From assembly GCA_963664015.2 (NCBI GenBank), contig CAXXLF010000002.1, positions 896,001 to 960,000 on the forward strand: 64,000 bases of DNA, given 5' to 3'. The notes below the pieces were generated by a model. The model was not told where the DNA came from. It ran no database searches and saw only the letters and a list, made by a program, of their open reading frames with translations. The position numbers and the translations under genes were made by a program. This document shows positions 1-64,000 of the stretch, in pieces (position 1 is the stretch's first letter; each line of letters starts with the position of its first letter). The stretch is from Candidatus Binatia bacterium. Lineage in GTDB: Bacteria; Desulfobacterota; Binatia; UBA9968; CAXXLF01.

Positions 1-326
1 CCCATCCGGTCCATATCCTTCAAACGCAGTTCGGGCTGGGATAGATCCCGGCTCCCCATTTCAATAGGAAGGCTCAAACCGGTCCCCGAATAGACCGGGT
101 TTGTGGTTGCCGGGTTATTGGCCGGCTGGCTACCCGGACCCCAGTGACGGGGGGTCAAACGTCCTTCTATAAACCATGAACTCTCCAAGTTTCCCAGATC
201 TTCGTTATCGTCAATTCTAACGGGTCTTGGACGCCGAAGACGCATGGGTTCCGGCAAATCCTCCCACATGCGCTGGCTCACCATGACGTGGGCATCGGCG
301 TCGAAAACGGTCAGTCCATTCTGCAT
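1..326 (-). CDS. Amidohydrolase_2-family protein, 5' part (runs off window)
   Basis: Hand translation MQNGLTVFDADAHVMV...RLKDMDRMG; DAxAH metal motif; GGAGG RBS upstream; not in the ORF track. Confidence 0.8.
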   Translation of the reverse strand, partial: MQNGLTVFDADAHVMVSQRMWEDLPEPMRLRRPRPVRIDDNEDLGNLESSWFIEGRLTPRHWGPGSQPANNPATTNPVYSGTGLSLPIEMGSRDLSQPELRLKDMDRM

Positions 327-671
327 CTCAATCGGTCCTCCCAAATGCTACTTTTGGTCGCTGGAATTGTTCTTACAACATTTGAAGCAGCTATGTCCAC
401 AGAAGCAAACGACGAGCGCCGAAGCAGCCAAAAATTCCTTCGGACCGATATCTCCAATCCCTTTTTTGATCCCTAGGGGGCGCGCTATCGTAGAGGAGCG
501 CGAAAAGGTGACCTTAAGAGTCAAGAGTAGTCTTCACCCCTTATTTCGATTCGGCAGCGATCAATACGGGAGATAACGGTCAAATTACCGGCCGATTGCA
601 ATAGACTCGATAACTGCCTAAATACCCGACCAGATGCTCTTGTGCATTGCCTTATCATACCCGGCCATTGG

Positions 672-1145
672 TTATAGACCCAGGTCTGACAAACCGGGAT
701 GACCGTCTGGCCGGCGGCCGAGAGGCCAGTGATATTTGCGTTCTTCCTCTTTTATCGGCAGATCGTTAATGCTGGCAATGCGGCGTTTCATTAATCCAAA
801 CTCATCGAACTCCCAATTCTCATTTCCGTACGAACGGAACCAGGAACCCCCGTCATCATTCCATGCGTATGCAAATCGCACGGCGATGCGGTTGCCATGG
901 GTGGTCCAAAGTTCTTTGATTAACCGGTAGTCCAGCTCTCTTTTCCATTTGCTTTGCAGAAAGGAAACAATTTGCTTGCGCCCATCAATAAATCCAGATC
1001 GGTTTCGCCATTGGCTGTCGATAGTATAAGCAAGCGAAACGCGCTCCGGATCGCAGCTGTTGCACGCGTCCTCTGCCATTCCAACCTTTTGTGTAGCACT
1101 ATCCGTATTAAATGGCGGGAGTGGGGGCCTGGGTCCTCCCTCCAT
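672..1145 (-). CDS. DUF1348 / SnoaL-like (NTF2 fold) protein
   Basis: [32 protein letters not shown] and [11 protein letters not shown] motifs. Confidence 0.85.
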
Positions 1146-1252
1146 TTAATTAAAGATCCTCCAAATATTGATTCCATATCCATATAACAATACCAGCCAA
1201 CTGCCAAATCGTCGGGGACGCAGCCCGATCGATACATATCCAAACCCCTTTT

Positions 1253-1663
1253 TCAGTTATCGCTATCAGGCCGCACGGAGACTCGGAGGATTTTTTTCTC
1301 CGCCTGACGGCGCTTATCGGCAAGCATGCGAAGCTTGGCCCGCCGGGAGCGCCGTCTTTTTTGTCGGCGGACCTTTTCGATCCTCTGTTCTTCGGCGGAT
1401 TGCGCTCCAACCAGCTTCGTCTCGATTTTATCCAGAAGGATTCTTCGCGCGAGAAAACGGTTGAGGGCCTGGGAGCGCTCTTTTTGACACTTAACCCGAA
1501 TACCCGTCGGCCGGTGGTGGAGCACCACGCAGGTGGAGGTCTTGTTGACCTTCTGGCCGCCGGCACCGGATGACCGGACAAACTGCTCCTCCAGGTCTCT
1601 CTCCCGGACTCCCAACGCACGCATACGTCTGATCAACTCTTTTTCTTTTCCTGGAGAAACCAC
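1253..1663 (-). CDS. Peptide chain release factor-like ribosome-rescue protein (RF-1 GGQ domain, basic tail)
   Basis: [36 protein letters not shown]; Arg/Lys-rich C-terminus. Confidence 0.85.
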
Positions 1664-1941
1664 AAACAGCGCCCTAGTCTTTCACTTCTAACATAGCATA
1701 CCTGCCGTCGACAGGAAGGTCGCAGGATGGGGATCGACCGACACGCCGGCAAGCAAAAACAAAACTTCAGTTACGACGTTTAATGGGAACTTGATTTTCC
1801 GGGTCTCTCCTTTACCCATTTGCTCCATTTTGACTCCTCATTTCATGCGAAAGAGCTTTACTCCAAAATCAATACGTGTGCCTTGTAAACGATTCCAGGG
1901 GCACATCGTCTAAGAACTAATTACACACCGAGGAGGACCCG

Positions 1942-2284
1942 ATGAAGAAAGTCATGATGATTGCCTTGGGCATGCTTATAATTAGAGTTGCCGGCCCGAC
2001 CTATTCACAGGATGCAGGAGATAAGGATTGAGGAGAGACTCGATCACCGTAGAGAAGCCATCAATCAAAGGCTGGACCAAAAAGGGGAAGCCCGCAACGA
2101 ACGTCTCGATAAAAAGGCCAAAATGGCTCGCAGTCAAGGGAAGGAGAAATTGTCCGAGCGGCTCGATGCCAATGGTGACCGGATCGAGAACAGACTCGAT
2201 CGGCGCGGTGATCGAATTGAGCGCCGTCTCGACCGACGCGGCAAGAGAGCCCATCAACATTCTCACCGCAGGAGGGGGAAGTAA
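1942..2284 (+). pseudogene. Secreted RLDRRGDRIE-repeat protein, frameshifted near 2025
   Basis: AGGAGG RBS and ATG at 1942 give signal peptide MKKVMMIALGMLII; stop follows, and the repeat domain continues in another frame to 2284. Confidence 0.6.
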
Positions 2285-2372
2285 AATTACTTCCCCTAGT
2301 GGCTAAGGGCAAGGACGAGTTGAGAGCCTTCGCCCTAGCCCGCTTCAAATCAGGCGGCCGCAGCAAATAGCT

Positions 2373-3671
2373 TCAGTGGCCGCCACCTTCCGTCCTGGGT
2401 ACGTAGGCTTCAGTGATATTTAGGCTTCGGAGGGTCCGGTTGGGCAAAACTACCAGGACCACAAAGGAAATCACCGCCAGCCCTCCCGCGACCAATGCGA
2501 ATGACGCTGTCGTCAGTGCCGCTACCAGGGCAAACTGCATCTCGCCCACCGGCCGGACGCTGGAGTGCGTCATTGCCCACAGTGCCATGACCCGCCCTCG
2601 GAACTCGTCGGGTACCATGAGCTGCAGACAACTCTGGGAGGCCACACTAAAGATGGAGCTACCGACCCCGGCGATCCACAGCACTACGAGCGTCACCAGG
2701 TACCACTGGGATAACCCGAACAAAATAACGGAACCGCCGAGCACGAGTGAGCCTACCACAGTCCACTTTCCCTGGTCCCGAGCGGCCATCCAGCGGGCGC
2801 CAATCACCGCTCCGATAAGACTGCCGATACCTTGGGCGGTATGCATCATCCCCAGCGCCTCGGGGCCCATTCCCAAAACATCTTTCGCGACCACCGGGAA
2901 TAGCACGTGCATGGCAAGCCCGAACAGCATGTTGGCGTACACCACGCCAATGAGGGAAACGTAGATCCGGTTGGTCCACACGAAGCGCATCCCTTCTACA
3001 GTGTTGGACAGCATGTTTCCACGGCGCACTCTTGCAATAGGCGGTACCTGTAAGAAGCACAACACAAGGGTATAGACAGCCAGGCCCACCGCCGTAATGG
3101 CAAAGACCGTACCCGCCGCCAGCATGGCAGACTCGGTCGCTCCCATAACACCGGCCAGGACGAGACCTGTGACCACGGGTGAAAAGACCCGCGTGCCCGG
3201 GTGAACCATGGCATTCAGACCGATCGCACTGGGCATTGCAGCCCGGTCAACCAGGTGGGGAAAGAGCGACTGGCGCGCCGGCTGCTCGAACACGCTCAAG
3301 CATGAGTGGAGAAAGCTCGCCAGGATGACATGCCAGACCTCCACCGTTTGAAAAAAGCACAGCGTTGCCATTATAGAGAGGATGACTATGTCGACCGTAT
3401 GGGTAACGATGAGCAAACGGCGCTGATCCAGCCGGTCCGCCAAGGCCCCCCCAAGCAGCGCCAAAGCGGTCGCCGGCACCGCCTGGGCCAGGCTATTGGC
3501 CCCAAGCAGAAGCTTCGACTCGGAAAGCTCGTAGATGAGCCACCCCTCGGAAATCCACAGCATCTGCTTCCCAGCAATGGAAACGATGTGACCGAACCAC
3601 CACTGGCGGAAGGGACGGGATTGTAAGGCGGGAAACGCCCCCAGCCAGTCACGCAAACCGTTTAGCAACAA
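2373..3671 (-). CDS. MFS transporter (MFS_3/EntS-like)
   Basis: About 12 hydrophobic segments; GGALADRLDQRR motif; VPDEFRGRVM. Confidence 0.9.
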   Translation of the reverse strand: MLLNGLRDWLGAFPALQSRPFRQWWFGHIVSIAGKQMLWISEGWLIYELSESKLLLGANSLAQAVPATALALLGGALADRLDQRRLLIVTHTVDIVILSIMATLCFFQTVEVWHVILASFLHSCLSVFEQPARQSLFPHLVDRAAMPSAIGLNAMVHPGTRVFSPVVTGLVLAGVMGATESAMLAAGTVFAITAVGLAVYTLVLCFLQVPPIARVRRGNMLSNTVEGMRFVWTNRIYVSLIGVVYANMLFGLAMHVLFPVVAKDVLGMGPEALGMMHTAQGIGSLIGAVIGARWMAARDQGKWTVVGSLVLGGSVILFGLSQWYLVTLVVLWIAGVGSSIFSVASQSCLQLMVPDEFRGRVMALWAMTHSSVRPVGEMQFALVAALTTASFALVAGGLAVISFVVLVVLPNRTLRSLNITEAYVPRTEGGGH

Positions 3672-4103
3672 TGGCGCCTCTTTCTCTACCGTACGCTTGA
3701 AAATGCGTACCCACTATAGGTCCTTTATCGTCCGAGGCACAAATCCTTACCAGATTTATTAATGACTACACGCAGGCGAGCCCCGAGAGAGGCCCAATTA
3801 GGGGGTGATGGAGCGGTAGACTAAGGGAATTCTAGTAGCAAAGAGCAAGGTTTGCCGCTAGCCGTGACCTAGCGGCTGGAAAACTACGAAAACTATTTTG
3901 ACAAGCGGGAATTAATGTGGAGCTTAAATAGCAGGGGCTCAAGGAACCATGGCGCGCGAATATCATTCAGTTGTCGCATTGCAAGACCTGACCTTAATTT
4001 CTCGCTTTCTGTAGAATAATCTCGTTATAGCGTACTGCTATTCTCCGAACTTGACTTGCTTGGCGTCTTGCCTCGAGTCACACCAAGCTGATTCCGTTTC
4101 CAA

Positions 4104-5240
4104 TTACCCGAGAGGGAACCCATAGTATGAAGCGCAATTGTCCCAAAGGATCTTACGCTTTTCACCATCGCTCCACGGCAACTCTAAAAAGGCATCGATG
4201 GCGTAGGGAAACCTGGAGTCTACATGGGGATAGTCGGTAGAGAATACCAGGCGATCGCACCCCATCTGGTCAATGACCGACCGGGCAGTATGTTCATCCG
4301 GTTCTACGGATACAATACATTGTCTTTTGAAGTACTCGCTGGGAGCCATGGTCAAACCCTTGGTCCAGACGTCGCCGTCGAGCTCGACTGCTTCGTCCAG
4401 CCGCCAGAGAATCCAGGGTAACCAGCTACAGTTCCCTTCCAGAAACGCCACTCTGAGTTTCGGATGACGCGCTAAGACCCCGCCGGCGCAAAAGCTACCC
4501 AAAGCCATCATTTGTTCTAGCGGCTGGGAATATACCCGTCGAAGCATGAAGTTCGGTTCGAAACGCTCCCCGGGATTGTTCACCCCAGTGCGTGAAGCCT
4601 CATGGAACCCCAGTGGAAGATCCAGCTCCTCCAGAGTGGACCACAGCGGATCGTAGTATTCATCGTACCAGTTCTTCCCGTTAAACAGGTTGGCGCGGAT
4701 GAAGACCGCCTTGAAGCCCAGTTCCTTGGAGCACCGGCGGGCTTCTTTCACCGCTTCGTTCATATCGTAGGGCGAGATCATGGCGGCACCGAAGAGACGC
4801 TGGGGATTCTCATTGCAGAAGTCATACAACCAATTGTTATACGCACGGGCAATAGCAGCGGCAAGCCGGGGCTCCATATTTGGTTCTGCCAGGGCGGTGA
4901 GGCCCCGGGTGGGGTAGAGCACGGCGAAATCAATCCCTTCCACGTCCATGGCCTCGAGCTGCGCTTTGGAAGACCACCCTTGGTCGGCGTAGTATCGATA
5001 AACCAATTGAGTGCGTTGAAAGTTTTTTCCTCCGTTGGAGGGGCGATTCTTATCTCTGGATGGGTTGTGACCCCATGGTCTCCCATCGGAGTGGGCCATT
5101 CGAAGTTCCCTTAAGTTGTCACTGGTGAGTCCTATGGGAGCGTGTTCCTTGAACTCGGGTTCGATGTAGCGCTGCCAGAGATCGGGAGGCTCCATAATAT
5201 GCATGTCGCTATCGAACACTTTGAAATCATTCTTCGCCAT
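4104..5240 (-). CDS. Amidohydrolase_2-family protein
   Basis: DSDMHIMEP, YNNWL, FHE, FLEGNCSWLP, FSTDYPH motifs. Confidence 0.9.
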   Translation of the reverse strand: MAKNDFKVFDSDMHIMEPPDLWQRYIEPEFKEHAPIGLTSDNLRELRMAHSDGRPWGHNPSRDKNRPSNGGKNFQRTQLVYRYYADQGWSSKAQLEAMDVEGIDFAVLYPTRGLTALAEPNMEPRLAAAIARAYNNWLYDFCNENPQRLFGAAMISPYDMNEAVKEARRCSKELGFKAVFIRANLFNGKNWYDEYYDPLWSTLEELDLPLGFHEASRTGVNNPGERFEPNFMLRRVYSQPLEQMMALGSFCAGGVLARHPKLRVAFLEGNCSWLPWILWRLDEAVELDGDVWTKGLTMAPSEYFKRQCIVSVEPDEHTARSVIDQMGCDRLVFSTDYPHVDSRFPYAIDAFLELPWSDGEKRKILWDNCASYYGFPLG

Positions 5241-5277
5241 AACAGAACTCCTCCACTAATGAGACGCTGGAGATCCG

Positions 5278-6285
5278 CTATCGAGACTGCTTGCCCACCA
5301 GGTACGCCTCCAGATAATTCCGAGAAGATTCGGGGGTCAAGGTGGCCTCGGTGCCGGCGATGGGCGCACCCGGCACCCAGTGGAAGGCATTGGTGTCCCA
5401 ATCCCAGAAGCTATCTCCCCGACCAAAGCCTGACCGCCAGGGCTGTCCGACGGGACTTCCATGGATGCCCACACGGGGGGGAAGCTGCTGAGTCTCCTCG
5501 GCTGGCACGCAGGTCCGCACCACCGGATCGTGGTCCCACTCCGGCAGATCCGCCCACATGCGGTCGTATATCTTCATCATCTCGTCGCCCCGCACCATCA
5601 TGGCTGTATGCAGGGGATGGATGTGTCCGCCTGTACGGCCAACGAGGGCATTCACCTTTTGGAAGGCGAGCCGCCCGCCGCCCGCGAATTTCAGCGCCAG
5701 CATGTCCTTTGAGACGTCGGCGTTCGAGATGGGGTCGACCCCGCAGTACTCGATAAAGAAGTCAGCGGTCTTCGTGAGATCGCGGGACTCGAAGAGCGCT
5801 CCCGCGACACGCCCGACCTTGGCCGTGGTTTCCTGGTCCATCCCGTTGGCCGGCATCCGGACCGGTGCCCAGAACTCCAACTGGTTTCCATCCGGATCTT
5901 CGAACCGAACCGCGGTTCCGTCTTCGCCCTCTTCAGACGTGCGAAAGGCCTCGGTGTGGGGTACCTGGTACTGGTCCAATCGCTGCAGATGTTCGTCGAT
6001 ATCCTGGGCTCGGACGAAGTAGCGGTAACGCGGTAAACTGGCTCCCAGCCCTTTGCTGGCCGGAAGGATTTCCGGGCAGGATGCGCCTCCCACGTGGCAC
6101 GCGCCCACGAACGTGAACTGCACACCGGCGCGCGCTCGCTGAGGCCTAACCGGCCTATCGGCGCCCGTCGCCCGGGGCACGGCTCCGAGGACATTGGTAT
6201 AAAACTCACTCCATCGGTCAATGTCACTTACAGGCACTACATAGTGGTCGATGCCATAAGATGCACCGGGTCGTTGGTCGTTCAT
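5278..6285 (-). CDS. Two-domain VOC/glyoxalase-superfamily protein
   Basis: GIDHYVVPVSD..FYTNVLG, FEDPDGNQLEF; second degenerate VOC module. Confidence 0.75.
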   Translation of the reverse strand: MNDQRPGASYGIDHYVVPVSDIDRWSEFYTNVLGAVPRATGADRPVRPQRARAGVQFTFVGACHVGGASCPEILPASKGLGASLPRYRYFVRAQDIDEHLQRLDQYQVPHTEAFRTSEEGEDGTAVRFEDPDGNQLEFWAPVRMPANGMDQETTAKVGRVAGALFESRDLTKTADFFIEYCGVDPISNADVSKDMLALKFAGGGRLAFQKVNALVGRTGGHIHPLHTAMMVRGDEMMKIYDRMWADLPEWDHDPVVRTCVPAEETQQLPPRVGIHGSPVGQPWRSGFGRGDSFWDWDTNAFHWVPGAPIAGTEATLTPESSRNYLEAYLVGKQSR

Positions 6286-6784
6286 GGCCCCTCCTTTTTA
6301 GGTTGAGTGTCCGGCCCCGAGGTGCATGGGGTGTCCCTACGGGGCGCGCGGAACGGAATCCGCAACACCAGATGCGGCGATTATTAACTCAGTTGGGGTT
6401 AGATGTCCAGCCCATGCATGCAAACCGGTCACGAGTTGGCCTCTGGTCGGACCTTAGAAAAAGGAAAAAGGGTCGTGCTGAGGCCCATCCCGATTTCAAT
6501 GTTTGATTGTGGTAAGCTTGTCGTTCGGAAAAACAACAATCCATAGACCTGACCCTCCTGGTGACCCTACTCACTACTCACTGACCCCGATCCAAAAAGC
6601 GTTGTTAAGACCAAACCGTCTTAACCGGATGAGGGTTGACACCGACCAACAAGGTGTACTAGAGTCCTCCCCGATTCTTAGGAAGACTCGGCCAGGCAAG
6701 ACGTAGAGTAATTGGTGAGGACTAACTCCCAGGGACCGAGCAGATGCGAATGGGTAAACCAAAAACGATCAGGAGGTTGTACTG

Positions 6785-7909
6785 ATGTTCAAAAGATTTG
6801 TCTTAGCTGGAGTATTGACGGCGGCGTTGCTCATGGTGGCTTATGCTACTCCCCAGCCTGCAGCAGCGCAGGCAACCAACTTCAAGGAAAAGTGGGCGGC
6901 TCTGAAGGCTGCGGCGCAGAAGGAAGGCCGGGTGGTGTTTCGGATCGGCTCGTCCGAGGCGCGGAACTTTCGCAAGCACCGACCAAAGTTTGAGAAAATC
7001 CTTGGAATAAAGCTGGAGATCATCACAGGTAGCTCTCGAAAACTGATCCCGAAGCTCCTCGTGGAACGCGGAGCGGGCAGGTACACAACGGACCTGTGGC
7101 TGAGCGGTCCCTCGTCGGTCTACTCGCTGCTCATTCCCGCCGGTGCCGTCGAGAAGCTGCAGCCGGATTACCTGTTCCACCCGGAGGTGGTAGGGGACCC
7201 CGGTGTTTGGTTTGGAGATGGTTTCCCGTATGCCGACCCCGAGCAAGAGCGGCAGTGGGCCTACGGGGCGGACCCGGACCCTCAGATCTGGTACAACACC
7301 AAGCGGGTGAACCCCGACGATATCAAATCCATTCATGACCTGCTGAATCCCAAGTGGAAGGGCAAGATCCTGGCGAGAGACCCCCGAATATCAGGCACGA
7401 CCGGTCCGGCGGGTTTTCTTGTCGAAATGGTGGGTAAGGAGTGGGTCCGGAAGATGTGGAGCACGCAAAAGATTGTCATTGCGCCGGACGCTCGCACAGG
7501 CGCAGAGTGGCTGGCTCAAGGGCGGTTCCTCATTGGCATTTACGGATTCCAAAGGGCGGTGAAAGCTGCCAGGCGAGACGGCCTACCCGTGAGGGCCATG
7601 GACAAGACCTTCCCAGAGGGTGTGCAGGTGGGTATGGGAGGCCGGGGCTTTCAGGCTATGACAAAGGCCCCTCACCCCAATGCGGCAAGATACTTCGGTA
7701 ACTGGTTCCTGAGCCGGGAAGGCCAGATACTATACCAGAGGATCACCGGCGACAACTCCCTCAGAACAGACATCCCCAAGGACGACGTGAGCCTAGACGA
7801 CCGGATCGACCCCAAGGGCAATAACTGGTACGACTGGAAGAAGACTATTGAGCGTGACGCGGCACAACAGTACCACCGCAAGCTACTGAAAGAGCTCGGC
7901 GGATATTAA
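6785..7909 (+). CDS. ABC transporter substrate-binding protein (Fe3+/thiamine-type)
   Basis: Signal peptide; AAQKEGRVV, YNT..V, LLNPKWKGKI, APHPNAAR.F.NWFLSREGQ; AGGAGG RBS. Confidence 0.85.
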   Translation: MFKRFVLAGVLTAALLMVAYATPQPAAAQATNFKEKWAALKAAAQKEGRVVFRIGSSEARNFRKHRPKFEKILGIKLEIITGSSRKLIPKLLVERGAGRYTTDLWLSGPSSVYSLLIPAGAVEKLQPDYLFHPEVVGDPGVWFGDGFPYADPEQERQWAYGADPDPQIWYNTKRVNPDDIKSIHDLLNPKWKGKILARDPRISGTTGPAGFLVEMVGKEWVRKMWSTQKIVIAPDARTGAEWLAQGRFLIGIYGFQRAVKAARRDGLPVRAMDKTFPEGVQVGMGGRGFQAMTKAPHPNAARYFGNWFLSREGQILYQRITGDNSLRTDIPKDDVSLDDRIDPKGNNWYDWKKTIERDAAQQYHRKLLKELGGY

Positions 7910-7979
7910 GTAGTGTGGGAGTGAGTGCGAGTGCTACTTCGTTAAAGTTTTCGGTTCATGAATTTTGGAGAGAAACCTG

Positions 7980-8189
7980 ATGAAAACATTAATAATTTTT
8001 ATGGGAGTTGCCATTGCAATTGTGTTCGGGGCACCTGCAATTTCTGTTAAAAATAATGCTTTCGCGCAAACCTACAGGACAACCCCCAATCCTATCACAG
8101 GGGGATATACGACGAGGGGTTCCAACGGATCAACCTACAGGACAACCCCCAATCCTATCACAGGGGGATATACGACCCGACGCAGGTAA
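7980..8189 (+). CDS. Small secreted protein with two TYRTTPNPITGGYTTR repeats
   Basis: Signal peptide ending AFA; GGAG upstream; in-frame repeat. Confidence 0.6.
   Translation: MKTLIIFMGVAIAIVFGAPAISVKNNAFAQTYRTTPNPITGGYTTRGSNGSTYRTTPNPITGGYTTRRR
8069..8176 (+). repeat. Exact 45-bp direct repeat, period 63 bp
   Basis: aacctacaggacaacccccaatcctatcacagggggatatacgac at 8069 and 8132. Confidence 0.9.
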
Positions 8190-8253
8190 TGAATTTACCC
8201 TTTATTGTAGGTTGAGGTGATACCCGGACATCCCTCGGACATCACACGCTAAG

Positions 8254-8289
8254 AAGACCTCTCAGACACCATGCTGAGGGGTCTTTTTT
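8254..8289 (+). terminator. Intrinsic terminator
   Basis: aagacctctcag-loop-ctgaggggtctt followed by a T run. Confidence 0.65.
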
Positions 8290-8454
8290 ATGGGTGTCGA
8301 GAAGGTTCAGGAAAACATGCTGGGGTGTTCTGTCGAGTGGGTCTAAGTCTGCGGGGTATGAGGTCAGAAACCACCACACCCCATTCTGTCTACCCATCCC
8401 GAATATTCTCTACTAGAATTTCCGTACGAGAAACCCCTTACCAAGGAAACACTA

Positions 8455-8655
8455 ATGTTGGGATCAGTCGCTCTAATTTTGCTCCTGATTGCCGGGTATC
8501 TGCACATGTCTTTTTGGTGGTTGGTGCCGGGAACCATTATCAATAGTTTTATTGGAAGGTATGCAGCTGGAGCTGGGCTGCTCGTGCCCTGCACTACCCC
8601 GCTACAGTGGGGAAGGGTATGGGAGATGAGTAAGTCGGTGTACCAGCACTTATAA
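8455..8655 (+). CDS. Small membrane protein, possibly truncated
   Basis: Hydrophobic N-terminus; AAGGA upstream. Confidence 0.35.
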   Translation: MLGSVALILLLIAGYLHMSFWWLVPGTIINSFIGRYAAGAGLLVPCTTPLQWGRVWEMSKSVYQHL

Positions 8656-8680
8656 AAATGCTATTTGCACCGAAAATTAG

Positions 8681-10456
8681 CTAGCTGGATCCACCCTCAA
8701 GCCGCTGAAGCCCAAACTTCGAGCTCACCCGTCGGGCGACCAGCGCCAGAGCAACCGATATGAGAACAATAAACAGGCTGATGATCCCCGCTTCTTCCAG
8801 CTTCGCCCCCTGTTCGTCTGTCATGAACTCCAGCGCCAGGATCGACAATGTCAACGTTTCTTGAGTTGCCAGCAAAATTATACTGGAGGTAGTGTTCGCT
8901 GCCAGGACGAAGTTGAAGATTCCTATCATGATCATGATTGGTAGCAGCAGCGGCAACCATATCTTCAGGTAGGTACGGACCCATCCAGCACCGCAAACGC
9001 GCGCTGACTCCTCCATATCGGCACCCAACTGGAGCATTACTCCTTTAGTCATCTGTGTGCTGAGTAATTTTCCCTGCAAAACAACCACCAACATGAGTGC
9101 ATAGATGGTACCGTAGATCATCGTTAGGAATGGGGTATTCAGGAACAGGGCCACCAGGGCAAGGCCCGCAACCATGCCTGGGATAGCACTGGAGACCCAG
9201 AAGATGGAATCAAGGATCCCTTTTCCGGGCCAATTCGTACGCACCAGGACGTAAGCCACCAGCGAAAAGATAATTGGCGATAGTATCCCCGTGGCACTTG
9301 CCAGGATCAGAGTCGTTTGCAACGCCCGTAGGAATCCCGGGTCTACGAGGATTATTGCCCAGTGATGTAGGGTGAACATAGGCGTTGCATCAAAGAAGCC
9401 CACACGGGTCATAAAGCTGCCACCCAGCAGAGTTAGGACGGGTATAACTGTCAGCATCGCCAGCAAGATCACAACGCCCGTGAAAACAAAAGGTCTGGCT
9501 TTCCCCAAATCAATTAAGCCGTACTTGTATTGCCCCGTTATTGTAGTGAATCGCCGCCCTCCGGTAAGCCACCGCTGCACCGGAATGACAATTAACAACA
9601 CCGCCATGGTCATAATACCCAGCGCGGATGCCGCTCCGTAGGCCGGTGGCTCGAAGAACCTGATGAAGTCGAAAATCCGCGTGGAGTAAATAAAAAAACC
9701 GAAGGGTTTCCCCAGAATCTGCTCGATATCGAAGGACTGGAACATGCGCACCAACATCAACATGAAGACCAGCACCATGGGCGGGGTCATCAAGGGCAAC
9801 GTGATCCGAAACGCAGTTCCCATCTTTGAAGCCCCCGAAATCCTCCCGGCTTCTTCAAAAGTGACGTCCATGTTTCGAAAGGCTGGGGTCAGGAGCATGA
9901 CGCTCTGGGAAATGGCGTTTGCCATCAGATGGGCGAAGATAATGCCCGAGAGACTATAGATATTGAAGATGGGCTCGTTGATGAATGGCACCCAACGCAT
10001 CAAGGCGATGTTCAGCATGCCCACGGTATCATCCAGGAGGAACGTCCAGCCGATGGTAACGGACAGGGTAGGCATCATGAAGGATATCCAAAACCCAAAC
10101 TCAAGGTTCCTACTGTAGGGAATATTCGTTCGAGCAAGAGTCCATGCGATGAGCACAGACGTGGGGTACCCTATAGCCATGTAGAGTGTGAATACCCAGA
10201 TACTGTTGCCCAGGGCCCCAATGATGCGGGGATCAGAAAAAGCCATCTGCCAGTTGGCAAGGGTCCACTGGGCAGCCTGGCCGAAGGGCGCACTGTTGAA
10301 GCTCTGGAGGACAATCAGTGCAAGCGGGTAGAATACCCAAGCACCAAAGATAAAAATCAACATAGCCATCACAAGGATGCCCGTGTGATCGCCCATGCGG
10401 GAAAGCAGAGAGCGCTTCTGGACAGAAACCAAAGGTGGTGCGATTGGGACTGACAT
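8681..10456 (-). CDS. ABC permease, FbpB/ThiP-type (two BPD_transp_1 modules)
   Basis: Two EAA-like loops (FEEAGRISGAS, MEESARVCGAG); many transmembrane segments. Confidence 0.9.
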   Translation of the reverse strand: MSVPIAPPLVSVQKRSLLSRMGDHTGILVMAMLIFIFGAWVFYPLALIVLQSFNSAPFGQAAQWTLANWQMAFSDPRIIGALGNSIWVFTLYMAIGYPTSVLIAWTLARTNIPYSRNLEFGFWISFMMPTLSVTIGWTFLLDDTVGMLNIALMRWVPFINEPIFNIYSLSGIIFAHLMANAISQSVMLLTPAFRNMDVTFEEAGRISGASKMGTAFRITLPLMTPPMVLVFMLMLVRMFQSFDIEQILGKPFGFFIYSTRIFDFIRFFEPPAYGAASALGIMTMAVLLIVIPVQRWLTGGRRFTTITGQYKYGLIDLGKARPFVFTGVVILLAMLTVIPVLTLLGGSFMTRVGFFDATPMFTLHHWAIILVDPGFLRALQTTLILASATGILSPIIFSLVAYVLVRTNWPGKGILDSIFWVSSAIPGMVAGLALVALFLNTPFLTMIYGTIYALMLVVVLQGKLLSTQMTKGVMLQLGADMEESARVCGAGWVRTYLKIWLPLLLPIMIMIGIFNFVLAANTTSSIILLATQETLTLSILALEFMTDEQGAKLEEAGIISLFIVLISVALALVARRVSSKFGLQRLEGGSS

Positions 10457-10822
10457 GGTTATTTACTTCCAATACCGCAAAAAGTAGCTAAAGTGAAGAA
10501 GGAAAGGCATAGTGAACGGGCGGGGTCACGGACGGCGTCAGGCTTGCCTTATTGCCATTTGCAACCTCAGGCACGGTCAATCCCTGATCTCCTTTAGTCC
10601 CGCACAACAAACAAAAGGCACCGGCGGCTTGGTACCTGGTCCCGGTGCTATCTCTCGAAGAAGTCGCCTGTAGATAGGTAAAAATACGTGCTATAGCTGC
10701 GTTGTGTTTTTCCTAGGCAGTAAGTTACTCCTCTGGCGGTTGGCTGTCAACGACCCTTCCAATGGAACCGAAACGATTAAGGAACCCGCTAAAGATCCAA
10801 GAGCAGGCTTGATCCTCCGTCT

Positions 10823-11350
10823 CTACCCGTTTGTACGCTCCGATGCCTGCTGCGTGTAAAGATCAGGATCGCTATACCCCATCCGTTCCGCCTTCTTATG
10901 GCCTACCATCACCTGGAGGAAGACAGGCTCGACTCCATCATTTTTAAAGCCGTGAATGACGCCGGCCGGGCTGGAAACGCAATCCCATGGGCCGAGATTG
11001 AGCTCGAGGTGCCGACCGTCTTCCTCCTCGAAAAACACCATCAGATTTCCCTTCAGGACAAAGAAAACTTCCTCAACCGGATGCGTGTGAGGGGCATTCC
11101 CTTCACCGGGAGGCACATACATGATGGACATCCTCGTCCCCCCAGCCGGAATAAATTTTATTTCCGGCTTGCCGAGGGTTTCCCCGATGTATCGGTATTG
11201 AGCCCGGCGGTAGCCGTCAATCTTCGAGTCTTCGAAAACGTTCCAGTCGGGCTTAATCTCTGCGAAGCGCATTGTGTAGCCCTGAGCAATCTCGTCGAGA
11301 CTCATGTTAACCACATCTGGATGCCGTGGATGCCGGGCGACCTTACTCAT
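10823..11350 (-). CDS. Cupin domain protein
   Basis: PHTHPVEEVFFVLKG and PAGVIHGFKN cupin motifs. Confidence 0.85.
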   Translation of the reverse strand: MSKVARHPRHPDVVNMSLDEIAQGYTMRFAEIKPDWNVFEDSKIDGYRRAQYRYIGETLGKPEIKFIPAGGTRMSIMYVPPGEGNAPHTHPVEEVFFVLKGNLMVFFEEEDGRHLELNLGPWDCVSSPAGVIHGFKNDGVEPVFLQVMVGHKKAERMGYSDPDLYTQQASERTNG

Positions 11351-11519
11351 GTCTTCCTCCTTGATCTGGTTATGTATATCCGTATTGCTTATCAGGGCCA
11401 GCGTTACCTTATGACCATTCTTGCCTTTCGGCCGTCAAATAACAGCACGCGCCCCCCTGCTGGGAATCATTTACCACCGCCTTGGAAGAAAAACAAAAGG
11501 CATTGGCAGTTTGGTTGTC

Positions 11520-11720
11520 TATTCCAGAAAGGCTTGGCTTGCCAGACGGAACCTTCATTTTCTCCGTCAGACATTTGCGAGTTTGTTAATAGCTCAGGGA
11601 GAGAGCCTTGCATACGTGAAGGACCAGATGGGACATAGCAGCATCGAGGTAACCGTGGATATCTACGGACATCTAGTCCCCGGCGCGAACAGGCAGGCGG
11701 TGAACAGGTTGGATGACGCT
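11520..11720 (+). pseudogene. Tyrosine integrase C-terminal remnant
   Basis: HFLRQTFASLLIAQGESLAYVKDQMGHSSIEVTVDIYGHL (HxLR..GH..Y box II); N-terminal domains absent; points at the tRNA 3' end; limits approximate. Confidence 0.85.
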
Positions 11721-11816
11721 ATGCCTGAATCGGACGAACAAAAAGCGTATGAAAACAAAGTGGAAACATCTAACAGTTTGGACGAGAGAGAGAAGACGCA
11801 AGTTATTGAAAATGAA

Positions 11817-11892
<76 letters not shown>

Positions 11893-11941
11893 TAAGGGAG
11901 GAATATTCAGGACTTACCTTAATGACCGGGGAGTCTGATGC

Positions 11942-12373
11942 TTACGATTCAAGGCTACGAATCTTCCCCTCTATGAATGCCTTTGCTTTCTCAGCGTCGT
12001 TTTTCTTCAGGCCCTTTACAACCAAGTTACTAGAGCCGCCCTTATTGATTACTTCAAGATCTGCGGAAAATACTTGGCGGATAATGTTCACCGGTGCGAT
12101 GGGGTGATATGGAAGAGTCATCTTGGTGCGCTTTAGTCCCTCAATGCCCTCACCCTCGACGCAATCCTCCTTGACTACAAGCTCCTGTTTCATTGAAGTA
12201 GAGCATGGAAAATTGACCGATGAAAGAACCAATCAGCCCGATGGCAAGAAAGAGTGTCAGGGGGCTGGTCTTACCGAGGACAACGTTCTTACTAGCTAAA
12301 AAACCGGCTAGAAGGCCAAACACGATGGTCGCCAGCAGATTATCTTGAAAATAGATCAGTACGTCTGGGCCAT
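11942..12373 (-). pseudogene. Apparent chimera: GlsB/YeaQ-like membrane N-terminus joined out of frame to a bPH-like C-terminal fragment
   Basis: DVLIYFQDNLLATIVFGLLAGFLAS..LIGSFIGQF in one frame; ELVVKEDCVEGEGIEG..DAEKAKAFIE in another. Confidence 0.4.
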
Positions 12374-12390
12374 TTTACTTTGCCTTTAGA

Positions 12391-13023
12391 TTATTCTTTT
12401 AGTGCCCTGAGGATCTCCTGAGTCGCCTGCCGGGGTCTGGGTGATGCGATAATGGCTGAAATCAACGCCACCTCCCTGAGACCGACCTGCTTTATTTCAG
12501 CGATCTTCTGAGCCTCAAATCCACCTATAGGATAAACCCGAACCGAAACTTTTTCCACCACTTTTTTAAGCTGTTCCAGGCCCTGGGGACTTCCATACGC
12601 CATTTTCGAAGGGGTAAAGTAGATCGGCCCGAATACCAAAAAGTCCGCCCCCATTTTTTCCGCCTCCTGGGCGGCTTCCAAGGAGTGGACGGATACCCCA
12701 ATGCTCCTTTTTGCTCCAATAAGTCCACGGGTGACCGGTATGGGCATCGAACTACCAGCTAGATGGACCCCGTCTGCCCCCACCGCCAAGGCCACATCGA
12801 TTCGATCATTGATAAACAGACTGGCATGCCACCGGGTACAGAGGGCCTTGACCTTCTCGGCCAAAAGATAGAGTTCCCGACCGGCGAGATCTTTCTCTCG
12901 GAGCTGAATTGCCCGGACCCCACCCTCAAGAGCCTCCTCGATTACCCAGAGGAGTCCCTTGCTCCCGGCTAAATGCCGATCGGTAATTAGGTAGAGATCG
13001 AAATCCGGCCTGTGCAGCGACAA
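12391..13023 (-). CDS. thiE: Thiamine-phosphate synthase
   Basis: LYLITD, QLREK, INDRIDVALAVGADGVHL, SVHS, GPIYFTPSK. Confidence 0.9.
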   Translation of the reverse strand: MSLHRPDFDLYLITDRHLAGSKGLLWVIEEALEGGVRAIQLREKDLAGRELYLLAEKVKALCTRWHASLFINDRIDVALAVGADGVHLAGSSMPIPVTRGLIGAKRSIGVSVHSLEAAQEAEKMGADFLVFGPIYFTPSKMAYGSPQGLEQLKKVVEKVSVRVYPIGGFEAQKIAEIKQVGLREVALISAIIASPRPRQATQEILRALKE

Positions 13024-13027
13024 TGGA

Positions 13028-13801
13028 CTAAACCGAAAGACCCTCGATGGGGCTGGACGCAGTAGCGTAGAGTTTCTTTGGAATACGACCGGCCTTGAAG
13101 GCCCTACGACCGGCCTCGATGGCGAGTTTCATTGCCTCTGCCATGAGGATCGGGTCTCGAGCACCGGCTATGGCCGTGTTCATTAAGACACCGTCGCATC
13201 CCATTTCCATGACAATCGAGGCGTCCGATGCAGTCCCCACACCGGCATCTACAATCACCGGGACCGTGGCCTGGCCCAGGATAATCTGAATGTTATAAGG
13301 GTTTCGAACCCCAAGCCCGGAGCCAATGGGTGCGGCCAAAGGCATGACTGCAGCGCATCCCATCTCTTGAAGCTTTTTGGCCGAAACCGGATCGTCAGTG
13401 ATATAGGGCAAGACAACGAATCCCTCTTTGATGAGAATTTGAGCGGCCTCGAGTGTTGCCAGCATATCCGGGAAGAGGTTCTTGGCATCCCCAATTACCT
13501 CGAGCTTGACCACGGAACCCACCCCGGCCTCGCGGGCTATGCGACAGGTCCGAACGGCTTCGTCCGCGGTGGTGCAACCTGCCGTATTGGGCAGGATCGT
13601 ATATTTTTTTGGATCTATATAGTCGAGGAGATTTTCCTTGTTTGGGTCCGTGATGTTGACCCGACGAACTGCAACGGTAACAATCTCGGCCCCTGAGGCC
13701 TCGATGGCCTTCCGCGTCTCGTTAAAGTCCTTGTATTTACCGGTCCCGACAATTAGACGGGAACGGTAGCTCCTGTCGCCTAGTTTAAAAACGTCCTCCA
13801 T
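13028..13801 (-). CDS. thiG: Thiazole synthase
   Basis: [45 protein letters not shown]. Confidence 0.97.
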
Positions 13802-13882
13802 AGCCTTCCTTACTTTCCCCCGTGGAATAATTGCTCGACCGAGACTGAAATAATCGGACCATGATATGATTCCACCGGGTGG

Positions 13883-14083
13883 TTATCCTCCTCCCACGAA
13901 TTGAATGATCTCCACCTTGTCCCCATCCTGCAGCACCGTGGTTTCATGGGCATCGCGGGAGAGGACGTTCAAGTTTAACTCAACGACCACCCGGCCGGCA
14001 CGAATCCCGAACTCATCGAGCAGCTGGGTCACATTGAGCCCCGCTCCGATCTCCCTTGCTTCTCCGTTAATTTGAACAACCAC
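13883..14083 (-). CDS. thiS: Sulfur carrier protein
   Basis: INGE N-terminus; GDKVEIIQFVGGG C-terminus. Confidence 0.95.
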   Translation of the reverse strand: MVVQINGEAREIGAGLNVTQLLDEFGIRAGRVVVELNLNVLSRDAHETTVLQDGDKVEIIQFVGGG

Positions 14084-14167
14084 TTTAAATACGAAAAACC
14101 GTACCCAACCGGACCACCTAAAGAGATGGGGCCAGAGAATACGGTCCTGAGTTCGTCCTCGCTAAGT

Positions 14168-14266
14168 GCGCTTCCCTCCGCCGGCACTAACCGGATCAGG
14201 TTCAAAGGGTTACCCAACAACACCGTGTCGGGCTCTCAGTTCGCACGGAACGAACACCCCTAGCTA
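14168..14266 (-). promoter_or_regulatory. TPP riboswitch
   Basis: Reverse complement CTAGGGGTG..CTGAGA..CCCTTTGAACCTGATCCGGTTAGTGCCGGCGGAGGGAAG, upstream of thiS. Confidence 0.92.
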
Positions 14267-14306
14267 TGAGGCAACCTACCAGACGGCCCAGAGCAAGTCA
14301 ATCTAG

Positions 14307-15156
14307 CTAGCGTTCCACCGCGATGCTGGCGTAGCCGACGACCTCGTCCATGGGTGCTACATCTCCCGAATGACGGTGTTTAAGGAGGTGCCCCTGCTTG
14401 GCACCCAGTTCCCGAGCGGCAAAGAGCATCACCGCCGCAGGAATCACTCCGCACATACTGATTCGCTCCCGGCCCACAGTAGTCAGCAAACCGACCGGAT
14501 CTAGATCGACAAGCCGAGCCAACGCCATGCCATCGAGCTTTTCCGTTTCTCGGGGACTCAGGTAATGGTTGAGATCGCTGCTTGCGATAAGAAACGGCTT
14601 TTCCCCCTCCAGTGCCCCCCCCCTTCCCGTAAAGCGAAGCCAGGGTACGGCCCAGTTGACAGCACTCTTCTTGGGAGAGAAAGGATAGAGAGATTGGCAG
14701 GATGGTAAAGCTTCGGAGCTCGCGTTGAAGAAACGGTAACTGAACTTCTATGCTGTGTTCTTCACGAAGTGGCGCCTCATCGTCCGCCAAGAAATCGACC
14801 CGACCCTTCAGATGACCGGCCAAACCCTGCTCAACTTGAACGCGGCCCAAGGGAGTCTCCCAAGCCGATGCCGGACTGACCGAGGCCCTAGCGCTGGATC
14901 CTTGGTGATTCACTCCCAGAAGAATTACACAATCGACATCGGTCTCCAACCGCGAATAAAAATGCGCCGCGCAAGGCCCCGAGTAGACATAGCCTGCGTG
15001 CGGGACCATACCGCCCAAAAGCTTGGAGGAGGGCAGGCCGACCCCTTGGGGACCCAAAGGATGGCCCTGAAAGCATTCCCGCAACCGTTGGAGAAGTTCA
15101 TCGGGATCTGCCGGGTAAAAGGAACCGGCAAAAGCCGGGGGTCTGACATGCGTCAT
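14307..15156 (-). pseudogene. amrB: MEMO1-family (AmmeMemoRadiSam protein B), frameshifted at a G9 run
   Basis: RPPAFAGSFYP, PHAGYVYSG, EHSIEVQLPFLQ; IASSDLNHY, SMCG and VVGYAS continue in a shifted frame; C9 at 14615-14623 on +. Confidence 0.8.
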
Positions 15157-15161
15157 GACAA

Positions 15162-16106
15162 TCAGGGTGCGGCGATCTCAACCTGCAGGGCACCAATTCC
15201 TTGGACCTCTGCTTCCACTCTGTCCCCAATCTTGAGAAAGATCGGAGGGGTTCGGGCGAAGCCAACACCCGACGGTGTGCCCGTGCTGATAATGTCTCCC
15301 GGCTCCAACGTCACACCCTTGGAAAGCTCGTGAATAGTCGTGGGGATATCGAAGATCATATCTCCAGTGCTGGCATCCTGCATCACTTCCCCGTTGAGCC
15401 TGCATTGGAGCCGCAGATTATGGGGATTGGGAATCAGGCTTTTATGCACGATCCACGGGCCCAAAGGACAAAAGGTATCCAGCGATTTCCCTTTGAACCA
15501 CTGCCCGTGGCTACGTTGCAGGTCACGGGCAGTCATATCCAGGCAGACGGTGTAGCCAAAAACAAATTCATAGGCCTTTTCTTTTGGGATGTCTCTTCCT
15601 CTGCGCCCTATAACAAAGGCTCACTCGGCCTCATAATCGAGACGTTGCGTCGCAGCGTGATGGATGACCTTTCCAAGATGGCCAATGACCGAAGTCGCGG
15701 GTTTGGTAAAAAAGATAGGGGCCTCCGGGGTCTTGAGCTCGACTGCCCTTGCCCGAGCCCCTTCGACAATGTGCTCCTGGTAGTTGACTCCCAGAAGGAC
15801 AACGTTTTTCCTGGGTTGGGGGATCGGAGCATGGAGCTTGGTCCTCGTCAGATTCAGTACCACTCCCCCGTGACGGAGCCTCTTCAATCCCTCAGGCTTC
15901 TGCCCTTCAACGTACTTAAGAACCCTCCTGGCCGCAGTCAGGCCTTTGCCCCCCGCTTCGATTAGAGCCAGCATGTCGCGAACGTACGGGGGCTCACCGG
16001 CCTTGAGAAAGCGCCGATGCACCTCGGCGAAATCAATCACTTGATCACCAGAGCCCAACAGGCCCAATCGAACTTGCTTCTTTCGTATAAAGCTGACTAA
16101 ACGCAT
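15162..16106 (-). pseudogene. Fumarylacetoacetate hydrolase-family protein with in-frame TGA
   Basis: DYEAE*AFVIG (TGA at 15621-15623 where Leu is expected); frame continues to ARDLQ, GKSLDTFCPLGP, GDIISTGTPSGVG. Confidence 0.85.
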
Positions 16107-16242
16107 AGGACCCCCTCCATGGCATCCAGCTATAAAAAACACTCCCTTACTAAGTCAAGAAACGAATGGGTCCAGGCCGCCCAGTGTGCAAGACAAATGG
16201 GATAATTGCATGAAGCCTCGCTCAATGCTAATTTAGCTCCAG

Positions 16243-16470
16243 ATGAGGAAGAAATCTCAAAGGCATACCACCATGAAAGTGGGGGATCGGATTCTTGTCC
16301 CAAGGCCGATCCGTAAGGAAGTCTTCACCATTGTAAGAGTGGAAATCCCCCACAGTAGTGAGCGGGTCTTCGTCACGAAATCGGGAGGCGATTTCACCAT
16401 CGGTTTGAAGCTATGGAAAACGGATTACGCTTGGAATGAAGCAAACAAAATTTGGACTCCCAAGCGCTAA
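16243..16470 (+). CDS. Small hypothetical protein
   Basis: ORF only; MKVGDRILV beta-barrel-like start. Confidence 0.4.
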   Translation: MRKKSQRHTTMKVGDRILVPRPIRKEVFTIVRVEIPHSSERVFVTKSGGDFTIGLKLWKTDYAWNEANKIWTPKR

Positions 16471-16598
16471 GCTATTGCAATGGGAGCCGCGCCACTAAAA
16501 ACTTCTTTACCAACCGATCTTAAATTGTGTGTTGACTCGTTAACCCCGGTGAAGCAACCCGCAAAGATCTCGGCCATCGGTTAAAAACCCAGCCGGCC

Positions 16599-17933
16599 AT
16601 GAAACGGACACTCAAAGATTTCTTAACTGAGATCGAAAAAGGGACAGCCCCCTCTCTCATCCTGTTACACGGTGATGACTACCATGTGCACGAGACGAGC
16701 AGAAGTCTGCTCGGCGCCCTCGTACCCGAGGACCAGCGTGCATTCAACTTCGAGCGATTCGACGGCCGGACCGCATCCTGGGATCAGATCGAGTCGAGCT
16801 TCCGCACCCCTCCCCTCCTCCCGGGCACAAAAACTATTTTTATAGAAAATGCCCCGTATTTTTTGTCCCGAGAACGCAATGGAGAGCTAGCTAAAAAGGT
16901 ACAGCAGCTCTGGTCTGAAGAAAAAAAGGACGAAGCAGCACGGCTCTTCCTCGATCTCATGGCGCAGGAAGGGTGGACTCCAAATTCAAGTGATCGTGAT
17001 CGCCCACGGCCGTCCGGTCCTGGGGCGAAGCCCTCCGCCCGTGGGAACGGAAAAGGAAAAGAAAGTCCCGGCGAGATGGACGATATCCTTGCCTACTGCC
17101 TCAGCCGAGGCATGGATCCCGCCAAGCACCGAACCGCACAGGATCACAGGCTGCTCGATCTGCTCGAGGAAGGGTTACCTTCCTGGGTGGTCCTTCTCAT
17201 ATCTGCCCCCCACGTGGACAAGAGGACCCGCCTCTACCGCAGAGTGGAACAGGAGGGGTCTGTCTTGGACCTGAGCTTAGAGCGAGAGAGAAGCGGCAGG
17301 ATCAAGAAGGAAAGCCTTGCTGACTTCCTCGATCGCCAGATCCGGGGATCGGGCAAGAGGATCGAGCCCAAGGCCCGGAATCTGCTCATGGCACGGGCTG
17401 GTGATGAGCTATGGGGGGTGCACCAGGAGATTGAAAAACTGCTGCTCTACGTGGGCGAACAGCCGTGGATTCGTGCCGCCGACGTCGAAGAGGTTTTTTC
17501 CGATCAGGCGGAGGCATGGATATTTGATCTGACCACTGCCGTCTCCCAGCGAGACACCTTAAGAGCAATAAGCAACCTGGCGCGGTTGTTATTCCAAGGG
17601 GAACCGGCATTAAAAATCCTCGGGACCGTGGCTAGCGACGTCAGAAGGCTGCTAACGGCGCGACAGTTCATCGACGGGGAACTCCACGGCCGATGGAAAG
17701 GCGACATGACCTTTCAGGAATTCCAGCGGACCGTGCTTCCCAAGGGTGCTCCGGTCATCACCCAGAACGCTTATGCCGATTATATGAGTTTCCAAAGAGC
17801 ATCAATTTTCACATCTCGGGATCTGGTTCGCTTCCTCCGGATGATTTATCAAACCGACATAAGACTCAAATCTACCGGCAAACAACCACGCATGCTTATG
17901 GAACAGTTAATTTTAGAGATGTGCCAGAGTTAG
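16599..17933 (+). CDS. holA: DNA polymerase III delta subunit (with insertion)
   Basis: LLHGDDY, AFNFERFDG, TPP, QEIEKLLLY, IFDLT, DIRLKS. Confidence 0.8.
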   Translation: MKRTLKDFLTEIEKGTAPSLILLHGDDYHVHETSRSLLGALVPEDQRAFNFERFDGRTASWDQIESSFRTPPLLPGTKTIFIENAPYFLSRERNGELAKKVQQLWSEEKKDEAARLFLDLMAQEGWTPNSSDRDRPRPSGPGAKPSARGNGKGKESPGEMDDILAYCLSRGMDPAKHRTAQDHRLLDLLEEGLPSWVVLLISAPHVDKRTRLYRRVEQEGSVLDLSLERERSGRIKKESLADFLDRQIRGSGKRIEPKARNLLMARAGDELWGVHQEIEKLLLYVGEQPWIRAADVEEVFSDQAEAWIFDLTTAVSQRDTLRAISNLARLLFQGEPALKILGTVASDVRRLLTARQFIDGELHGRWKGDMTFQEFQRTVLPKGAPVITQNAYADYMSFQRASIFTSRDLVRFLRMIYQTDIRLKSTGKQPRMLMEQLILEMCQS

Positions 17934-17937
17934 GTCA

Positions 17938-18516
17938 ATGAAAATACCCAGTAGGACAAAACCGAGAGATAGAGTTAGCCCGCGAAGGGTCTTTGGGCTC
18001 ATTCTGCTCCTCGGCCTCTGCCACCCCCTAGGGGAGCCTTCCCGCGGATGGGCCGAGATGGTGGTCCAGGCCTGTTTCAGTCCTGCGGGAAAATGCTCCA
18101 ATCACATCATTCGCGAGCTTGAGGAAGCCCAAAAGGAAATACTCGTGACGGTTTTCGCCTTTACCAGCAGCGACATAGCCCGGGCTCTGGTACGGGCTAA
18201 GCGGCGCGGGGTCAAGGTTCAAGTCGTGTTGGACCGGGAGTTCGATAGCAACGACTATTCCCAAGGCTCATTCTTGAAGAAGAAGGGGCTCAACGTCCGC
18301 CGTGTCAGCGGACTGAGCCAAGGGGAGGACCGGCACGGCTCCATGCACCAGAAATTCGCGGGCATCGACGGTCGGGTGGTTCTGACCGGCTAGTACAATT
18401 GGACCGCATCGACGGAGAACTACAACGCGGAGAATCTTCTCCTGTTCTGTGACGCCGGACTCTTGGCAGAAGAGTACCGCAGTCAGTTTTACCGCCTGTG
18501 GGAAAAAGGCCGATGA
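17938..18516 (+). pseudogene. Phospholipase D-like nuclease (Nuc type) with in-frame TAG
   Basis: FSP, RGVKVQVVLD, MHQKFAGID..LTG*YNWT..N.EN; TAG at 18391-18393 replaces the conserved Ser; true stop overlaps next ATG. Confidence 0.8.
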
Positions 18517-18930
18517 AGGTCCTCAGCCTAAAGACCTTACTCATGGTTAGTTTTGCATACCTGGAAGGATTCCTATCCCACCTCCTGATCCAGGAATCCT
18601 TCCGACCTAGCGACACCGCCGGTGCTAAACGCAGCAGACCTGAAAAAGATCATGACCCTGGCCGGCGTCCGTGCCCGGGTCCGCGGCCGAATCTACCAAG
18701 TGGGGCATTCGAAAAAAAGCAACACCTACTTACACAATTCTGGCCCGTCCCGTTCCGCCTTTACTGGGGTGGTCTTTGCCTCGGCCCTTGAGCATTTCGA
18801 GCACCGGTCAATCAGCCTGACGAGCTATCAAGGTCGCGAGGTCGGACTGATCGGTAAAATCCTAAAGCATTCCAAATTCGGACTGGAAATGGTCCGGGAA
18901 GACCCCTCACAAATCCAACCACTCGATTAA
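18513..18930 (+). pseudogene. OB-fold-like protein, frameshifted near 18618
   Basis: ATGA-coupled start MKVLSLK; domain VRGRIYQVGHSKKSNTYL..FTGVVF..YQGREV lies in another frame. Confidence 0.5.
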
Positions 18931-19107
18931 TCATTGGATTTTTTTAAGGTTGTGGCGAAGCTCCGTTTTGGGGTAAAATCATTAAATGGAAGGTGCGAAA
19001 ACAAATGCATGCTTTGTGCTAAGCTCACAGATCTCAGGAGCGGCAAATGCGAACCATGCCAGGAGCGAATCCGGCGTGAAGCCCGTGGGGAACGGGTCGA
19101 GACCAGG

Positions 19108-19259
19108 ATGAAGCCTCCACGGGCTTACGCCCGTGGGATCCTTCCTTGTCTTCGGCGAATTCCGCCGACGCACCCTCCTAGCTTTTCGAGCTTCGGAGGG
19201 TCCGTCCATCGCATTCATCCATGAGCGTACGCCCATGGCCTTCTGCGAAGGCGAATAAA
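19108..19259. mobile_element. Palindrome-rich non-autonomous element (IS200/IS605 PATE/REP-like)
   Basis: Hairpin ccacgggc-ttac-gcccgtgg 19117-19136, degenerate copy 19219-19238, three further hairpins; no transposase. Confidence 0.6.
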
Positions 19260-19350
19260 GGCTGACAAAAAATTAAAAAGACATGGAGTCGTACCGGACG
19301 GAGGGAAGGAGTCCAGATAGGAAAAGAGAAACTTGCCGAATCGGAGCCAT

Positions 19351-19839
19351 ATGACGGGAAATAAGGGAAATATCGATAAGGCTATGAAGCTTTTCCGAGA
19401 GGCTTACGACCGCCAGATGGAAGGCGAGTTGGAGACTGCCGTTCACCTGTACCACGAGTCGATCAACTGTCACCCCACAGCAGAAGCCTATACCTATCTA
19501 GGCTGGACCTACAGCTTTCAAGGACGCTACGAGGATGCTATAGAAGAGTGTAAGAAGGCCATCGTTGCGGATCCGAGCTTCGGCAACCCGTACAACGATA
19601 TTGGTGCCTACCTAATCAACCTTGGCCAACTAGACGACGCCATCCCATGGCTCGAGAAAGCAACCCAGGCGGACCGGTACGCATGCTACCACTTTCCCCA
19701 TTGCAATCTGGGACGAGTCTTTATGGAAAAGGGAATGTTAAAGCGGGCCTTGGAAGAGTTTGGCAAGGCCCTCGTCATCGAACCCAACTATCTTTTTGCC
19801 CGTCAGGCAGTAGAAGCTATCGAGCAGCAACTCCAATAG
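19351..19839 (+). CDS. Tetratricopeptide repeat protein
   Basis: PTAEAYTYLGWTYS, FGNPYNDIGAYL, NLGRV TPR units. Confidence 0.85.
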   Translation: MTGNKGNIDKAMKLFREAYDRQMEGELETAVHLYHESINCHPTAEAYTYLGWTYSFQGRYEDAIEECKKAIVADPSFGNPYNDIGAYLINLGQLDDAIPWLEKATQADRYACYHFPHCNLGRVFMEKGMLKRALEEFGKALVIEPNYLFARQAVEAIEQQLQ

Positions 19840-19888
19840 TCCCCACGGCTACGAAACTATCGGCTCAGGTCACCCTTGGGTCCCTGAG

Positions 19889-20476
19889 ATGAAAGGCGAT
19901 CCCCGCCATTTTGAATCCTTTGTCACCCGCCTTGGATTCCAGATAGAGGAAGATTCTCCGAATCGCGTCTCCCTGGTTTGGCGGGGTGGACGATTCCCGG
20001 GATTTATCTGTCTCGGCATGGCCGTTGCCCTGCTTGTCCTGACCATACCAATTGGGGCAGCCATTCGCAGCCAGGGATGGAGCGGCACGGCGGCGTCACT
20101 GTGGTACTTTCCTGTCATGGACCTGCTCTTGTTTGGTATCTCACTCTTCCTCATTAGTCTCCAACGCCGAATAGTCGCGGACCAACAATCCAGTCGAGTT
20201 TACCTCTCCAAGAGGAGTCTCTGGAAACGTAGAGCACTATCATTAGGTTTCAGTGAGATCGAATATCTAAAAATAGGGATGGACCTGGTCTACAGCGGCC
20301 CCGCCCTCGCAGGGTCCACGGCCGGCCAACAGTTTTTCCCCGCTCTTGCGCTTCGGCTCGTACTAAAAGATAGTGACACGGTGTTGCTGGACCGAGGCAG
20401 CAAAGATAGAATTCAGCAGTTGGCCCGCTGCCTGGAATCCCTGCTCCAAAAACCAATTGTCGAAAGCGAAAAATAA
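19889..20476 (+). CDS. Hypothetical membrane protein (2 TM)
   Basis: Two hydrophobic helices followed by a soluble domain. Confidence 0.6.
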   Translation: MKGDPRHFESFVTRLGFQIEEDSPNRVSLVWRGGRFPGFICLGMAVALLVLTIPIGAAIRSQGWSGTAASLWYFPVMDLLLFGISLFLISLQRRIVADQQSSRVYLSKRSLWKRRALSLGFSEIEYLKIGMDLVYSGPALAGSTAGQQFFPALALRLVLKDSDTVLLDRGSKDRIQQLARCLESLLQKPIVESEK

Positions 20477-20590
20477 CCCTTTTCACAAATAGCCTGAATG
20501 TGTTATATCCCTTCTCAACTGTTAAAAGTTTTCGACCAATCCCTTAGCAATCTCTTTTTCTTCTAAAAATCTTCGCGGAGGCCACCCGTT

Positions 20591-21733
20591 TTGAAGGCGA
20601 AAAAACAATTCGGATTCACCTTCATAGTCGTTATCCTTGTTGGCATTCTCACCCATTCTACGGGATGGTCGTTTTCTGAAAAACGGCTGACAGCACGGGC
20701 CGCCTTTCTCATGAACGCAACCACCGGCGAGGTTCTGTTCCAGCGTCAACCGGACCGGCCTTTGCCGCCTGCCAGCACAACCAAGGTAATGACTGCACTA
20801 GTTGCCCTGGAAAAGGCCGAACTAAAAGACCGCATGGCCGCAACCGAGACCGCCTCCCAGGTAACCCGACTCAAGCTAGGCCTCCGACCGGGCCAGACCA
20901 TGAGTGTCGAAGACTTGCTTTATAGCACCCTCCTCTACTCAGCCAACGATGCCAGTATGGTTCTGGCCGAGGGAATCGGGAGCTCGGTAGGCGGGTTTGC
21001 TGAGATGATGACCCAACGGGCAAAGGAGATCGGTGCTCAGAACAGCCAGTTCAAAAATCCCCACGGGCTAACGGCCATTGGCCACTATTCATCGGCACGG
21101 GATCTGGCCTTGATTTTTAATCGGGCCATGGAAAATCAGGATTTCCGAAACATTGTCCAAACCAAGTGGAAATGGGTCAACCTCTATACAACGAAAAACA
21201 GCAATCGGGTAAAAAAGCTGCCGGTTCGGAATAAAAACCGACTGCTATGGAATTTTAAAGGGGCCGTGGGCGGCAAGACCGGCTATACACGTGCCGCCAA
21301 GCGGTGTTTCGTCGGATCTGCAACGAGAAACGGAGTCACGCTGATCGTATCGATTCTCGGCTCTCGTTCCTTATGGAGAGATGCCCGTTCCCTACTCGAA
21401 TATGGATTTAATGAGCCCTCAGAGCAGCGGGGATCTGTCCCCCCCTCCGAATCTTACGAGAAATCGGACGATCAATACATGGTCCAGATTGGATCCTTCC
21501 AGGACCAGGAACGGGCCGAATCCTTCCGGAGCAAGATCTCAAAAGGAGGCTTTGACGTCTTCGTTCAAAAAGCATTTCTTATCGATGGTCCCACTGCGTA
21601 TCGAGTCCGCGTTGGCCCCTACTCGAGATGGAATCAGGCTAATCGAGCCGCTCGGAAACTGGAGCGGAAGAGGGGGCTCAACACGGTCATATTCCTCTCA
21701 CCATCACCCTCTAGTCCATCGGATTCGCCCTAA
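20591..21733 (+). CDS. D-Ala-D-Ala carboxypeptidase (S11) with C-terminal SPOR domain
   Basis: PASTTK (SxxK), SAND, NPHGL, KTG; VQIGSF..YRVRVGPY SPOR. Confidence 0.9.
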   Translation: MKAKKQFGFTFIVVILVGILTHSTGWSFSEKRLTARAAFLMNATTGEVLFQRQPDRPLPPASTTKVMTALVALEKAELKDRMAATETASQVTRLKLGLRPGQTMSVEDLLYSTLLYSANDASMVLAEGIGSSVGGFAEMMTQRAKEIGAQNSQFKNPHGLTAIGHYSSARDLALIFNRAMENQDFRNIVQTKWKWVNLYTTKNSNRVKKLPVRNKNRLLWNFKGAVGGKTGYTRAAKRCFVGSATRNGVTLIVSILGSRSLWRDARSLLEYGFNEPSEQRGSVPPSESYEKSDDQYMVQIGSFQDQERAESFRSKISKGGFDVFVQKAFLIDGPTAYRVRVGPYSRWNQANRAARKLERKRGLNTVIFLSPSPSSPSDSP

Positions 21734-21977
21734 GCCACATTCCCCAACGATGTCTGGACGGGGGAAAAGCACCTTTTCAAGGACTGACGGTCACTTACCG
21801 CAAAACGACCTCCCAACGGGCCTAGGCCGCGGTATCCTGGAAAGGCGGATTAAATTTTTTTCTAGCCAGGTTATTTCCTCTTGCACTTTGGCCCAATTCT
21901 TCCTATAGATACGGCCTGTAGGGTCAAACCTGTTTCCCCATATTTCTAACAGAACCCCCTACCGAGGAAGGGAGATC

Positions 21978-22442
21978 ATGAATAAGAAAATTCAATTGCG
22001 TGTGAATGGTAAGAAATACGACTTGGAGGTACCCACTCACCGGCTTCTGGTGGACGCCTTGCGCTATGATCTCGGCCTAACTGGAACTAAAGAAGGTTGC
22101 AGTGTCGGCGTGTGCGGCGCATGTACGGTCCTCATGGACGGAAACATGGTGAGTTCCTGCATCGCCCTAGCGGTTTTTGCTGATAAACGCGAGATCACGA
22201 CCGTCGAAGGACTGGCAAAAAACGGCAAACTTCATCCGGTACAACAGAGCTTTATCAAATACGGCGGCTTTCAATGCGGGATCTGTACTCCCGGCCAAGT
22301 GGTCGCAGCAAAGGCCCTGCTGGATAAAATTCGCAAACCCTCAGAGGATGAGGTCAAGGACTGGATGATGGGCAATCTCTGTCGTTGCACGGGTTATTAC
22401 AAGATCATCGAATCCATCCAAAAGGCTCATCAATTCAAGTAA
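21978..22442 (+). CDS. 2Fe-2S subunit, CoxS/XdhC family
   Basis: GTKEGCSVGVCGACTV, FQCGICTPG, GNLCRCTGY. Confidence 0.92.
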   Translation: MNKKIQLRVNGKKYDLEVPTHRLLVDALRYDLGLTGTKEGCSVGVCGACTVLMDGNMVSSCIALAVFADKREITTVEGLAKNGKLHPVQQSFIKYGGFQCGICTPGQVVAAKALLDKIRKPSEDEVKDWMMGNLCRCTGYYKIIESIQKAHQFK

Positions 22443-22452
22443 GGAAGCGATC

Positions 22453-23466
22453 ATGGTACCATTCGAATACCAGACACCGAAAAGTCTCAAGGAAGTTCAT
22501 CAGGGTCTCAAAACCCACGGCACCGATGCCAAGCTCATTGCCGGCGGCACAGCTCTGATCATCATGATGCGCCAACGTTTGGTGCGTCCGGCCTGTCTGA
22601 TCAGCCTTCGCTCGCTGCCCAAAATGAATGGAATCACAGTAAAGGACAGCGGCATCCAGATCGGGGCTTTGGCGACTCACCAGGAAATCGCAACCTCCTC
22701 CCTGGTGCGCCGGCGCATCCCGCTGTTAGCAGAGACCTACAGTCAGGTGGCCACGGTCCGGGTACGCAACATGGCTACGGTGGGCGGCGGCCTCGCCCAT
22801 GCGGACCCGAACCAGGATCCACCCCCCACCCTGATTGTCTTGGGAGCCACTGCAAAAGTGAGCTCCGCTGAGGGTACGCGCACGATCCCGTTGGAATCGT
22901 TTTTCACCGACTACTATGAAACCGTCCTCAAACCGGACGAGTTTCTCACCGAGATCTTTGTGCCGGCCCTCCCCGCCGGGAGCAGCGGGGCCTATTTAAA
23001 GTTTCTCCCACGCACAGCGGACGATTATGGGACGGTATCAGCCGCGTGCGTCGTCACCCTGGACAAGGACAGGAAAACCTTCCAAGATGTACGGATCGCA
23101 TTGGGCAGCGTGGGTTCGACACCCATCCACGCCAAAGAGGCCGAGGCCCTATTACGGGGGCAACCTGTGAAGCCTGAGGCTCTCAGGGAAGCAGCGGAAA
23201 AGGTAAAACTGGCCGTCGATCCGATCAGCGATTTTCGCGGCTCCGCGTCCTATAAAAAAGAGATGGCCGTTGTCTTCGTACGGCGGGCCCTGGAAAAGGC
23301 ATTGCAGGACCTGCGTAAAAAAACCGCATCAAAACCGCGCACGACGATGAAAAAAGGCACGGCGGCAAAAAAGAAACCCAGCGCAGCAAAAAAAACGCCC
23401 ACAGTGGCAAAGAAGAAACAGACGGCAGCAAAGAAAAAATCTACCGGAGTAAAAAGGAAAAGATGA
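22453..23466 (+). CDS. FAD-binding subunit, CoxM family, with Lys/Ala-rich tail
   Basis: IAGGT, RNMATVGG, ADP..D, DFRGSASYK; AKKK-repeat C-terminus. Confidence 0.9.
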   Translation: MVPFEYQTPKSLKEVHQGLKTHGTDAKLIAGGTALIIMMRQRLVRPACLISLRSLPKMNGITVKDSGIQIGALATHQEIATSSLVRRRIPLLAETYSQVATVRVRNMATVGGGLAHADPNQDPPPTLIVLGATAKVSSAEGTRTIPLESFFTDYYETVLKPDEFLTEIFVPALPAGSSGAYLKFLPRTADDYGTVSAACVVTLDKDRKTFQDVRIALGSVGSTPIHAKEAEALLRGQPVKPEALREAAEKVKLAVDPISDFRGSASYKKEMAVVFVRRALEKALQDLRKKTASKPRTTMKKGTAAKKKPSAAKKTPTVAKKKQTAAKKKSTGVKRKR

Positions 23467-23912
23467 AATTCAATCAAAAGGCAGTGGTCGCGGTCGCCCG
23501 TGAACCACTATGGAAATTTCTTATGGACATCCCCAAGGTCGCTCAGTCGCTTCCCGGGGTGGAAAAAATCGAACAACTGGACCCAGACACCTATCAAGGT
23601 ACTCTGAAGGTTCGCGTTGGACCCATATCCTTAAACCTGCAGGGGAAGATTACCGTGGAAGAGCGCGACCAGGACAACTGGCGTGCGACTTTGCGTGCCG
23701 ATGCAAATGATCGCGTGGCAGCGGGGGCCGTCCGCGGGAAAACGAGCATGACCCTTGTGGCACTCAATGCCAATGAGACCGAGCTATCGGTGGAAAGCGA
23801 CGTCAACATCCTAGGTAAGATTGGAGAGTTCGGGCAGCCGATTATCCGAAAAAAAGCAGATGCCATGCTTCAAGAATTTGTCAAAAATATCAAGACGCAA
23901 CTGGGCAGCTAA
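23463..23912 (+). CDS. CoxG/SRPBCC-family protein
   Basis: W.FLMD..VAQSLPG, KVRVGPI, GKIGEFG. Confidence 0.85.
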   Translation: MKFNQKAVVAVAREPLWKFLMDIPKVAQSLPGVEKIEQLDPDTYQGTLKVRVGPISLNLQGKITVEERDQDNWRATLRADANDRVAAGAVRGKTSMTLVALNANETELSVESDVNILGKIGEFGQPIIRKKADAMLQEFVKNIKTQLGS

Positions 23913-23964
23913 AGGTGCCGGTTTCTCCCCCCCCCCCGATCCCTATCCGCGTAATTCTTAACCA

Positions 23965-24843
23965 ATGAGCCCAGTGGGGAAATGGATCTTGGCGGCCCGC
24001 CCCAAGACCCTGTGGGCCGCTGTCGCTCCTGTGATCGTGGGGACGGCCATGGCCTACGAAACCGGAGGGCATCACTGGCCTTCTGCGTTTATTGCCCTAT
24101 TCTGCGCGGTGTTGATCCAGGTCGGAACGAATCTCGCCAACGACTATTTCGATCACCAGCAGGGAGCTGATACGGCGCAAAGACAGGGACCTCTCCGACT
24201 GACCCAATCAGGGTTAGTCACACCTCAGGCCATGAAACGGGCCACAGCCCTCGTATTTTTCATTGCCTGTATTGGAGGTCTTTATCTCATCCTGCGAGGA
24301 GGCTTGCCCGTTATCCTCATTGGCACCTTCTGCATTCTCTCGGGTATTCTCTACACGGGCGGGCCCTACCCATACGGTTATCATGGGCTAGGTGATCTTA
24401 TCTGCTTGATCTTCTTCGGACCGGTTGCCGTCGGCGGAACCTACTACGTCCAAGCCCTGGAGATTCACCCACTGGTTGTGGTTGCCGGACTGGGGCCGGG
24501 TTTGCTGACTACGGCGATCTTGACCGTGAACAACCTTCGCGATATTGATGAGGATCGTGAGACGGGAAAAAGGACTCTGGCCGTGCTCATGGGGAAACCC
24601 TTCACCCGGTGGGAATACGCCATCCTCATCGTGTTAGGCGCATCGATCCCAGTTGTCCTTTACCTACAATCCGGTCAACACCTGAGCTCCCTGATCACGC
24701 TGGCCATAATACCCATTGCCTATCCAGCCTTTAAAACCCTCGTCACGCAATCCAACGGGCCCTCACTGAACCCGGTCTTGGCTGCTACAGCAAGGCTGCT
24801 CCTACTCTACAGCGCGTTGTTTTCAGTCAGCTGGATACTCTGA
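23965..24843 (+). CDS. menA: 1,4-dihydroxy-2-naphthoate polyprenyltransferase
   Basis: AARPKTL, NLANDYFD..GAD, YTGGPYPYGYHGLGD, NNLRDIDED..GKRTLAV. Confidence 0.92.
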   Translation: MSPVGKWILAARPKTLWAAVAPVIVGTAMAYETGGHHWPSAFIALFCAVLIQVGTNLANDYFDHQQGADTAQRQGPLRLTQSGLVTPQAMKRATALVFFIACIGGLYLILRGGLPVILIGTFCILSGILYTGGPYPYGYHGLGDLICLIFFGPVAVGGTYYVQALEIHPLVVVAGLGPGLLTTAILTVNNLRDIDEDRETGKRTLAVLMGKPFTRWEYAILIVLGASIPVVLYLQSGQHLSSLITLAIIPIAYPAFKTLVTQSNGPSLNPVLAATARLLLLYSALFSVSWIL

Positions 24844-24913
24844 TAAAGATCTCGGCTCTAGTCCCTCAGCAAACCGCACATCTCCGGTTCAATCACGCGA
24901 CCGGCGACTCAAC

Positions 24914-25528
24914 CTAGCGCAGCGGTGAAAAGGATGCGGGAACGACGATGGCATTTTCCTGTTTGAGCATGAACTCACTGGTCTGGGGAGGCCAGTTGGG
25001 AAGCTTCATGCTCTCGGTACGAATCCGCGCCCTCTCGGCCAAATCCTTATACGGCCAGATGTGAATGAACTGATTGAGTGGACCAACAGCCGTATGCCAA
25101 CAGGCGGCCAAGGGCGAGAGCTGCACGCGTTCGGCAATGATCTTCTGCCACCTTTCGAGCACCGTAGGCATCGCCCCGGGCAGATAGGTATAGGTTCGGA
25201 TCTCGTATACGTTGCCGAGCTCTTTTTCCTCAAGGGGTGGGGAAAAGGGAGCGATCTGAAGTATCTTGTTCTCCTGGGTAAGGATAAGTTCCCGGTTGTT
25301 AGGCGGCCATTTCCCGGATTTTCTGGCTTCACCCATGATGCGTTCCCGGTCTCCAAAGTCCTTGTACGGCCAGACGTGAATCACCTGATTCAGCGCACCG
25401 ATCTCTGAATGCCAGAAGGCACCGAGGGGGGAGAATTCCGAACGGTGTGGCAGGGCCGCGGCAAAGCGTTCCTCAAAGGTTTGGATCTTATTCGGTTTCA
25501 GGGTATAGGTCCGCATTTCGACAATCAT
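24914..25528 (-). CDS. NIPSNAP-family protein (two domains)
   Basis: E.RTY motif twice, G.LNQ.IH.WPY twice, FSPLR end. Confidence 0.88.
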   Translation of the reverse strand: MIVEMRTYTLKPNKIQTFEERFAAALPHRSEFSPLGAFWHSEIGALNQVIHVWPYKDFGDRERIMGEARKSGKWPPNNRELILTQENKILQIAPFSPPLEEKELGNVYEIRTYTYLPGAMPTVLERWQKIIAERVQLSPLAACWHTAVGPLNQFIHIWPYKDLAERARIRTESMKLPNWPPQTSEFMLKQENAIVVPASFSPLR

Positions 25529-25568
25529 CTCTGTCCCCCTCTTTTTCTAACGTCGGCCTTCCAATGGG

Positions 25569-27824
25569 CTAGCTCTCTGACCTCTCTTTAATCGCACGGT
25601 AGACCTGATCGGACGTGATGGGCAGCGCAAAGGACCGGCACCCAACTGCGTCCGCTACCGCGTTGGCTATGGCGGCAATCGGGCCATTATTGGACATCTC
25701 ACCAATGGCTTTGGCGCCGTAGGGTCCCGGTCCACCATTGGAATGGACCAGTTTGGTAACCAACTTCGGCACGTCGGCTATCGTCGGAACCTTGTAATCT
25801 CCCAGGTGAGTGGTCATAACTCGACCCTCTTCGATCCTCAAATCTTCCATCGTCGCCATTCCGATGCCTTGCACCAAGCCCCCCTCTATTTGCCCCTGGT
25901 GAGTCATTGGATTGATGATGGTTCCAACGTCGTGAGCGGTCACGAACCGAGTGACCCGAAACTGACCGGTCTCGGTGTCAACCTTGACCTCGGCCACTTG
26001 CGCGCTATAACAGGTAATATCCCGTCTTCCCTTCGGGTTCACGTTGGCCGTAACCTGCAATAAGCCGTCTTGCCCCCCGCGCTTGACGATATCACCCATA
26101 ATAAGAACCCGCCTTGGATCCTCCCGGGGCCAGAACTTTTCACCGCGGTGCACAATCTCCTCCAGGGGGCATTCCAAGATCTCGGCCGCATGGCTAGCCA
26201 ATTGCTCCTTCAGATCACCGGACGCTTGAAGAATTGCCGCTCCCGCAATGTTGGTTCCCCGCATCGCCCCAGTACCGCAATCCTTCGGGGCCGTATCCGT
26301 ATCCCCTACAACCACTTCAACCCGGTCCATAGGCAACTCGAACTCCTTGGCCACGATCTGGCGCAAGATCGTATGGGCACCGACTCCTTGGTCAAAGATG
26401 GGGCTGATGATCGTGATGGTCCCGTTAGCGCCTGCCACAAGCGTCGCACCGGTGGGACCGGCCCCAACATGACGATCGTAAATGGCGATGCCGCGACCCG
26501 TATTCGAGCCCCGTTTGCCACGTTTCCAACCAAAGGCGTCAAGGGCCGCCAACAGTGTGTCTCGGGCTTTGACTTCCTGCTGGCGCTCTCCCAATGCATT
26601 TTCCTCCCCGTCCTCAATAATATTCATGAGACGAAACTCGGCGGGATCCATATCCAACGCTTTTGCAATGAGATCGTTGTGAGACTCTACAGCGAAGTTG
26701 GTTTGGGGAGCCCCAGGGGCTCGGAAGAATCCGCTCGGGACTGTATTCGTATAGACCTGAATGGCCTCAAAAAAGGTGTTGTCAATTCGGTAGGGCCCCC
26801 CCGCATGGGACGCGCCGCCAATGGAAACACTGACAACTGGCTTGAATGCCCCGTAGGCCCCGCTGTTATGGATCGCCTTTAGCGTACGCGCAACCATTCG
26901 ACCGTCTTTTTTTACACCCGTACGGACGGTGATGACCGACGGATGAGTGGGGTTACCCGCGGTGAGTTCTTCGTAGTATGTCATGACGATTTTGACTGGG
27001 CGTTTTGCCTGTTGCGCTAGAAAGGCAGCAATGGGAAGGTCCATGGCGTCGCCCTTGCCACCGAAGTCCCCTCCCACATAGACCGGATTGATCCGAATGT
27101 TCGCCTCTGGAATTCCCATTGCCTTGGCCAGCTGATCACGAATACTGAATGAACTCTTGGTTGAGATCCAGACGTCCAACCGACCGTTGGCATCAATGGC
27201 CACAACCCCCGCATGGGGCTCAATATAACCGTGATGCCGACCGGGGGTGCGAAATGTATGCTCAAGGATGAGATCTGCCTCCTGAAAGCCTTTCTCCACA
27301 TCCCCTTTTTGCCAGGTCACTCGGGTCAGACCGTTGGGAACCTCAGGAATAGCAGCCGAATCGAGCATCCCGTCATAGATACGAGCATCTTCGTGGATTC
27401 TGGGAGAATCCGCTTGCATGGCGTCCAACGAGTCGGTCACGGCGGGCAACACCTCATACTCCACGTCGATATACTGGAGCGCCTCCTCCGCGGCATCTAG
27501 TGATTCGGCCGCAACAGCCGCAACGCGGTCTCCCACAAATCGCACCTTGTCCCAACACAGGACAGGCATATCCCTTAAGCGTCTCCCCATCAAATGACCG
27601 GGAACCTCCTTACCGGTGATCACAGCCCGGACCCCGTCAACCTTCCAGGCGCGAGACCCATCCACACTAACAATACGGGCATGGGGGTGGGGACTGCGTA
27701 ACACTTTTCCCCAAAGCATCCCAGGGAGCTCGATATCTGCTGCATAAAGGGCATGCCCTGTTACCTTCTCGGGGCCTTCCGCCCTCACGACAGAAGCACC
27801 GATAGGCGAGTCGTTTGTTGTCAT
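25569..27824 (-). CDS. Xanthine dehydrogenase-family molybdopterin-binding subunit
   Basis: KVTG, RSPHPHARI, VGGDFGGK, FRAPG, GQIEGG..QGIG, GAKAIGE. Confidence 0.92.
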   Translation of the reverse strand: MTTNDSPIGASVVRAEGPEKVTGHALYAADIELPGMLWGKVLRSPHPHARIVSVDGSRAWKVDGVRAVITGKEVPGHLMGRRLRDMPVLCWDKVRFVGDRVAAVAAESLDAAEEALQYIDVEYEVLPAVTDSLDAMQADSPRIHEDARIYDGMLDSAAIPEVPNGLTRVTWQKGDVEKGFQEADLILEHTFRTPGRHHGYIEPHAGVVAIDANGRLDVWISTKSSFSIRDQLAKAMGIPEANIRINPVYVGGDFGGKGDAMDLPIAAFLAQQAKRPVKIVMTYYEELTAGNPTHPSVITVRTGVKKDGRMVARTLKAIHNSGAYGAFKPVVSVSIGGASHAGGPYRIDNTFFEAIQVYTNTVPSGFFRAPGAPQTNFAVESHNDLIAKALDMDPAEFRLMNIIEDGEENALGERQQEVKARDTLLAALDAFGWKRGKRGSNTGRGIAIYDRHVGAGPTGATLVAGANGTITIISPIFDQGVGAHTILRQIVAKEFELPMDRVEVVVGDTDTAPKDCGTGAMRGTNIAGAAILQASGDLKEQLASHAAEILECPLEEIVHRGEKFWPREDPRRVLIMGDIVKRGGQDGLLQVTANVNPKGRRDITCYSAQVAEVKVDTETGQFRVTRFVTAHDVGTIINPMTHQGQIEGGLVQGIGMATMEDLRIEEGRVMTTHLGDYKVPTIADVPKLVTKLVHSNGGPGPYGAKAIGEMSNNGPIAAIANAVADAVGCRSFALPITSDQVYRAIKERSES

Positions 27825-27965
27825 AGGGTCTCATCCTCCAGATTACGGCCTCATGGACCGAGAGACACGAATTATCCCTAAATGCAGAGAAAGATCAAGC
27901 CGAATCCGCTTGAAAACGACTTTTAAAGGACCGCCCAGGGACCCACCCCCGCGGCTACGGCGCCT

Positions 27966-28742
27966 TCAATGGGAGAGGATTTGGCTGAGAAAGGACTTTG
28001 TCCGTTCCGATTTAGGCTGATCAAAAAACTCCTGAGTGGTATTTTCCTCTATTACCTCCCCCCCATCCATAAACATCATTCGGTTAGCCATGGTACGGGC
28101 AAAGCCCATTTCATGGGTGACCACGACCATCGTCATGCCATCCTCCGCAAGGCCGACGATGACGTCTAAAACTTCCTTGATCATCTCGGGATCCAGTGCG
28201 GAGGTGGGCTCATCGAAAAGCATGATCTTGGGATTCATACATAGGCTGCGGGCGATGGCCACCCGCTGCTGCTGGCCACCGGAGAGCTGCCCTGGGTACT
28301 TGTGAGCCTGTTCCGGAATACGGACCCGCTCAAGATAATTCATCGCAATCTCTTGGGCCTCCAAGCGGGGCATCTTGCGAACCCAAGTCGGGGCAAGGCA
28401 CAGGTTTTTCATAATCGTAAGATGGGGGAAAAGATTGAACTGTTGAAAAACCATTCCCACCTCGCGACGGATTTGCTCGATATCTTTGAGATCGTTGGTG
28501 AGTTCCACACCATCCACAACGATCCGACCGCGTTGGTGCTCCTCGAGTCGGTTCATGCATCGAATCATGGTAGATTTTCCCGATCCCGACGGCCCGCAGA
28601 CGACCATTCGCTCACCGCGGTGAATCGTCAGGTTGATGTCCCGGAGCACATGGAACTCACCGTACCACTTGTGGACACCTTCCATACGAATCATGGGACG
28701 GTCTGATTCCGTCCTCGTCTCGCCGGTCCCGACTTTATCCAT
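27966..28742 (-). CDS. aapP: General L-amino acid ABC ATP-binding protein
   Basis: [32 protein letters not shown]; GGAGG before MDKV. Confidence 0.9.
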
Positions 28743-28753
28743 CGCTCCTCCCC

Positions 28754-29881
28754 TCAAACTCCCTTTCCATTTACCCGTAACCTCCCTTCGAGAACGACAC
28801 TGAAGCGTGACATGCCGAAGCAAAATACCCAAAATACAAGCCCCGCAAAAACGTAGCTTTCCTTGGTATAGCCCAACCAATTGGGATCGCTGGTCGCCGC
28901 TTGAACGATCCCCAAAAGATCGAACAGGCCGATAATCAACACCAAGGTTGTGTCTTTGAACAACCCAATAAAGGTATTGACGATCCCCGGAATAACGATA
29001 CGTAGAGCCTGCGGCAATATGATCAAACCCATCATCTTCCAATAACCCAACCCCAGGGCTTGAGCCGCCTCATACTGGCCGCGCGGAATGGCCTGAAGCC
29101 CGCCACGAACAACCTCCGCCATATAAGCGGCAGCAAAAAGAGCTACACCTACCAGTGCACGCAGCAGCTTGTCAAAATTCACTCCCTCAGGGAGAAACAT
29201 AGGCAGCATAACTGAAGCCATAAAGAGAATGGTAATCAGAGGTACCCCACGCACGAGCTCGATGAAGGCGATGCAGAGGGCTCGGATCACAGGCATCGCC
29301 GAGCGACGCCCCAACGCCAGTACGACACCCATGGGAAACGAGGCAACGATTCCTACCCCAGCAATCACTAGCGTCAACATGAGGCCACCCCAGAGGGATG
29401 TCTCGACCCGAGGTAACCCGGACACTCCCCCGTTGAGCAAGAGGGCCCCAACCATGGGATAGACCAATAGCAGGACAGCGCCGATCCATAATCTCTTCGG
29501 AAACCTTGGAAACAGGAGAGGGGCTCCCAGTCCGCAGAGGAGCAGGAATGTGACATTGACACGCCACCGCTCGGCTTCAGGATAAAAGCCGTAGATGAAC
29601 TGGGCTAGGCGAACTTTAATGAAGACCCAGCATGCCCCGTCGCCTGTACAGTCCTGCCGCGTCTCACCACTCCAACTGGCATCGATGAAGGCCCAACGGA
29701 GGATCGGCGGGAATACCCAAAGGATCATTCCCACGGCCAAGAGGGTCCACAGGATCTGGAGGGGCGAGGACAGAAGATTGCGGCGGACCCAATCCACCGG
29801 CCCCAGGGATCTCAGAGGACCCAATCCTTCGCCAGTTGTCATACCTCTCTCTGTCCCCATTTCACCTATCCACGAGAGCAA
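28754..29881 (-). CDS. aapM: General L-amino acid ABC permease
   Basis: [42 protein letters not shown]. Confidence 0.88.
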
Positions 29882-31010
29882 TCCGGCGATTGTACCAATT
29901 CATCAATAGCGATATGGTTAAGCTAATCCCAAGATATACAGCCATCGTTATGGCGATCACCTCAACGGCTTGACCCGTCTGGTTGAGCACAGTGCCCATA
30001 AACACCGATACCAGTTCTGGATAAGCAATGGCCACGGCGAGCGACGAGTTTTTGGTGAGATTCAGATACTGGCTGGTCAAGGGCGGAATAATAACCCGAA
30101 GGGCTTGAGGTACGATGATGAGTCGTACCGTCTGACCGGGTTTGAGACCAAGTGAATAGGCCGCTTCGGTTTGCCCCGCAGGCACCGACTGGATCCCCGC
30201 GCGGAAGATCTCCGCGATGAACGAAGCCGTATATACAGACAGGGCCAACAATAGGGCGATGAATTCAGGTATGATGACCAACCCTCCTGCGAAGTTGAAA
30301 CCTTGCAGCTTGGGGATTTTCCATGACAGGGGCGAACCGGTGGCCACGAAAGCCGTCAGGGGAAACCCAACCAGGATCACCAGAGAGACTGGGCCTGTAG
30401 GAAAAGGCCGGCCTGTAGCTTCGCGCCGGCGACGGGCCCAGCGACACATCAGGACGACCGCCACGACGCCAATCACTAAGACCCACAGGGCGACCCCGAA
30501 GCCGCTCTCCCAAATAGGCTTCGGTCCATAGATCCCTCGATTATTGAGGAAGAAAATCTCTCCCCATTGGAAAGCGTTACGTGGCGACGGCAAGGGGAGA
30601 AGGATGGCAAAGTACCAGAAGAAGAGCTGCAATAAGAGAGGGACGTTGCGAAACATCTCCACGTAGAGAGCCGCCAATCTCGCCAGCAGCCAGTTGCTGG
30701 ATAATCTTGCCAAGCCCACGAGAAGTCCAATGACGGTTGAGAGGATAATGCCCAATACGGAGACCAGAAGGGTATTGAGTAAGCCGACCAAAAAGGCGCG
30801 TCCATAGGTTGACTCTTCGGAATAATCGATGAGATACGTGATTATCCCGAATCCGGCCGTGGACCCCAGGAAATCAAATCCTGTGGCAATGCCTCTTCGT
30901 TCCAAATTGTTCAGTGTGTTGTTGATGAGGAAAATGCTAAAAGCAATGACACCGGCGAGAGCGAGCGCTTGAAAGAGCAGGGCACGGAAGCGACTATCGT
31001 TCCAGATCAC
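29862..31010 (-). CDS. aapQ: General L-amino acid ABC permease
   Basis: GFDFL..AGFGI, RAFLVGLLNT, GFNFAGG, YLNLTKNSSLA. Confidence 0.88.
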   Translation of the reverse strand: MIWNDSRFRALLFQALALAGVIAFSIFLINNTLNNLERRGIATGFDFLGSTAGFGIITYLIDYSEESTYGRAFLVGLLNTLLVSVLGIILSTVIGLLVGLARLSSNWLLARLAALYVEMFRNVPLLLQLFFWYFAILLPLPSPRNAFQWGEIFFLNNRGIYGPKPIWESGFGVALWVLVIGVVAVVLMCRWARRRREATGRPFPTGPVSLVILVGFPLTAFVATGSPLSWKIPKLQGFNFAGGLVIIPEFIALLLALSVYTASFIAEIFRAGIQSVPAGQTEAAYSLGLKPGQTVRLIIVPQALRVIIPPLTSQYLNLTKNSSLAVAIAYPELVSVFMGTVLNQTGQAVEVIAITMAVYLGISLTISLLMNWYNRRIALVDR

Positions 31011-31085
31011 AGGTTGACCACAAAACAGATCAGACTCATGCCAGTGGAGCTCAAATCCGTTGCCACTGAACTGGCAGAGAACTCC

Positions 31086-32114
31086 CTAGCGCATGGGGGG
31101 AGCGTACAGGAGGCCGCCTTTATTCCACAGCTGGTTTAGCCCTCGTTCAAGCTTCAAAGGCGTGTCAGGACCCACGTTGCGGGCATAGACCTCACCGTAG
31201 TTCCCGACCTGCTTGATCAACCAATAGGCCCAATGATTAGTGAGTTCCAGTTTGGCTCCCAGATCACCTTCCACACCCAACAGTCGCCTGACCTGGGGGT
31301 CAGTGGATTTGGCCTTCATCGCATCCACATTGCGCGATGTCACTCCTTTTTCCTCTCCCGTAACCATGGCGTTTAACGTCCAGCGGACAACATCGCCCCA
31401 CCGGTTGTCCCCATGACGGACCGCGGGGCCCAAAGGTTCTTTTGAAATGATTTCGGGAAGCACCAGGTGATCGCCGGACCTGGCAAGCTTGATACGCACT
31501 GCGGCCAAACCCGAACGGTCAGTGGTAAACGCGTCGCAGCGGCCCGCATCGTAAGCCGCTACCGCCTCGTCCGTGTTGCCAAAGACCACCGGGCTGTATT
31601 TCATCTTGTTAGCACGAAAATAGTCTCCTAGATTTAGCTCGGTTGTCGTTCCCGTAATCACACACACGCTCGCGCCACTGAGTTCCAGAGCACTCTTAAC
31701 CTTTAGATTTTTCCGGACCATAAAACCCTGACCATCGTAAAAAATGACTCCGGCGAAGTCCAAGCCAAGGGCGCTGTCCCGGATAAGGGTCCAGGTCGTA
31801 TTGCTTGACAGGACATCAATTTCGCCCGACTGCAAGGCAGTAAAACGCTCCTTCGCAGAGACAGGCCTGAATTTGACTTTTTTAGCATCGCCAAAGATAG
31901 CCGCCGCAAGGGCACGGCATACATCGACATCGATGCCAACCCAACGGCCCTTGTCGTCGGGGTTGGAAAAACCGGGTAGCCCCGGATGGTGCACTCCGCA
32001 GCGGACAAAGCCCTTTGCCTTGACACCGTCCAAGGTGCTTCCCCCATGAGCACGTCCCCCTCCCAAGCATAGACTCAGGACCAAACTAATAACCAAGGTG
32101 GCAATTTGTCGCAT
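31086..32114 (-). CDS. aapJ: General L-amino acid ABC substrate-binding protein
   Basis: RFTALQSGEIDVL, FYDGQGF, ISKEPLGP, VGNYGE, GGLLYAPPMR. Confidence 0.9.
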   Translation of the reverse strand: MRQIATLVISLVLSLCLGGGRAHGGSTLDGVKAKGFVRCGVHHPGLPGFSNPDDKGRWVGIDVDVCRALAAAIFGDAKKVKFRPVSAKERFTALQSGEIDVLSSNTTWTLIRDSALGLDFAGVIFYDGQGFMVRKNLKVKSALELSGASVCVITGTTTELNLGDYFRANKMKYSPVVFGNTDEAVAAYDAGRCDAFTTDRSGLAAVRIKLARSGDHLVLPEIISKEPLGPAVRHGDNRWGDVVRWTLNAMVTGEEKGVTSRNVDAMKAKSTDPQVRRLLGVEGDLGAKLELTNHWAYWLIKQVGNYGEVYARNVGPDTPLKLERGLNQLWNKGGLLYAPPMR

Positions 32115-32213
32115 AAAAGTTTTTCTCCTCCGGTAAAATACTTTTTGAGTAAGCCCGTTAACTGTGTGCCGTCAATTATAGACAGAGGAATGACCGGGCA
32201 TCAATGTTTGATC

Positions 32214-32975
32214 TTATCTATTTCTCCACTGAGGGGACCGCTTGGCCAAGAACGCCTGAACACCTTCCTCAACATCTTCGGTTTTGAGAAGGATATTCAG
32301 GTACCGCTCCTCGGATTTCCGCAGGTGTTGATCGAGAGCAGCCAATCCCACTTCCCGGAGTCCCATAAGGGTGATGTGCAGGACGGCGGAGCTATTCGCT
32401 TTGAGTTCCGTTAAGAGAGATTCAACCGCCGGGTCCAATTCCCCGACCGGAACCACTCGGTTAACCAAACCGATCTCTCTGGCCTCGTGAGCCGTAATGC
32501 GACGGCCTGTCAGAATGAGCTCCGCCGCACGGTGGTAGCCAATATGGGAAGGGAAACGGGCCAGCGCTACAGGAGGATAGCACCCCAGCGTGATTTCCGG
32601 GGTGGCGAAAAAACTTGCCTCCGAGGCGAGAACCAGATCACAGCTACTGGCCAACTCCCAGCCTCCCCCGAGGCAGGCTCCGTTGACCACTGCAATGGTA
32701 ACCTGCCTAAGGCTAAAAAGCTTTCGAATAACACCGTGAACCGCATCCAGCATGGCGGGGGCTTTTTCCCGAGTATGGTCCTTGACATCCACCCCGGCAG
32801 AAAAGGCACGCTCTCCCCCCCCCCTCAACACCAGACAATCGATTTCCTTATCGCCCTCAAGTACATCCAGCTCCCTTCTCAACTCACTCAGCAACGATAA
32901 ATCCAAAACGTTTAAAGGGGGACGATCTAACGTCATCCAGGCTACACGGTCTTTTTTGTCCAGAATTACACCCAT
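32214..32975 (-). CDS. Enoyl-CoA hydratase/isomerase (crotonase family, Dch-like)
   Basis: RPPLNVL, FSAGVDV, CLGGG.EL, PEITLG, EGVQAFL.KR.PQW. Confidence 0.88.
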   Translation of the reverse strand: MGVILDKKDRVAWMTLDRPPLNVLDLSLLSELRRELDVLEGDKEIDCLVLRGGGERAFSAGVDVKDHTREKAPAMLDAVHGVIRKLFSLRQVTIAVVNGACLGGGWELASSCDLVLASEASFFATPEITLGCYPPVALARFPSHIGYHRAAELILTGRRITAHEAREIGLVNRVVPVGELDPAVESLLTELKANSSAVLHITLMGLREVGLAALDQHLRKSEERYLNILLKTEDVEEGVQAFLAKRSPQWRNR

Positions 32976-33629
32976 AGGGCCATTACCTCAGAAAAGCTCA
33001 CATAATCTTTAATCCTGAGCCAATTCTCCTCTATTAATCGAGGTGTTTCTCATTTACAAGTGCCATCGGTCTTCCTTCCAGAGGCAGCAGCAATACCGAA
33101 TAGACTCGACCAATCCCAAACTCCCGTCCTCTTCCTCGATGAATAAGCTGGTAATTCGATAAGTTACCTTACCACCGTCCAGATTGATGAACCCTTCAAA
33201 CGGGCATAACCTTTGCGTTACCATGGGAAAGACTGTGATTGAAAAACTCGCCGTTACTTTTATAATATTATATGAAATATAGGGTTGATTAAGTACCGCC
33301 TGCTTACGTCTGTGCGTAGATAAGGAGAGGGCAGGAAAAACATCACGCGTTGTCATATTAGCACTAGCTTTATGGTTCCTTCTTTCCGCTCTACCACGAC
33401 CCGCCCTGCCTGACCAATACGACGAAAGCCAGTCCCTTTCACCTGCTCGTTAGCAGCACGCGTACAGCGGAATGGTTATTTTGTCACAATGCCTATGCCC
33501 CGCTCTTTAACCCCAGGCCGGTTGTCGATGTAGGGTACTCACGCCAGTATCAGCCTGCATCCGCGAGCCAGAGAGAAGGTTATACCGTGTCTTCGCGTTG
33601 GGCTTCCAGATTCACATCCGGATCCCCAG

Positions 33630-34061
33630 GTGATGATCAAAGAAGTCCCTGTGGTCAGGGCTATTGTCAGAGGGGTCCCCAAGGTCATTGTCAAAGAAGT
33701 TCCTACAATCGTTGAGGTGAAAAAAGTGGTCTTTCCCGATGTGGCCTTTAGGTTCGATTCGGACAAACTAACGCCCCTAGGTAAAGGGAAGGTTTATCTG
33801 GCTGCTCAGATGCTCAGGGACAAGACAGGGGTTGTGGTTGTTATCGAAGGGCACGCGGACCAAGTTGGCACTGAGGAATACAATCTGGCCCTTGGACTAC
33901 GCCGAGCGGAGATCGTAAAGAAAGAGTTGGAGGAGTTAGGTGTTGGGGCGGATACGGTGTCGGTGGTTAGCGTCGGTGAGACCCCGCCGATGATGGATCA
34001 GGAAACGGACTGGGCAGATGCAGTGAACCGCCGTGTTGAACTGAGGTTTGACGCCAACTGA
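33630..34061 (+). CDS. OmpA-family C-terminal domain; 5' part (from ~33330) appears decayed
   Basis: VAFRFD, IEGHAD..G.EEYN..LG.RRA, NRRVE; upstream signal-peptide-like frame is broken by stops. Confidence 0.7.
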   Translation: MMIKEVPVVRAIVRGVPKVIVKEVPTIVEVKKVVFPDVAFRFDSDKLTPLGKGKVYLAAQMLRDKTGVVVVIEGHADQVGTEEYNLALGLRRAEIVKKELEELGVGADTVSVVSVGETPPMMDQETDWADAVNRRVELRFDAN

Positions 34062-34087
34062 TATTACGTTGAATTGAGCAAAAAAAT

Positions 34088-34119
34088 CCAGCCGATAGCA
34101 ACACGGCTGGGCTTCTTTT
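34088..34119 (+). terminator. Intrinsic terminator
   Basis: ccagccg-N9-cggctgg followed by cttctttt. Confidence 0.5.
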
Positions 34120-34247
34120 GTGTTTTCGCCCTGTAGTGTGATCTGCCCGTCGGACAAGTTACTCCACGGGGCAAACCTCAACTCACCCCTTCCGGCCTCT
34201 GGGGTGCCCACTTTGTGATTTCATACCATCGGGGCTAAAACAAACCC

Positions 34248-34859
34248 ATGGGCTATCAACTGAAAGATTCCTATTACTGGCGGGCCAAGAAAGAGGGGTA
34301 CCGTTCCCGGGCTGCCTACAAGCTCCAAGAGCTCAACCAAAGCTATCGCCTCATTGGTACGGGCAACCGAGTCCTCGATCTGGGAGCCGCCCCTGGAGGC
34401 TGGTTACAGGTAGCCTCCAAGCTGGTAGGCCCCAAGGGAAAGGTCCTGGGCGTAGATAACCAACCCATCGCCCTCTTTAAGGAGGAAAATATTTTACTGC
34501 TTCCGGGGGATATCAGCGAGGAAGCAACGCAAGCGAAAATCAGGCAGCAGCTGGGGGGTGCCGCCGACTGCGTACTGTCGGACCTATCTCCCCGACTTAG
34601 CGGCATTCACGATGTAGATATCAGCCGATCCCTCGACCTTGCCCGAACCGCATTTCAGGTTGCCTGCTCCTTAATACGACCAGGGGGGAACTTCGTAGTC
34701 AAAACCTTTATCGGGGAAGAGACCACGTCGTTATTCAAGGAGCTTCAACCTTACTTCGAGTCGGTTCATCGAACGCGTGCGGAGGCCACACGCAAACACT
34801 CCTCCGAGATCTACATGATTGGTAAAGGATTTCGGAAATCCGCCAATAGTCGATCGTAG
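34248..34859 (+). CDS. rlmE: 23S rRNA Um2552 methyltransferase
   Basis: GYRSRAAYKL, DLGAAPGGW, SD, K, SSEIY (K-D-K-E tetrad). Confidence 0.93.
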   Translation: MGYQLKDSYYWRAKKEGYRSRAAYKLQELNQSYRLIGTGNRVLDLGAAPGGWLQVASKLVGPKGKVLGVDNQPIALFKEENILLLPGDISEEATQAKIRQQLGGAADCVLSDLSPRLSGIHDVDISRSLDLARTAFQVACSLIRPGGNFVVKTFIGEETTSLFKELQPYFESVHRTRAEATRKHSSEIYMIGKGFRKSANSRS

Positions 34860-35087
34860 TTCGTCAATCGGCGCTAACAGTCATATTCTTGAACCGTCAC
34901 AGCAAATAGAGTTACGGAAATCCGATTGACGAGTGATGGCTAATCGTCTCAAATTCACTCGACGGTTAATAGAACTGCGAGATTTCGTGGTTGGTCGTTA
35001 GAAGAATTAAACTCAACAACCCTTGTATTTCTTACGGACACATTCACGGGCAAAGTTAATTACCTCGCTTCCCAAATGTTGGTTCGA

Positions 35088-35678
35088 TTATTGAGATGCA
35101 CTTTTTTTAATTAAACGCTCAACTGCAGCAACATGTTTCTGAATATAGGTTTCCGGGAACTTCATAATTTGCGATGAAGGTTGAAGTCTATATGGGTCAA
35201 TATCCGCTTTCACTTGAAATCCACCAACACTTCTTTTCTTCAAGAATCCATGTTCAAGAGGAATTCCTGCATTATGTTGCCTTATCCATCGACCCCAGTT
35301 TTTAATCGACTTGACTTTAAGTGCCTGCCCTTCGTCTGAACGCACCGCCCATTGTGTTGGTTCTGACACCAACGCATTCTGACTATACTGAAAAAAAATC
35401 CATATATAGTCTTTTATTTCGCCACTTTTTCGGATGGAAGTTTGCAGTCTGTATTTAGTGTTTAGGTGTATGAAAGCACAAGTCCATGCTGGACAACCAG
35501 ACTCTCCATTATTGAAATTCGGACTGAGCACTTGGAAACGGCACGAACTAAATTTGTCGCAAATGTGAGTTGTGACTTTAGTAGATATCGTGCGACTTGG
35601 GCTGATGTTTTGCGTCGCTGTTGTTGCCTGACACCCCACCAACAGGGTCAGGACAGGAAGGATGAGCAGTCGGTTCAT
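35088..35678 (-). CDS. Hypothetical lipoprotein
   Basis: MNR..LLVGC lipobox. Confidence 0.65.
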   Translation of the reverse strand: MNRLLILPVLTLLVGCQATTATQNISPSRTISTKVTTHICDKFSSCRFQVLSPNFNNGESGCPAWTCAFIHLNTKYRLQTSIRKSGEIKDYIWIFFQYSQNALVSEPTQWAVRSDEGQALKVKSIKNWGRWIRQHNAGIPLEHGFLKKRSVGGFQVKADIDPYRLQPSSQIMKFPETYIQKHVAAVERLIKKSASQ

Positions 35679-35715
35679 CGGGGAAGTCTGACAGAAAATG
35701 TCTGGGATGGGAAGA

Positions 35716-35893
35716 TCAAACTTGGTTGATGAGAGTTCTATCTACCAACCGTAAACCAAAGTTGGAAGGTTTCGGTGCATATTTTTTGCTCAACCGTTCA
35801 TCCCTTACTCTCTTTTTCTTAATTATCGAATGAACGTGAGAACTCCTAATACTCCTCCCTCTAACGGTGGAATAACCATTCTCATTCAACCAG
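35716..35893 (-). pseudogene. C-terminal fragment of a recombinase-type HTH protein, paralogous to 42389-42769
   Basis: WLNENGYSTVRGRS.RSSHVHSIIKKKRVRDERL..KY aligns with HLNELGVRTHKGSEWRTQYVYSVIKRYRERQERL..KY. Confidence 0.65.
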
Positions 35894-35894
35894 A

Positions 35895-36140
35895 TTGAAG
35901 GGGATTGGTCCCAAGAGAATCTGTACCCACAAGAACATTTACCTACGAGCAACAGATCTCAAAAATGATGGAGAGAGATTGATGGTTCCCGTGAATTCTA
36001 AGGGCAAATCTCTTTATCCGATTGTGGTGAAACAACAGCGGGATGGCGGCATCCACCACCTATTGGAAGTGATAAAGGGAAGTTTTGGTTCTGTACCCCA
36101 AGACAGAGGGTTCAGAATGCGAAATTATATGAATTTGTGA
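35895..36140 (+). pseudogene. C-terminal fragment paralogous to 39818-40780
   Basis: KGIGPK.ICTHKNIYLRATD.K.DGERL.VP and GGIHHLL.V.KGSFGSVPQ.RGF are shared. Confidence 0.85.
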
Positions 36141-36177
36141 TAGAGTAAAAAATATTTAGTGGATAAGGGTTTCTATT

Positions 36178-37026
36178 ATGGAAAAAACACTTACTGCGAT
36201 TGTACTTTCCTTAACCTTATTAGTCTTTGGTTGTGACAGGTCTTCAGTATACCCCGATGCAGTTGTTGAGCGGCAGGGGATAACATATCTTATCAACTCA
36301 AAGACACCTTTCAGCGGAGAAATAGTGACCTTATATCCAGGGTTGGACTCGGACGCCAAACTTGGTCAAACACTTTCCAGAATTCAATATGAAGATGGCA
36401 AAAGGAACGGGGAAGCAGTTTATTTTCACGGAAACGGACAGTTAGAGGCAGAAGGAGACTACAGGAACGGGGGGCAAAACGGTCCTTGGCTCAGTTACCA
36501 CAAAAACGGACAGTTAGGGGCAGAAGGAGACTACAGGAACGGGGAGCGAAACGGTCCTTGGCTCAGTTACCATAACAGCGGAGGGGTATATAGAAAATTA
36601 ACCTACCAGAACGGGAAGGCAAACGGTCCTTACGTCGAGTATAATGAAAACGGACAGGTATTTGCAAAAGGAACCTACCAGAACGGGAGGGTAAAGGGTC
36701 CTTACGCTGAGTATCATGAAAACGGTCAGTTACATTTCAAAGGAACCTATTTGTATCAGGGGAGTTGGGACGGTCTTTATGTCGAATATCGCAAAGACGG
36801 ACAGTTAGTTGAAAAATCAACCTACCAGAGTGGCCAGTACGGCCAGCATGGAGCCGGGGAGCGAAACGGCCCTTACGTTAAGTACACGTACCACGATAAC
36901 GGAAAGTTAAGCACCAAAAGAGAAGGTGTCTACGATTCATTGCAAAGGTGTTTTAACGGTTCTTACGTCAGGTATGACAAAACCGGAAAACTATTTGAAA
37001 AAGGAACTTACAATTGTGAGCGGTAG
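36178..37026 (+). CDS. MORN-variant (YwqK-like) repeat lipoprotein
   Basis: LVFGC lipobox, TPFSG, repeated YH.NGQL..EG.Y.NG..NGP; near-exact 72-bp duplication at 36432/36504. Confidence 0.85.
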   Translation: MEKTLTAIVLSLTLLVFGCDRSSVYPDAVVERQGITYLINSKTPFSGEIVTLYPGLDSDAKLGQTLSRIQYEDGKRNGEAVYFHGNGQLEAEGDYRNGGQNGPWLSYHKNGQLGAEGDYRNGERNGPWLSYHNSGGVYRKLTYQNGKANGPYVEYNENGQVFAKGTYQNGRVKGPYAEYHENGQLHFKGTYLYQGSWDGLYVEYRKDGQLVEKSTYQSGQYGQHGAGERNGPYVKYTYHDNGKLSTKREGVYDSLQRCFNGSYVRYDKTGKLFEKGTYNCER

Positions 37027-37131
37027 CGAGTCCTACACCAACATAGGTAATGGCACAGTTGGACAGGTAGCTAACGAGTTCAGAAGACGATTTATCGGTT
37101 ACGATATTCAAATGTATTAGGTGTCAGAGGT

Positions 37132-37316
37132 GTGTTCCGAAAGTCCCTCTAAAATCTAGATTCGAGAATGGGAGGAATCCGGGATTCTTGGATAGCCGAT
37201 ATCACCTCAAATCAGGTGTTCCAAAGGAAATACTTGAGAACACCCTTCTGAGAGATTACCAAACCACCGATTTCCAACGATTTTGAGCGGTGATTTCAGA
37301 GGGACTTTCGGAACAC
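37132..37316. repeat. 185-bp non-coding element with 25-bp terminal inverted repeats
   Basis: gtgttccgaaagtccctctaaaatc ... gatttcagagggactttcggaacac (19 bp perfect, 24 of 25 overall). Confidence 0.8.
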
Positions 37317-37361
37317 CTGTTCCCAATTAAACAATCAATCTGGTGCCCTTTACTCTGGGTC

Positions 37362-37565
37362 CTAGTCGTCTACTATTTTTTGATTGGCATCATCTTGTAG
37401 CAATTGTCCATGAGTTGACGCTGTAATTACCAACCAAAGCATGAGATACAACCACCACGCAATAGAAAACAAATCAAGGTATACTTCAAGCAAAAACCAA
37501 ATGATGAGTGTGCCTGCCGCACCTAGGCCAAGAGCCAAAAAAGTTCTTTTTTCGTTGTTGCCCAT
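37362..37565 (-). CDS. Small 2-TM membrane protein
   Basis: AGGAG RBS; two hydrophobic helices. Confidence 0.65.
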   Translation of the reverse strand: MGNNEKRTFLALGLGAAGTLIIWFLLEVYLDLFSIAWWLYLMLWLVITASTHGQLLQDDANQKIVDD

Positions 37566-37603
37566 GATTCACTCCTAATCCCATAGAATACGTCCTTAAA
37601 TCC

Positions 37604-37894
37604 CTAACATGTTGAGGAACGAAGTTCCAGACTTTTCGGGGTCAGCGATAGTGAAAGAAATGGGGCAGCAGATCGATTGATAAACCGACGATAGTTAATC
37701 TCTTCGGGGGTGGGTTTGTGTCCTGAGTTCACGACCTGTGAATATGCGGCCGTCATATTGGGAATCGTATCGATACGGGTAGAGGATTTATCTATCAAGT
37801 CCTTGTTGGATCGATCACGGTAAGCATCCTGCTTGCCCACATCCTCTTGATCCTGCAATGCCTTCATTCGGAGGTAATCGTGGATCACAGGCAT
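37604..37894 (-). CDS. Hypothetical protein, probably a fragment
   Basis: ORF only. Confidence 0.3.
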   Translation of the reverse strand: MPVIHDYLRMKALQDQEDVGKQDAYRDRSNKDLIDKSSTRIDTIPNMTAAYSQVVNSGHKPTPEEINYRRFINRSAAPFLSLSLTPKSLELRSSTC

Positions 37895-37945
37895 CAGTGG
37901 GTCACCATCTGATTAACATTCCTGAGATCAACATGGAACCGTGAG

Positions 37946-38140
37946 ATGTTGGTGGAACGCACCAAATCTGGACTCGCACGAACTGTTGCGAATGGAACCA
38001 AGTTGGGTAGGAAATCCGTTCTGACACCATCCATGAAGAAACGAATTTTCGATGCCAGGGAAGAAGGAAACTCCCTAACTAAAATCGCATCAGATGTTGG
38101 TTTAGGACTCGCTACTGTTCACAAGTGTCTCAACGCCTAA
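37946..38140 (+). pseudogene. Serine resolvase/invertase remnant (helix E, hinge and HTH_7)
   Basis: ERTKSGLART..G.KLGRK..IA..VGLG.ATV.K; catalytic N-terminal domain missing. Confidence 0.8.
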
Positions 38141-38179
38141 TTATTGAACGATTCAGTCTTTTTATGCTCTTTTCGACCT

Positions 38180-38348
38180 TCACTTACTCGAACTTTTCAC
38201 TCCGTTTTCGTAAATTTCTTCCCCCAACAACTCTCCGTTTTCACGGTAATAATACGCAGCACCGTGTTTCACCCCGTCTTTGTAGTTTATTTTCATATTT
38301 AACTGTCCATTCTCGTGATACCGAAGACTTTCTCCCTTCCTTAACGCC
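38180..38348 (-). pseudogene. Orphan start-less MORN-variant C-terminal cassette
   Basis: Hand translation GVKEG/ESLRYHENGQLNMKINYKDGVKHGAAYYYRENGELLGEEIYENGVKSSSK*. Confidence 0.7.
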
Positions 38349-38438
38349 CACCAGTACCCTGACTTCGGATTCTGTCGAGCGCCTCCTGCATTTCCTTATC
38401 TAATATTTTAAATCCTGTATCACGCCGTTCTTTCTCTT

Positions 38439-39755
38439 CTAGTTTTTCTCTTGTAACTCATTTTCTGTTGTTGTGGTGATGGTTACATTCGGAGATATCT
38501 CACGTAGAAGTTTTTGGGCAGGTTTATATCCTTGTTGGTTAGAAAGTACGTACAACTCTTTCGCTATTTTAGTATCCTGTGGAACCCCTAGTCCTTTGTG
38601 ATACATAAAACCCAAATTGTACTGACCACGCATATTCCCTTTTTCCGCCGAAAGGACAAACCATTTCACCGCGGTTTTATAGTCCTTTGGAATCCCTTGT
38701 CCGGTTTTGTACATCGTACCCAGATTGTTCTGGGCATTGGCATTCCCCTGTTCGGCAGCAAGTCTGTACCACTTCACTGCTGTCTTATAGTTCTGTGAAA
38801 CACCGTCTCCGTGTTCGTACATAACACCCAGATTGTTCTGGGCATTGGCATTCCCCTGTTCGGCAGCAAGTCTGTACCACTTCACTGCTGTCTTATAGTT
38901 CTGTGAAACACCGTCTCCGTGTTCGTACATAACACCCAGATTGTACTGGGCACGGGCATCCCCCTGTTCGGCGGCAAGGGTGAACCATTTCACCGCGGTT
39001 TTATAATCCTTTGGAATCCCTTGTCCTCTGGCGTACATCAAACCCAGATTGTACTGGGCATCGGTATCTCCCTGTTCGGCGGCAAGGGTGAACCATTTCA
39101 CCGCGGTTTTATAATCCTCTGGAATCCCTTGTCCTCTGGCGTACATCATACCCAGATTGAACTGGGCACTGACTCCCCCCGTTTCGGCAATTAGTCCCCA
39201 TTCACGCCGAGCGGTTGCGTAGTCACCACTCTGGTGTGCGGTTAGACCCTTTTGGAAATCACCGGGCAATTTCCCGTTCTTGTAAGTTCCTACCCTTGCT
39301 GGAGATGGTAAACCATGACCATAGTGTGCCATCATTAGGTCAGTAGCGTGCGGTTCAGTTGCTGTCCAAACAGTCCCGTTACTGTTGTAAGCGACCCAAA
39401 CACCCTCTTCCTTCCCATTCTTGTAGGTTCTTTTTTCAAATAACTGTCCGTTATCATGGTAATACACCCAAGGACCGTCTTTCACGCCGTCCCTGTAACT
39501 TCCTTCTGCCTTTAACTGGTCGTTTACATGAAATTCAACTGCTTTCCCGTTCTTTTTGCCATTTTCATATGAAACTCTGGACATTGTATCACCAAGGACT
39601 TTGCGTACTATGTCTCCGCTAAAAGGCGTCGTTGAGTTGATTCGATACGTTACCCCATGCCGCTCAACAACGTCGCTGGGGGATACTGAAGACTCGCCAC
39701 AACCAAAGACCAATAAGGTTAAGGAAAGTAAAATCGCAGTAAGTGTCTTTTTCAT
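38439..39755 (-). CDS. MORN-variant plus SEL1-repeat lipoprotein
   Basis: LVFGC lipobox; MORN units; six AQ.NLG.MY..G.G SEL1 units; exact 108-bp duplication at 38721/38829. Confidence 0.9.
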   Translation of the reverse strand: MKKTLTAILLSLTLLVFGCGESSVSPSDVVERHGVTYRINSTTPFSGDIVRKVLGDTMSRVSYENGKKNGKAVEFHVNDQLKAEGSYRDGVKDGPWVYYHDNGQLFEKRTYKNGKEEGVWVAYNSNGTVWTATEPHATDLMMAHYGHGLPSPARVGTYKNGKLPGDFQKGLTAHQSGDYATARREWGLIAETGGVSAQFNLGMMYARGQGIPEDYKTAVKWFTLAAEQGDTDAQYNLGLMYARGQGIPKDYKTAVKWFTLAAEQGDARAQYNLGVMYEHGDGVSQNYKTAVKWYRLAAEQGNANAQNNLGVMYEHGDGVSQNYKTAVKWYRLAAEQGNANAQNNLGTMYKTGQGIPKDYKTAVKWFVLSAEKGNMRGQYNLGFMYHKGLGVPQDTKIAKELYVLSNQQGYKPAQKLLREISPNVTITTTTENELQEKN

Positions 39756-39817
39756 AATAGAAAACCTCATCCACTGAAGATGTTTTAACTTTTTCACAAA
39801 GTTATATAATTTCATAG

Positions 39818-40780
39818 TCAAAATCCTCTGTTTTGAGGAACAGAACCAAAGGAACCCTTCATTACGTCCAGTAGATGGTGGATACCCCCAATCTTTTGTT
39901 GCTTCACCAGATTGGAATACTGAACCTTATTTCCCCATGTCGGAACCTTCAATCTCTCTCCATCAGTTTTGGAATCTGTTGCTCGTAGGTAGATGTTTTT
40001 GTGGGTGCAGATTTCCTTGGGACCAATTCCCTTCAATGTCATCACCAGTGCATTGTATCGGTTCTGGAGGACATCAGGACGAGGATAACCATCTATCGGG
40101 AACCTTGGACTGCCCTCTGGTGACATCCCATCCTTAATCGTCTGAATGAAGGTATCCACGTCTGGACGCCGTGAGGTTTTGTCAATTCGGACATAGACGA
40201 AGTTGGGATCGTCAACCCATTCGTCTTTTGAGGTTATGCGTGTTGGGTAATGTCCCTCGAACAGGTGTGCATGGGTGCTCCACCATGTGTTGAAGGTGTC
40301 AGATAGAACCTGATCTAAGTCCCATCCCTGATATTCGCTCTCATCGACACGAACCAGAACGGTATCTCGTTGTCGAAATCGTCTTGTGCCTACCGTTTCA
40401 CCGTAACGTTTTCCACCACCCAAACTGGAATCAAAATTTCCATGACGAGTGACAAGTTCGACACTCTTACCTAGTGACTGCAATTCCAGTGCAAGTTTGA
40501 GGAATCGGAACCAGTGTCGATATATCTGGACACCCTTATCCAGAACCCTACCTTCCAAATTTCTCGCTGAGACTGTCCTATGTCGAGAGTCCCCACCTTC
40601 ACCACCCGCATAAACCGCTGAAGGACGCTTGCTACGTCTGGATAGGGGTTCTTGTGCAACCTCTATAGATTTCTCCAATTCCACCTTCTCAATAGGACTT
40701 CCATCCACGATCACATAATACGACCTGTCCTTGTGGTGAGGTTTCACGTTCCTCTCTGCAATTATCCTTCCTTTACCCAT
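39818..40780 (-). CDS. Uncharacterised island protein, possible regulator
   Basis: YRHWFRFLKLALE, YQGW, FNTWW..LF, KGSF; GAGG RBS; second partial copy in the island. Confidence 0.7.
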   Translation of the reverse strand: MGKGRIIAERNVKPHHKDRSYYVIVDGSPIEKVELEKSIEVAQEPLSRRSKRPSAVYAGGEGGDSRHRTVSARNLEGRVLDKGVQIYRHWFRFLKLALELQSLGKSVELVTRHGNFDSSLGGGKRYGETVGTRRFRQRDTVLVRVDESEYQGWDLDQVLSDTFNTWWSTHAHLFEGHYPTRITSKDEWVDDPNFVYVRIDKTSRRPDVDTFIQTIKDGMSPEGSPRFPIDGYPRPDVLQNRYNALVMTLKGIGPKEICTHKNIYLRATDSKTDGERLKVPTWGNKVQYSNLVKQQKIGGIHHLLDVMKGSFGSVPQNRGF

Positions 40781-40918
40781 TTTCGCCCTCAAATTCGGTT
40801 TTCGGAAAAGGGTGGTGAAATCGGGGTTCTGAAACCCTTGTTTTCTGCACCTTTCAAACCCCCATTTCCGTTTTCGAAAATCATTCGATTTCCGAAAGTC
40901 TCTTATACAGAGAATTGA

Positions 40919-41020
40919 GGGATATGGATACCGTAAACGATAATCCGCCCATCCTGACTATTCCTGTTGGGACAGGTATAATAGGTACAGAAATTGGGAG
41001 AAACAGATTCCCAATAGAAA
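40919..41020 (+). promoter_or_regulatory. Promoter/operator/stem-loop cassette, copy 1
   Basis: CTGACT-17-TATAAT (40977-40982); CCTGT-N4-ACAGG in the spacer; attggga..tcccaat hairpin. Confidence 0.75.
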
Positions 41021-41039
41021 CAGAAGAAGAGGGTGTTGC

Positions 41040-41612
41040 GTGATGAATTACGAATTTATCCGTTATGGGATGAAAACCACACTTAAACCGTTTGTGAAAT
41101 CGTGGGGTATTAAGGAACTGCTATCCGTTCCTATTAGGAAAACGGGTTTAACGGGTTCCTTGCCTTATGGAAGGTGTCACCACAACGTCAGTTTTCTCCA
41201 AGAACGATATGGTGGAGAAACGGTGTTGGGGTTTGCGATATTAGAGGAAGACACATTCTTTTGGTGTATTCCCCATTCTGTGTGGAAGACACCAGAAGGG
41301 AAATATGTAGATGTGACCTTAAAGATGACAATCGAAACTGATGAGACTGAATATGTGAGGTTTGCACCCCTCGTTTGGTATGACGCAACTAGGGTTGGGT
41401 GGACTCTTAGACACGAGTTTCGGATCTACAAAGACCTGCACAAAGGAATTGAATGGAAACTCGATAATGGACCTTATGAGATGTTTACAAGGAAATCATT
41501 TAAGGGAAAAGACATGACAGGTTTAGTGTTCAAGAGAGACTATCCTTGTACCGAAACTGACAGTTGGGTGGATTACCTTCTGAAATTGGAAAAAGTAGTG
41601 GAAAACCTATGA
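41040..41612 (+). CDS. Hypothetical protein with candidate Cys-His-Asp triad
   Basis: GRCHHNV..YGGE.V.G..HSVWKTPEGKYVDVT. Confidence 0.65.
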   Translation: MMNYEFIRYGMKTTLKPFVKSWGIKELLSVPIRKTGLTGSLPYGRCHHNVSFLQERYGGETVLGFAILEEDTFFWCIPHSVWKTPEGKYVDVTLKMTIETDETEYVRFAPLVWYDATRVGWTLRHEFRIYKDLHKGIEWKLDNGPYEMFTRKSFKGKDMTGLVFKRDYPCTETDSWVDYLLKLEKVVENL

Positions 41613-41619
41613 CCCGATC

Positions 41620-41719
41620 GGGATATGGATGACGTAACCAGTAAGTTGCCCATCATGCCTATTCCTGTTGAGACAGGTATAATGGGCACAGAGATTGGGA
41701 AACGGTTTCCCAATCGAAA
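41620..41719 (+). promoter_or_regulatory. Promoter/operator/stem-loop cassette, copy 2
   Basis: ATGCCT-17-TATAAT (41678-41683); same palindrome; gattgggaaa-cgg-tttcccaatc hairpin. Confidence 0.75.
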
Positions 41720-41762
41720 ACGGGGGTTTTTCGTCCCCTGCTCAGATAGAAGGAGAAACAAA

Positions 41763-42041
41763 ATGGGAAACAAATATTTTGATGTTGAATGCGAAATGAA
41801 TGCGGTGTTGAAGATCCGTGCAAACTCCGCAGAAGACGCAAAACTCAAAATGCAGTCTTGGGTGAAGGACACCGACCTCAATCGCCTGACTTCCAATGAG
41901 GACGTAACCTTTAAGTTCATTGATGGTAGGGGAACGGTTACGAACTCAGGAACTCCGAACTATGCACTGGATTGGGGAATATGGGACGCAGAAGGAAATC
42001 TAATTCCAACTGGTGGTTCATATGAGTTGGAGGTTGCGTGA
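41763..42041 (+). CDS. Small phage-like hypothetical protein
   Basis: AAGGAG RBS; IRANSAEDA motif; ends ELEVA with coupled next start. Confidence 0.6.
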   Translation: MGNKYFDVECEMNAVLKIRANSAEDAKLKMQSWVKDTDLNRLTSNEDVTFKFIDGRGTVTNSGTPNYALDWGIWDAEGNLIPTGGSYELEVA

Positions 42042-42388
42042 TGGAAACAGAACGAATGAAGGTTACATCATGCGATGAACTGCACGAAATTATCAAACCA
42101 AGAATATTACAGAGTTCCAGTGGGATACAGAGGATGGGTTTGAGATTGAAGAAGTAGAAGACGAAATAACAGTTTGAGATACCGAAACTTCTTTACCAAA
42201 CCGTGTCTCTCTCCTCGGTGTCTCAACTAAACATGGTTAGGAGACAGACACCCCCCTTGAGTTTGAACGACCTTGCTAGTCTACAAATGCAACTAGGTTC
42301 CCTAGATTATAAAATTCCCGCCGCCAGAAATCTCACCAGAGGGTGCTCACGTTCCCCTAGAATTCTGCCAGGGGTTGATTGAACTTCC

Positions 42389-42741
42389 CTATTCCTCATC
42401 GTATTCCACCCACATCTTGGATATGACAGGTTGATACTTCTTATTCCTCAATTCTAATCGTTCCTGTCGTTCCCTGTATCGTTTGATTACCGAATAGACA
42501 TATTGGGTTCTCCACTCACTTCCCTTGTGCGTCCTCACACCTAATTCGTTGAGATGTTTTGCAATCTTCCTGTATCCCATCCCATTCTCGTGTAGGGATT
42601 GCACGAACTCATACAATTCCTCCTGTTGTGGGGAATAGTTGCGTTTGTTGTATTCGGGATTCAGGTGGTTGAATCGAATTGAAACGGTGAAACAGAGGTA
42701 ATTTGCGTATCCACCGTTAGAAGAAAAAGGACTGTTCTCAC

Positions 42742-42769
<28 letters not shown>
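42389..42769 (-). CDS. Recombinase-type DNA-binding HTH frame, open across the glmS stop
   Basis: GMGYRKIAKHLNELGVRTHKGSEW..V resembles the PF07508 recombinase-domain HTH; no stop until 42770-42772; start uncertain. Confidence 0.65.
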
Positions 42770-44571
<1,802 letters not shown>

Positions 44572-44604
44572 GATCTCTAACGACTGCCTCCTGGATCCTA
44601 CTCA

Positions 44605-46002
44605 TCATTTCTTCCTATGCATTTGCCTGAAGCGCTCTACCCATCCAGCTATGTGCTTCTGGGCAACGCGACTGAGTGCCAAGGCCCCGGGCGGTACATC
44701 CCGCGTGACGGTGGAGCCGGCACCGATATAGGCATCGTTTCCAACCGCCACGGGGGCTACAAACTGGGTATTGCTACCCACTTGAACCCTATCCCCAATG
44801 GTCGTTCGGTGCTTATCGAATCCGTCGTAATTGCACGTAATGGTCCCAGCCCCGATGTTGCTCTCTTGGCCGATGACCGTATCACCAATGTAGCTCAAGT
44901 GATTGGCTTTTGTTCCGTTTCCTACCGTGGAATTCTTCACCTCAACAAAGCTCCCGATATGGACATTGCCCTTGAGTTCGGTCCCCGGCCGAATATGGGC
45001 GAAGGGCCCCACCTCGACTCCATCGGCTGCATCGCAACCGTTGATCACTACGTTGAATTTGAGATGCACGTCATCGCCGAAACGTGAATCGACAACGTAC
45101 GCGTTGCCATCGATTTGGCACCGCTCACCTAGAACGGTGCGCCCCGACAAATGCGTATTGGGTCCGATCACGCTGTCTTTACCGACCGTCACCCTCTCTT
45201 CGATGTAGGTGGTCAGAGGGTCCTTAAGGGTAACACCGGATTCCATCAGTCGGCGGTTGATCTTTTCCTGCAACGATCTTTCCATCATCGCAAGCTCCTC
45301 TCTAGCATTGATACCCAAAATTTCCTGAGGGTGGGCCATTACAACAGTTTCTATCCGTTTCTTTGACCTCGCAGCCTCACCAACGATATCGGGGAGGTAA
45401 AACTCGCCCTGTTGATTGTTATTGGTCAGACCCTTTAGAGCGGTGAAAAGAAATTCACAGGCCACTGCATATATACCTGCATTGACCTCGTCGATCTTTT
45501 TCTCCGACTCGTTGGCATCCCTTTCTTCGGTGATTCGGACAACGTGACCGGTAGAATCGCGAAGGATCCTACCATACCCAAAGGGTTCCTCTAGGTGCGC
45601 CGTTAGAAGGGTGACCGTTGATTTCTGCTCACGGTGGTGGCGTACCAGGCTTGCCAGGGTGCTACCCGTTATTAAAGGGACGTCCCCACTAAGTATCAAA
45701 AGGTCTCCTGAAAAGTCAGTGAAGGTCTCCCGGGCACAAAGAACCGCGTGGCCCGTGCCCAGTTGTTCATTCTGAACTACCCAGGTGATCTCTTCCTCGC
45801 CGCAGGCCCGCTTGACCTCCTCCGCTCCATATCCCACAACCGCTACGATCTTCGCCGGCTTTAACTCCTGTGCGATCCCCAGTGGATATAAAATGAGAGG
45901 GACCCCGTTCAGGCAATGAACCACCTTGGGCCGATCGGACCTCATCCGTTTACCCCGACCTGCTGCAAGGATAATGACGCCAAGCTGTTGCATATCCGTC
46001 AA
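44605..46002 (-). CDS. glmU: Bifunctional UDP-GlcNAc pyrophosphorylase/acetyltransferase
   Basis: LAAG.GKRM.S..PK, QLGTGHA, GAGTITCNYDG, hexapeptide repeats. Confidence 0.97.
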   Translation of the reverse strand: MTDMQQLGVIILAAGRGKRMRSDRPKVVHCLNGVPLILYPLGIAQELKPAKIVAVVGYGAEEVKRACGEEEITWVVQNEQLGTGHAVLCARETFTDFSGDLLILSGDVPLITGSTLASLVRHHREQKSTVTLLTAHLEEPFGYGRILRDSTGHVVRITEERDANESEKKIDEVNAGIYAVACEFLFTALKGLTNNNQQGEFYLPDIVGEAARSKKRIETVVMAHPQEILGINAREELAMMERSLQEKINRRLMESGVTLKDPLTTYIEERVTVGKDSVIGPNTHLSGRTVLGERCQIDGNAYVVDSRFGDDVHLKFNVVINGCDAADGVEVGPFAHIRPGTELKGNVHIGSFVEVKNSTVGNGTKANHLSYIGDTVIGQESNIGAGTITCNYDGFDKHRTTIGDRVQVGSNTQFVAPVAVGNDAYIGAGSTVTRDVPPGALALSRVAQKHIAGWVERFRQMHRKK

Positions 46003-46099
46003 GTTAAAAACCCGATTATAGCCGAACTCCCTTACCCGTCAAAGGGGCATCAATACACTACGGCCGTTCTCAGATTCTGAATAGATCTTTGAGAATGAT

Positions 46100-46525
46100 C
46101 TATGGCTGATGAAAGCCGGATCCTTGCAGACGGTTACCAACCCATTGCACCAGATCATCCGGGGTGGGGAGATTACCAACGTGCAGCGCCCTTCCATTGA
46201 AGATAACAGAGGCGGGGCTGATCCCGAAGAGAAGAGTCCTTATAAAAACCCTGAAAGGTGGTCGGTATCTAAAGAAATCCCCAATGAGAGTCGGGATGAG
46301 ATAGATCACGTTTCGAGGATCCACCACGTCAATCATAATTCCATCGCCGAATCGGCGACGCAGGGCCAAATAAATTTCGCCTACTTGATTCATTACCCGC
46401 CGTACCGGCTCGTAATCTGGTACCTCATGGCTACCGAAGGCGTCAATTCCTTCAAGGCTGCCGGCGCAATCGCTGCAGCTCAAAGTTTCGGCATTTTCCC
46501 GGACGAGAATGATCCTTGGCTTCAT
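46100..46525 (-). CDS. CxxC thioredoxin-like protein coupled to cstA
   Basis: SCSDCAG, VVDPRN, P..IFNG; ATGA overlap with the cstA stop. Confidence 0.65.
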   Translation of the reverse strand: MKPRIILVRENAETLSCSDCAGSLEGIDAFGSHEVPDYEPVRRVMNQVGEIYLALRRRFGDGIMIDVVDPRNVIYLIPTLIGDFFRYRPPFRVFIRTLLFGISPASVIFNGRALHVGNLPTPDDLVQWVGNRLQGSGFHQP

Positions 46526-48234
46526 CCTGGACCTGGAGCCCCAGCGGGAACCGTTGCCGGAGGTTCTGTCCCTTTCAAGATCCGAACCGCTTTCACCACC
46601 AAATACAGGGAGCTGATCAAGATCATCACACCAATGGCCAAAAGTCCCCAATTTCCTTTAAGCCAGAAGCCCTTCAAGGTCAGAAGCATGGCCCAGCAAG
46701 TCATAAAAAGTAATATCACCATAGGAGTCAAGGTGTAGGCTATGGGTCTCTTCAGCTTGACCAGAAAAACACTGATCACCAGGAGGGCCAGGCTGGCAAG
46801 CAACTGATTTGTGGTTCCAAAGAGGGGCCAGATGACGAGACCACCGGCACCCTTACCGTCATAGAGTGCCAGCACTCCTGTCGTTACGACGGCAAAGAGG
46901 GTTGCAAACCATCCCTTAGTCAACAGAGGGACATGGAGTATCTCACCGAACTCGTGGGTGACATATTTTTGAAGTCTCAAACCCGTATCCATTGTCGTCG
47001 CTGCAAAACTCACGACGACAACGGCCGCGAAGGTAGCCCCGATGGTCTGTGAGATTCCAAAGCCCTTGTTGAGGAAAAAGCTGATCCCGTCAACAAAGGC
47101 ACTAACCTTGGCACCCAATCCAGCGGCTCCGTCCCAGGTGGCATAGTGCTCATTCCAGGCCCCTGCGGTGGCAAACCCACCGGCACACGCCAAGATGGCC
47201 ACCAGGGCCAGGCACCCTTCTCCCAGGGAACCCAAATAACCTACGGGCCGGGCATCCGTCTCTTTATCCAGCTGCTTCGATGTCGTTCCCGAAGACACCA
47301 CCGCATGGAAACCGGAGATGGCGCCACAGGCAATAGTGATAAAGAGAAAAGGGATCATTGCCGGCGCTCCCGGAGGACTGGGTCGGATAGCCGGGGCAAC
47401 CAGAATAAGCCCGTCTGCGGTGAAGGTACCAATAATCACCGCCAGAAATACCGCTGTCAATCCGAAATAGAGCTGGTGACCGTTAAGGTAGTCTCGGGGC
47501 TGTAGCAGCACCCAGACCGGGAGGAGTGTGGCAACCAAGCCGTAGGCTAGCAACACGATAACCCATGTCACAACCGGGGTTCCTATGGCCGGGACCCTGA
47601 CCTCCCACCCATTGACACCGGCTACCACGACAAGAATATACATGATCAAGACAGCACCGATAGAAGGGAGAAGAATGCCAGCCCCCTTGTGTTTATAGAT
47701 CAACCACCCGATACCGAGAGCCAATGGGATCTCAACCAAAATCGGGATCACCGACGTAGGGAAGCGGATAAAGAGAGCTGCAATAACCAGGGCAAAGACA
47801 GCGTTAACCATAAGCACCATGAAGTAAATGACGATCATGAACAGGACTCTTGCCCGGTGACCGATGAGACCAGCCGTAAGTTGGCCGATGGATTGTCCCT
47901 TATGCCGCGTAGAAACCCAGATGCTACCGAAATCATGGGCGCCCGACGCGAATATGCTTCCGATCACCACCCATAAAAAAGCTGGTAGCCACCCCCAGAT
48001 CATGGCAATAGCCGGTCCCACAATGGGAGCCGCACCGGCCACCGAGACAAAATGGTGCCCCATAAGAATATGCTTGCGGGTCGGTACGTACTCCACCCCG
48101 TCCTCCAACTCGTGCGCAGGCGTTTTGAAGTTGGGATCGAGTCGATAGATTTTTTCGGCTAAGAATTTCGCATAGGTTCGGTAAGCCAGGTAGAAGAGAC
48201 CTAGACCGACAACCACCAAGACCAACGAGGGCAT
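46522..48234 (-). CDS. cstA: Carbon starvation CstA-family transporter
   Basis: TPAH..DG.EYVPT, GHHF.SVAGAAPIVGP, FITIACGAISGFH, WPLFGTTNQLLA. Confidence 0.93.
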   Translation of the reverse strand: MPSLVLVVVGLGLFYLAYRTYAKFLAEKIYRLDPNFKTPAHELEDGVEYVPTRKHILMGHHFVSVAGAAPIVGPAIAMIWGWLPAFLWVVIGSIFASGAHDFGSIWVSTRHKGQSIGQLTAGLIGHRARVLFMIVIYFMVLMVNAVFALVIAALFIRFPTSVIPILVEIPLALGIGWLIYKHKGAGILLPSIGAVLIMYILVVVAGVNGWEVRVPAIGTPVVTWVIVLLAYGLVATLLPVWVLLQPRDYLNGHQLYFGLTAVFLAVIIGTFTADGLILVAPAIRPSPPGAPAMIPFLFITIACGAISGFHAVVSSGTTSKQLDKETDARPVGYLGSLGEGCLALVAILACAGGFATAGAWNEHYATWDGAAGLGAKVSAFVDGISFFLNKGFGISQTIGATFAAVVVVSFAATTMDTGLRLQKYVTHEFGEILHVPLLTKGWFATLFAVVTTGVLALYDGKGAGGLVIWPLFGTTNQLLASLALLVISVFLVKLKRPIAYTLTPMVILLFMTCWAMLLTLKGFWLKGNWGLLAIGVMILISSLYLVVKAVRILKGTEPPATVPAGAPGPG

Positions 48235-48561
48235 AGGACAACCTCCTTTGACAATGGGAACACTCTTCCCCAATAAGGTAATTTATGGGGCATACGGTGC
48301 GGTCATGGCCCCTGCCAATCGTTTACAGTTTGGAAAGACTCTGATTTCACTTCGAAGGGGTCCTATCCTCGGACCAGATCTGGCCCAAAATTCTGACCCT
48401 ACGGGGATCGCAAATGGCAAAGAAACCAACTGATAGCTACGATGCCACGTTACTGGAAAAATTACTAGTACTACTGCAACCTTATTGACTTGACAGCGTT
48501 TCACTAACTTGCTACAAACCGGAGCATTGGGTGGTTGAGGTATGGGAGAGGGATCATCTTA

Positions 48562-48735
48562 ATGCAGGAAGCAGATGAGGAGCTTTTAAATAGTCGAGAA
48601 GTTGCCCAGATTTTGGATATGAGCCCCGACACCGTCAATGAATTTGCAAGAAAAAGCATCCTACCCGCCTTCAAGAAGGGAAAGCAGTGGCGCTTTCGTA
48701 AACGGGACATTTCCCCTTCAGCAAGAAACAAGTAA
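48562..48735 (+). CDS. HTH_17 (excisionase-like) DNA-binding protein
   Basis: LLNSREVAQIL..TV..LPAFK.GKQWRF. Confidence 0.75.
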   Translation: MQEADEELLNSREVAQILDMSPDTVNEFARKSILPAFKKGKQWRFRKRDISPSARNK

Positions 48736-48797
48736 GGGAGATCCAAGCAGCCTGATCCCCGGCACGGTGGGTATCGACTAATTGGGAAGTGGGGAGT

Positions 48798-49502
48798 ATG
48801 CCTGAAACTGGAGCCCATGAGAGTAAATTATACTCGGATCTCTCGCCGCTTTACGATAAAGTTTTTGGAAAGATTTTCTACTCAAGACTAAAATACGTCA
48901 TCAAGACTCTCAACCTTCCTCCCGGTGCCGAGATATTAGAGCTAGGTGTTGGTACGGGAACTTCGTTTCCCGCGTATCCCAGACACTGTGAAGTGATCGG
49001 GGTGGACCTCGCTCCCGACATGTTAACCCATGCCCGATCGAAGATTAAGGAGAACGGCTGGACCCATCTCAAGGTATTGAAGATGGATGCCCTCAACCTT
49101 GATTTTCCCGATAACTCTTTCGATTATGTGATGGCCTTTCACGTGGTTACAGTGGTCCCGGATCCGATCCGAATGATAGAAGAGGCCAAACGTGTTTGCC
49201 GATCCGGCGGTAGGATAGTCATCGTGAATCACTTTACCAGTGAATCGCCAATTTGGGGCGGGTTAACCGAGGCCCTGGACCCGGTAACTCGCAAACTCGG
49301 ATGGCGCACCGACCTCAAGCTCAATCCGTTTATGCGCGCGGCTCAATTGAAGATCGAAAAAGTTTATAAACTCTCCAAGCTTTCCCTCTACACGGTCCTC
49401 CAAGGCTACAACGAAAAAAACGGCAACGGACATCACGATATGCCCATTAAACGGACCGTAGCACCGGTGATTGAAGATTTGCAGCCGCCGGAAGAGCCCT
49501 AA
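48798..49502 (+). CDS. Class I SAM methyltransferase (PmtA-like)
   Basis: LELGVGTG, GVDLAPDML, MDA..L.FPDNSFD, IVIVNHF. Confidence 0.85.
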   Translation: MPETGAHESKLYSDLSPLYDKVFGKIFYSRLKYVIKTLNLPPGAEILELGVGTGTSFPAYPRHCEVIGVDLAPDMLTHARSKIKENGWTHLKVLKMDALNLDFPDNSFDYVMAFHVVTVVPDPIRMIEEAKRVCRSGGRIVIVNHFTSESPIWGGLTEALDPVTRKLGWRTDLKLNPFMRAAQLKIEKVYKLSKLSLYTVLQGYNEKNGNGHHDMPIKRTVAPVIEDLQPPEEP

Positions 49503-49699
49503 GGTTTCCGACCAGATTTTTCCTTCTTCTCTCCTTTTTCCTGGGAGACTTCCTCTGAGCCTTCATCGGTCACACCTTTTTTAAAATCACGGATCGCCTT
49601 TCCAAGACCACTCCCGATCTGCGGCAGCCGCCCCGGGCCAAATATAATCAAGGCAATGACCAGGATAATTAATAGTTCTTGAAAACCAAGTCCAAACAT
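49499..49699 (-). CDS. tatA: Twin-arginine translocase subunit
   Basis: MFGLG.QELL..IFGPGRLP.IG..LGKAIRDFKK. Confidence 0.92.
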   Translation of the reverse strand: MFGLGFQELLIILVIALIIFGPGRLPQIGSGLGKAIRDFKKGVTDEGSEEVSQEKGEKKEKSGRKP

Positions 49700-49774
49700 A
49701 AGGCCTCCTAGAATCCCGAATCCGCTCCCGTGGGTGCCAGCCCATTCAGGAACTCTTTTGCGATGATAGTCTAC

Positions 49775-50737
49775 CTAGCTCCCTGCCTCTTCTACAACCG
49801 GCTCCCGTCGTTTCCGGAGAATGAATACGATCCCGCCGACCATGCTATCGAATACGCCGACCATCAACCAAAGGAGGCTGAAGGCAAGGGCCTTCTCCTT
49901 GCTGACATCAATCCGTTGGAGCATAAATACGTACCCCCCCTCACGCAACCCAATACCGTTGAGACTGATCGGGATGGCGCTAAATGCACCGACCAGTGGA
50001 TAGAGGATAAAGGTATAGGACCAAGGAATATTGAGGTCGAGTGACCACCCCAGCAAAACGTGCAACACAGCCTGGCTGAAGTGTATGACCACGGAAAGCA
50101 ACATGCTTTTAGCCACCACCCAGCGTTTGGAAATGTAGGTTTCTATGGCAACCTTAAACCCCTCACCAAGACGTTGAATGCCCCCACCTAGGAAGCGATA
50201 CACGACAGGCAACAACAACCATCCCAGAAGAAACCCCAGGCCTAATCCATACGTCAGGTACAGGATAGGAAGAGGAATATCGTAGGCGGGGAAAATTAGG
50301 AGGGCGATCGCCACAACCCAGATGAGAACAGACATCCCTACGACACGATCGGCAATCACGGTGCTCAGGGCAGTAGCCGTCCAACTGATCCCGCTCTTCA
50401 TCTTGGCCCCGGGACCACTGCTAGCTAGGTAATAGACACGTCCCACGTCCCCACCAACGGTGCTAGGGGCAAATAGGTTAAAGAACATTCCTATCAAGTA
50501 GTAGGCCGCAAACTCGCGGAAGGGCTTCTCGAATCCCACCGCACGGGCCAGCACCGCCCATCTGACGGCGCTGATCAATTGGGTTGCCAGATACGCGACC
50601 AAGACGACGACCAGATAGAAAGGGTGTGCCGAGGTCATAACGTTGAACAGCCCTTTGACCTCAATCTGGGTAAAGAGATAGGCCAACAGCCCAACACTAA
50701 CCAACACCTTGAGAAGTAGGGGTAGGGAACGTCTCAT
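49775..50737 (-). CDS. Lysylphosphatidylglycerol synthase-like TM (flippase-like) protein
   Basis: RW, IGMFFNLFAPSTVGGD, DR, PISLNGIGLRE. Confidence 0.85.
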   Translation of the reverse strand: MRRSLPLLLKVLVSVGLLAYLFTQIEVKGLFNVMTSAHPFYLVVVLVAYLATQLISAVRWAVLARAVGFEKPFREFAAYYLIGMFFNLFAPSTVGGDVGRVYYLASSGPGAKMKSGISWTATALSTVIADRVVGMSVLIWVVAIALLIFPAYDIPLPILYLTYGLGLGFLLGWLLLPVVYRFLGGGIQRLGEGFKVAIETYISKRWVVAKSMLLSVVIHFSQAVLHVLLGWSLDLNIPWSYTFILYPLVGAFSAIPISLNGIGLREGGYVFMLQRIDVSKEKALAFSLLWLMVGVFDSMVGGIVFILRKRREPVVEEAGS

Positions 50738-50792
50738 CGTCCGTCAGGCCCAAGTTTTGTGAAGGCCTGTTTCCAATTGGCGGTCGGGCGAT

Positions 50793-51452
50793 TCATCCCT
50801 CGAGAGGCGGGTAAACCAGGGTTCGATTTTCCTTGGCCAACCCGTCCACCTGGACCCTTCTCCCTACGACACGTAGCCGGCCCTCACTGTAGAGTTGGAT
50901 GGCCCTTGGATAGATCTTGTGTTCTTCTTCCAGAATTCTAGAGCTCAAGGTTCCCTCTTTATCGTCGGGACACACGGGAACCACCGCCTGTATGATTATG
51001 GGTCCTTCGTCGCATTCCTCATTGACAAAGTGAACGGTACAGCCTGAAAATCGGGCTCCATACTCCAAGGCCTTTCGCTGCACGTGGAGACCTGGAAAGG
51101 CTGGAAGCAAAGCTGGGTGGATATTCATAATCCGGTTGGAGAAACTGCGAACAAACAGAGGCGACAGAAGCCGCATGAAACCTGCTAGAACAACGAGCTC
51201 CACTTGTCGTGAATGCAGGAGATCAACCATCGCCTGATCGAAGGCTACGCGGGTCGGAAACTTTCGGTGGTCGAGAACCTGGGTTTCAATCCCGTGGTTC
51301 CGTGCCCGAACAATGCCGTAGGCATCCTCCCGATTGCTGATGACCACACGAATCACCGCATCGAGTCGTTTCTGCTCGATGGCGTCGATAATCGACTGCA
51401 GATTGGTCCCGCTACCCGAGATGAGCACTCCTAGTGGAACCTGCCTTGCCAT
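50793..51452 (-). CDS. purN: Phosphoribosylglycinamide formyltransferase
   Basis: SGSGTNLQ, LAGFMR, NIHPALLP, GCTVHFV..D.GPII. Confidence 0.96.
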   Translation of the reverse strand: MARQVPLGVLISGSGTNLQSIIDAIEQKRLDAVIRVVISNREDAYGIVRARNHGIETQVLDHRKFPTRVAFDQAMVDLLHSRQVELVVLAGFMRLLSPLFVRSFSNRIMNIHPALLPAFPGLHVQRKALEYGARFSGCTVHFVNEECDEGPIIIQAVVPVCPDDKEGTLSSRILEEEHKIYPRAIQLYSEGRLRVVGRRVQVDGLAKENRTLVYPPLEG

Positions 51453-51456
51453 AGGA

Positions 51457-52500
51457 TTACCAAACCAGGCTCACTCCTTTCCGTCCGTTCTTTATCTCCC
51501 CAATAAGATAATAGGGTTCTCCCATTCGCTTCAGGGAACGCTTGACTCCGTCCACGTGCCTTTTCCCGACAATGAGGACCATCCCCAGACCATTGTTAAA
51601 GGTGCGGTCCATCTCTCTCTGGGACAGGTGCCCTAACCTCTGAATCAAGTCAAAGATAACCGGCTGGGGCCAACTTCCACGTTTAACCCACGCCGTCTTC
51701 CCGGCAGGCAGGACTCTGGAAAGATTACCGGAAATTCCTCCCCCAGTAATATGGGCAATTCCCTTGAGCGTGTGCTGTTTGAGCAGCGCCCGAATCACCT
51801 TGGTATAAATAACTGTGGGCTCCAGCAATTCCTCCCCCAGAGTACGCCCCAAATCCGGGACCTTGCTTCCGAGTTTGATCCCTCCCACTTCAAGAAGAAC
51901 CTTGCGCGCCAGCGAGAAGCCGTTACTATGCAACCCACTGGAAGGCAACCCAATTACACAGTCGCCAGAAGCGACGGATGACGGACGGGGGATCTTGGCC
52001 CGTTCGACCACGCCGACGGCGAAGCCCGCCAGGTCGTATTCGCCGTCGGGGTAAAATGAGGGCATCTCCGCCGTTTCTCCTCCGATAAGGGTACATTCCG
52101 CTCGCCGGCATCCTTCGGCTATACCACGGATCACTTCAAGGGTTGTTTTGGGCCTGAGCTTTCCTGTCGCGAAGTAGTCGAGAAAAAAAAGGGGCTCGGC
52201 TCCCTGAGTCAAGATATCGTTGACGCCCATGGCTACGAGATCGATCCCCACCGTGTGATGTACACGTGTCATAAAACCAATCTTGAGCTTGGTACCGACA
52301 CCGTCGGTAGAAGACACCAGGATCGGATGGCGATACCGTCGAGTGGGAAGACTGAACAGCGCACTAAAGCCACCCACTCCGGCCATGAGCCCCGGCCGGT
52401 GGGTCTTGCGCGCCAGGGTGCGGATGGAGCCGATCATGCGGTCCGCCACAGTGATATCGACTCCGGCCTTCTTGTAGCTCATTGTTGATCGTGCCGGCAT
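51457..52500 (-). CDS. purM: AIR synthetase
   Basis: YKKAGVD, TDGVGTK, GGETAEMP, SSGLHSNG, HITGGG. Confidence 0.97.
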   Translation of the reverse strand: MPARSTMSYKKAGVDITVADRMIGSIRTLARKTHRPGLMAGVGGFSALFSLPTRRYRHPILVSSTDGVGTKLKIGFMTRVHHTVGIDLVAMGVNDILTQGAEPLFFLDYFATGKLRPKTTLEVIRGIAEGCRRAECTLIGGETAEMPSFYPDGEYDLAGFAVGVVERAKIPRPSSVASGDCVIGLPSSGLHSNGFSLARKVLLEVGGIKLGSKVPDLGRTLGEELLEPTVIYTKVIRALLKQHTLKGIAHITGGGISGNLSRVLPAGKTAWVKRGSWPQPVIFDLIQRLGHLSQREMDRTFNNGLGMVLIVGKRHVDGVKRSLKRMGEPYYLIGEIKNGRKGVSLVW

Positions 52501-52622
52501 GTCAGTTCGTCGTTCCTCAGAGTTCCAGGGCAAGGAGTCCTCATTAAATCGAGCAAGGGGGGAATAAACGATTTGCCATTCCCGGATCCCAAATGCTTCT
52601 ATTGTACAGAGACGAGGCGATT

Positions 52623-53333
52623 TCAGGAAGGAGAAACTGTATCATCGTCTTGCTTCAAGACGACAAGCGCCTTCTTGGCAGCCTGCTGTTCCGACTGTTT
52701 CTTGCTCTTCCCTTCACCCCGACCCAAGACCTTTCCCCCGATAGCGATTTCCGTAATAAAGCGCTTCTCATGACTGGGGCCCGATTCCGCCACCAGTATA
52801 TAGGTCGGTGGGGCATGCATGAGCATCTGGCTGATCTCCTGGAGCCTCGTCTTGTAATCCCTGAGCCCCAACTTCTTCTGTTTGATCTCCCGTGAAAAAT
52901 GCTTTTCCACCACTCGGTGGGCCGCTTCGTAACCTCCGTCCCAATAGACGCCCCCAAGCACCGCCTCAAAGGCAGCCGCTAGAATGGACTCCTTTAACCT
53001 TCCGCCGCTGCGCTCCTCCCCTTTGCCTAACCGAAGCCGCTTACCCAACTCCAGGCTTGTGGCCTTCTCCGCCAGGATTACCGCGTTAACCAATGAGGCA
53101 CGCATCCTGGAGAGATCCCCTTCCTTCTTTTCCGGGTAACGCCGCATCAAGAGATCACTGACGGAAAGGTTCAAAACCGCGTCTCCGAGGAACTCTAGAG
53201 TCTCGTTATGATCGATCCCGTCACGGCGTTCGAAGGAAACGTGAGTAAGGCAGCGCAGAAGCAGCGAAGAATCGCTGAAAGAGTAACCCAATACCTCCTG
53301 CAGACGGAGCAGTAATTGCGAGTCCTTGACCAC
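52623..53333 (-). CDS. rnc: Ribonuclease III
   Basis: NETLEFLGDAVL, DYKTRLQE dsRBD, GEGKSKK..EQ.AA. Confidence 0.95.
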   Translation of the reverse strand: MVKDSQLLLRLQEVLGYSFSDSSLLLRCLTHVSFERRDGIDHNETLEFLGDAVLNLSVSDLLMRRYPEKKEGDLSRMRASLVNAVILAEKATSLELGKRLRLGKGEERSGGRLKESILAAAFEAVLGGVYWDGGYEAAHRVVEKHFSREIKQKKLGLRDYKTRLQEISQMLMHAPPTYILVAESGPSHEKRFITEIAIGGKVLGRGEGKSKKQSEQQAAKKALVVLKQDDDTVSPS

Positions 53334-53336
53334 AGC

Positions 53337-54653
53337 CTAAGGGTGCTCCATCACTTGTCCTCGCAACCGGGCCCCATCCAATCCCTCCAGGACCACCTCG
53401 ACCTCACGATTGACTTGACGATGGCTGGTCGGGAATACCACGGAAAGGTAATTTCGGCTGTACCCCTTGTAGAGCCCTTGGGTCACGTCCACCGCTCGCT
53501 CCACTAAGACTGGGACCCGAGCACCAATGAATCGCCGGTAGAATCTCTTTTTCTTCTTCGCTCCCAGTTCACGGGTACGGCGGGATCGTTCTTTTTTAAC
53601 GGCACTAGGGACCTGCTGGGGCAGAGCCGCAGCGACCGTGCCAGCCCGGGTCGAGTAGGGAAACACGTGAAAATAGGTCAGGGGAATCTCCTCGAGAAAC
53701 TCAAGCGAGCGCTCGAAATCCCCATCGCTCTCTCCCGGAAAACCAACAATGATGTCGCTACCCAGAGATGCAGTGGGAATCCTTTCCCGGATGCGATCAA
53801 GTAGGTCCCTGTAAAAACCCGTCGTGTAATTCCGGCGCATTCGACGAAGGGTCCGGTCCTCCCCCGCCTGTAGGCAAACATGAAAATGGGGACAGATCAC
53901 TTCCGACTGGGACATCAGCTGGATCAGCGGTTCTGTGACCTCCCGCGGATCCAGGGAACTCAAGCGTAACCTCGGGACAAGGCCGCTGTCGGTAATCGTT
54001 CGTAACAGTCGGGTCAAATCGGATCTGGGTTCTAAATCATGCCCGTAGGACCCCAGATGGATACCGGTGAGCACGAGTTCCTTAAAGCCCTCTTGAGCCA
54101 ACACACGGACCTGGCACAGGACCTCATCTTCAGAAACGCTGCGGCTCCGCCCGCGAGCTATAGGGATAATACAATAAGTGCACGAGTAGTTGCAGCCTTC
54201 CTCGACCTTCAAGAACGCCCGTGTGTGCTCGGGAAGCCCCCGGGCCCCAACGACACGAACCCCCCGCTCTTCTCTGGGATTGCCCACAGAGATCACCGGC
54301 CTGCCCACCGCCGATGGATTCGGTTGGCCAACGAATCGGACCAATTCGTCCAGACGATTAAGTCCCACGACAAAATCGACGCCCGATACAGCTGCGACTT
54401 GCTGGGGGCTCACCTGAGCATAACAACCGGTAACCAGAACCCGAGCCTCGGGATTCAGCCTCTTTGCGCGCCGCACAAGCTGGCGTCCCTCCCAATCGGC
54501 ACGATCGGTTACAGTACACGTATTAATGATGTAGAAATCCGCGATTTCCTCAAAGGGGACAAAGCAATGTCGTTCCGATTGGAGCCGTTCCCGGTTGACC
54601 GCAGAGTCGTACTGGTTAACTTTGCAGCCAAGGGTTGTAAGTGCAACGCGCAT
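53337..54653 (-). CDS. mtaB: tRNA t6A methylthiotransferase
   Basis: TLGCKVNQYD, NTCTVT, CNYSCTYC radical-SAM motif, VLTGIHLG. Confidence 0.93.
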   Translation of the reverse strand: MRVALTTLGCKVNQYDSAVNRERLQSERHCFVPFEEIADFYIINTCTVTDRADWEGRQLVRRAKRLNPEARVLVTGCYAQVSPQQVAAVSGVDFVVGLNRLDELVRFVGQPNPSAVGRPVISVGNPREERGVRVVGARGLPEHTRAFLKVEEGCNYSCTYCIIPIARGRSRSVSEDEVLCQVRVLAQEGFKELVLTGIHLGSYGHDLEPRSDLTRLLRTITDSGLVPRLRLSSLDPREVTEPLIQLMSQSEVICPHFHVCLQAGEDRTLRRMRRNYTTGFYRDLLDRIRERIPTASLGSDIIVGFPGESDGDFERSLEFLEEIPLTYFHVFPYSTRAGTVAAALPQQVPSAVKKERSRRTRELGAKKKKRFYRRFIGARVPVLVERAVDVTQGLYKGYSRNYLSVVFPTSHRQVNREVEVVLEGLDGARLRGQVMEHP

Positions 54654-54687
54654 GTCAGGTTTTGGTCCGAGTCCCCTCCTCCACGCT

Positions 54688-55758
54688 CTAAAGGGCGCTC
54701 TCTATCCAGCCTCCTCCCAGAACCTTTTCCCCCCGGTAAAAGACCGCGGCCTGACCAGGGCTGACCGGCGCAGAGACACCTTGGAACCGAACTTCAGATC
54801 GACCTATCCCCACGGATCGCACCTGACACGGGATGGGGGTCGAACGATACCTAATCTGTACTTCCGCCAAAATAGGGTCCTGCTCGGGAGGTTCGAACCA
54901 ATTGACCGAGTGGGTGACATGCCCCACACTCCCCAGTTCTTCGCGCTTGCCCACCATGACATGCTTGGTCTTTTCCTCGATCCCTAAGACGTATAAGGGA
55001 TGAGGTGCAGAGACTCCCAGCCCCTTCCTCTGACCGACGGTGAATCGATGGATGCCTTGATGGGTCCCCAGGGACTTTCCCGATCGATCCACGATCTCAC
55101 CTTCAACGGACTGTCCCCGATCTGCATGGGCTTCCACCAGGGACCGGTAGTCACCGAAACAGATATCCTGGCTTTCTGGACGGTCAGCTACTGACATTCC
55201 GAGTTCACGAGCCCGCTTACGAACGTCGCCCTTATGCCAATCACCAAGGGGGAATAGCGTGTGGACGAGCTGCTCCTGGGATAGGCCGAAGAGAAAGTAG
55301 GACTGATCTTTGTCCCTGTCCTGCCCACGCAGGAGGGAGTAACGCCCGCAAGTGACATCTCGCACGATGCGCGCATAATGGCCTGTCGCCACGTACTCGG
55401 CCTGTTGCTTTTTTGCCCAATCGAGAAGAAAACCCAGTTTGAAGTCTCGATTGCAGGATATACATGGGTTGGGCGTTTTCCCACTCAGATAGCTCTGAGC
55501 AAAGGGCTTAACCACCGATTCGAGAAAAACAGCCCGCAAGTCTAACAGGGAATAAGGTATTCCTAATAGAGAAGCGACATCTTTGGCCCCTTTATAGTTG
55601 GAACAGACCCGCTCATCGTTGCGATCCCCATCCCACATCTGGAGGGAAACCCCGGAGACCTCATAGCCCATTTCAATCAGTAGGCTTGCGGCCACAGAGC
55701 TATCCACTCCCCCGCTCATGGCTATGACAACTTTTTTCTTCGTCTTTATCATCGTCAA
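54688..55758 (-). CDS. mnmA: tRNA 2-thiouridylase
   Basis: AMSGGVDSS, TPNPC..CN, ATGHYA, KDQSYFL, ESQDICF, PGQAAVFY. Confidence 0.96.
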   Translation of the reverse strand: MTMIKTKKKVVIAMSGGVDSSVAASLLIEMGYEVSGVSLQMWDGDRNDERVCSNYKGAKDVASLLGIPYSLLDLRAVFLESVVKPFAQSYLSGKTPNPCISCNRDFKLGFLLDWAKKQQAEYVATGHYARIVRDVTCGRYSLLRGQDRDKDQSYFLFGLSQEQLVHTLFPLGDWHKGDVRKRARELGMSVADRPESQDICFGDYRSLVEAHADRGQSVEGEIVDRSGKSLGTHQGIHRFTVGQRKGLGVSAPHPLYVLGIEEKTKHVMVGKREELGSVGHVTHSVNWFEPPEQDPILAEVQIRYRSTPIPCQVRSVGIGRSEVRFQGVSAPVSPGQAAVFYRGEKVLGGGWIESAL

Positions 55759-55759
55759 T

Positions 55760-56494
55760 TCAGTTTCCCGAGTTTTTGAGGAGCTCTTTAACCTTGTGAA
55801 GTACCTCAGTATCTTCGGCGCGGCGATCTTCCAACCCTCCCTGCCTGGAACTCAGCTCATTAATTCTCTGCTCCATCCGCTGGACGTACTCAGCTAGCCC
55901 CCCAATGGCCTTGGCCACAGGATCCGGTAGCCGCTGATGGTCCAAATCGATGAATTGGGCCTCTGGATCCCGTTGCACCCCGGCCCCCTCAACGACCCGA
56001 CCGGGAATTCCGACGACCGTTGAATCCGGCGGGACCGAATTTACGACGACCGATCCCGAACCAATTCTGCTGTTACGGCCGATGGTCACCGGGCCCAGAA
56101 TGGTCGCCCCGGCCCCAATGATGACGCAATCCTGCACCGTGGGATGACGTTTTTCCTTCCTCAGGCTGATACCCCCCAGGGTTACGCCTTGATAGATGGT
56201 AACGTCGTTTTCAATCTCCGCAGTCTCACCAATGACAACACCCATACCGTGATCGATAAAAAAACGAGAACCGATAATTGCCCCCGGGTGGATCTCAATC
56301 CCGGTCAGGAATCGACCCAGATGGCTGATGAACCGACCGGGGACCTTTAGCCTCTTGAGCCACAGAAAATGGGCGATGCGATAGAAGAAGAGCGCATGAA
56401 AGCCCGGATAACTGAGAAGGACTTCCCAGATATTTCGGGCCGCTGGGTCCCGGTGAAAGACGACCTGGATGTCTTCTTTCAAGGTGTTCCACAT
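55760..56494 (-). CDS. cysE: Serine O-acetyltransferase
   Basis: [34 protein letters not shown]. Confidence 0.95.
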
Positions 56495-56545
56495 AACAAT
56501 CGACCGAGTCAGAAAAACTCACGCAGAGAAGCGCCCCAAATTCTC

Positions 56546-58141
56546 TTAACGCCGCGAGCTTTTGAACCTTTTCCTCTTACCGTCCTTATAAAGTTTATAA
56601 TCAATACTATCGACCAAGGCTTGCCAGCTAGCCTCGATTACATTTTGCGAGACACCCACGGTACCCCATTCGTCTTTCTTGTCACCGGATTCGATTAAAA
56701 CGCGAACCGATGCACCGGTTCCCTCACCGGAAGAAAGCACCCGGACCTTGTAGTCTAACAATTCGATATCCTTGAGAGAAGGATAGAATTTATCCAGGGC
56801 CTTTCGTAGCGCCTGGTCGAGGGCATTAACCGGTCCATTCCCCATGGCGGCCGCGTGTTGGATGTCCCCGTTTACGTCAACAATGACAGTAGCTTCCGAG
56901 ACGGGCGGTTCTTCTTCGGCGCGTTTTTCATCCATAACCCGAAAACTGACGAGACGAAAGTTCTTTCTCTTTTTTCCCAGGACTTCTTGGATCAAGAGTT
57001 CGAAAGACGCCTCCGCTGCCTCAAATTCATAACCGGAGCTTTCCATTTCCTTGATGCGTCGCAAGATCTGCGGCACCGCATGCTCTATGGCCGTTAGGTC
57101 GATTCCGTATTCCTTCCCCTTGTAAAGGATATTACTCCGGCCCGCCAAGTCGGAGACCAAGACCCGCTGGCGATTCCCCACCAGATCCGGATCGATGTGC
57201 TCATAGGTCTCACGGTTTTTCACGATGCCCGATACGTGAAGCCCTCCCTTGTGAGCAAAGGCCCCGTCACCTACGTACGGCTGATGCTTGTTCGGAACAA
57301 CGTTGGCCAGCTCATAAAAAACGTGGGAGACATCACGGAGCTTTTTTAGCTGTTCCCTATCAATGCACTTTTTCCCAAGCTTGAGCTCCAGATTGGGAAT
57401 GAAAGAACAGAGATTTAAGTTGCCGCATCGCTCCCCAAAACCGTTGATGGTGCCTTGCACCTGGCGCACACCCATCTCAACGGCCACTAGCGTATTGGCC
57501 ACTGCCAATTCCCCATCGTTGTGGCAGTGAATTCCCAGGGGAGTGCGTACTACGCCAAGGACACTGGAGATGCCCTTTCGAATATCGCCCGGTAGACTCC
57601 CTCCATTGGTATCGCACAGAGCGATCCAGTCAGCGCCACCCTCCTGGGCCGCGACCAGACACTGGACCGCATATTCCGGGTTGGAGCGATAGCCGTCAAA
57701 GAAATGCTCCGCATCGAAAACCACTTCATCGACGTGCCGCTTCATGTAGGCGATGGAATCGGAGATAACCTCCAGATTGGCCTTTTTGCTTATTCTCAAG
57801 TCATCCTGTACGTGCAGGTCCCAGGTCTTCCCTACCAGGGTTACGACAGGCGTATCCGCTGCCAGAATCATCTTGAGGTTCAAATCCTGAGAAGGTTTGG
57901 ACGAAGGCTTCCGTGTGGTGCCGAAGGCGGCGATCTTGGGGCCCTTGAGCTTTTGCTTTTTGATTTCCTTGAAAAAACCCGCGTCCCGAGGATTGGACCC
58001 TGGATACCCCCCCTCGATATAGTCCACCCCCAACTCGGCAAGCTTACCCGCTATCCGGAGTTTGTCCTCGAGGGAGAAAGAGATATCCTCTGCTTGGCAG
58101 CCGTCCCTCAGGGTCGTATCGTAAATCAAAACATCTTTCAC
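56546..58141 (-). CDS. cimA: Citramalate synthase
   Basis: YDTTLRDG.Q, PGSNP, DAEHFFDG, AFAHKGGLH, WGTVGVS.N.IEASW. Confidence 0.93.
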   Translation of the reverse strand: MKDVLIYDTTLRDGCQAEDISFSLEDKLRIAGKLAELGVDYIEGGYPGSNPRDAGFFKEIKKQKLKGPKIAAFGTTRKPSSKPSQDLNLKMILAADTPVVTLVGKTWDLHVQDDLRISKKANLEVISDSIAYMKRHVDEVVFDAEHFFDGYRSNPEYAVQCLVAAQEGGADWIALCDTNGGSLPGDIRKGISSVLGVVRTPLGIHCHNDGELAVANTLVAVEMGVRQVQGTINGFGERCGNLNLCSFIPNLELKLGKKCIDREQLKKLRDVSHVFYELANVVPNKHQPYVGDGAFAHKGGLHVSGIVKNRETYEHIDPDLVGNRQRVLVSDLAGRSNILYKGKEYGIDLTAIEHAVPQILRRIKEMESSGYEFEAAEASFELLIQEVLGKKRKNFRLVSFRVMDEKRAEEEPPVSEATVIVDVNGDIQHAAAMGNGPVNALDQALRKALDKFYPSLKDIELLDYKVRVLSSGEGTGASVRVLIESGDKKDEWGTVGVSQNVIEASWQALVDSIDYKLYKDGKRKRFKSSRR

Positions 58142-59358
58142 TAGGTCACCGGCTTCCCGATAAAGCTGTCGTGCAGGATTCGTACGGCCTTGTGGGCGTA
58201 TTGCTCTCGTACGATCACGGATATGGTAATTTCGGAGGTGGAGATCATCTCAACATTGATTCCCGCTTTTGCCAGGGCCTGAAACATTTGAGCCGCGACT
58301 CCCGCCTGGGTCCGCATGCCGCGTCCTATGATCGAGACCTTGGCCACGTCTGGATCACAGCGCACTTCCTCCGCCTTCATCTTGGGTCTAATCGCTTCGA
58401 CCAACTGCTGAGCCTTCTTGTAATCGTCCTTGGGGACAGTGAAGCTGACGTCCGTATACCCCCCCGCGCTGGCATTTTGGACGATCATGTCCACGATGAT
58501 GCCAGCCTTGGAAAGGGGAGCGAAAATATTGGCCGCCAAGCCGGGTTTGTCAGGTACATGGGTAAGCGTAATTTTTGCCTGCTCCCGGTCGCTGGCCACC
58601 CTTGACACAATGAGTTCCGATTCTTTGTTCTCCTTGACCACTCGAGTTCCCTCCCATGGAGTAAATCCTGATCTCAGGTGCAACGGGATGTTGCCTTTCA
58701 TGGCAAAATCCACCGAGTTGATATGCAATGCCTTGACCCCAAGGCTAATCATTTCCATCATCTCCTCATAGGAGACATAGTCCAGTTTTTTAGCCGTTGG
58801 ACACAGCTTTGGATCCGCCGTATAGATCCCGTCAACCTGAGTATATATCTCGCAAATATCGGCCTTCAAGGCAGTGGCCAGAGCCACCGCTGTAGTGTCC
58901 GATCCGCCCCGCCCCAGTGTCGTGATATTGCCATCCGGATCGATACCCTGAAAGCCCACAACGACTCCGATTTCCCCCTTACGCAGCGACTGCTTGATGA
59001 ATCGTGTATCGACCTTCTGAATCTTGGCCCGGCCATAAGCATTGTCCGTCAAGATACGGATCTGATAGCCAAGCCACGAGCGCGCTCTGTAGCCCATGGC
59101 TCGGATGGCCAAGGCCAACATGGCCGCAGAAACCTGTTCACCGGCGGAAAGGAGGACATCCTGCTCGCGCCCGTCGGGCTCTTTAGCCATGGCTCTGGCC
59201 AGGCCTAGTAAGCGATCGGTTTCACCCTCCATGGCGGATATCACCACCACGACCTGATTACCCATCTCATGGGTTGCAACCACCCTATCTGCAATATCCT
59301 TGATACGTTTGGGACTTCCCGAAACCGTCCCACCGTATTTCTGCACGATTAAAGCCAT
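58141..59358 (-). CDS. lysC: Aspartate kinase
   Basis: MALIVQKYGG, TTLGRGGSDTTA, two ACT domains, ISTSEI. Confidence 0.92.
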   Translation of the reverse strand: MALIVQKYGGTVSGSPKRIKDIADRVVATHEMGNQVVVVISAMEGETDRLLGLARAMAKEPDGREQDVLLSAGEQVSAAMLALAIRAMGYRARSWLGYQIRILTDNAYGRAKIQKVDTRFIKQSLRKGEIGVVVGFQGIDPDGNITTLGRGGSDTTAVALATALKADICEIYTQVDGIYTADPKLCPTAKKLDYVSYEEMMEMISLGVKALHINSVDFAMKGNIPLHLRSGFTPWEGTRVVKENKESELIVSRVASDREQAKITLTHVPDKPGLAANIFAPLSKAGIIVDMIVQNASAGGYTDVSFTVPKDDYKKAQQLVEAIRPKMKAEEVRCDPDVAKVSIIGRGMRTQAGVAAQMFQALAKAGINVEMISTSEITISVIVREQYAHKAVRILHDSFIGKPVT

Positions 59359-59367
59359 CGTCCTTGC

Positions 59368-59841
59368 CTACTTCCTACGCTTTAGTTGGTTGATAATCTC
59401 TTCATAATGGCTACCATTGGCGGTAAAGTCCAATTGGCGCTGGGAGCCCTTACCATGGCTAAAAGCGACGCCCAATAGCTCGTCTATCTCTGCCTCGGAA
59501 AGACGTTCAACCCATTCGATTACGCTTACACCTTCCGAAAATAACACCTCCCGAAGATTCAACTCCTCGATTTCATTAACCCCCGCAAGTCGATAGAGAT
59601 CAATATGATACAGGGGGAGCCTGCCATCGTACTCGTTGATCAAGGTAAAGGTGGGACTTCGTACCCAAGCCTTTTTGTCCACCTCTAATCCTTGAGCAAG
59701 GCCCCTTACGAAGCACGTCTTACCGCTGCCGAGCTCACCGCTGAGCCCAATAATTTCTCCACCCTTTAGAAGCCTACCTAACCTGCGCCCCCACGCCTGG
59801 GTTTGTGTAGTGGAGCGAGAAAGGACACTAAAGGATTTCAT
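59368..59841 (-). CDS. tsaE: t6A biosynthesis ATPase
   Basis: GELGSGKT, SPTFTL, HIDLYRL, IEW. Confidence 0.95.
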   Translation of the reverse strand: MKSFSVLSRSTTQTQAWGRRLGRLLKGGEIIGLSGELGSGKTCFVRGLAQGLEVDKKAWVRSPTFTLINEYDGRLPLYHIDLYRLAGVNEIEELNLREVLFSEGVSVIEWVERLSEAEIDELLGVAFSHGKGSQRQLDFTANGSHYEEIINQLKRRK

Positions 59842-59955
59842 GAAGGCATGAGATTCGTATAATCGTTAGTCCGTTATTGGTTATTCGTCCAACGCAAGAG
59901 GCCAAGCTTCTCTGTGCTGACCGATCACACGAATACACATGTAACGAATAACGAA

Positions 59956-61524
59956 TTAACCAGTTATCGGGTAACGATCCTCCTTTAGTTTCTTGATCCC
60001 TTGGGGCAGCGCATCCACCACGTCGGTCGCTATCATTCCCATTTCCCCCTGCCCATCGCGAACCCGGTCGCCAACGAAACCGTGAAGGAAGACCCCCAGT
60101 TTGAGGGCGTCTCGTTCGTCCAACCCCTGTGCTAGCATACCAGCTAATATTCCCGCTAGCACGTCCCCCATACCCCCACTGGCCATACCGGCATTCCCAG
60201 TTGGATTAATATACACTTTACCATCAGCTGTCGCGATAACGCTCCTGGCCCCTTTGAGAACCACATGACAGCGATGCTCTACAGCGAAGGACCGGGCCGT
60301 TCCCACCCGGTCACGGTTAATTGACTCCGTATCGGTTCCCATCAGTCGCGCCATCTCTCCTGGGTGGGGGGTGAGTACCGGCGGCCTCTTAGCCGCTCTC
60401 AGCCGACCCGTTTTTTCCGCAAGATGAGTTAGCCCATCGGCGTCTATAACCCATGGAATTCCCATATTTCTTAGCAGCCACCACAAGGCGCTCTTGGCTC
60501 CGTCTTTGAGGCCGATCCCTGGGCCAAAGAGCAGGGCGGCCTTTTTATCGAGGAGACGGGCCCATGTCTGATCGCTAGGCGCTTCCAGGTCATCGTCAGA
60601 GGAGCCGCCAAGGGGCTCAGTCATAGACTCCACCAACGCACCGGCAAATATACCGTTCAGGGAGCGAGGGGCTGCCAGGCTGACCAGTCCCGTACCGACG
60701 CGCATGGCTGCCCTACAGGCCAGAATGGCTGCTCCAGTCTTGCCCCTGGAACCCGCTACCACGAGCAAGTGGCCAAAGGTCCCCTTATGGGTGTCCGGCT
60801 CCCTAGTGGGGATCAGCCCACTCACCTCTTGCTCCTCTAAAAGTTCCGTACGGGGTGCCACTTCTGCAACCGCCTTCGAGTCAATTCCGATGTCGACGAC
60901 TGCCAAATCCCCCACATAAGGGGTTTCAGGATACACGACCTGACCCAACTTGGGGTAACCAAAGGTTACCGTTGTTTCGGCCTGAACAGCGATTCCCAGG
61001 GGCCTTCCACTATCCGTGTCGAGGCCCGACGGCATGTCCACTGCCACGATGGGAAGACCTGAGGCATTCATGGCCTCAATCGCGTCTGCGTAGAGCCCTT
61101 GGACCGCCTTGCTGAGGCCTATGCCGAAGATCGCATCGACCAAGACCCCATAGTCTTTGAATTTTTTGGTTAGGTGAGAAAGGGCGCCCTCTTCAGCTTC
61201 GCTGATCTTGCCCTTCGCCCTGAGGTAAGCACGCAGATTTGCCCCAGCATCGTGAGAAAGGTTCTCTTTACGGGCCAGGAGAATGACTTCGCACGGGATC
61301 CCTTTTTTTTTCAGATAACGGGCGACCACCAAACCATCGCCACCGTTGTTTCCCCGCCCCGCAACCACCAGGACCCCTTTCTTTGTGGCTTTAGGAAAAC
61401 TCTCCAACAAGGCATCGAAGACCCCTTCGCCGGCACGTTCCATGAGGGTGAGGCTCGGGACCCCGTACTTTTCAATGGTGAGCCGGTCCAGCTCGCGCAT
61501 TTCTTTAGCTGTAACGACCAACAT
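59956..61524 (-). CDS. nnr: NAD(P)HX epimerase/dehydratase
   Basis: LMERAG, GNNGGDG, D.PSG, HKGTFG, DADGL, TPHPGE, GG.GDVL. Confidence 0.93.
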   Translation of the reverse strand: MLVVTAKEMRELDRLTIEKYGVPSLTLMERAGEGVFDALLESFPKATKKGVLVVAGRGNNGGDGLVVARYLKKKGIPCEVILLARKENLSHDAGANLRAYLRAKGKISEAEEGALSHLTKKFKDYGVLVDAIFGIGLSKAVQGLYADAIEAMNASGLPIVAVDMPSGLDTDSGRPLGIAVQAETTVTFGYPKLGQVVYPETPYVGDLAVVDIGIDSKAVAEVAPRTELLEEQEVSGLIPTREPDTHKGTFGHLLVVAGSRGKTGAAILACRAAMRVGTGLVSLAAPRSLNGIFAGALVESMTEPLGGSSDDDLEAPSDQTWARLLDKKAALLFGPGIGLKDGAKSALWWLLRNMGIPWVIDADGLTHLAEKTGRLRAAKRPPVLTPHPGEMARLMGTDTESINRDRVGTARSFAVEHRCHVVLKGARSVIATADGKVYINPTGNAGMASGGMGDVLAGILAGMLAQGLDERDALKLGVFLHGFVGDRVRDGQGEMGMIATDVVDALPQGIKKLKEDRYPITG

Positions 61525-61648
61525 GGTTAACTCGTCATTCGTGTCTTCGTTATTGGCCTATTATTAATCTGTTATTTTTCAAACATCTTGAACATCTTGT
61601 TGGGTGGCTTTAGAGGAACTCTATTAGACAAGCCCACGAGTCTCAACC

Positions 61649-62362
61649 CTAGGGGACAACTCCCAGTAGATCCTTCATTTCCCGGACAGCCCGCTCCATC
61701 CCAACCATGATGGCGCGAGCAACGATACTATGACCGATGTTCAGCTCGACGATATCCGGGATCCTCGTAATAGGCAGGACGTTGTCATAATTGAGTCCAT
61801 GTCCACCATGGACCTCCAGCCCCAGCCTACTCGAGAGAGAGACGGCGTTCTTAACCTCGTCGAGCTCGACTGTTCGGCTGCCGGAAACCAGACTGTAACG
61901 CCCCGTATGGATCTCAACCCCATGGGCTTCGACCTCCCGACTCGCCTCGATCTGGTCCGCCTGGGGATCGACGAACAGGCTCACCCGAATTCCGGCTCCC
62001 TGGAGACGCTTAACGGCTTCCTTGATATTACTCTGTTGACCGATAACGTGAAGTCCTCCCTCTGTGGTCAGCTCTTCGCGGCGCTCGGGGACAAGACAGA
62101 CGTCATCTGGCTTGAACCGTTCGGCATGCCTGACCATTTCAGAGGTTACCGCCATTTCCAGATTTAGCTTGGTGGTGAGGTTCTCACGCAACCGTTCTAC
62201 ATCCCGTTCCTGAATATGGCGCCGGTCTTCACGCAGATGAACGGTAATGCCATTGGCTCCACCCTTCTCAGCAAGGAGCGCAGCCTCCACCGGATCGGGG
62301 CTATCAATCTGTCTTGCCTGACGCACGGTGGCTACATGATCTACATTGATCCCAAGCCGCAT
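61649..62362 (-). CDS. pdxJ: Pyridoxine 5'-phosphate synthase
   Basis: [32 protein letters not shown]. Confidence 0.97.
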
Positions 62363-62422
62363 ATTCGTATAATCGCTATTCGTGTTTTCGAATCAACCAG
62401 TAACGAGCTGACGAGTAACCAA

Positions 62423-63880
62423 TTACTTGTCGCTCCCTAACGCAACACGAATCTCTTCCGCTATTTCGTGGGCCATCTTTCGAATCCCGTCCTCGTCCTC
62501 CCCTTCCAACATAACCCGAGCCAGGGGTTCTGTCCCCGAGTAACGGACCAATACCCTTCCCTTCGTCCCCAATTCCTGTTCAACCGCGGTGATTCTCTTT
62601 TGCACACGAGGAACATTGGACAAGGCCTTCTTCTCCTTAACTCCCACGTTGAGAAGCACTTGAGGGAGCTTGGTCATCACCCGCTTCAGCTCACCCAGAG
62701 ACTTCCCCTGTTCCTTCATGATCGTCAAGATCTGTAGGGCCGTGAGACAACCGTCTCCGGTGGTGTTGTGGTCCATGAAAACTACATGCCCCGACTGCTC
62801 TCCACCCAAGTTATACCCCCCGCGACGCATCTCCTCTACCACATACCGGTCTCCCACAGAGGTACGGATAAGGTTAATACCCATATCCTGGAGCGCAATA
62901 TCCAGCCCGAGATTACTCATCACTGTCCCCACCACCGTGGAGGACGCAAGGATCCCCTTTTGCTGCATGTATCGAGCACAAATGGCCAGGATCTCATCCC
63001 CATCAACAATCTCCCCTTTCTCGTCCACAAAGATGGCACGGTCACCATCCCCGTCCAGTAAGACGGCCAAATCGGCATCATGCTCGAGCAGGACACTTCG
63101 TGCCGCCTCAGGAGAAAGGGAGCCACAGGCCTCGTTAATATTTTCTCCATCGGGATTTACCCCAATGGGAATCACCTCTGCGCCCAGCTCACTTAGAACC
63201 TCAGGTGCCACACGATAAGCTGCCCCATGGGCGCAGTCCACCACGATCTTCAATCCGTCCAGGGAGAGACAACGTGAGAAACTCATCTTTAAGTAGACGA
63301 CATTCCGCCCTACCGCATCGGATATACGAAATGCCTTTCCCACCTCAGAAGCCGTGGGCCGGTATCGATCTATGGCGCCCCCAAAGATCAATTCTTCAAT
63401 ACGTTCCTCGAGGGCGTCAGGAAGCTTGAAGCCCTCGCGGGAAAAAAATTTGATTCCATTATCTCTAAAGAGGTTATGAGAAGCCGAGATAACCACCCCC
63501 GCGTCGGCACGCATGCTACGGGTGAGAAAGGCGACTCCCGGCGTCGGTAACGGGCCCACGAGGAGCACATCCGCACCCATGGAGCAAATCCCGGAGGCCA
63601 ATGCCGTCTCAATCATGTACCCGGAACGGCGAGTGTCCTTGCCAATGAGGATACGGTATCGGTGATCTCCCCTACCGACACCCTCTCCACCCCGTTCTGG
63701 TTCCTGAAATACATAGGCCAGTGCCCGGCCTAGCTTTAAAGCCATTTCCGAGGTCATGGGCTCCAAATTGGCCACTCCCCGGACCCCATCGGTGCCAAAG
63801 AGTTGTCGCTTTTGCCCTCTTTCCTCCGCCCGGGGAGAGTGACTTGACCCATCTTTTCCTATTGGCTGATCGCTTGTCAT
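62423..63880 (-). CDS. glmM: Phosphoglucosamine mutase
   Basis: [34 protein letters not shown]. Confidence 0.96.
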
Positions 63881-64000
63881 TGAACAGTCGCTCCGAAACG
63901 AATCTTATCAACAACTCGAAGCGCGCGAAAGGTGGCCTTGACGTCATGAACCCGAATCAGGTTAGCCCCTCCCAAGGCAGCGGCCACTGCGGCCGCTATG
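63877..64000 (-). CDS. folP: Dihydropteroate synthase, 3' end (partial)
   Basis: Hand translation [22 protein letters not shown]; ATGA overlap with glmM; folP-glmM order is typical. Confidence 0.8.

What the first reader, a model, noticed from the sequence alone, without database searches (positions are those of the whole stretch)
34960..42741. Non-Tn7 integrative element occupying the glmS 3' end
Seen: foreign-looking AT-richer DNA starts right after the glmS TAG and runs ~7.8 kb toward rlmE. It has no tnsABCD/TniQ genes or Tn7-type ends that I can see, but has serine-recombinase-type fragments (two recombinase-domain HTH frames and one resolvase C-terminus). Two island genes each occur twice. 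Established: the glmS 3' end is the Tn7 attTn7 target, recognised by TnsD. Inference: an independent serine-recombinase element family uses the same safe site, and at least two related copies accumulated and decayed here.
Basis: partly seen in the sequence, partly recalled or inferred. Interest (0 to 1): 0.78.

Follow-up and report, generated by a model that had tools for sequence, protein, structure and literature searches.

The report
Decayed serine-integrase island in glmS end
The 7.9-kb foreign stretch after glmS is the worn-out, immobile remnant of a little-known family of marine mobile elements that insert into the last codons of glmS with a large serine integrase whose own gene is cut in two by the insertion.

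Summary
A low-GC 7.9-kb insert lies between convergent glmS and rlmE. In 25 of 25 relatives with both genes on one contig the two genes are neighbours, and none of the 11 sites fetched holds an island gene.

The start-less "Recombinase HTH" frame after glmS belongs to a family found directly after glmS in 35 of 80 marine metagenome loci and in 4 other genomes; a fifth, G031, carries it as the second unit of a tandem array after glmS. In 12 further loci the same frame follows a large serine recombinase (LSR) gene, three of them on contigs with circular-type end overlaps. All share a 12-nt core, ACNGTNGARTAR, which encodes Thr-Val-Glu-stop of glmS.

In 3 sequence types the LSR frame runs unbroken through this core into the HTH frame. 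The integrase gene therefore spans attP, and integration detaches its C-terminal domain. This explains why the window's frame has no start codon.

The window holds this C-terminal piece, a second truncated one, a small-resolvase tail and duplicated cargo genes. It has no catalytic recombinase, and no LSR was found anywhere in the genome. I read it as a dead tandem remnant. No Tn7 genes were found. I found no printed description of LSR elements at glmS or of a self-splitting serine integrase.

The parts
34248..34859 (+). rlmE, the chromosomal flank; ancestral convergent neighbour of glmS
   Evidence: ORF. It is adjacent to glmS in 25 of 25 relatives that have both genes on one contig.
35013..35056 (-). 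Remnant of the last ~13 codons plus stop of a Sel1-type gene. It is the outermost recognisable island feature on the rlmE side.
   Evidence: A 31-nt motif has 6 copies in the genome. The other 5 lie at C2:1.224-1.245 Mb (alignment). Reading it as the C-terminal codons of a Sel1-type gene is my own reading of that alignment.
35088..35678 (-). 196-aa predicted lipoprotein, cargo of the older unit
   Evidence: ORF. No Pfam, NCBIfam or PHROG match.
35719..35958 (-). Second copy of the LSR C-terminal (Recombinase-HTH) piece. Only its C-terminal half is left; the N-terminal half and its core are cut off by the junction near 35890.
   Evidence: hmmsearch with the family profile gives E 8.4e-7, profile positions 81-129. 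It is 78% nt identical to the second piece on metagenome contig L025.
35865..36140 (+). C-terminal fragment of the 324-aa family gene, one arm of the inverted duplicate
   Evidence: hmmsearch E 4.8e-29, profile positions 256-327. 73% aa identity to the full copy. Inverted repeats I2, I4 and I5.
36178..37026 (+). 282-aa MORN-repeat lipoprotein. Its 5' part duplicates that of 38439-39821.
   Evidence: PF07661 E 8.6e-22. Inverted repeats I1-I3.
37362..37894 (-). Two small ORFs of 67 and 96 aa. The 96-aa one recurs in related islands.
   Evidence: ORFs. tblastn hits of the 96-aa ORF in L014 (two) and L017.
37928..38140 (+). C-terminal helix plus HTH of a small serine recombinase (resolvase/invertase). 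The catalytic domain is missing.
   Evidence: phrog_125 E 3e-10; HTH_7 E 0.003. 35% identity to residues 125-190 of the G031 small resolvase. No PF00239 match in the island.
38150..38400 (-). MORN-repeat pseudogene fragment
   Evidence: Translation of the minus strand shows MORN-like repeats ending in a stop. This is my reading of the sequence only.
38439..39821 (-). 460-aa MORN plus Sel1-repeat lipoprotein (cargo)
   Evidence: Sel1 E 3.7e-74; MORN_2 E 5.7e-7.
39818..40792 (-). 324-aa protein of an uncharacterised family; recurrent cargo of these elements
   Evidence: 161 relatives, none with a Pfam domain. 114 representative clusters. No Pfam, NCBIfam or PHROG match. AF2 model pLDDT 78.5 with no PDB fold match at E<=0.001.
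40919..42041 (+). Two 81-nt direct repeats (40919-40999 and 41620-41700, 83% alike), each ahead of a small gene: 190 aa at 41040-41612 and 138 aa at 41625-42041.
   Evidence: Repeat D4. Promoter-like site at 40954-40982. Relatives of the 190-aa protein in L017 and on the circular-type contig L051.
42392..42741 (-). C-terminal domain piece of a large serine recombinase gene. The frame is open from 42769 and has no start codon before the TTG at 42616. Its 5' part is the element-side (P') arm of the attachment site.
   Evidence: PF07508 at 25.8 bits. 45% identity over 155 aa to residues 554-702 of the 704-aa frame of L037, E 5e-31. 88-90% nt identity to L022-L027. 22 of 38 differences from L022 fall on third codon positions.
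42742..42753 (-). 12-nt core ACAGTAGAGTAG (Thr-Val-Glu-stop of glmS), the presumed crossover region of attL
   Evidence: The core ACNGTNGARTAR lies at a near-fixed distance before the piece in 67 of 80 loci. Similarity to the attP form L022 ends at 42755.
42742..44571 (-). glmS, the target gene, intact
   Evidence: 609-aa ORF, 64-79% identical to the glmS of relatives.

Best explanation
The stretch from about 34880 to 42753 is the immobilised remnant of at least two tandem insertions of one element family. Members of this family are integrative elements moved by a large serine recombinase (LSR).

Their attachment core is the last four codons of glmS (Thr-Val-Glu-stop). The element re-supplies these codons, so glmS stays intact. 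This part is shown by comparison of sequences.

In the free or circular form the LSR gene runs across attP. Integration therefore leaves the roughly 570-aa LSR body at the far end of the element. The roughly 115-aa C-terminal HTH domain ends up as a start-less frame directly after glmS. This is shown for 3 sequence types and inferred for the window's type, where a -1 shift on an A9 run would be needed.

New copies insert at glmS and push older ones outward, giving tandem arrays. This is shown in genome G031.

In the window both LSR bodies, the small resolvase's catalytic domain and the distal attachment site have been lost, and the cargo has been duplicated in inverted orientation. With no LSR in the assembly, the island can no longer excise; this last step is inferred. 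What remains is cargo: MORN/Sel1 lipoproteins, the 324-aa protein and small genes of unknown function.
For: 1. Insertion. GC drops in the island. glmS and rlmE are neighbours in 25 of 25 relatives with both genes on one contig. The 11 sites fetched carry a single core and no island gene.

2. Link to glmS. Of 80 metagenome loci kept out of 198 relatives, 35 have a true glmS C-terminus directly before the piece, 11 have an LSR gene, 25 have something else and 9 have too little upstream sequence. L065, counted among the 25, also has an LSR gene upstream. In species genomes the piece abuts glmS in G033, G442, G499 and G780, and is the second unit of the array after glmS in G031.

3. Both states of the same element end. 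L022 is an attP form, and L023, L024, L029 and the window are attL forms of one type. L037-39 (attP) pair with L079 (attL). L050/51 (attP) pair with L099 (attL). Contigs L038, L050 and L051 have terminal overlaps of 123, 92 and 123 nt. The ORF listing shows a 711-aa ORF in L038.

4. The gene spans attP. The LSR frame and the piece's frame form one open frame in L037/38/39, L065 and L097/100. They are offset by -1, with an A9 run inside the 58-64-nt overlap, in L022 and L050/51. An A8-A10 run lies 104-141 nt before the conserved Tyr codon in 12 of 12 loci.

5. Tandem array. G031 has four direct copies of the core. Each element unit starts with a piece and ends with an LSR gene about 25-50 nt before the next core.

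6. Decay in the window. No LSR body remnant was found (all tblastn E>0.4). In the whole genome there is one PF00239 match, elsewhere and with an internal stop, and PF07508 matches only this piece. A second, truncated piece lies in the same orientation. Contig L025 carries both pieces in the same order, about 0.8 kb apart.

7. Horizontal origin. The piece is 85-86% aa and 88% nt identical to L023/L024, whose glmS is only 46-47% identical to the window's. Among 401 genomes of the window's phylum, only G000 has a full-length match.
Against: No attR or distal copy of the core was found near rlmE. The best alignments there are not above shuffled controls: 5 of 300 and 36 of 300 shuffles reach the observed score. 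The left border is therefore undefined.

In 3 of the 12 LSR-linked loci (L069, L078, L087) one or two stop codons separate the LSR from the piece in the same frame.

Two copies of the piece (L016 16262-16612 and the second one in L025) have their own ATG or GTG start, so the domain can also exist as a separate gene.

A word-based search for longer proteins containing this domain found none, which is weak evidence.

The circular-type contigs could also be tandem repeats.

Recombination, excision and frameshifting were not observed. The contigs laid on the window show no joint that skips the island, but contigs cannot show rare forms.
Confidence: 0.82

Rival explanations
1. The Recombinase-HTH frame is a small stand-alone gene of the element, for example a directionality factor or regulator that sits next to attL. 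It is not a detached part of the integrase gene. On this reading the continuous frames seen in some contigs are incidental.
For: Copies with their own start codon exist: L016 16262-16612 (ATG) and L025 1150-1521 (GTG). Stops separate it from the LSR in L069, L078 and L087. Gene callers list 50 proteins of 63-162 aa. No longer protein was found by the word search.
Against: The window and L014 have no ATG, GTG or TTG upstream of the conserved N-terminal block. The called proteins' N-termini look like frame-shifted glmS 3' ends; this is my back-translation, and the underlying DNA is seen directly. One open frame of 703-734 aa occurs in 3 independent sequence types, one of them with the core inverted. 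A -1 offset with an A9 run in the overlap occurs in 2 more types.
Confidence: 0.2
2. The island is a decayed Tn7-like transposon at attTn7.
For: Only the position next to glmS.
Against: There is no TniQ or TnsA_N match at E<=1 in the genome, and no rve match in the island. The junction lies inside the glmS coding sequence and shares a 12-nt core with LSR-linked attP forms. Intact relatives carry LSRs, not Tns genes.
Confidence: 0.01
3. The stretch is native, variable intergenic DNA of this lineage, like the 1-2.3-kb inserts at the same site in one related family, and not a mobile element.
For: 7 of 25 relatives have 1.05-2.3 kb with one or two ordinary-looking ORFs between glmS and rlmE.
Against: Those inserts have the GC content of their flanks (0.55-0.67) and no similarity to island genes. 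The window's end piece is 88-90% nt identical to marine contigs whose glmS is only about 46% identical.
Confidence: 0.02
4. The family consists of phage satellites packaged by helper phages, like the marine VEIMEs or PLEs, rather than plain integrative islands. This does not exclude the best explanation; it concerns how the elements travel between cells.
For: The 10,388-nt contig L038 is also filed as a viral genome in IMG/VR (L102, the same sequence rotated). In the marine VEIME study, 91% of module 3 elements encode a serine recombinase (PMC9618062, passages read). Sizes of about 6-12 kb fit.
Against: I found no capsid, terminase or primase family in the 40 ORFs of L016, G031, L038 and L051 that I scanned. 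The paper's main text does not mention glmS; its supplements could not be seen.
Confidence: 0.15

Closest known systems
SCC / SCCmec elements moved by the Ccr large serine recombinases into the 3' end of rlmH (orfX) in staphylococci (recalled, not from a call)
   Same: LSR-driven insertion into the last codons of a conserved housekeeping gene. There is a short core repeated at both ends, tandem accretion of elements at the site, and decayed recombinase-less remnants.
   Different: The target gene (glmS) and the hosts (marine Gram-negative lineages) differ. Here the integrase gene itself spans attP and loses its C-terminal domain on integration. The only sequence link is a weak NCBIfam CcrB hit, E 0.03.
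Tn7 and Tn7-like transposons at attTn7 downstream of glmS (TnsD/TniQ targeting; recalled)
   Same: They exploit the same highly conserved glmS 3' end as a safe landing site.
   Different: Tn7 is a transposase system that inserts downstream of the stop codon. Here the mechanism is serine-recombinase site-specific recombination inside the last four codons. No Tns genes are present.
SSV-type 'suicidal' tyrosine integrases of archaea (PMC8371274, passages read; PMC7253208, search listing only)
   Same: The attachment site lies inside the integrase reading frame, so integration partitions the integrase gene.
   Different: Those are tyrosine recombinases. The review states that such integrases are found exclusively in archaea. 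Here the enzyme is a bacterial serine recombinase, and the detached part is an extra C-terminal domain that leaves a canonical LSR body.
Integration-dependent immunity of temperate actinophages, where attP lies inside the repressor gene (CyranoPS preprint 10.64898/2026.10.29.762952, passages read; BPs/Brujita recalled)
   Same: Integration changes the C-terminus of an element protein and thereby its activity.
   Different: The affected gene there is the repressor, and the recombinase is a tyrosine integrase.
Marine serine-recombinase elements: VEIME module 3, PLEs, and the 27 of 937 tycheposon-like elements that carry an LSR (PMC9618062; 10.1101/2020.12.28.424599; passages read)
   Same: Small marine integrative elements with large and small serine recombinases.
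   Different: Neither main text mentions glmS or a split integrase. Their supplements were closed and could bear on this.

Membership tests
Tn7-like transposon | TniQ/TnsD targeting protein | tested here: not met
   PF06527 has no match at E<=1 in the whole genome, which is 97.3% complete.
Tn7-like transposon | TnsA endonuclease and TnsB (rve) transposase | tested here: not met
   PF08722 has no match in the genome. PF00665 has 6 matches, none in the island. TnsC was not tested.
Tn7-like transposon | Insertion downstream of the glmS stop, with transposon ends carrying TnsB-binding repeats | tested here: not met
   Similarity to the attP form of the element reaches window position 42755, inside glmS. 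No terminal inverted repeats appear among the 25 longest pairs. The expected Tn7 geometry is recalled.
LSR-mobilised integrative element | Element-encoded large serine recombinase (Resolvase + Recombinase + zinc ribbon) | tested here: not met
   Absent from the window. Present in relatives: L016, G031 (three), L022 and L050 carry all three domains, and L037, L065 and L097 match Resolvase and Recombinase only. The window is therefore filed as a remnant, not a functional member.
LSR-mobilised integrative element | attL with the target core joined to the element arm, matching an attP form | tested here: met
   The window has core plus arm at 42392-42755. It is 89% nt identical to L022, where an LSR gene precedes the same core.
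LSR-mobilised integrative element | attR, a second copy of the core at the distal end | tested here: not met
   No copy was found near rlmE. The feature is met in G031, with 4 direct cores.
LSR-mobilised integrative element | Recombination activity (excision or integration) | not testable with these tools
   Only contigs were available. No listed joint skips the island.
Pfam PF07508 Recombinase domain | Score above the gathering cut-off | tested here: met
   25.8 bits against a cut-off of 21.1, covering profile positions 15-51 of 102. The AF2 model's best PDB hits are serine integrase complexes, but only at E 0.15-0.46.
Small serine recombinase (resolvase/invertase) | N-terminal catalytic domain PF00239 | tested here: not met
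   Only the C-terminal helix and HTH remain at 37928-38140.
Self-partitioning ('suicidal', SSV-type) integrases | Attachment site inside the integrase reading frame | tested here: met
   One open frame runs through the core in L037/38/39, L065 and L097/100. For the window's own type (L022) this holds only after a -1 shift.
Self-partitioning ('suicidal', SSV-type) integrases | Tyrosine recombinase catalytic domain | tested here: not met
   The enzymes are serine recombinases. PF00589 has no match in the island.

The most novel reading that the evidence does not exclude
This would be a bacterial large serine integrase that partitions its own gene. attP lies inside the integrase reading frame, so insertion into the last codons of glmS detaches an extra C-terminal DNA-binding domain. 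A conserved A8-A10 run just upstream would set, by -1 slippage, how much long form is made. The long form from the free circle and the short form from the integrated copy would then favour opposite reactions. That would give directionality without a separate directionality factor.
Probability: 0.4. Interest if true: 0.85.

Novelty: new variant of a known kind. Interest (0 to 1): 0.72.

Why it matters
glmS is the textbook "safe harbour" of Tn7. This finding shows a second, mechanistically unrelated family using the same conserved codons across distant marine lineages, with tandem accretion like SCC elements.

The integrases recognise a near-universal 12-nt core. In 34 of the 35 glmS-linked loci the gene ends in the same peptide, PRNLAKSVTVE. 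That makes these enzymes candidate broad-host site-specific integration tools.

A serine integrase gene that spans its own attP would extend to bacteria, and to serine recombinases, a design that a 2021 review describes as exclusive to archaea. It would also make a built-in directionality switch directly testable.

For annotation, the start-less frame after glmS should not be called a pseudogene fragment of unknown origin.

Tried and rejected
I used family searches of the genome and my own hmmsearch instead.

attR: the search for a distal core or element arm near rlmE gave nothing above shuffled controls. A 37-nt similarity between 35091-35127 and 42794-42830 (D8) is out of frame, and I treat it as chance.

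The 324-aa protein: it has no Pfam, NCBIfam or PHROG family. Its AF2 model has no PDB fold match. The Atlas gave only unnamed clusters or low-share family leads. Its function stays unknown.

Rfam gave no match in 34800-43000.

The 45-nt abundant motif at 35011-35056 first looked like an attachment arm. It turned out to be the C-terminal codons of a Sel1-type gene family.

The word-based search for longer proteins with the HTH domain found none.

Reads: the parts of the stretch without cover in X21 and X1, and the listed short joints inside the Sel1 and MORN repeats and inside glmS, come from repeats or other organisms and were not used. No RNA run holds the stretch, so expression could not be checked.

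The search of earlier findings returned nothing.

Literature: searches found no paper on LSR elements at glmS or on a serine integrase that splits its own gene. The Durrant preprint was seen only in a search listing. Supplements were closed and may list glmS among LSR targets.

Full report
**1. What is in the window**

rlmE (34248-34859, +) and glmS (42742-44571, -) converge on a 7.9-kb stretch. Its GC content is 0.40-0.48, against 0.51-0.58 on both sides.

I searched 30 relatives of the same order. In 25 of them both genes lie on one contig, and in all 25 they are convergent neighbours. The gap is 1-360 bp in 18 and 1.05-2.3 kb in 7, against 7888 bp here. The other five have the genes on different contigs or lack a match.

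I fetched 11 of the 25 sites. Each holds exactly one copy of the motif ACNGTNGARTRR, at the glmS stop. None matches any island protein or any recombinase of the family described below. The larger gaps hold one or two ORFs of 333-477 aa with the GC content of their flanks; I did not identify these ORFs.

Contigs from three runs of three studies bridge the glmS junction, and one contig bridges the rlmE side. One of those runs may be the source of the assembly. Misassembly is therefore unlikely.

**2. Island content**

Going from glmS toward rlmE, the island holds:
- A frame open from 42769 to 42392 (-). It matches the Pfam Recombinase domain (25.8 bits, cut-off 21.1) and has no ATG, GTG or TTG before 42616.
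- Two small genes on the + strand, of 190 and 138 aa, each behind an 81-nt repeat.
- A 324-aa gene of an uncharacterised family.
- A MORN+Sel1 lipoprotein gene, followed by a MORN fragment.
- The C-terminal helix and HTH of a small serine recombinase, without its catalytic domain.
- Two small ORFs.
- A second MORN lipoprotein gene and a C-terminal fragment of the 324-aa gene. These two form an inverted duplicate, 74-90% alike.
- A second, truncated copy of the Recombinase-HTH frame (35719-35958, -, E 8e-7).
- A 196-aa lipoprotein gene.
- A 13-codon remnant of a Sel1-type gene.

The island has no Resolvase, TniQ, TnsA, rve or tyrosine-integrase match. The whole genome, 97.3% complete, has one Resolvase match, which lies elsewhere and has an internal stop. 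It has no Recombinase-domain match other than this frame.

**3. The frame after glmS is a family marker tied to glmS**

Its relatives lie directly after glmS in a Candidatus Thioglobus genome (L016). In a Cellvibrionaceae MAG (G031) the relative lies 12 kb after glmS and is preceded by a remnant of the glmS end.

A scan of metagenome contigs with an alignment of the family found 198 relatives, of which 80 loci were kept. I sorted the 80 by what lies upstream:
- 35 have a genuine glmS C-terminus. It ends PRNLAKSVTVE in 34 of the 35.
- 11 have a large serine recombinase (LSR) gene on the same strand.
- 25 have something else. One of these, L065, also has an LSR gene upstream.
- 9 have under 150 nt of upstream sequence.

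The 12-nt core lies in direct orientation at a near-fixed distance before the conserved Tyr-Leu-Cys-Phe codons in 67 of the 80. Most of the remainder whose upstream sequence is long enough to judge carry a recognisable variant of it inverted (L048, L063, L065, L070, L072, L073, L094).

In species genomes the result is as follows. Among 401 genomes of the window's own phylum, only G000 has a full-length match. Among 400 genomes of the class of G031, four have one. In the three new ones the frame abuts glmS.

**4. Both states of the same elements are seen**

For three different element ends, the identical arm follows an LSR gene in one contig and a glmS gene in another:
- L022 against L023, L024, L029 and the window.
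- L037-39 against L079.
- L050/51 against L099.

In each pair the sequences diverge to the left of the core. L038, L050 and L051 have terminal direct overlaps of 123, 92 and 123 nt, as circular assemblies do. L038 recurs, rotated, as an IMG/VR record.

In G031 the core occurs four times in direct orientation after glmS and delimits three elements of 8-12 kb. Each element begins with a piece and ends with an LSR gene about 25-50 nt before the next core. One of the three LSR genes is truncated. This is the pattern of repeated site-specific insertion at one core, as known for SCC elements (recalled).

**5. The integrase gene spans attP**

In L037/38/39, L065 and L097/100 (three sequence types) the LSR frame continues without a stop through the core into the HTH frame. 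This gives 703-734 aa. The ORF tool lists 711 aa in L038.

In L022 and L050/51 the HTH frame is at -1 and overlaps the LSR frame by 58-64 nt, and an A9 run lies inside the overlap. In L022 the run reads A_AAA_AAG in the LSR frame. From memory, that is the classic bacterial -1 slippery site.

In L069, L078 and L087 the two frames are the same but are separated by one or two stops.

All 12 LSR-linked loci have an A8-A10 run 104-141 nt before the Tyr codon. Two of the four integrated LSR genes checked (L016 and G031b) end about 10 nt past an A9 run and a third (G031a) ends just past an A7 run; the truncated fourth (G031c) has none.

The window's frame aligns to residues 554-702 of the L037 protein (45% identity, E 5e-31). 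Against its nearest relatives, 21-22 of 32-38 differences fall on third codon positions, and synonymous codon changes are about as frequent as replacements or more so. The frame has therefore evolved as coding sequence.

This explains the missing start codon in the window and in L014. After integration the piece is the detached 3' part of the integrase gene.

I hold this reading at about 0.7. The exceptions are the three loci with stops and the two copies with their own start codon.

**6. What the window copy is**

By sequence it belongs to the L022 type: 88-90% nt identity over 42393-42755, and the similarity to the attP form ends at 42755. The hosts of its nearest relatives are distant, with glmS only 46-47% identical. 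The element was therefore acquired horizontally.

The second piece lies in the same orientation. The metagenome contig L025 has both pieces in the same order, about 0.8 kb apart, with a core before each. The first piece is 90% and the second 78% nt identical to the window's. Together these indicate an array of two units.

The LSR bodies, the distal core and half of the second piece are gone, and the cargo has been duplicated and inverted. With no LSR in the genome, I infer that the island is fixed.

The cargo recurs in family members:
- MORN or Sel1 genes in L024, L047, L069 and L098.
- The 190-aa protein in L017 and L051.
- The 324-aa protein in L014, L016 and L038.

The function of the cargo is unknown.

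**7. How it most likely works**

Comparison of sequences shows insertion at the Thr-Val-Glu-stop codons of glmS with regeneration of those codons, tandem accretion, and a free form with attP inside or just after the integrase frame.

The following steps are inferred from what is established for serine integrases:
- A two-base staggered crossover occurs within the 12-nt core. In two attP forms, 16-nt perfect inverted arms centre on the AC of the Thr codon. This is my reading of the sequences.
- The short LSR body, which has the catalytic and Recombinase domains in every copy scanned and a recognisable zinc-ribbon match in L016, L022, L050 and two of the three G031 copies, is the form made from integrated copies.
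- The long form is made only from the free element.
- The two forms may differ in the direction they favour.

Phage LSRs need a separate factor for excision, whereas TnpX and TndX work in both directions alone (PMC2475636, passages read).

**8. Comparison with known systems and novelty**

The mechanism class, an LSR integrative island, is known. SCC elements at rlmH are the nearest functional parallel (recalled). Tn7 shares only the target gene.

Integrases that split their own gene are described for archaeal tyrosine recombinases. A 2021 review says they are exclusive to archaea (PMC8371274).

Marine serine-recombinase elements have been catalogued, but their main texts mention neither glmS nor a split gene.

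Seven literature searches found no description of this family. Supplementary tables, which could list glmS among LSR targets, were closed.

I rate the finding as a new variant of a known kind. The window's own copy is an ordinary dead remnant. The interest lies in the family it reveals.

Noticed in passing
window 11550-11675, next to tRNA-Thr at 11817-11892: There is a weak Phage_integrase match (E 1.9e-5, below the cut-off) in a 230-aa open frame about 150 nt from the only tRNA gene of the window. It may be a tRNA-linked island remnant.
   Followed up: no
own genome C2:1,224,468-1,244,656 (outside the window) and window 35020-35050: A 31-nt motif occurs 6 times in the genome, all on the forward strand, and 5 of the copies lie within 20 kb. 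I read it as encoding the C-terminal peptide of a Sel1-type protein family. It is very abundant in a seawater run: depth about 1200 against about 5. A weak match to the HTH piece lies in the same region, at C2:1240507-1240602.
   Followed up: partly
window 39818-40792 and 37928-38140; L014, L015, L016, L017, L038: The 324-aa family gene lies 0.6-2.7 kb from a small serine recombinase gene in all 6 places with enough flank. Two of them (L015, L017) have neither an LSR gene nor a glmS core beside the family's genes (L015 has one lone core match). The pair may be a separate module nested in the LSR elements.
   Followed up: partly
window 40919-40999 and 41620-41700: An 81-nt direct repeat (83% alike) lies ahead of each of the two small + strand genes. 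It contains a short palindrome overlapping a TATAAT-like hexamer. The first copy scores as promoter-like, 10 of 12.
   Followed up: partly
window 37132-37156 and 37292-37316: A 25-nt inverted repeat, 96% complementary, has arms 135 nt apart in the non-coding stretch after the MORN gene.
   Followed up: no
L016 16262-16700; L048, L063, L065, L070, L072, L073, L094: A subfamily carries a variant of the glmS core inverted relative to the integrase direction. These elements should sit in the opposite orientation after glmS. In L016 such a piece has its own ATG and lies at the far end of the island beside a second core.
   Followed up: partly
own genome C2:1018300-1018728: The only Resolvase-domain match of the genome (E 3.5e-44) carries an internal TAA, so it is probably a broken small resolvase gene.
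   Followed up: no
window 42742, run X1 record 7: A 357-nt seawater contig matches glmS down to exactly the stop codon (42742-43081, 2 differences). It then continues for 17 letters that do not match the island. This hints at a related strain with a different sequence after glmS.
   Followed up: no
alignment A1, proteins P0008 and P0107: Two members of the 324-aa family carry the same insertion of about 32 residues, rich in Trp, Gly and Lys, between the invariant WW and H motifs.
   Followed up: no
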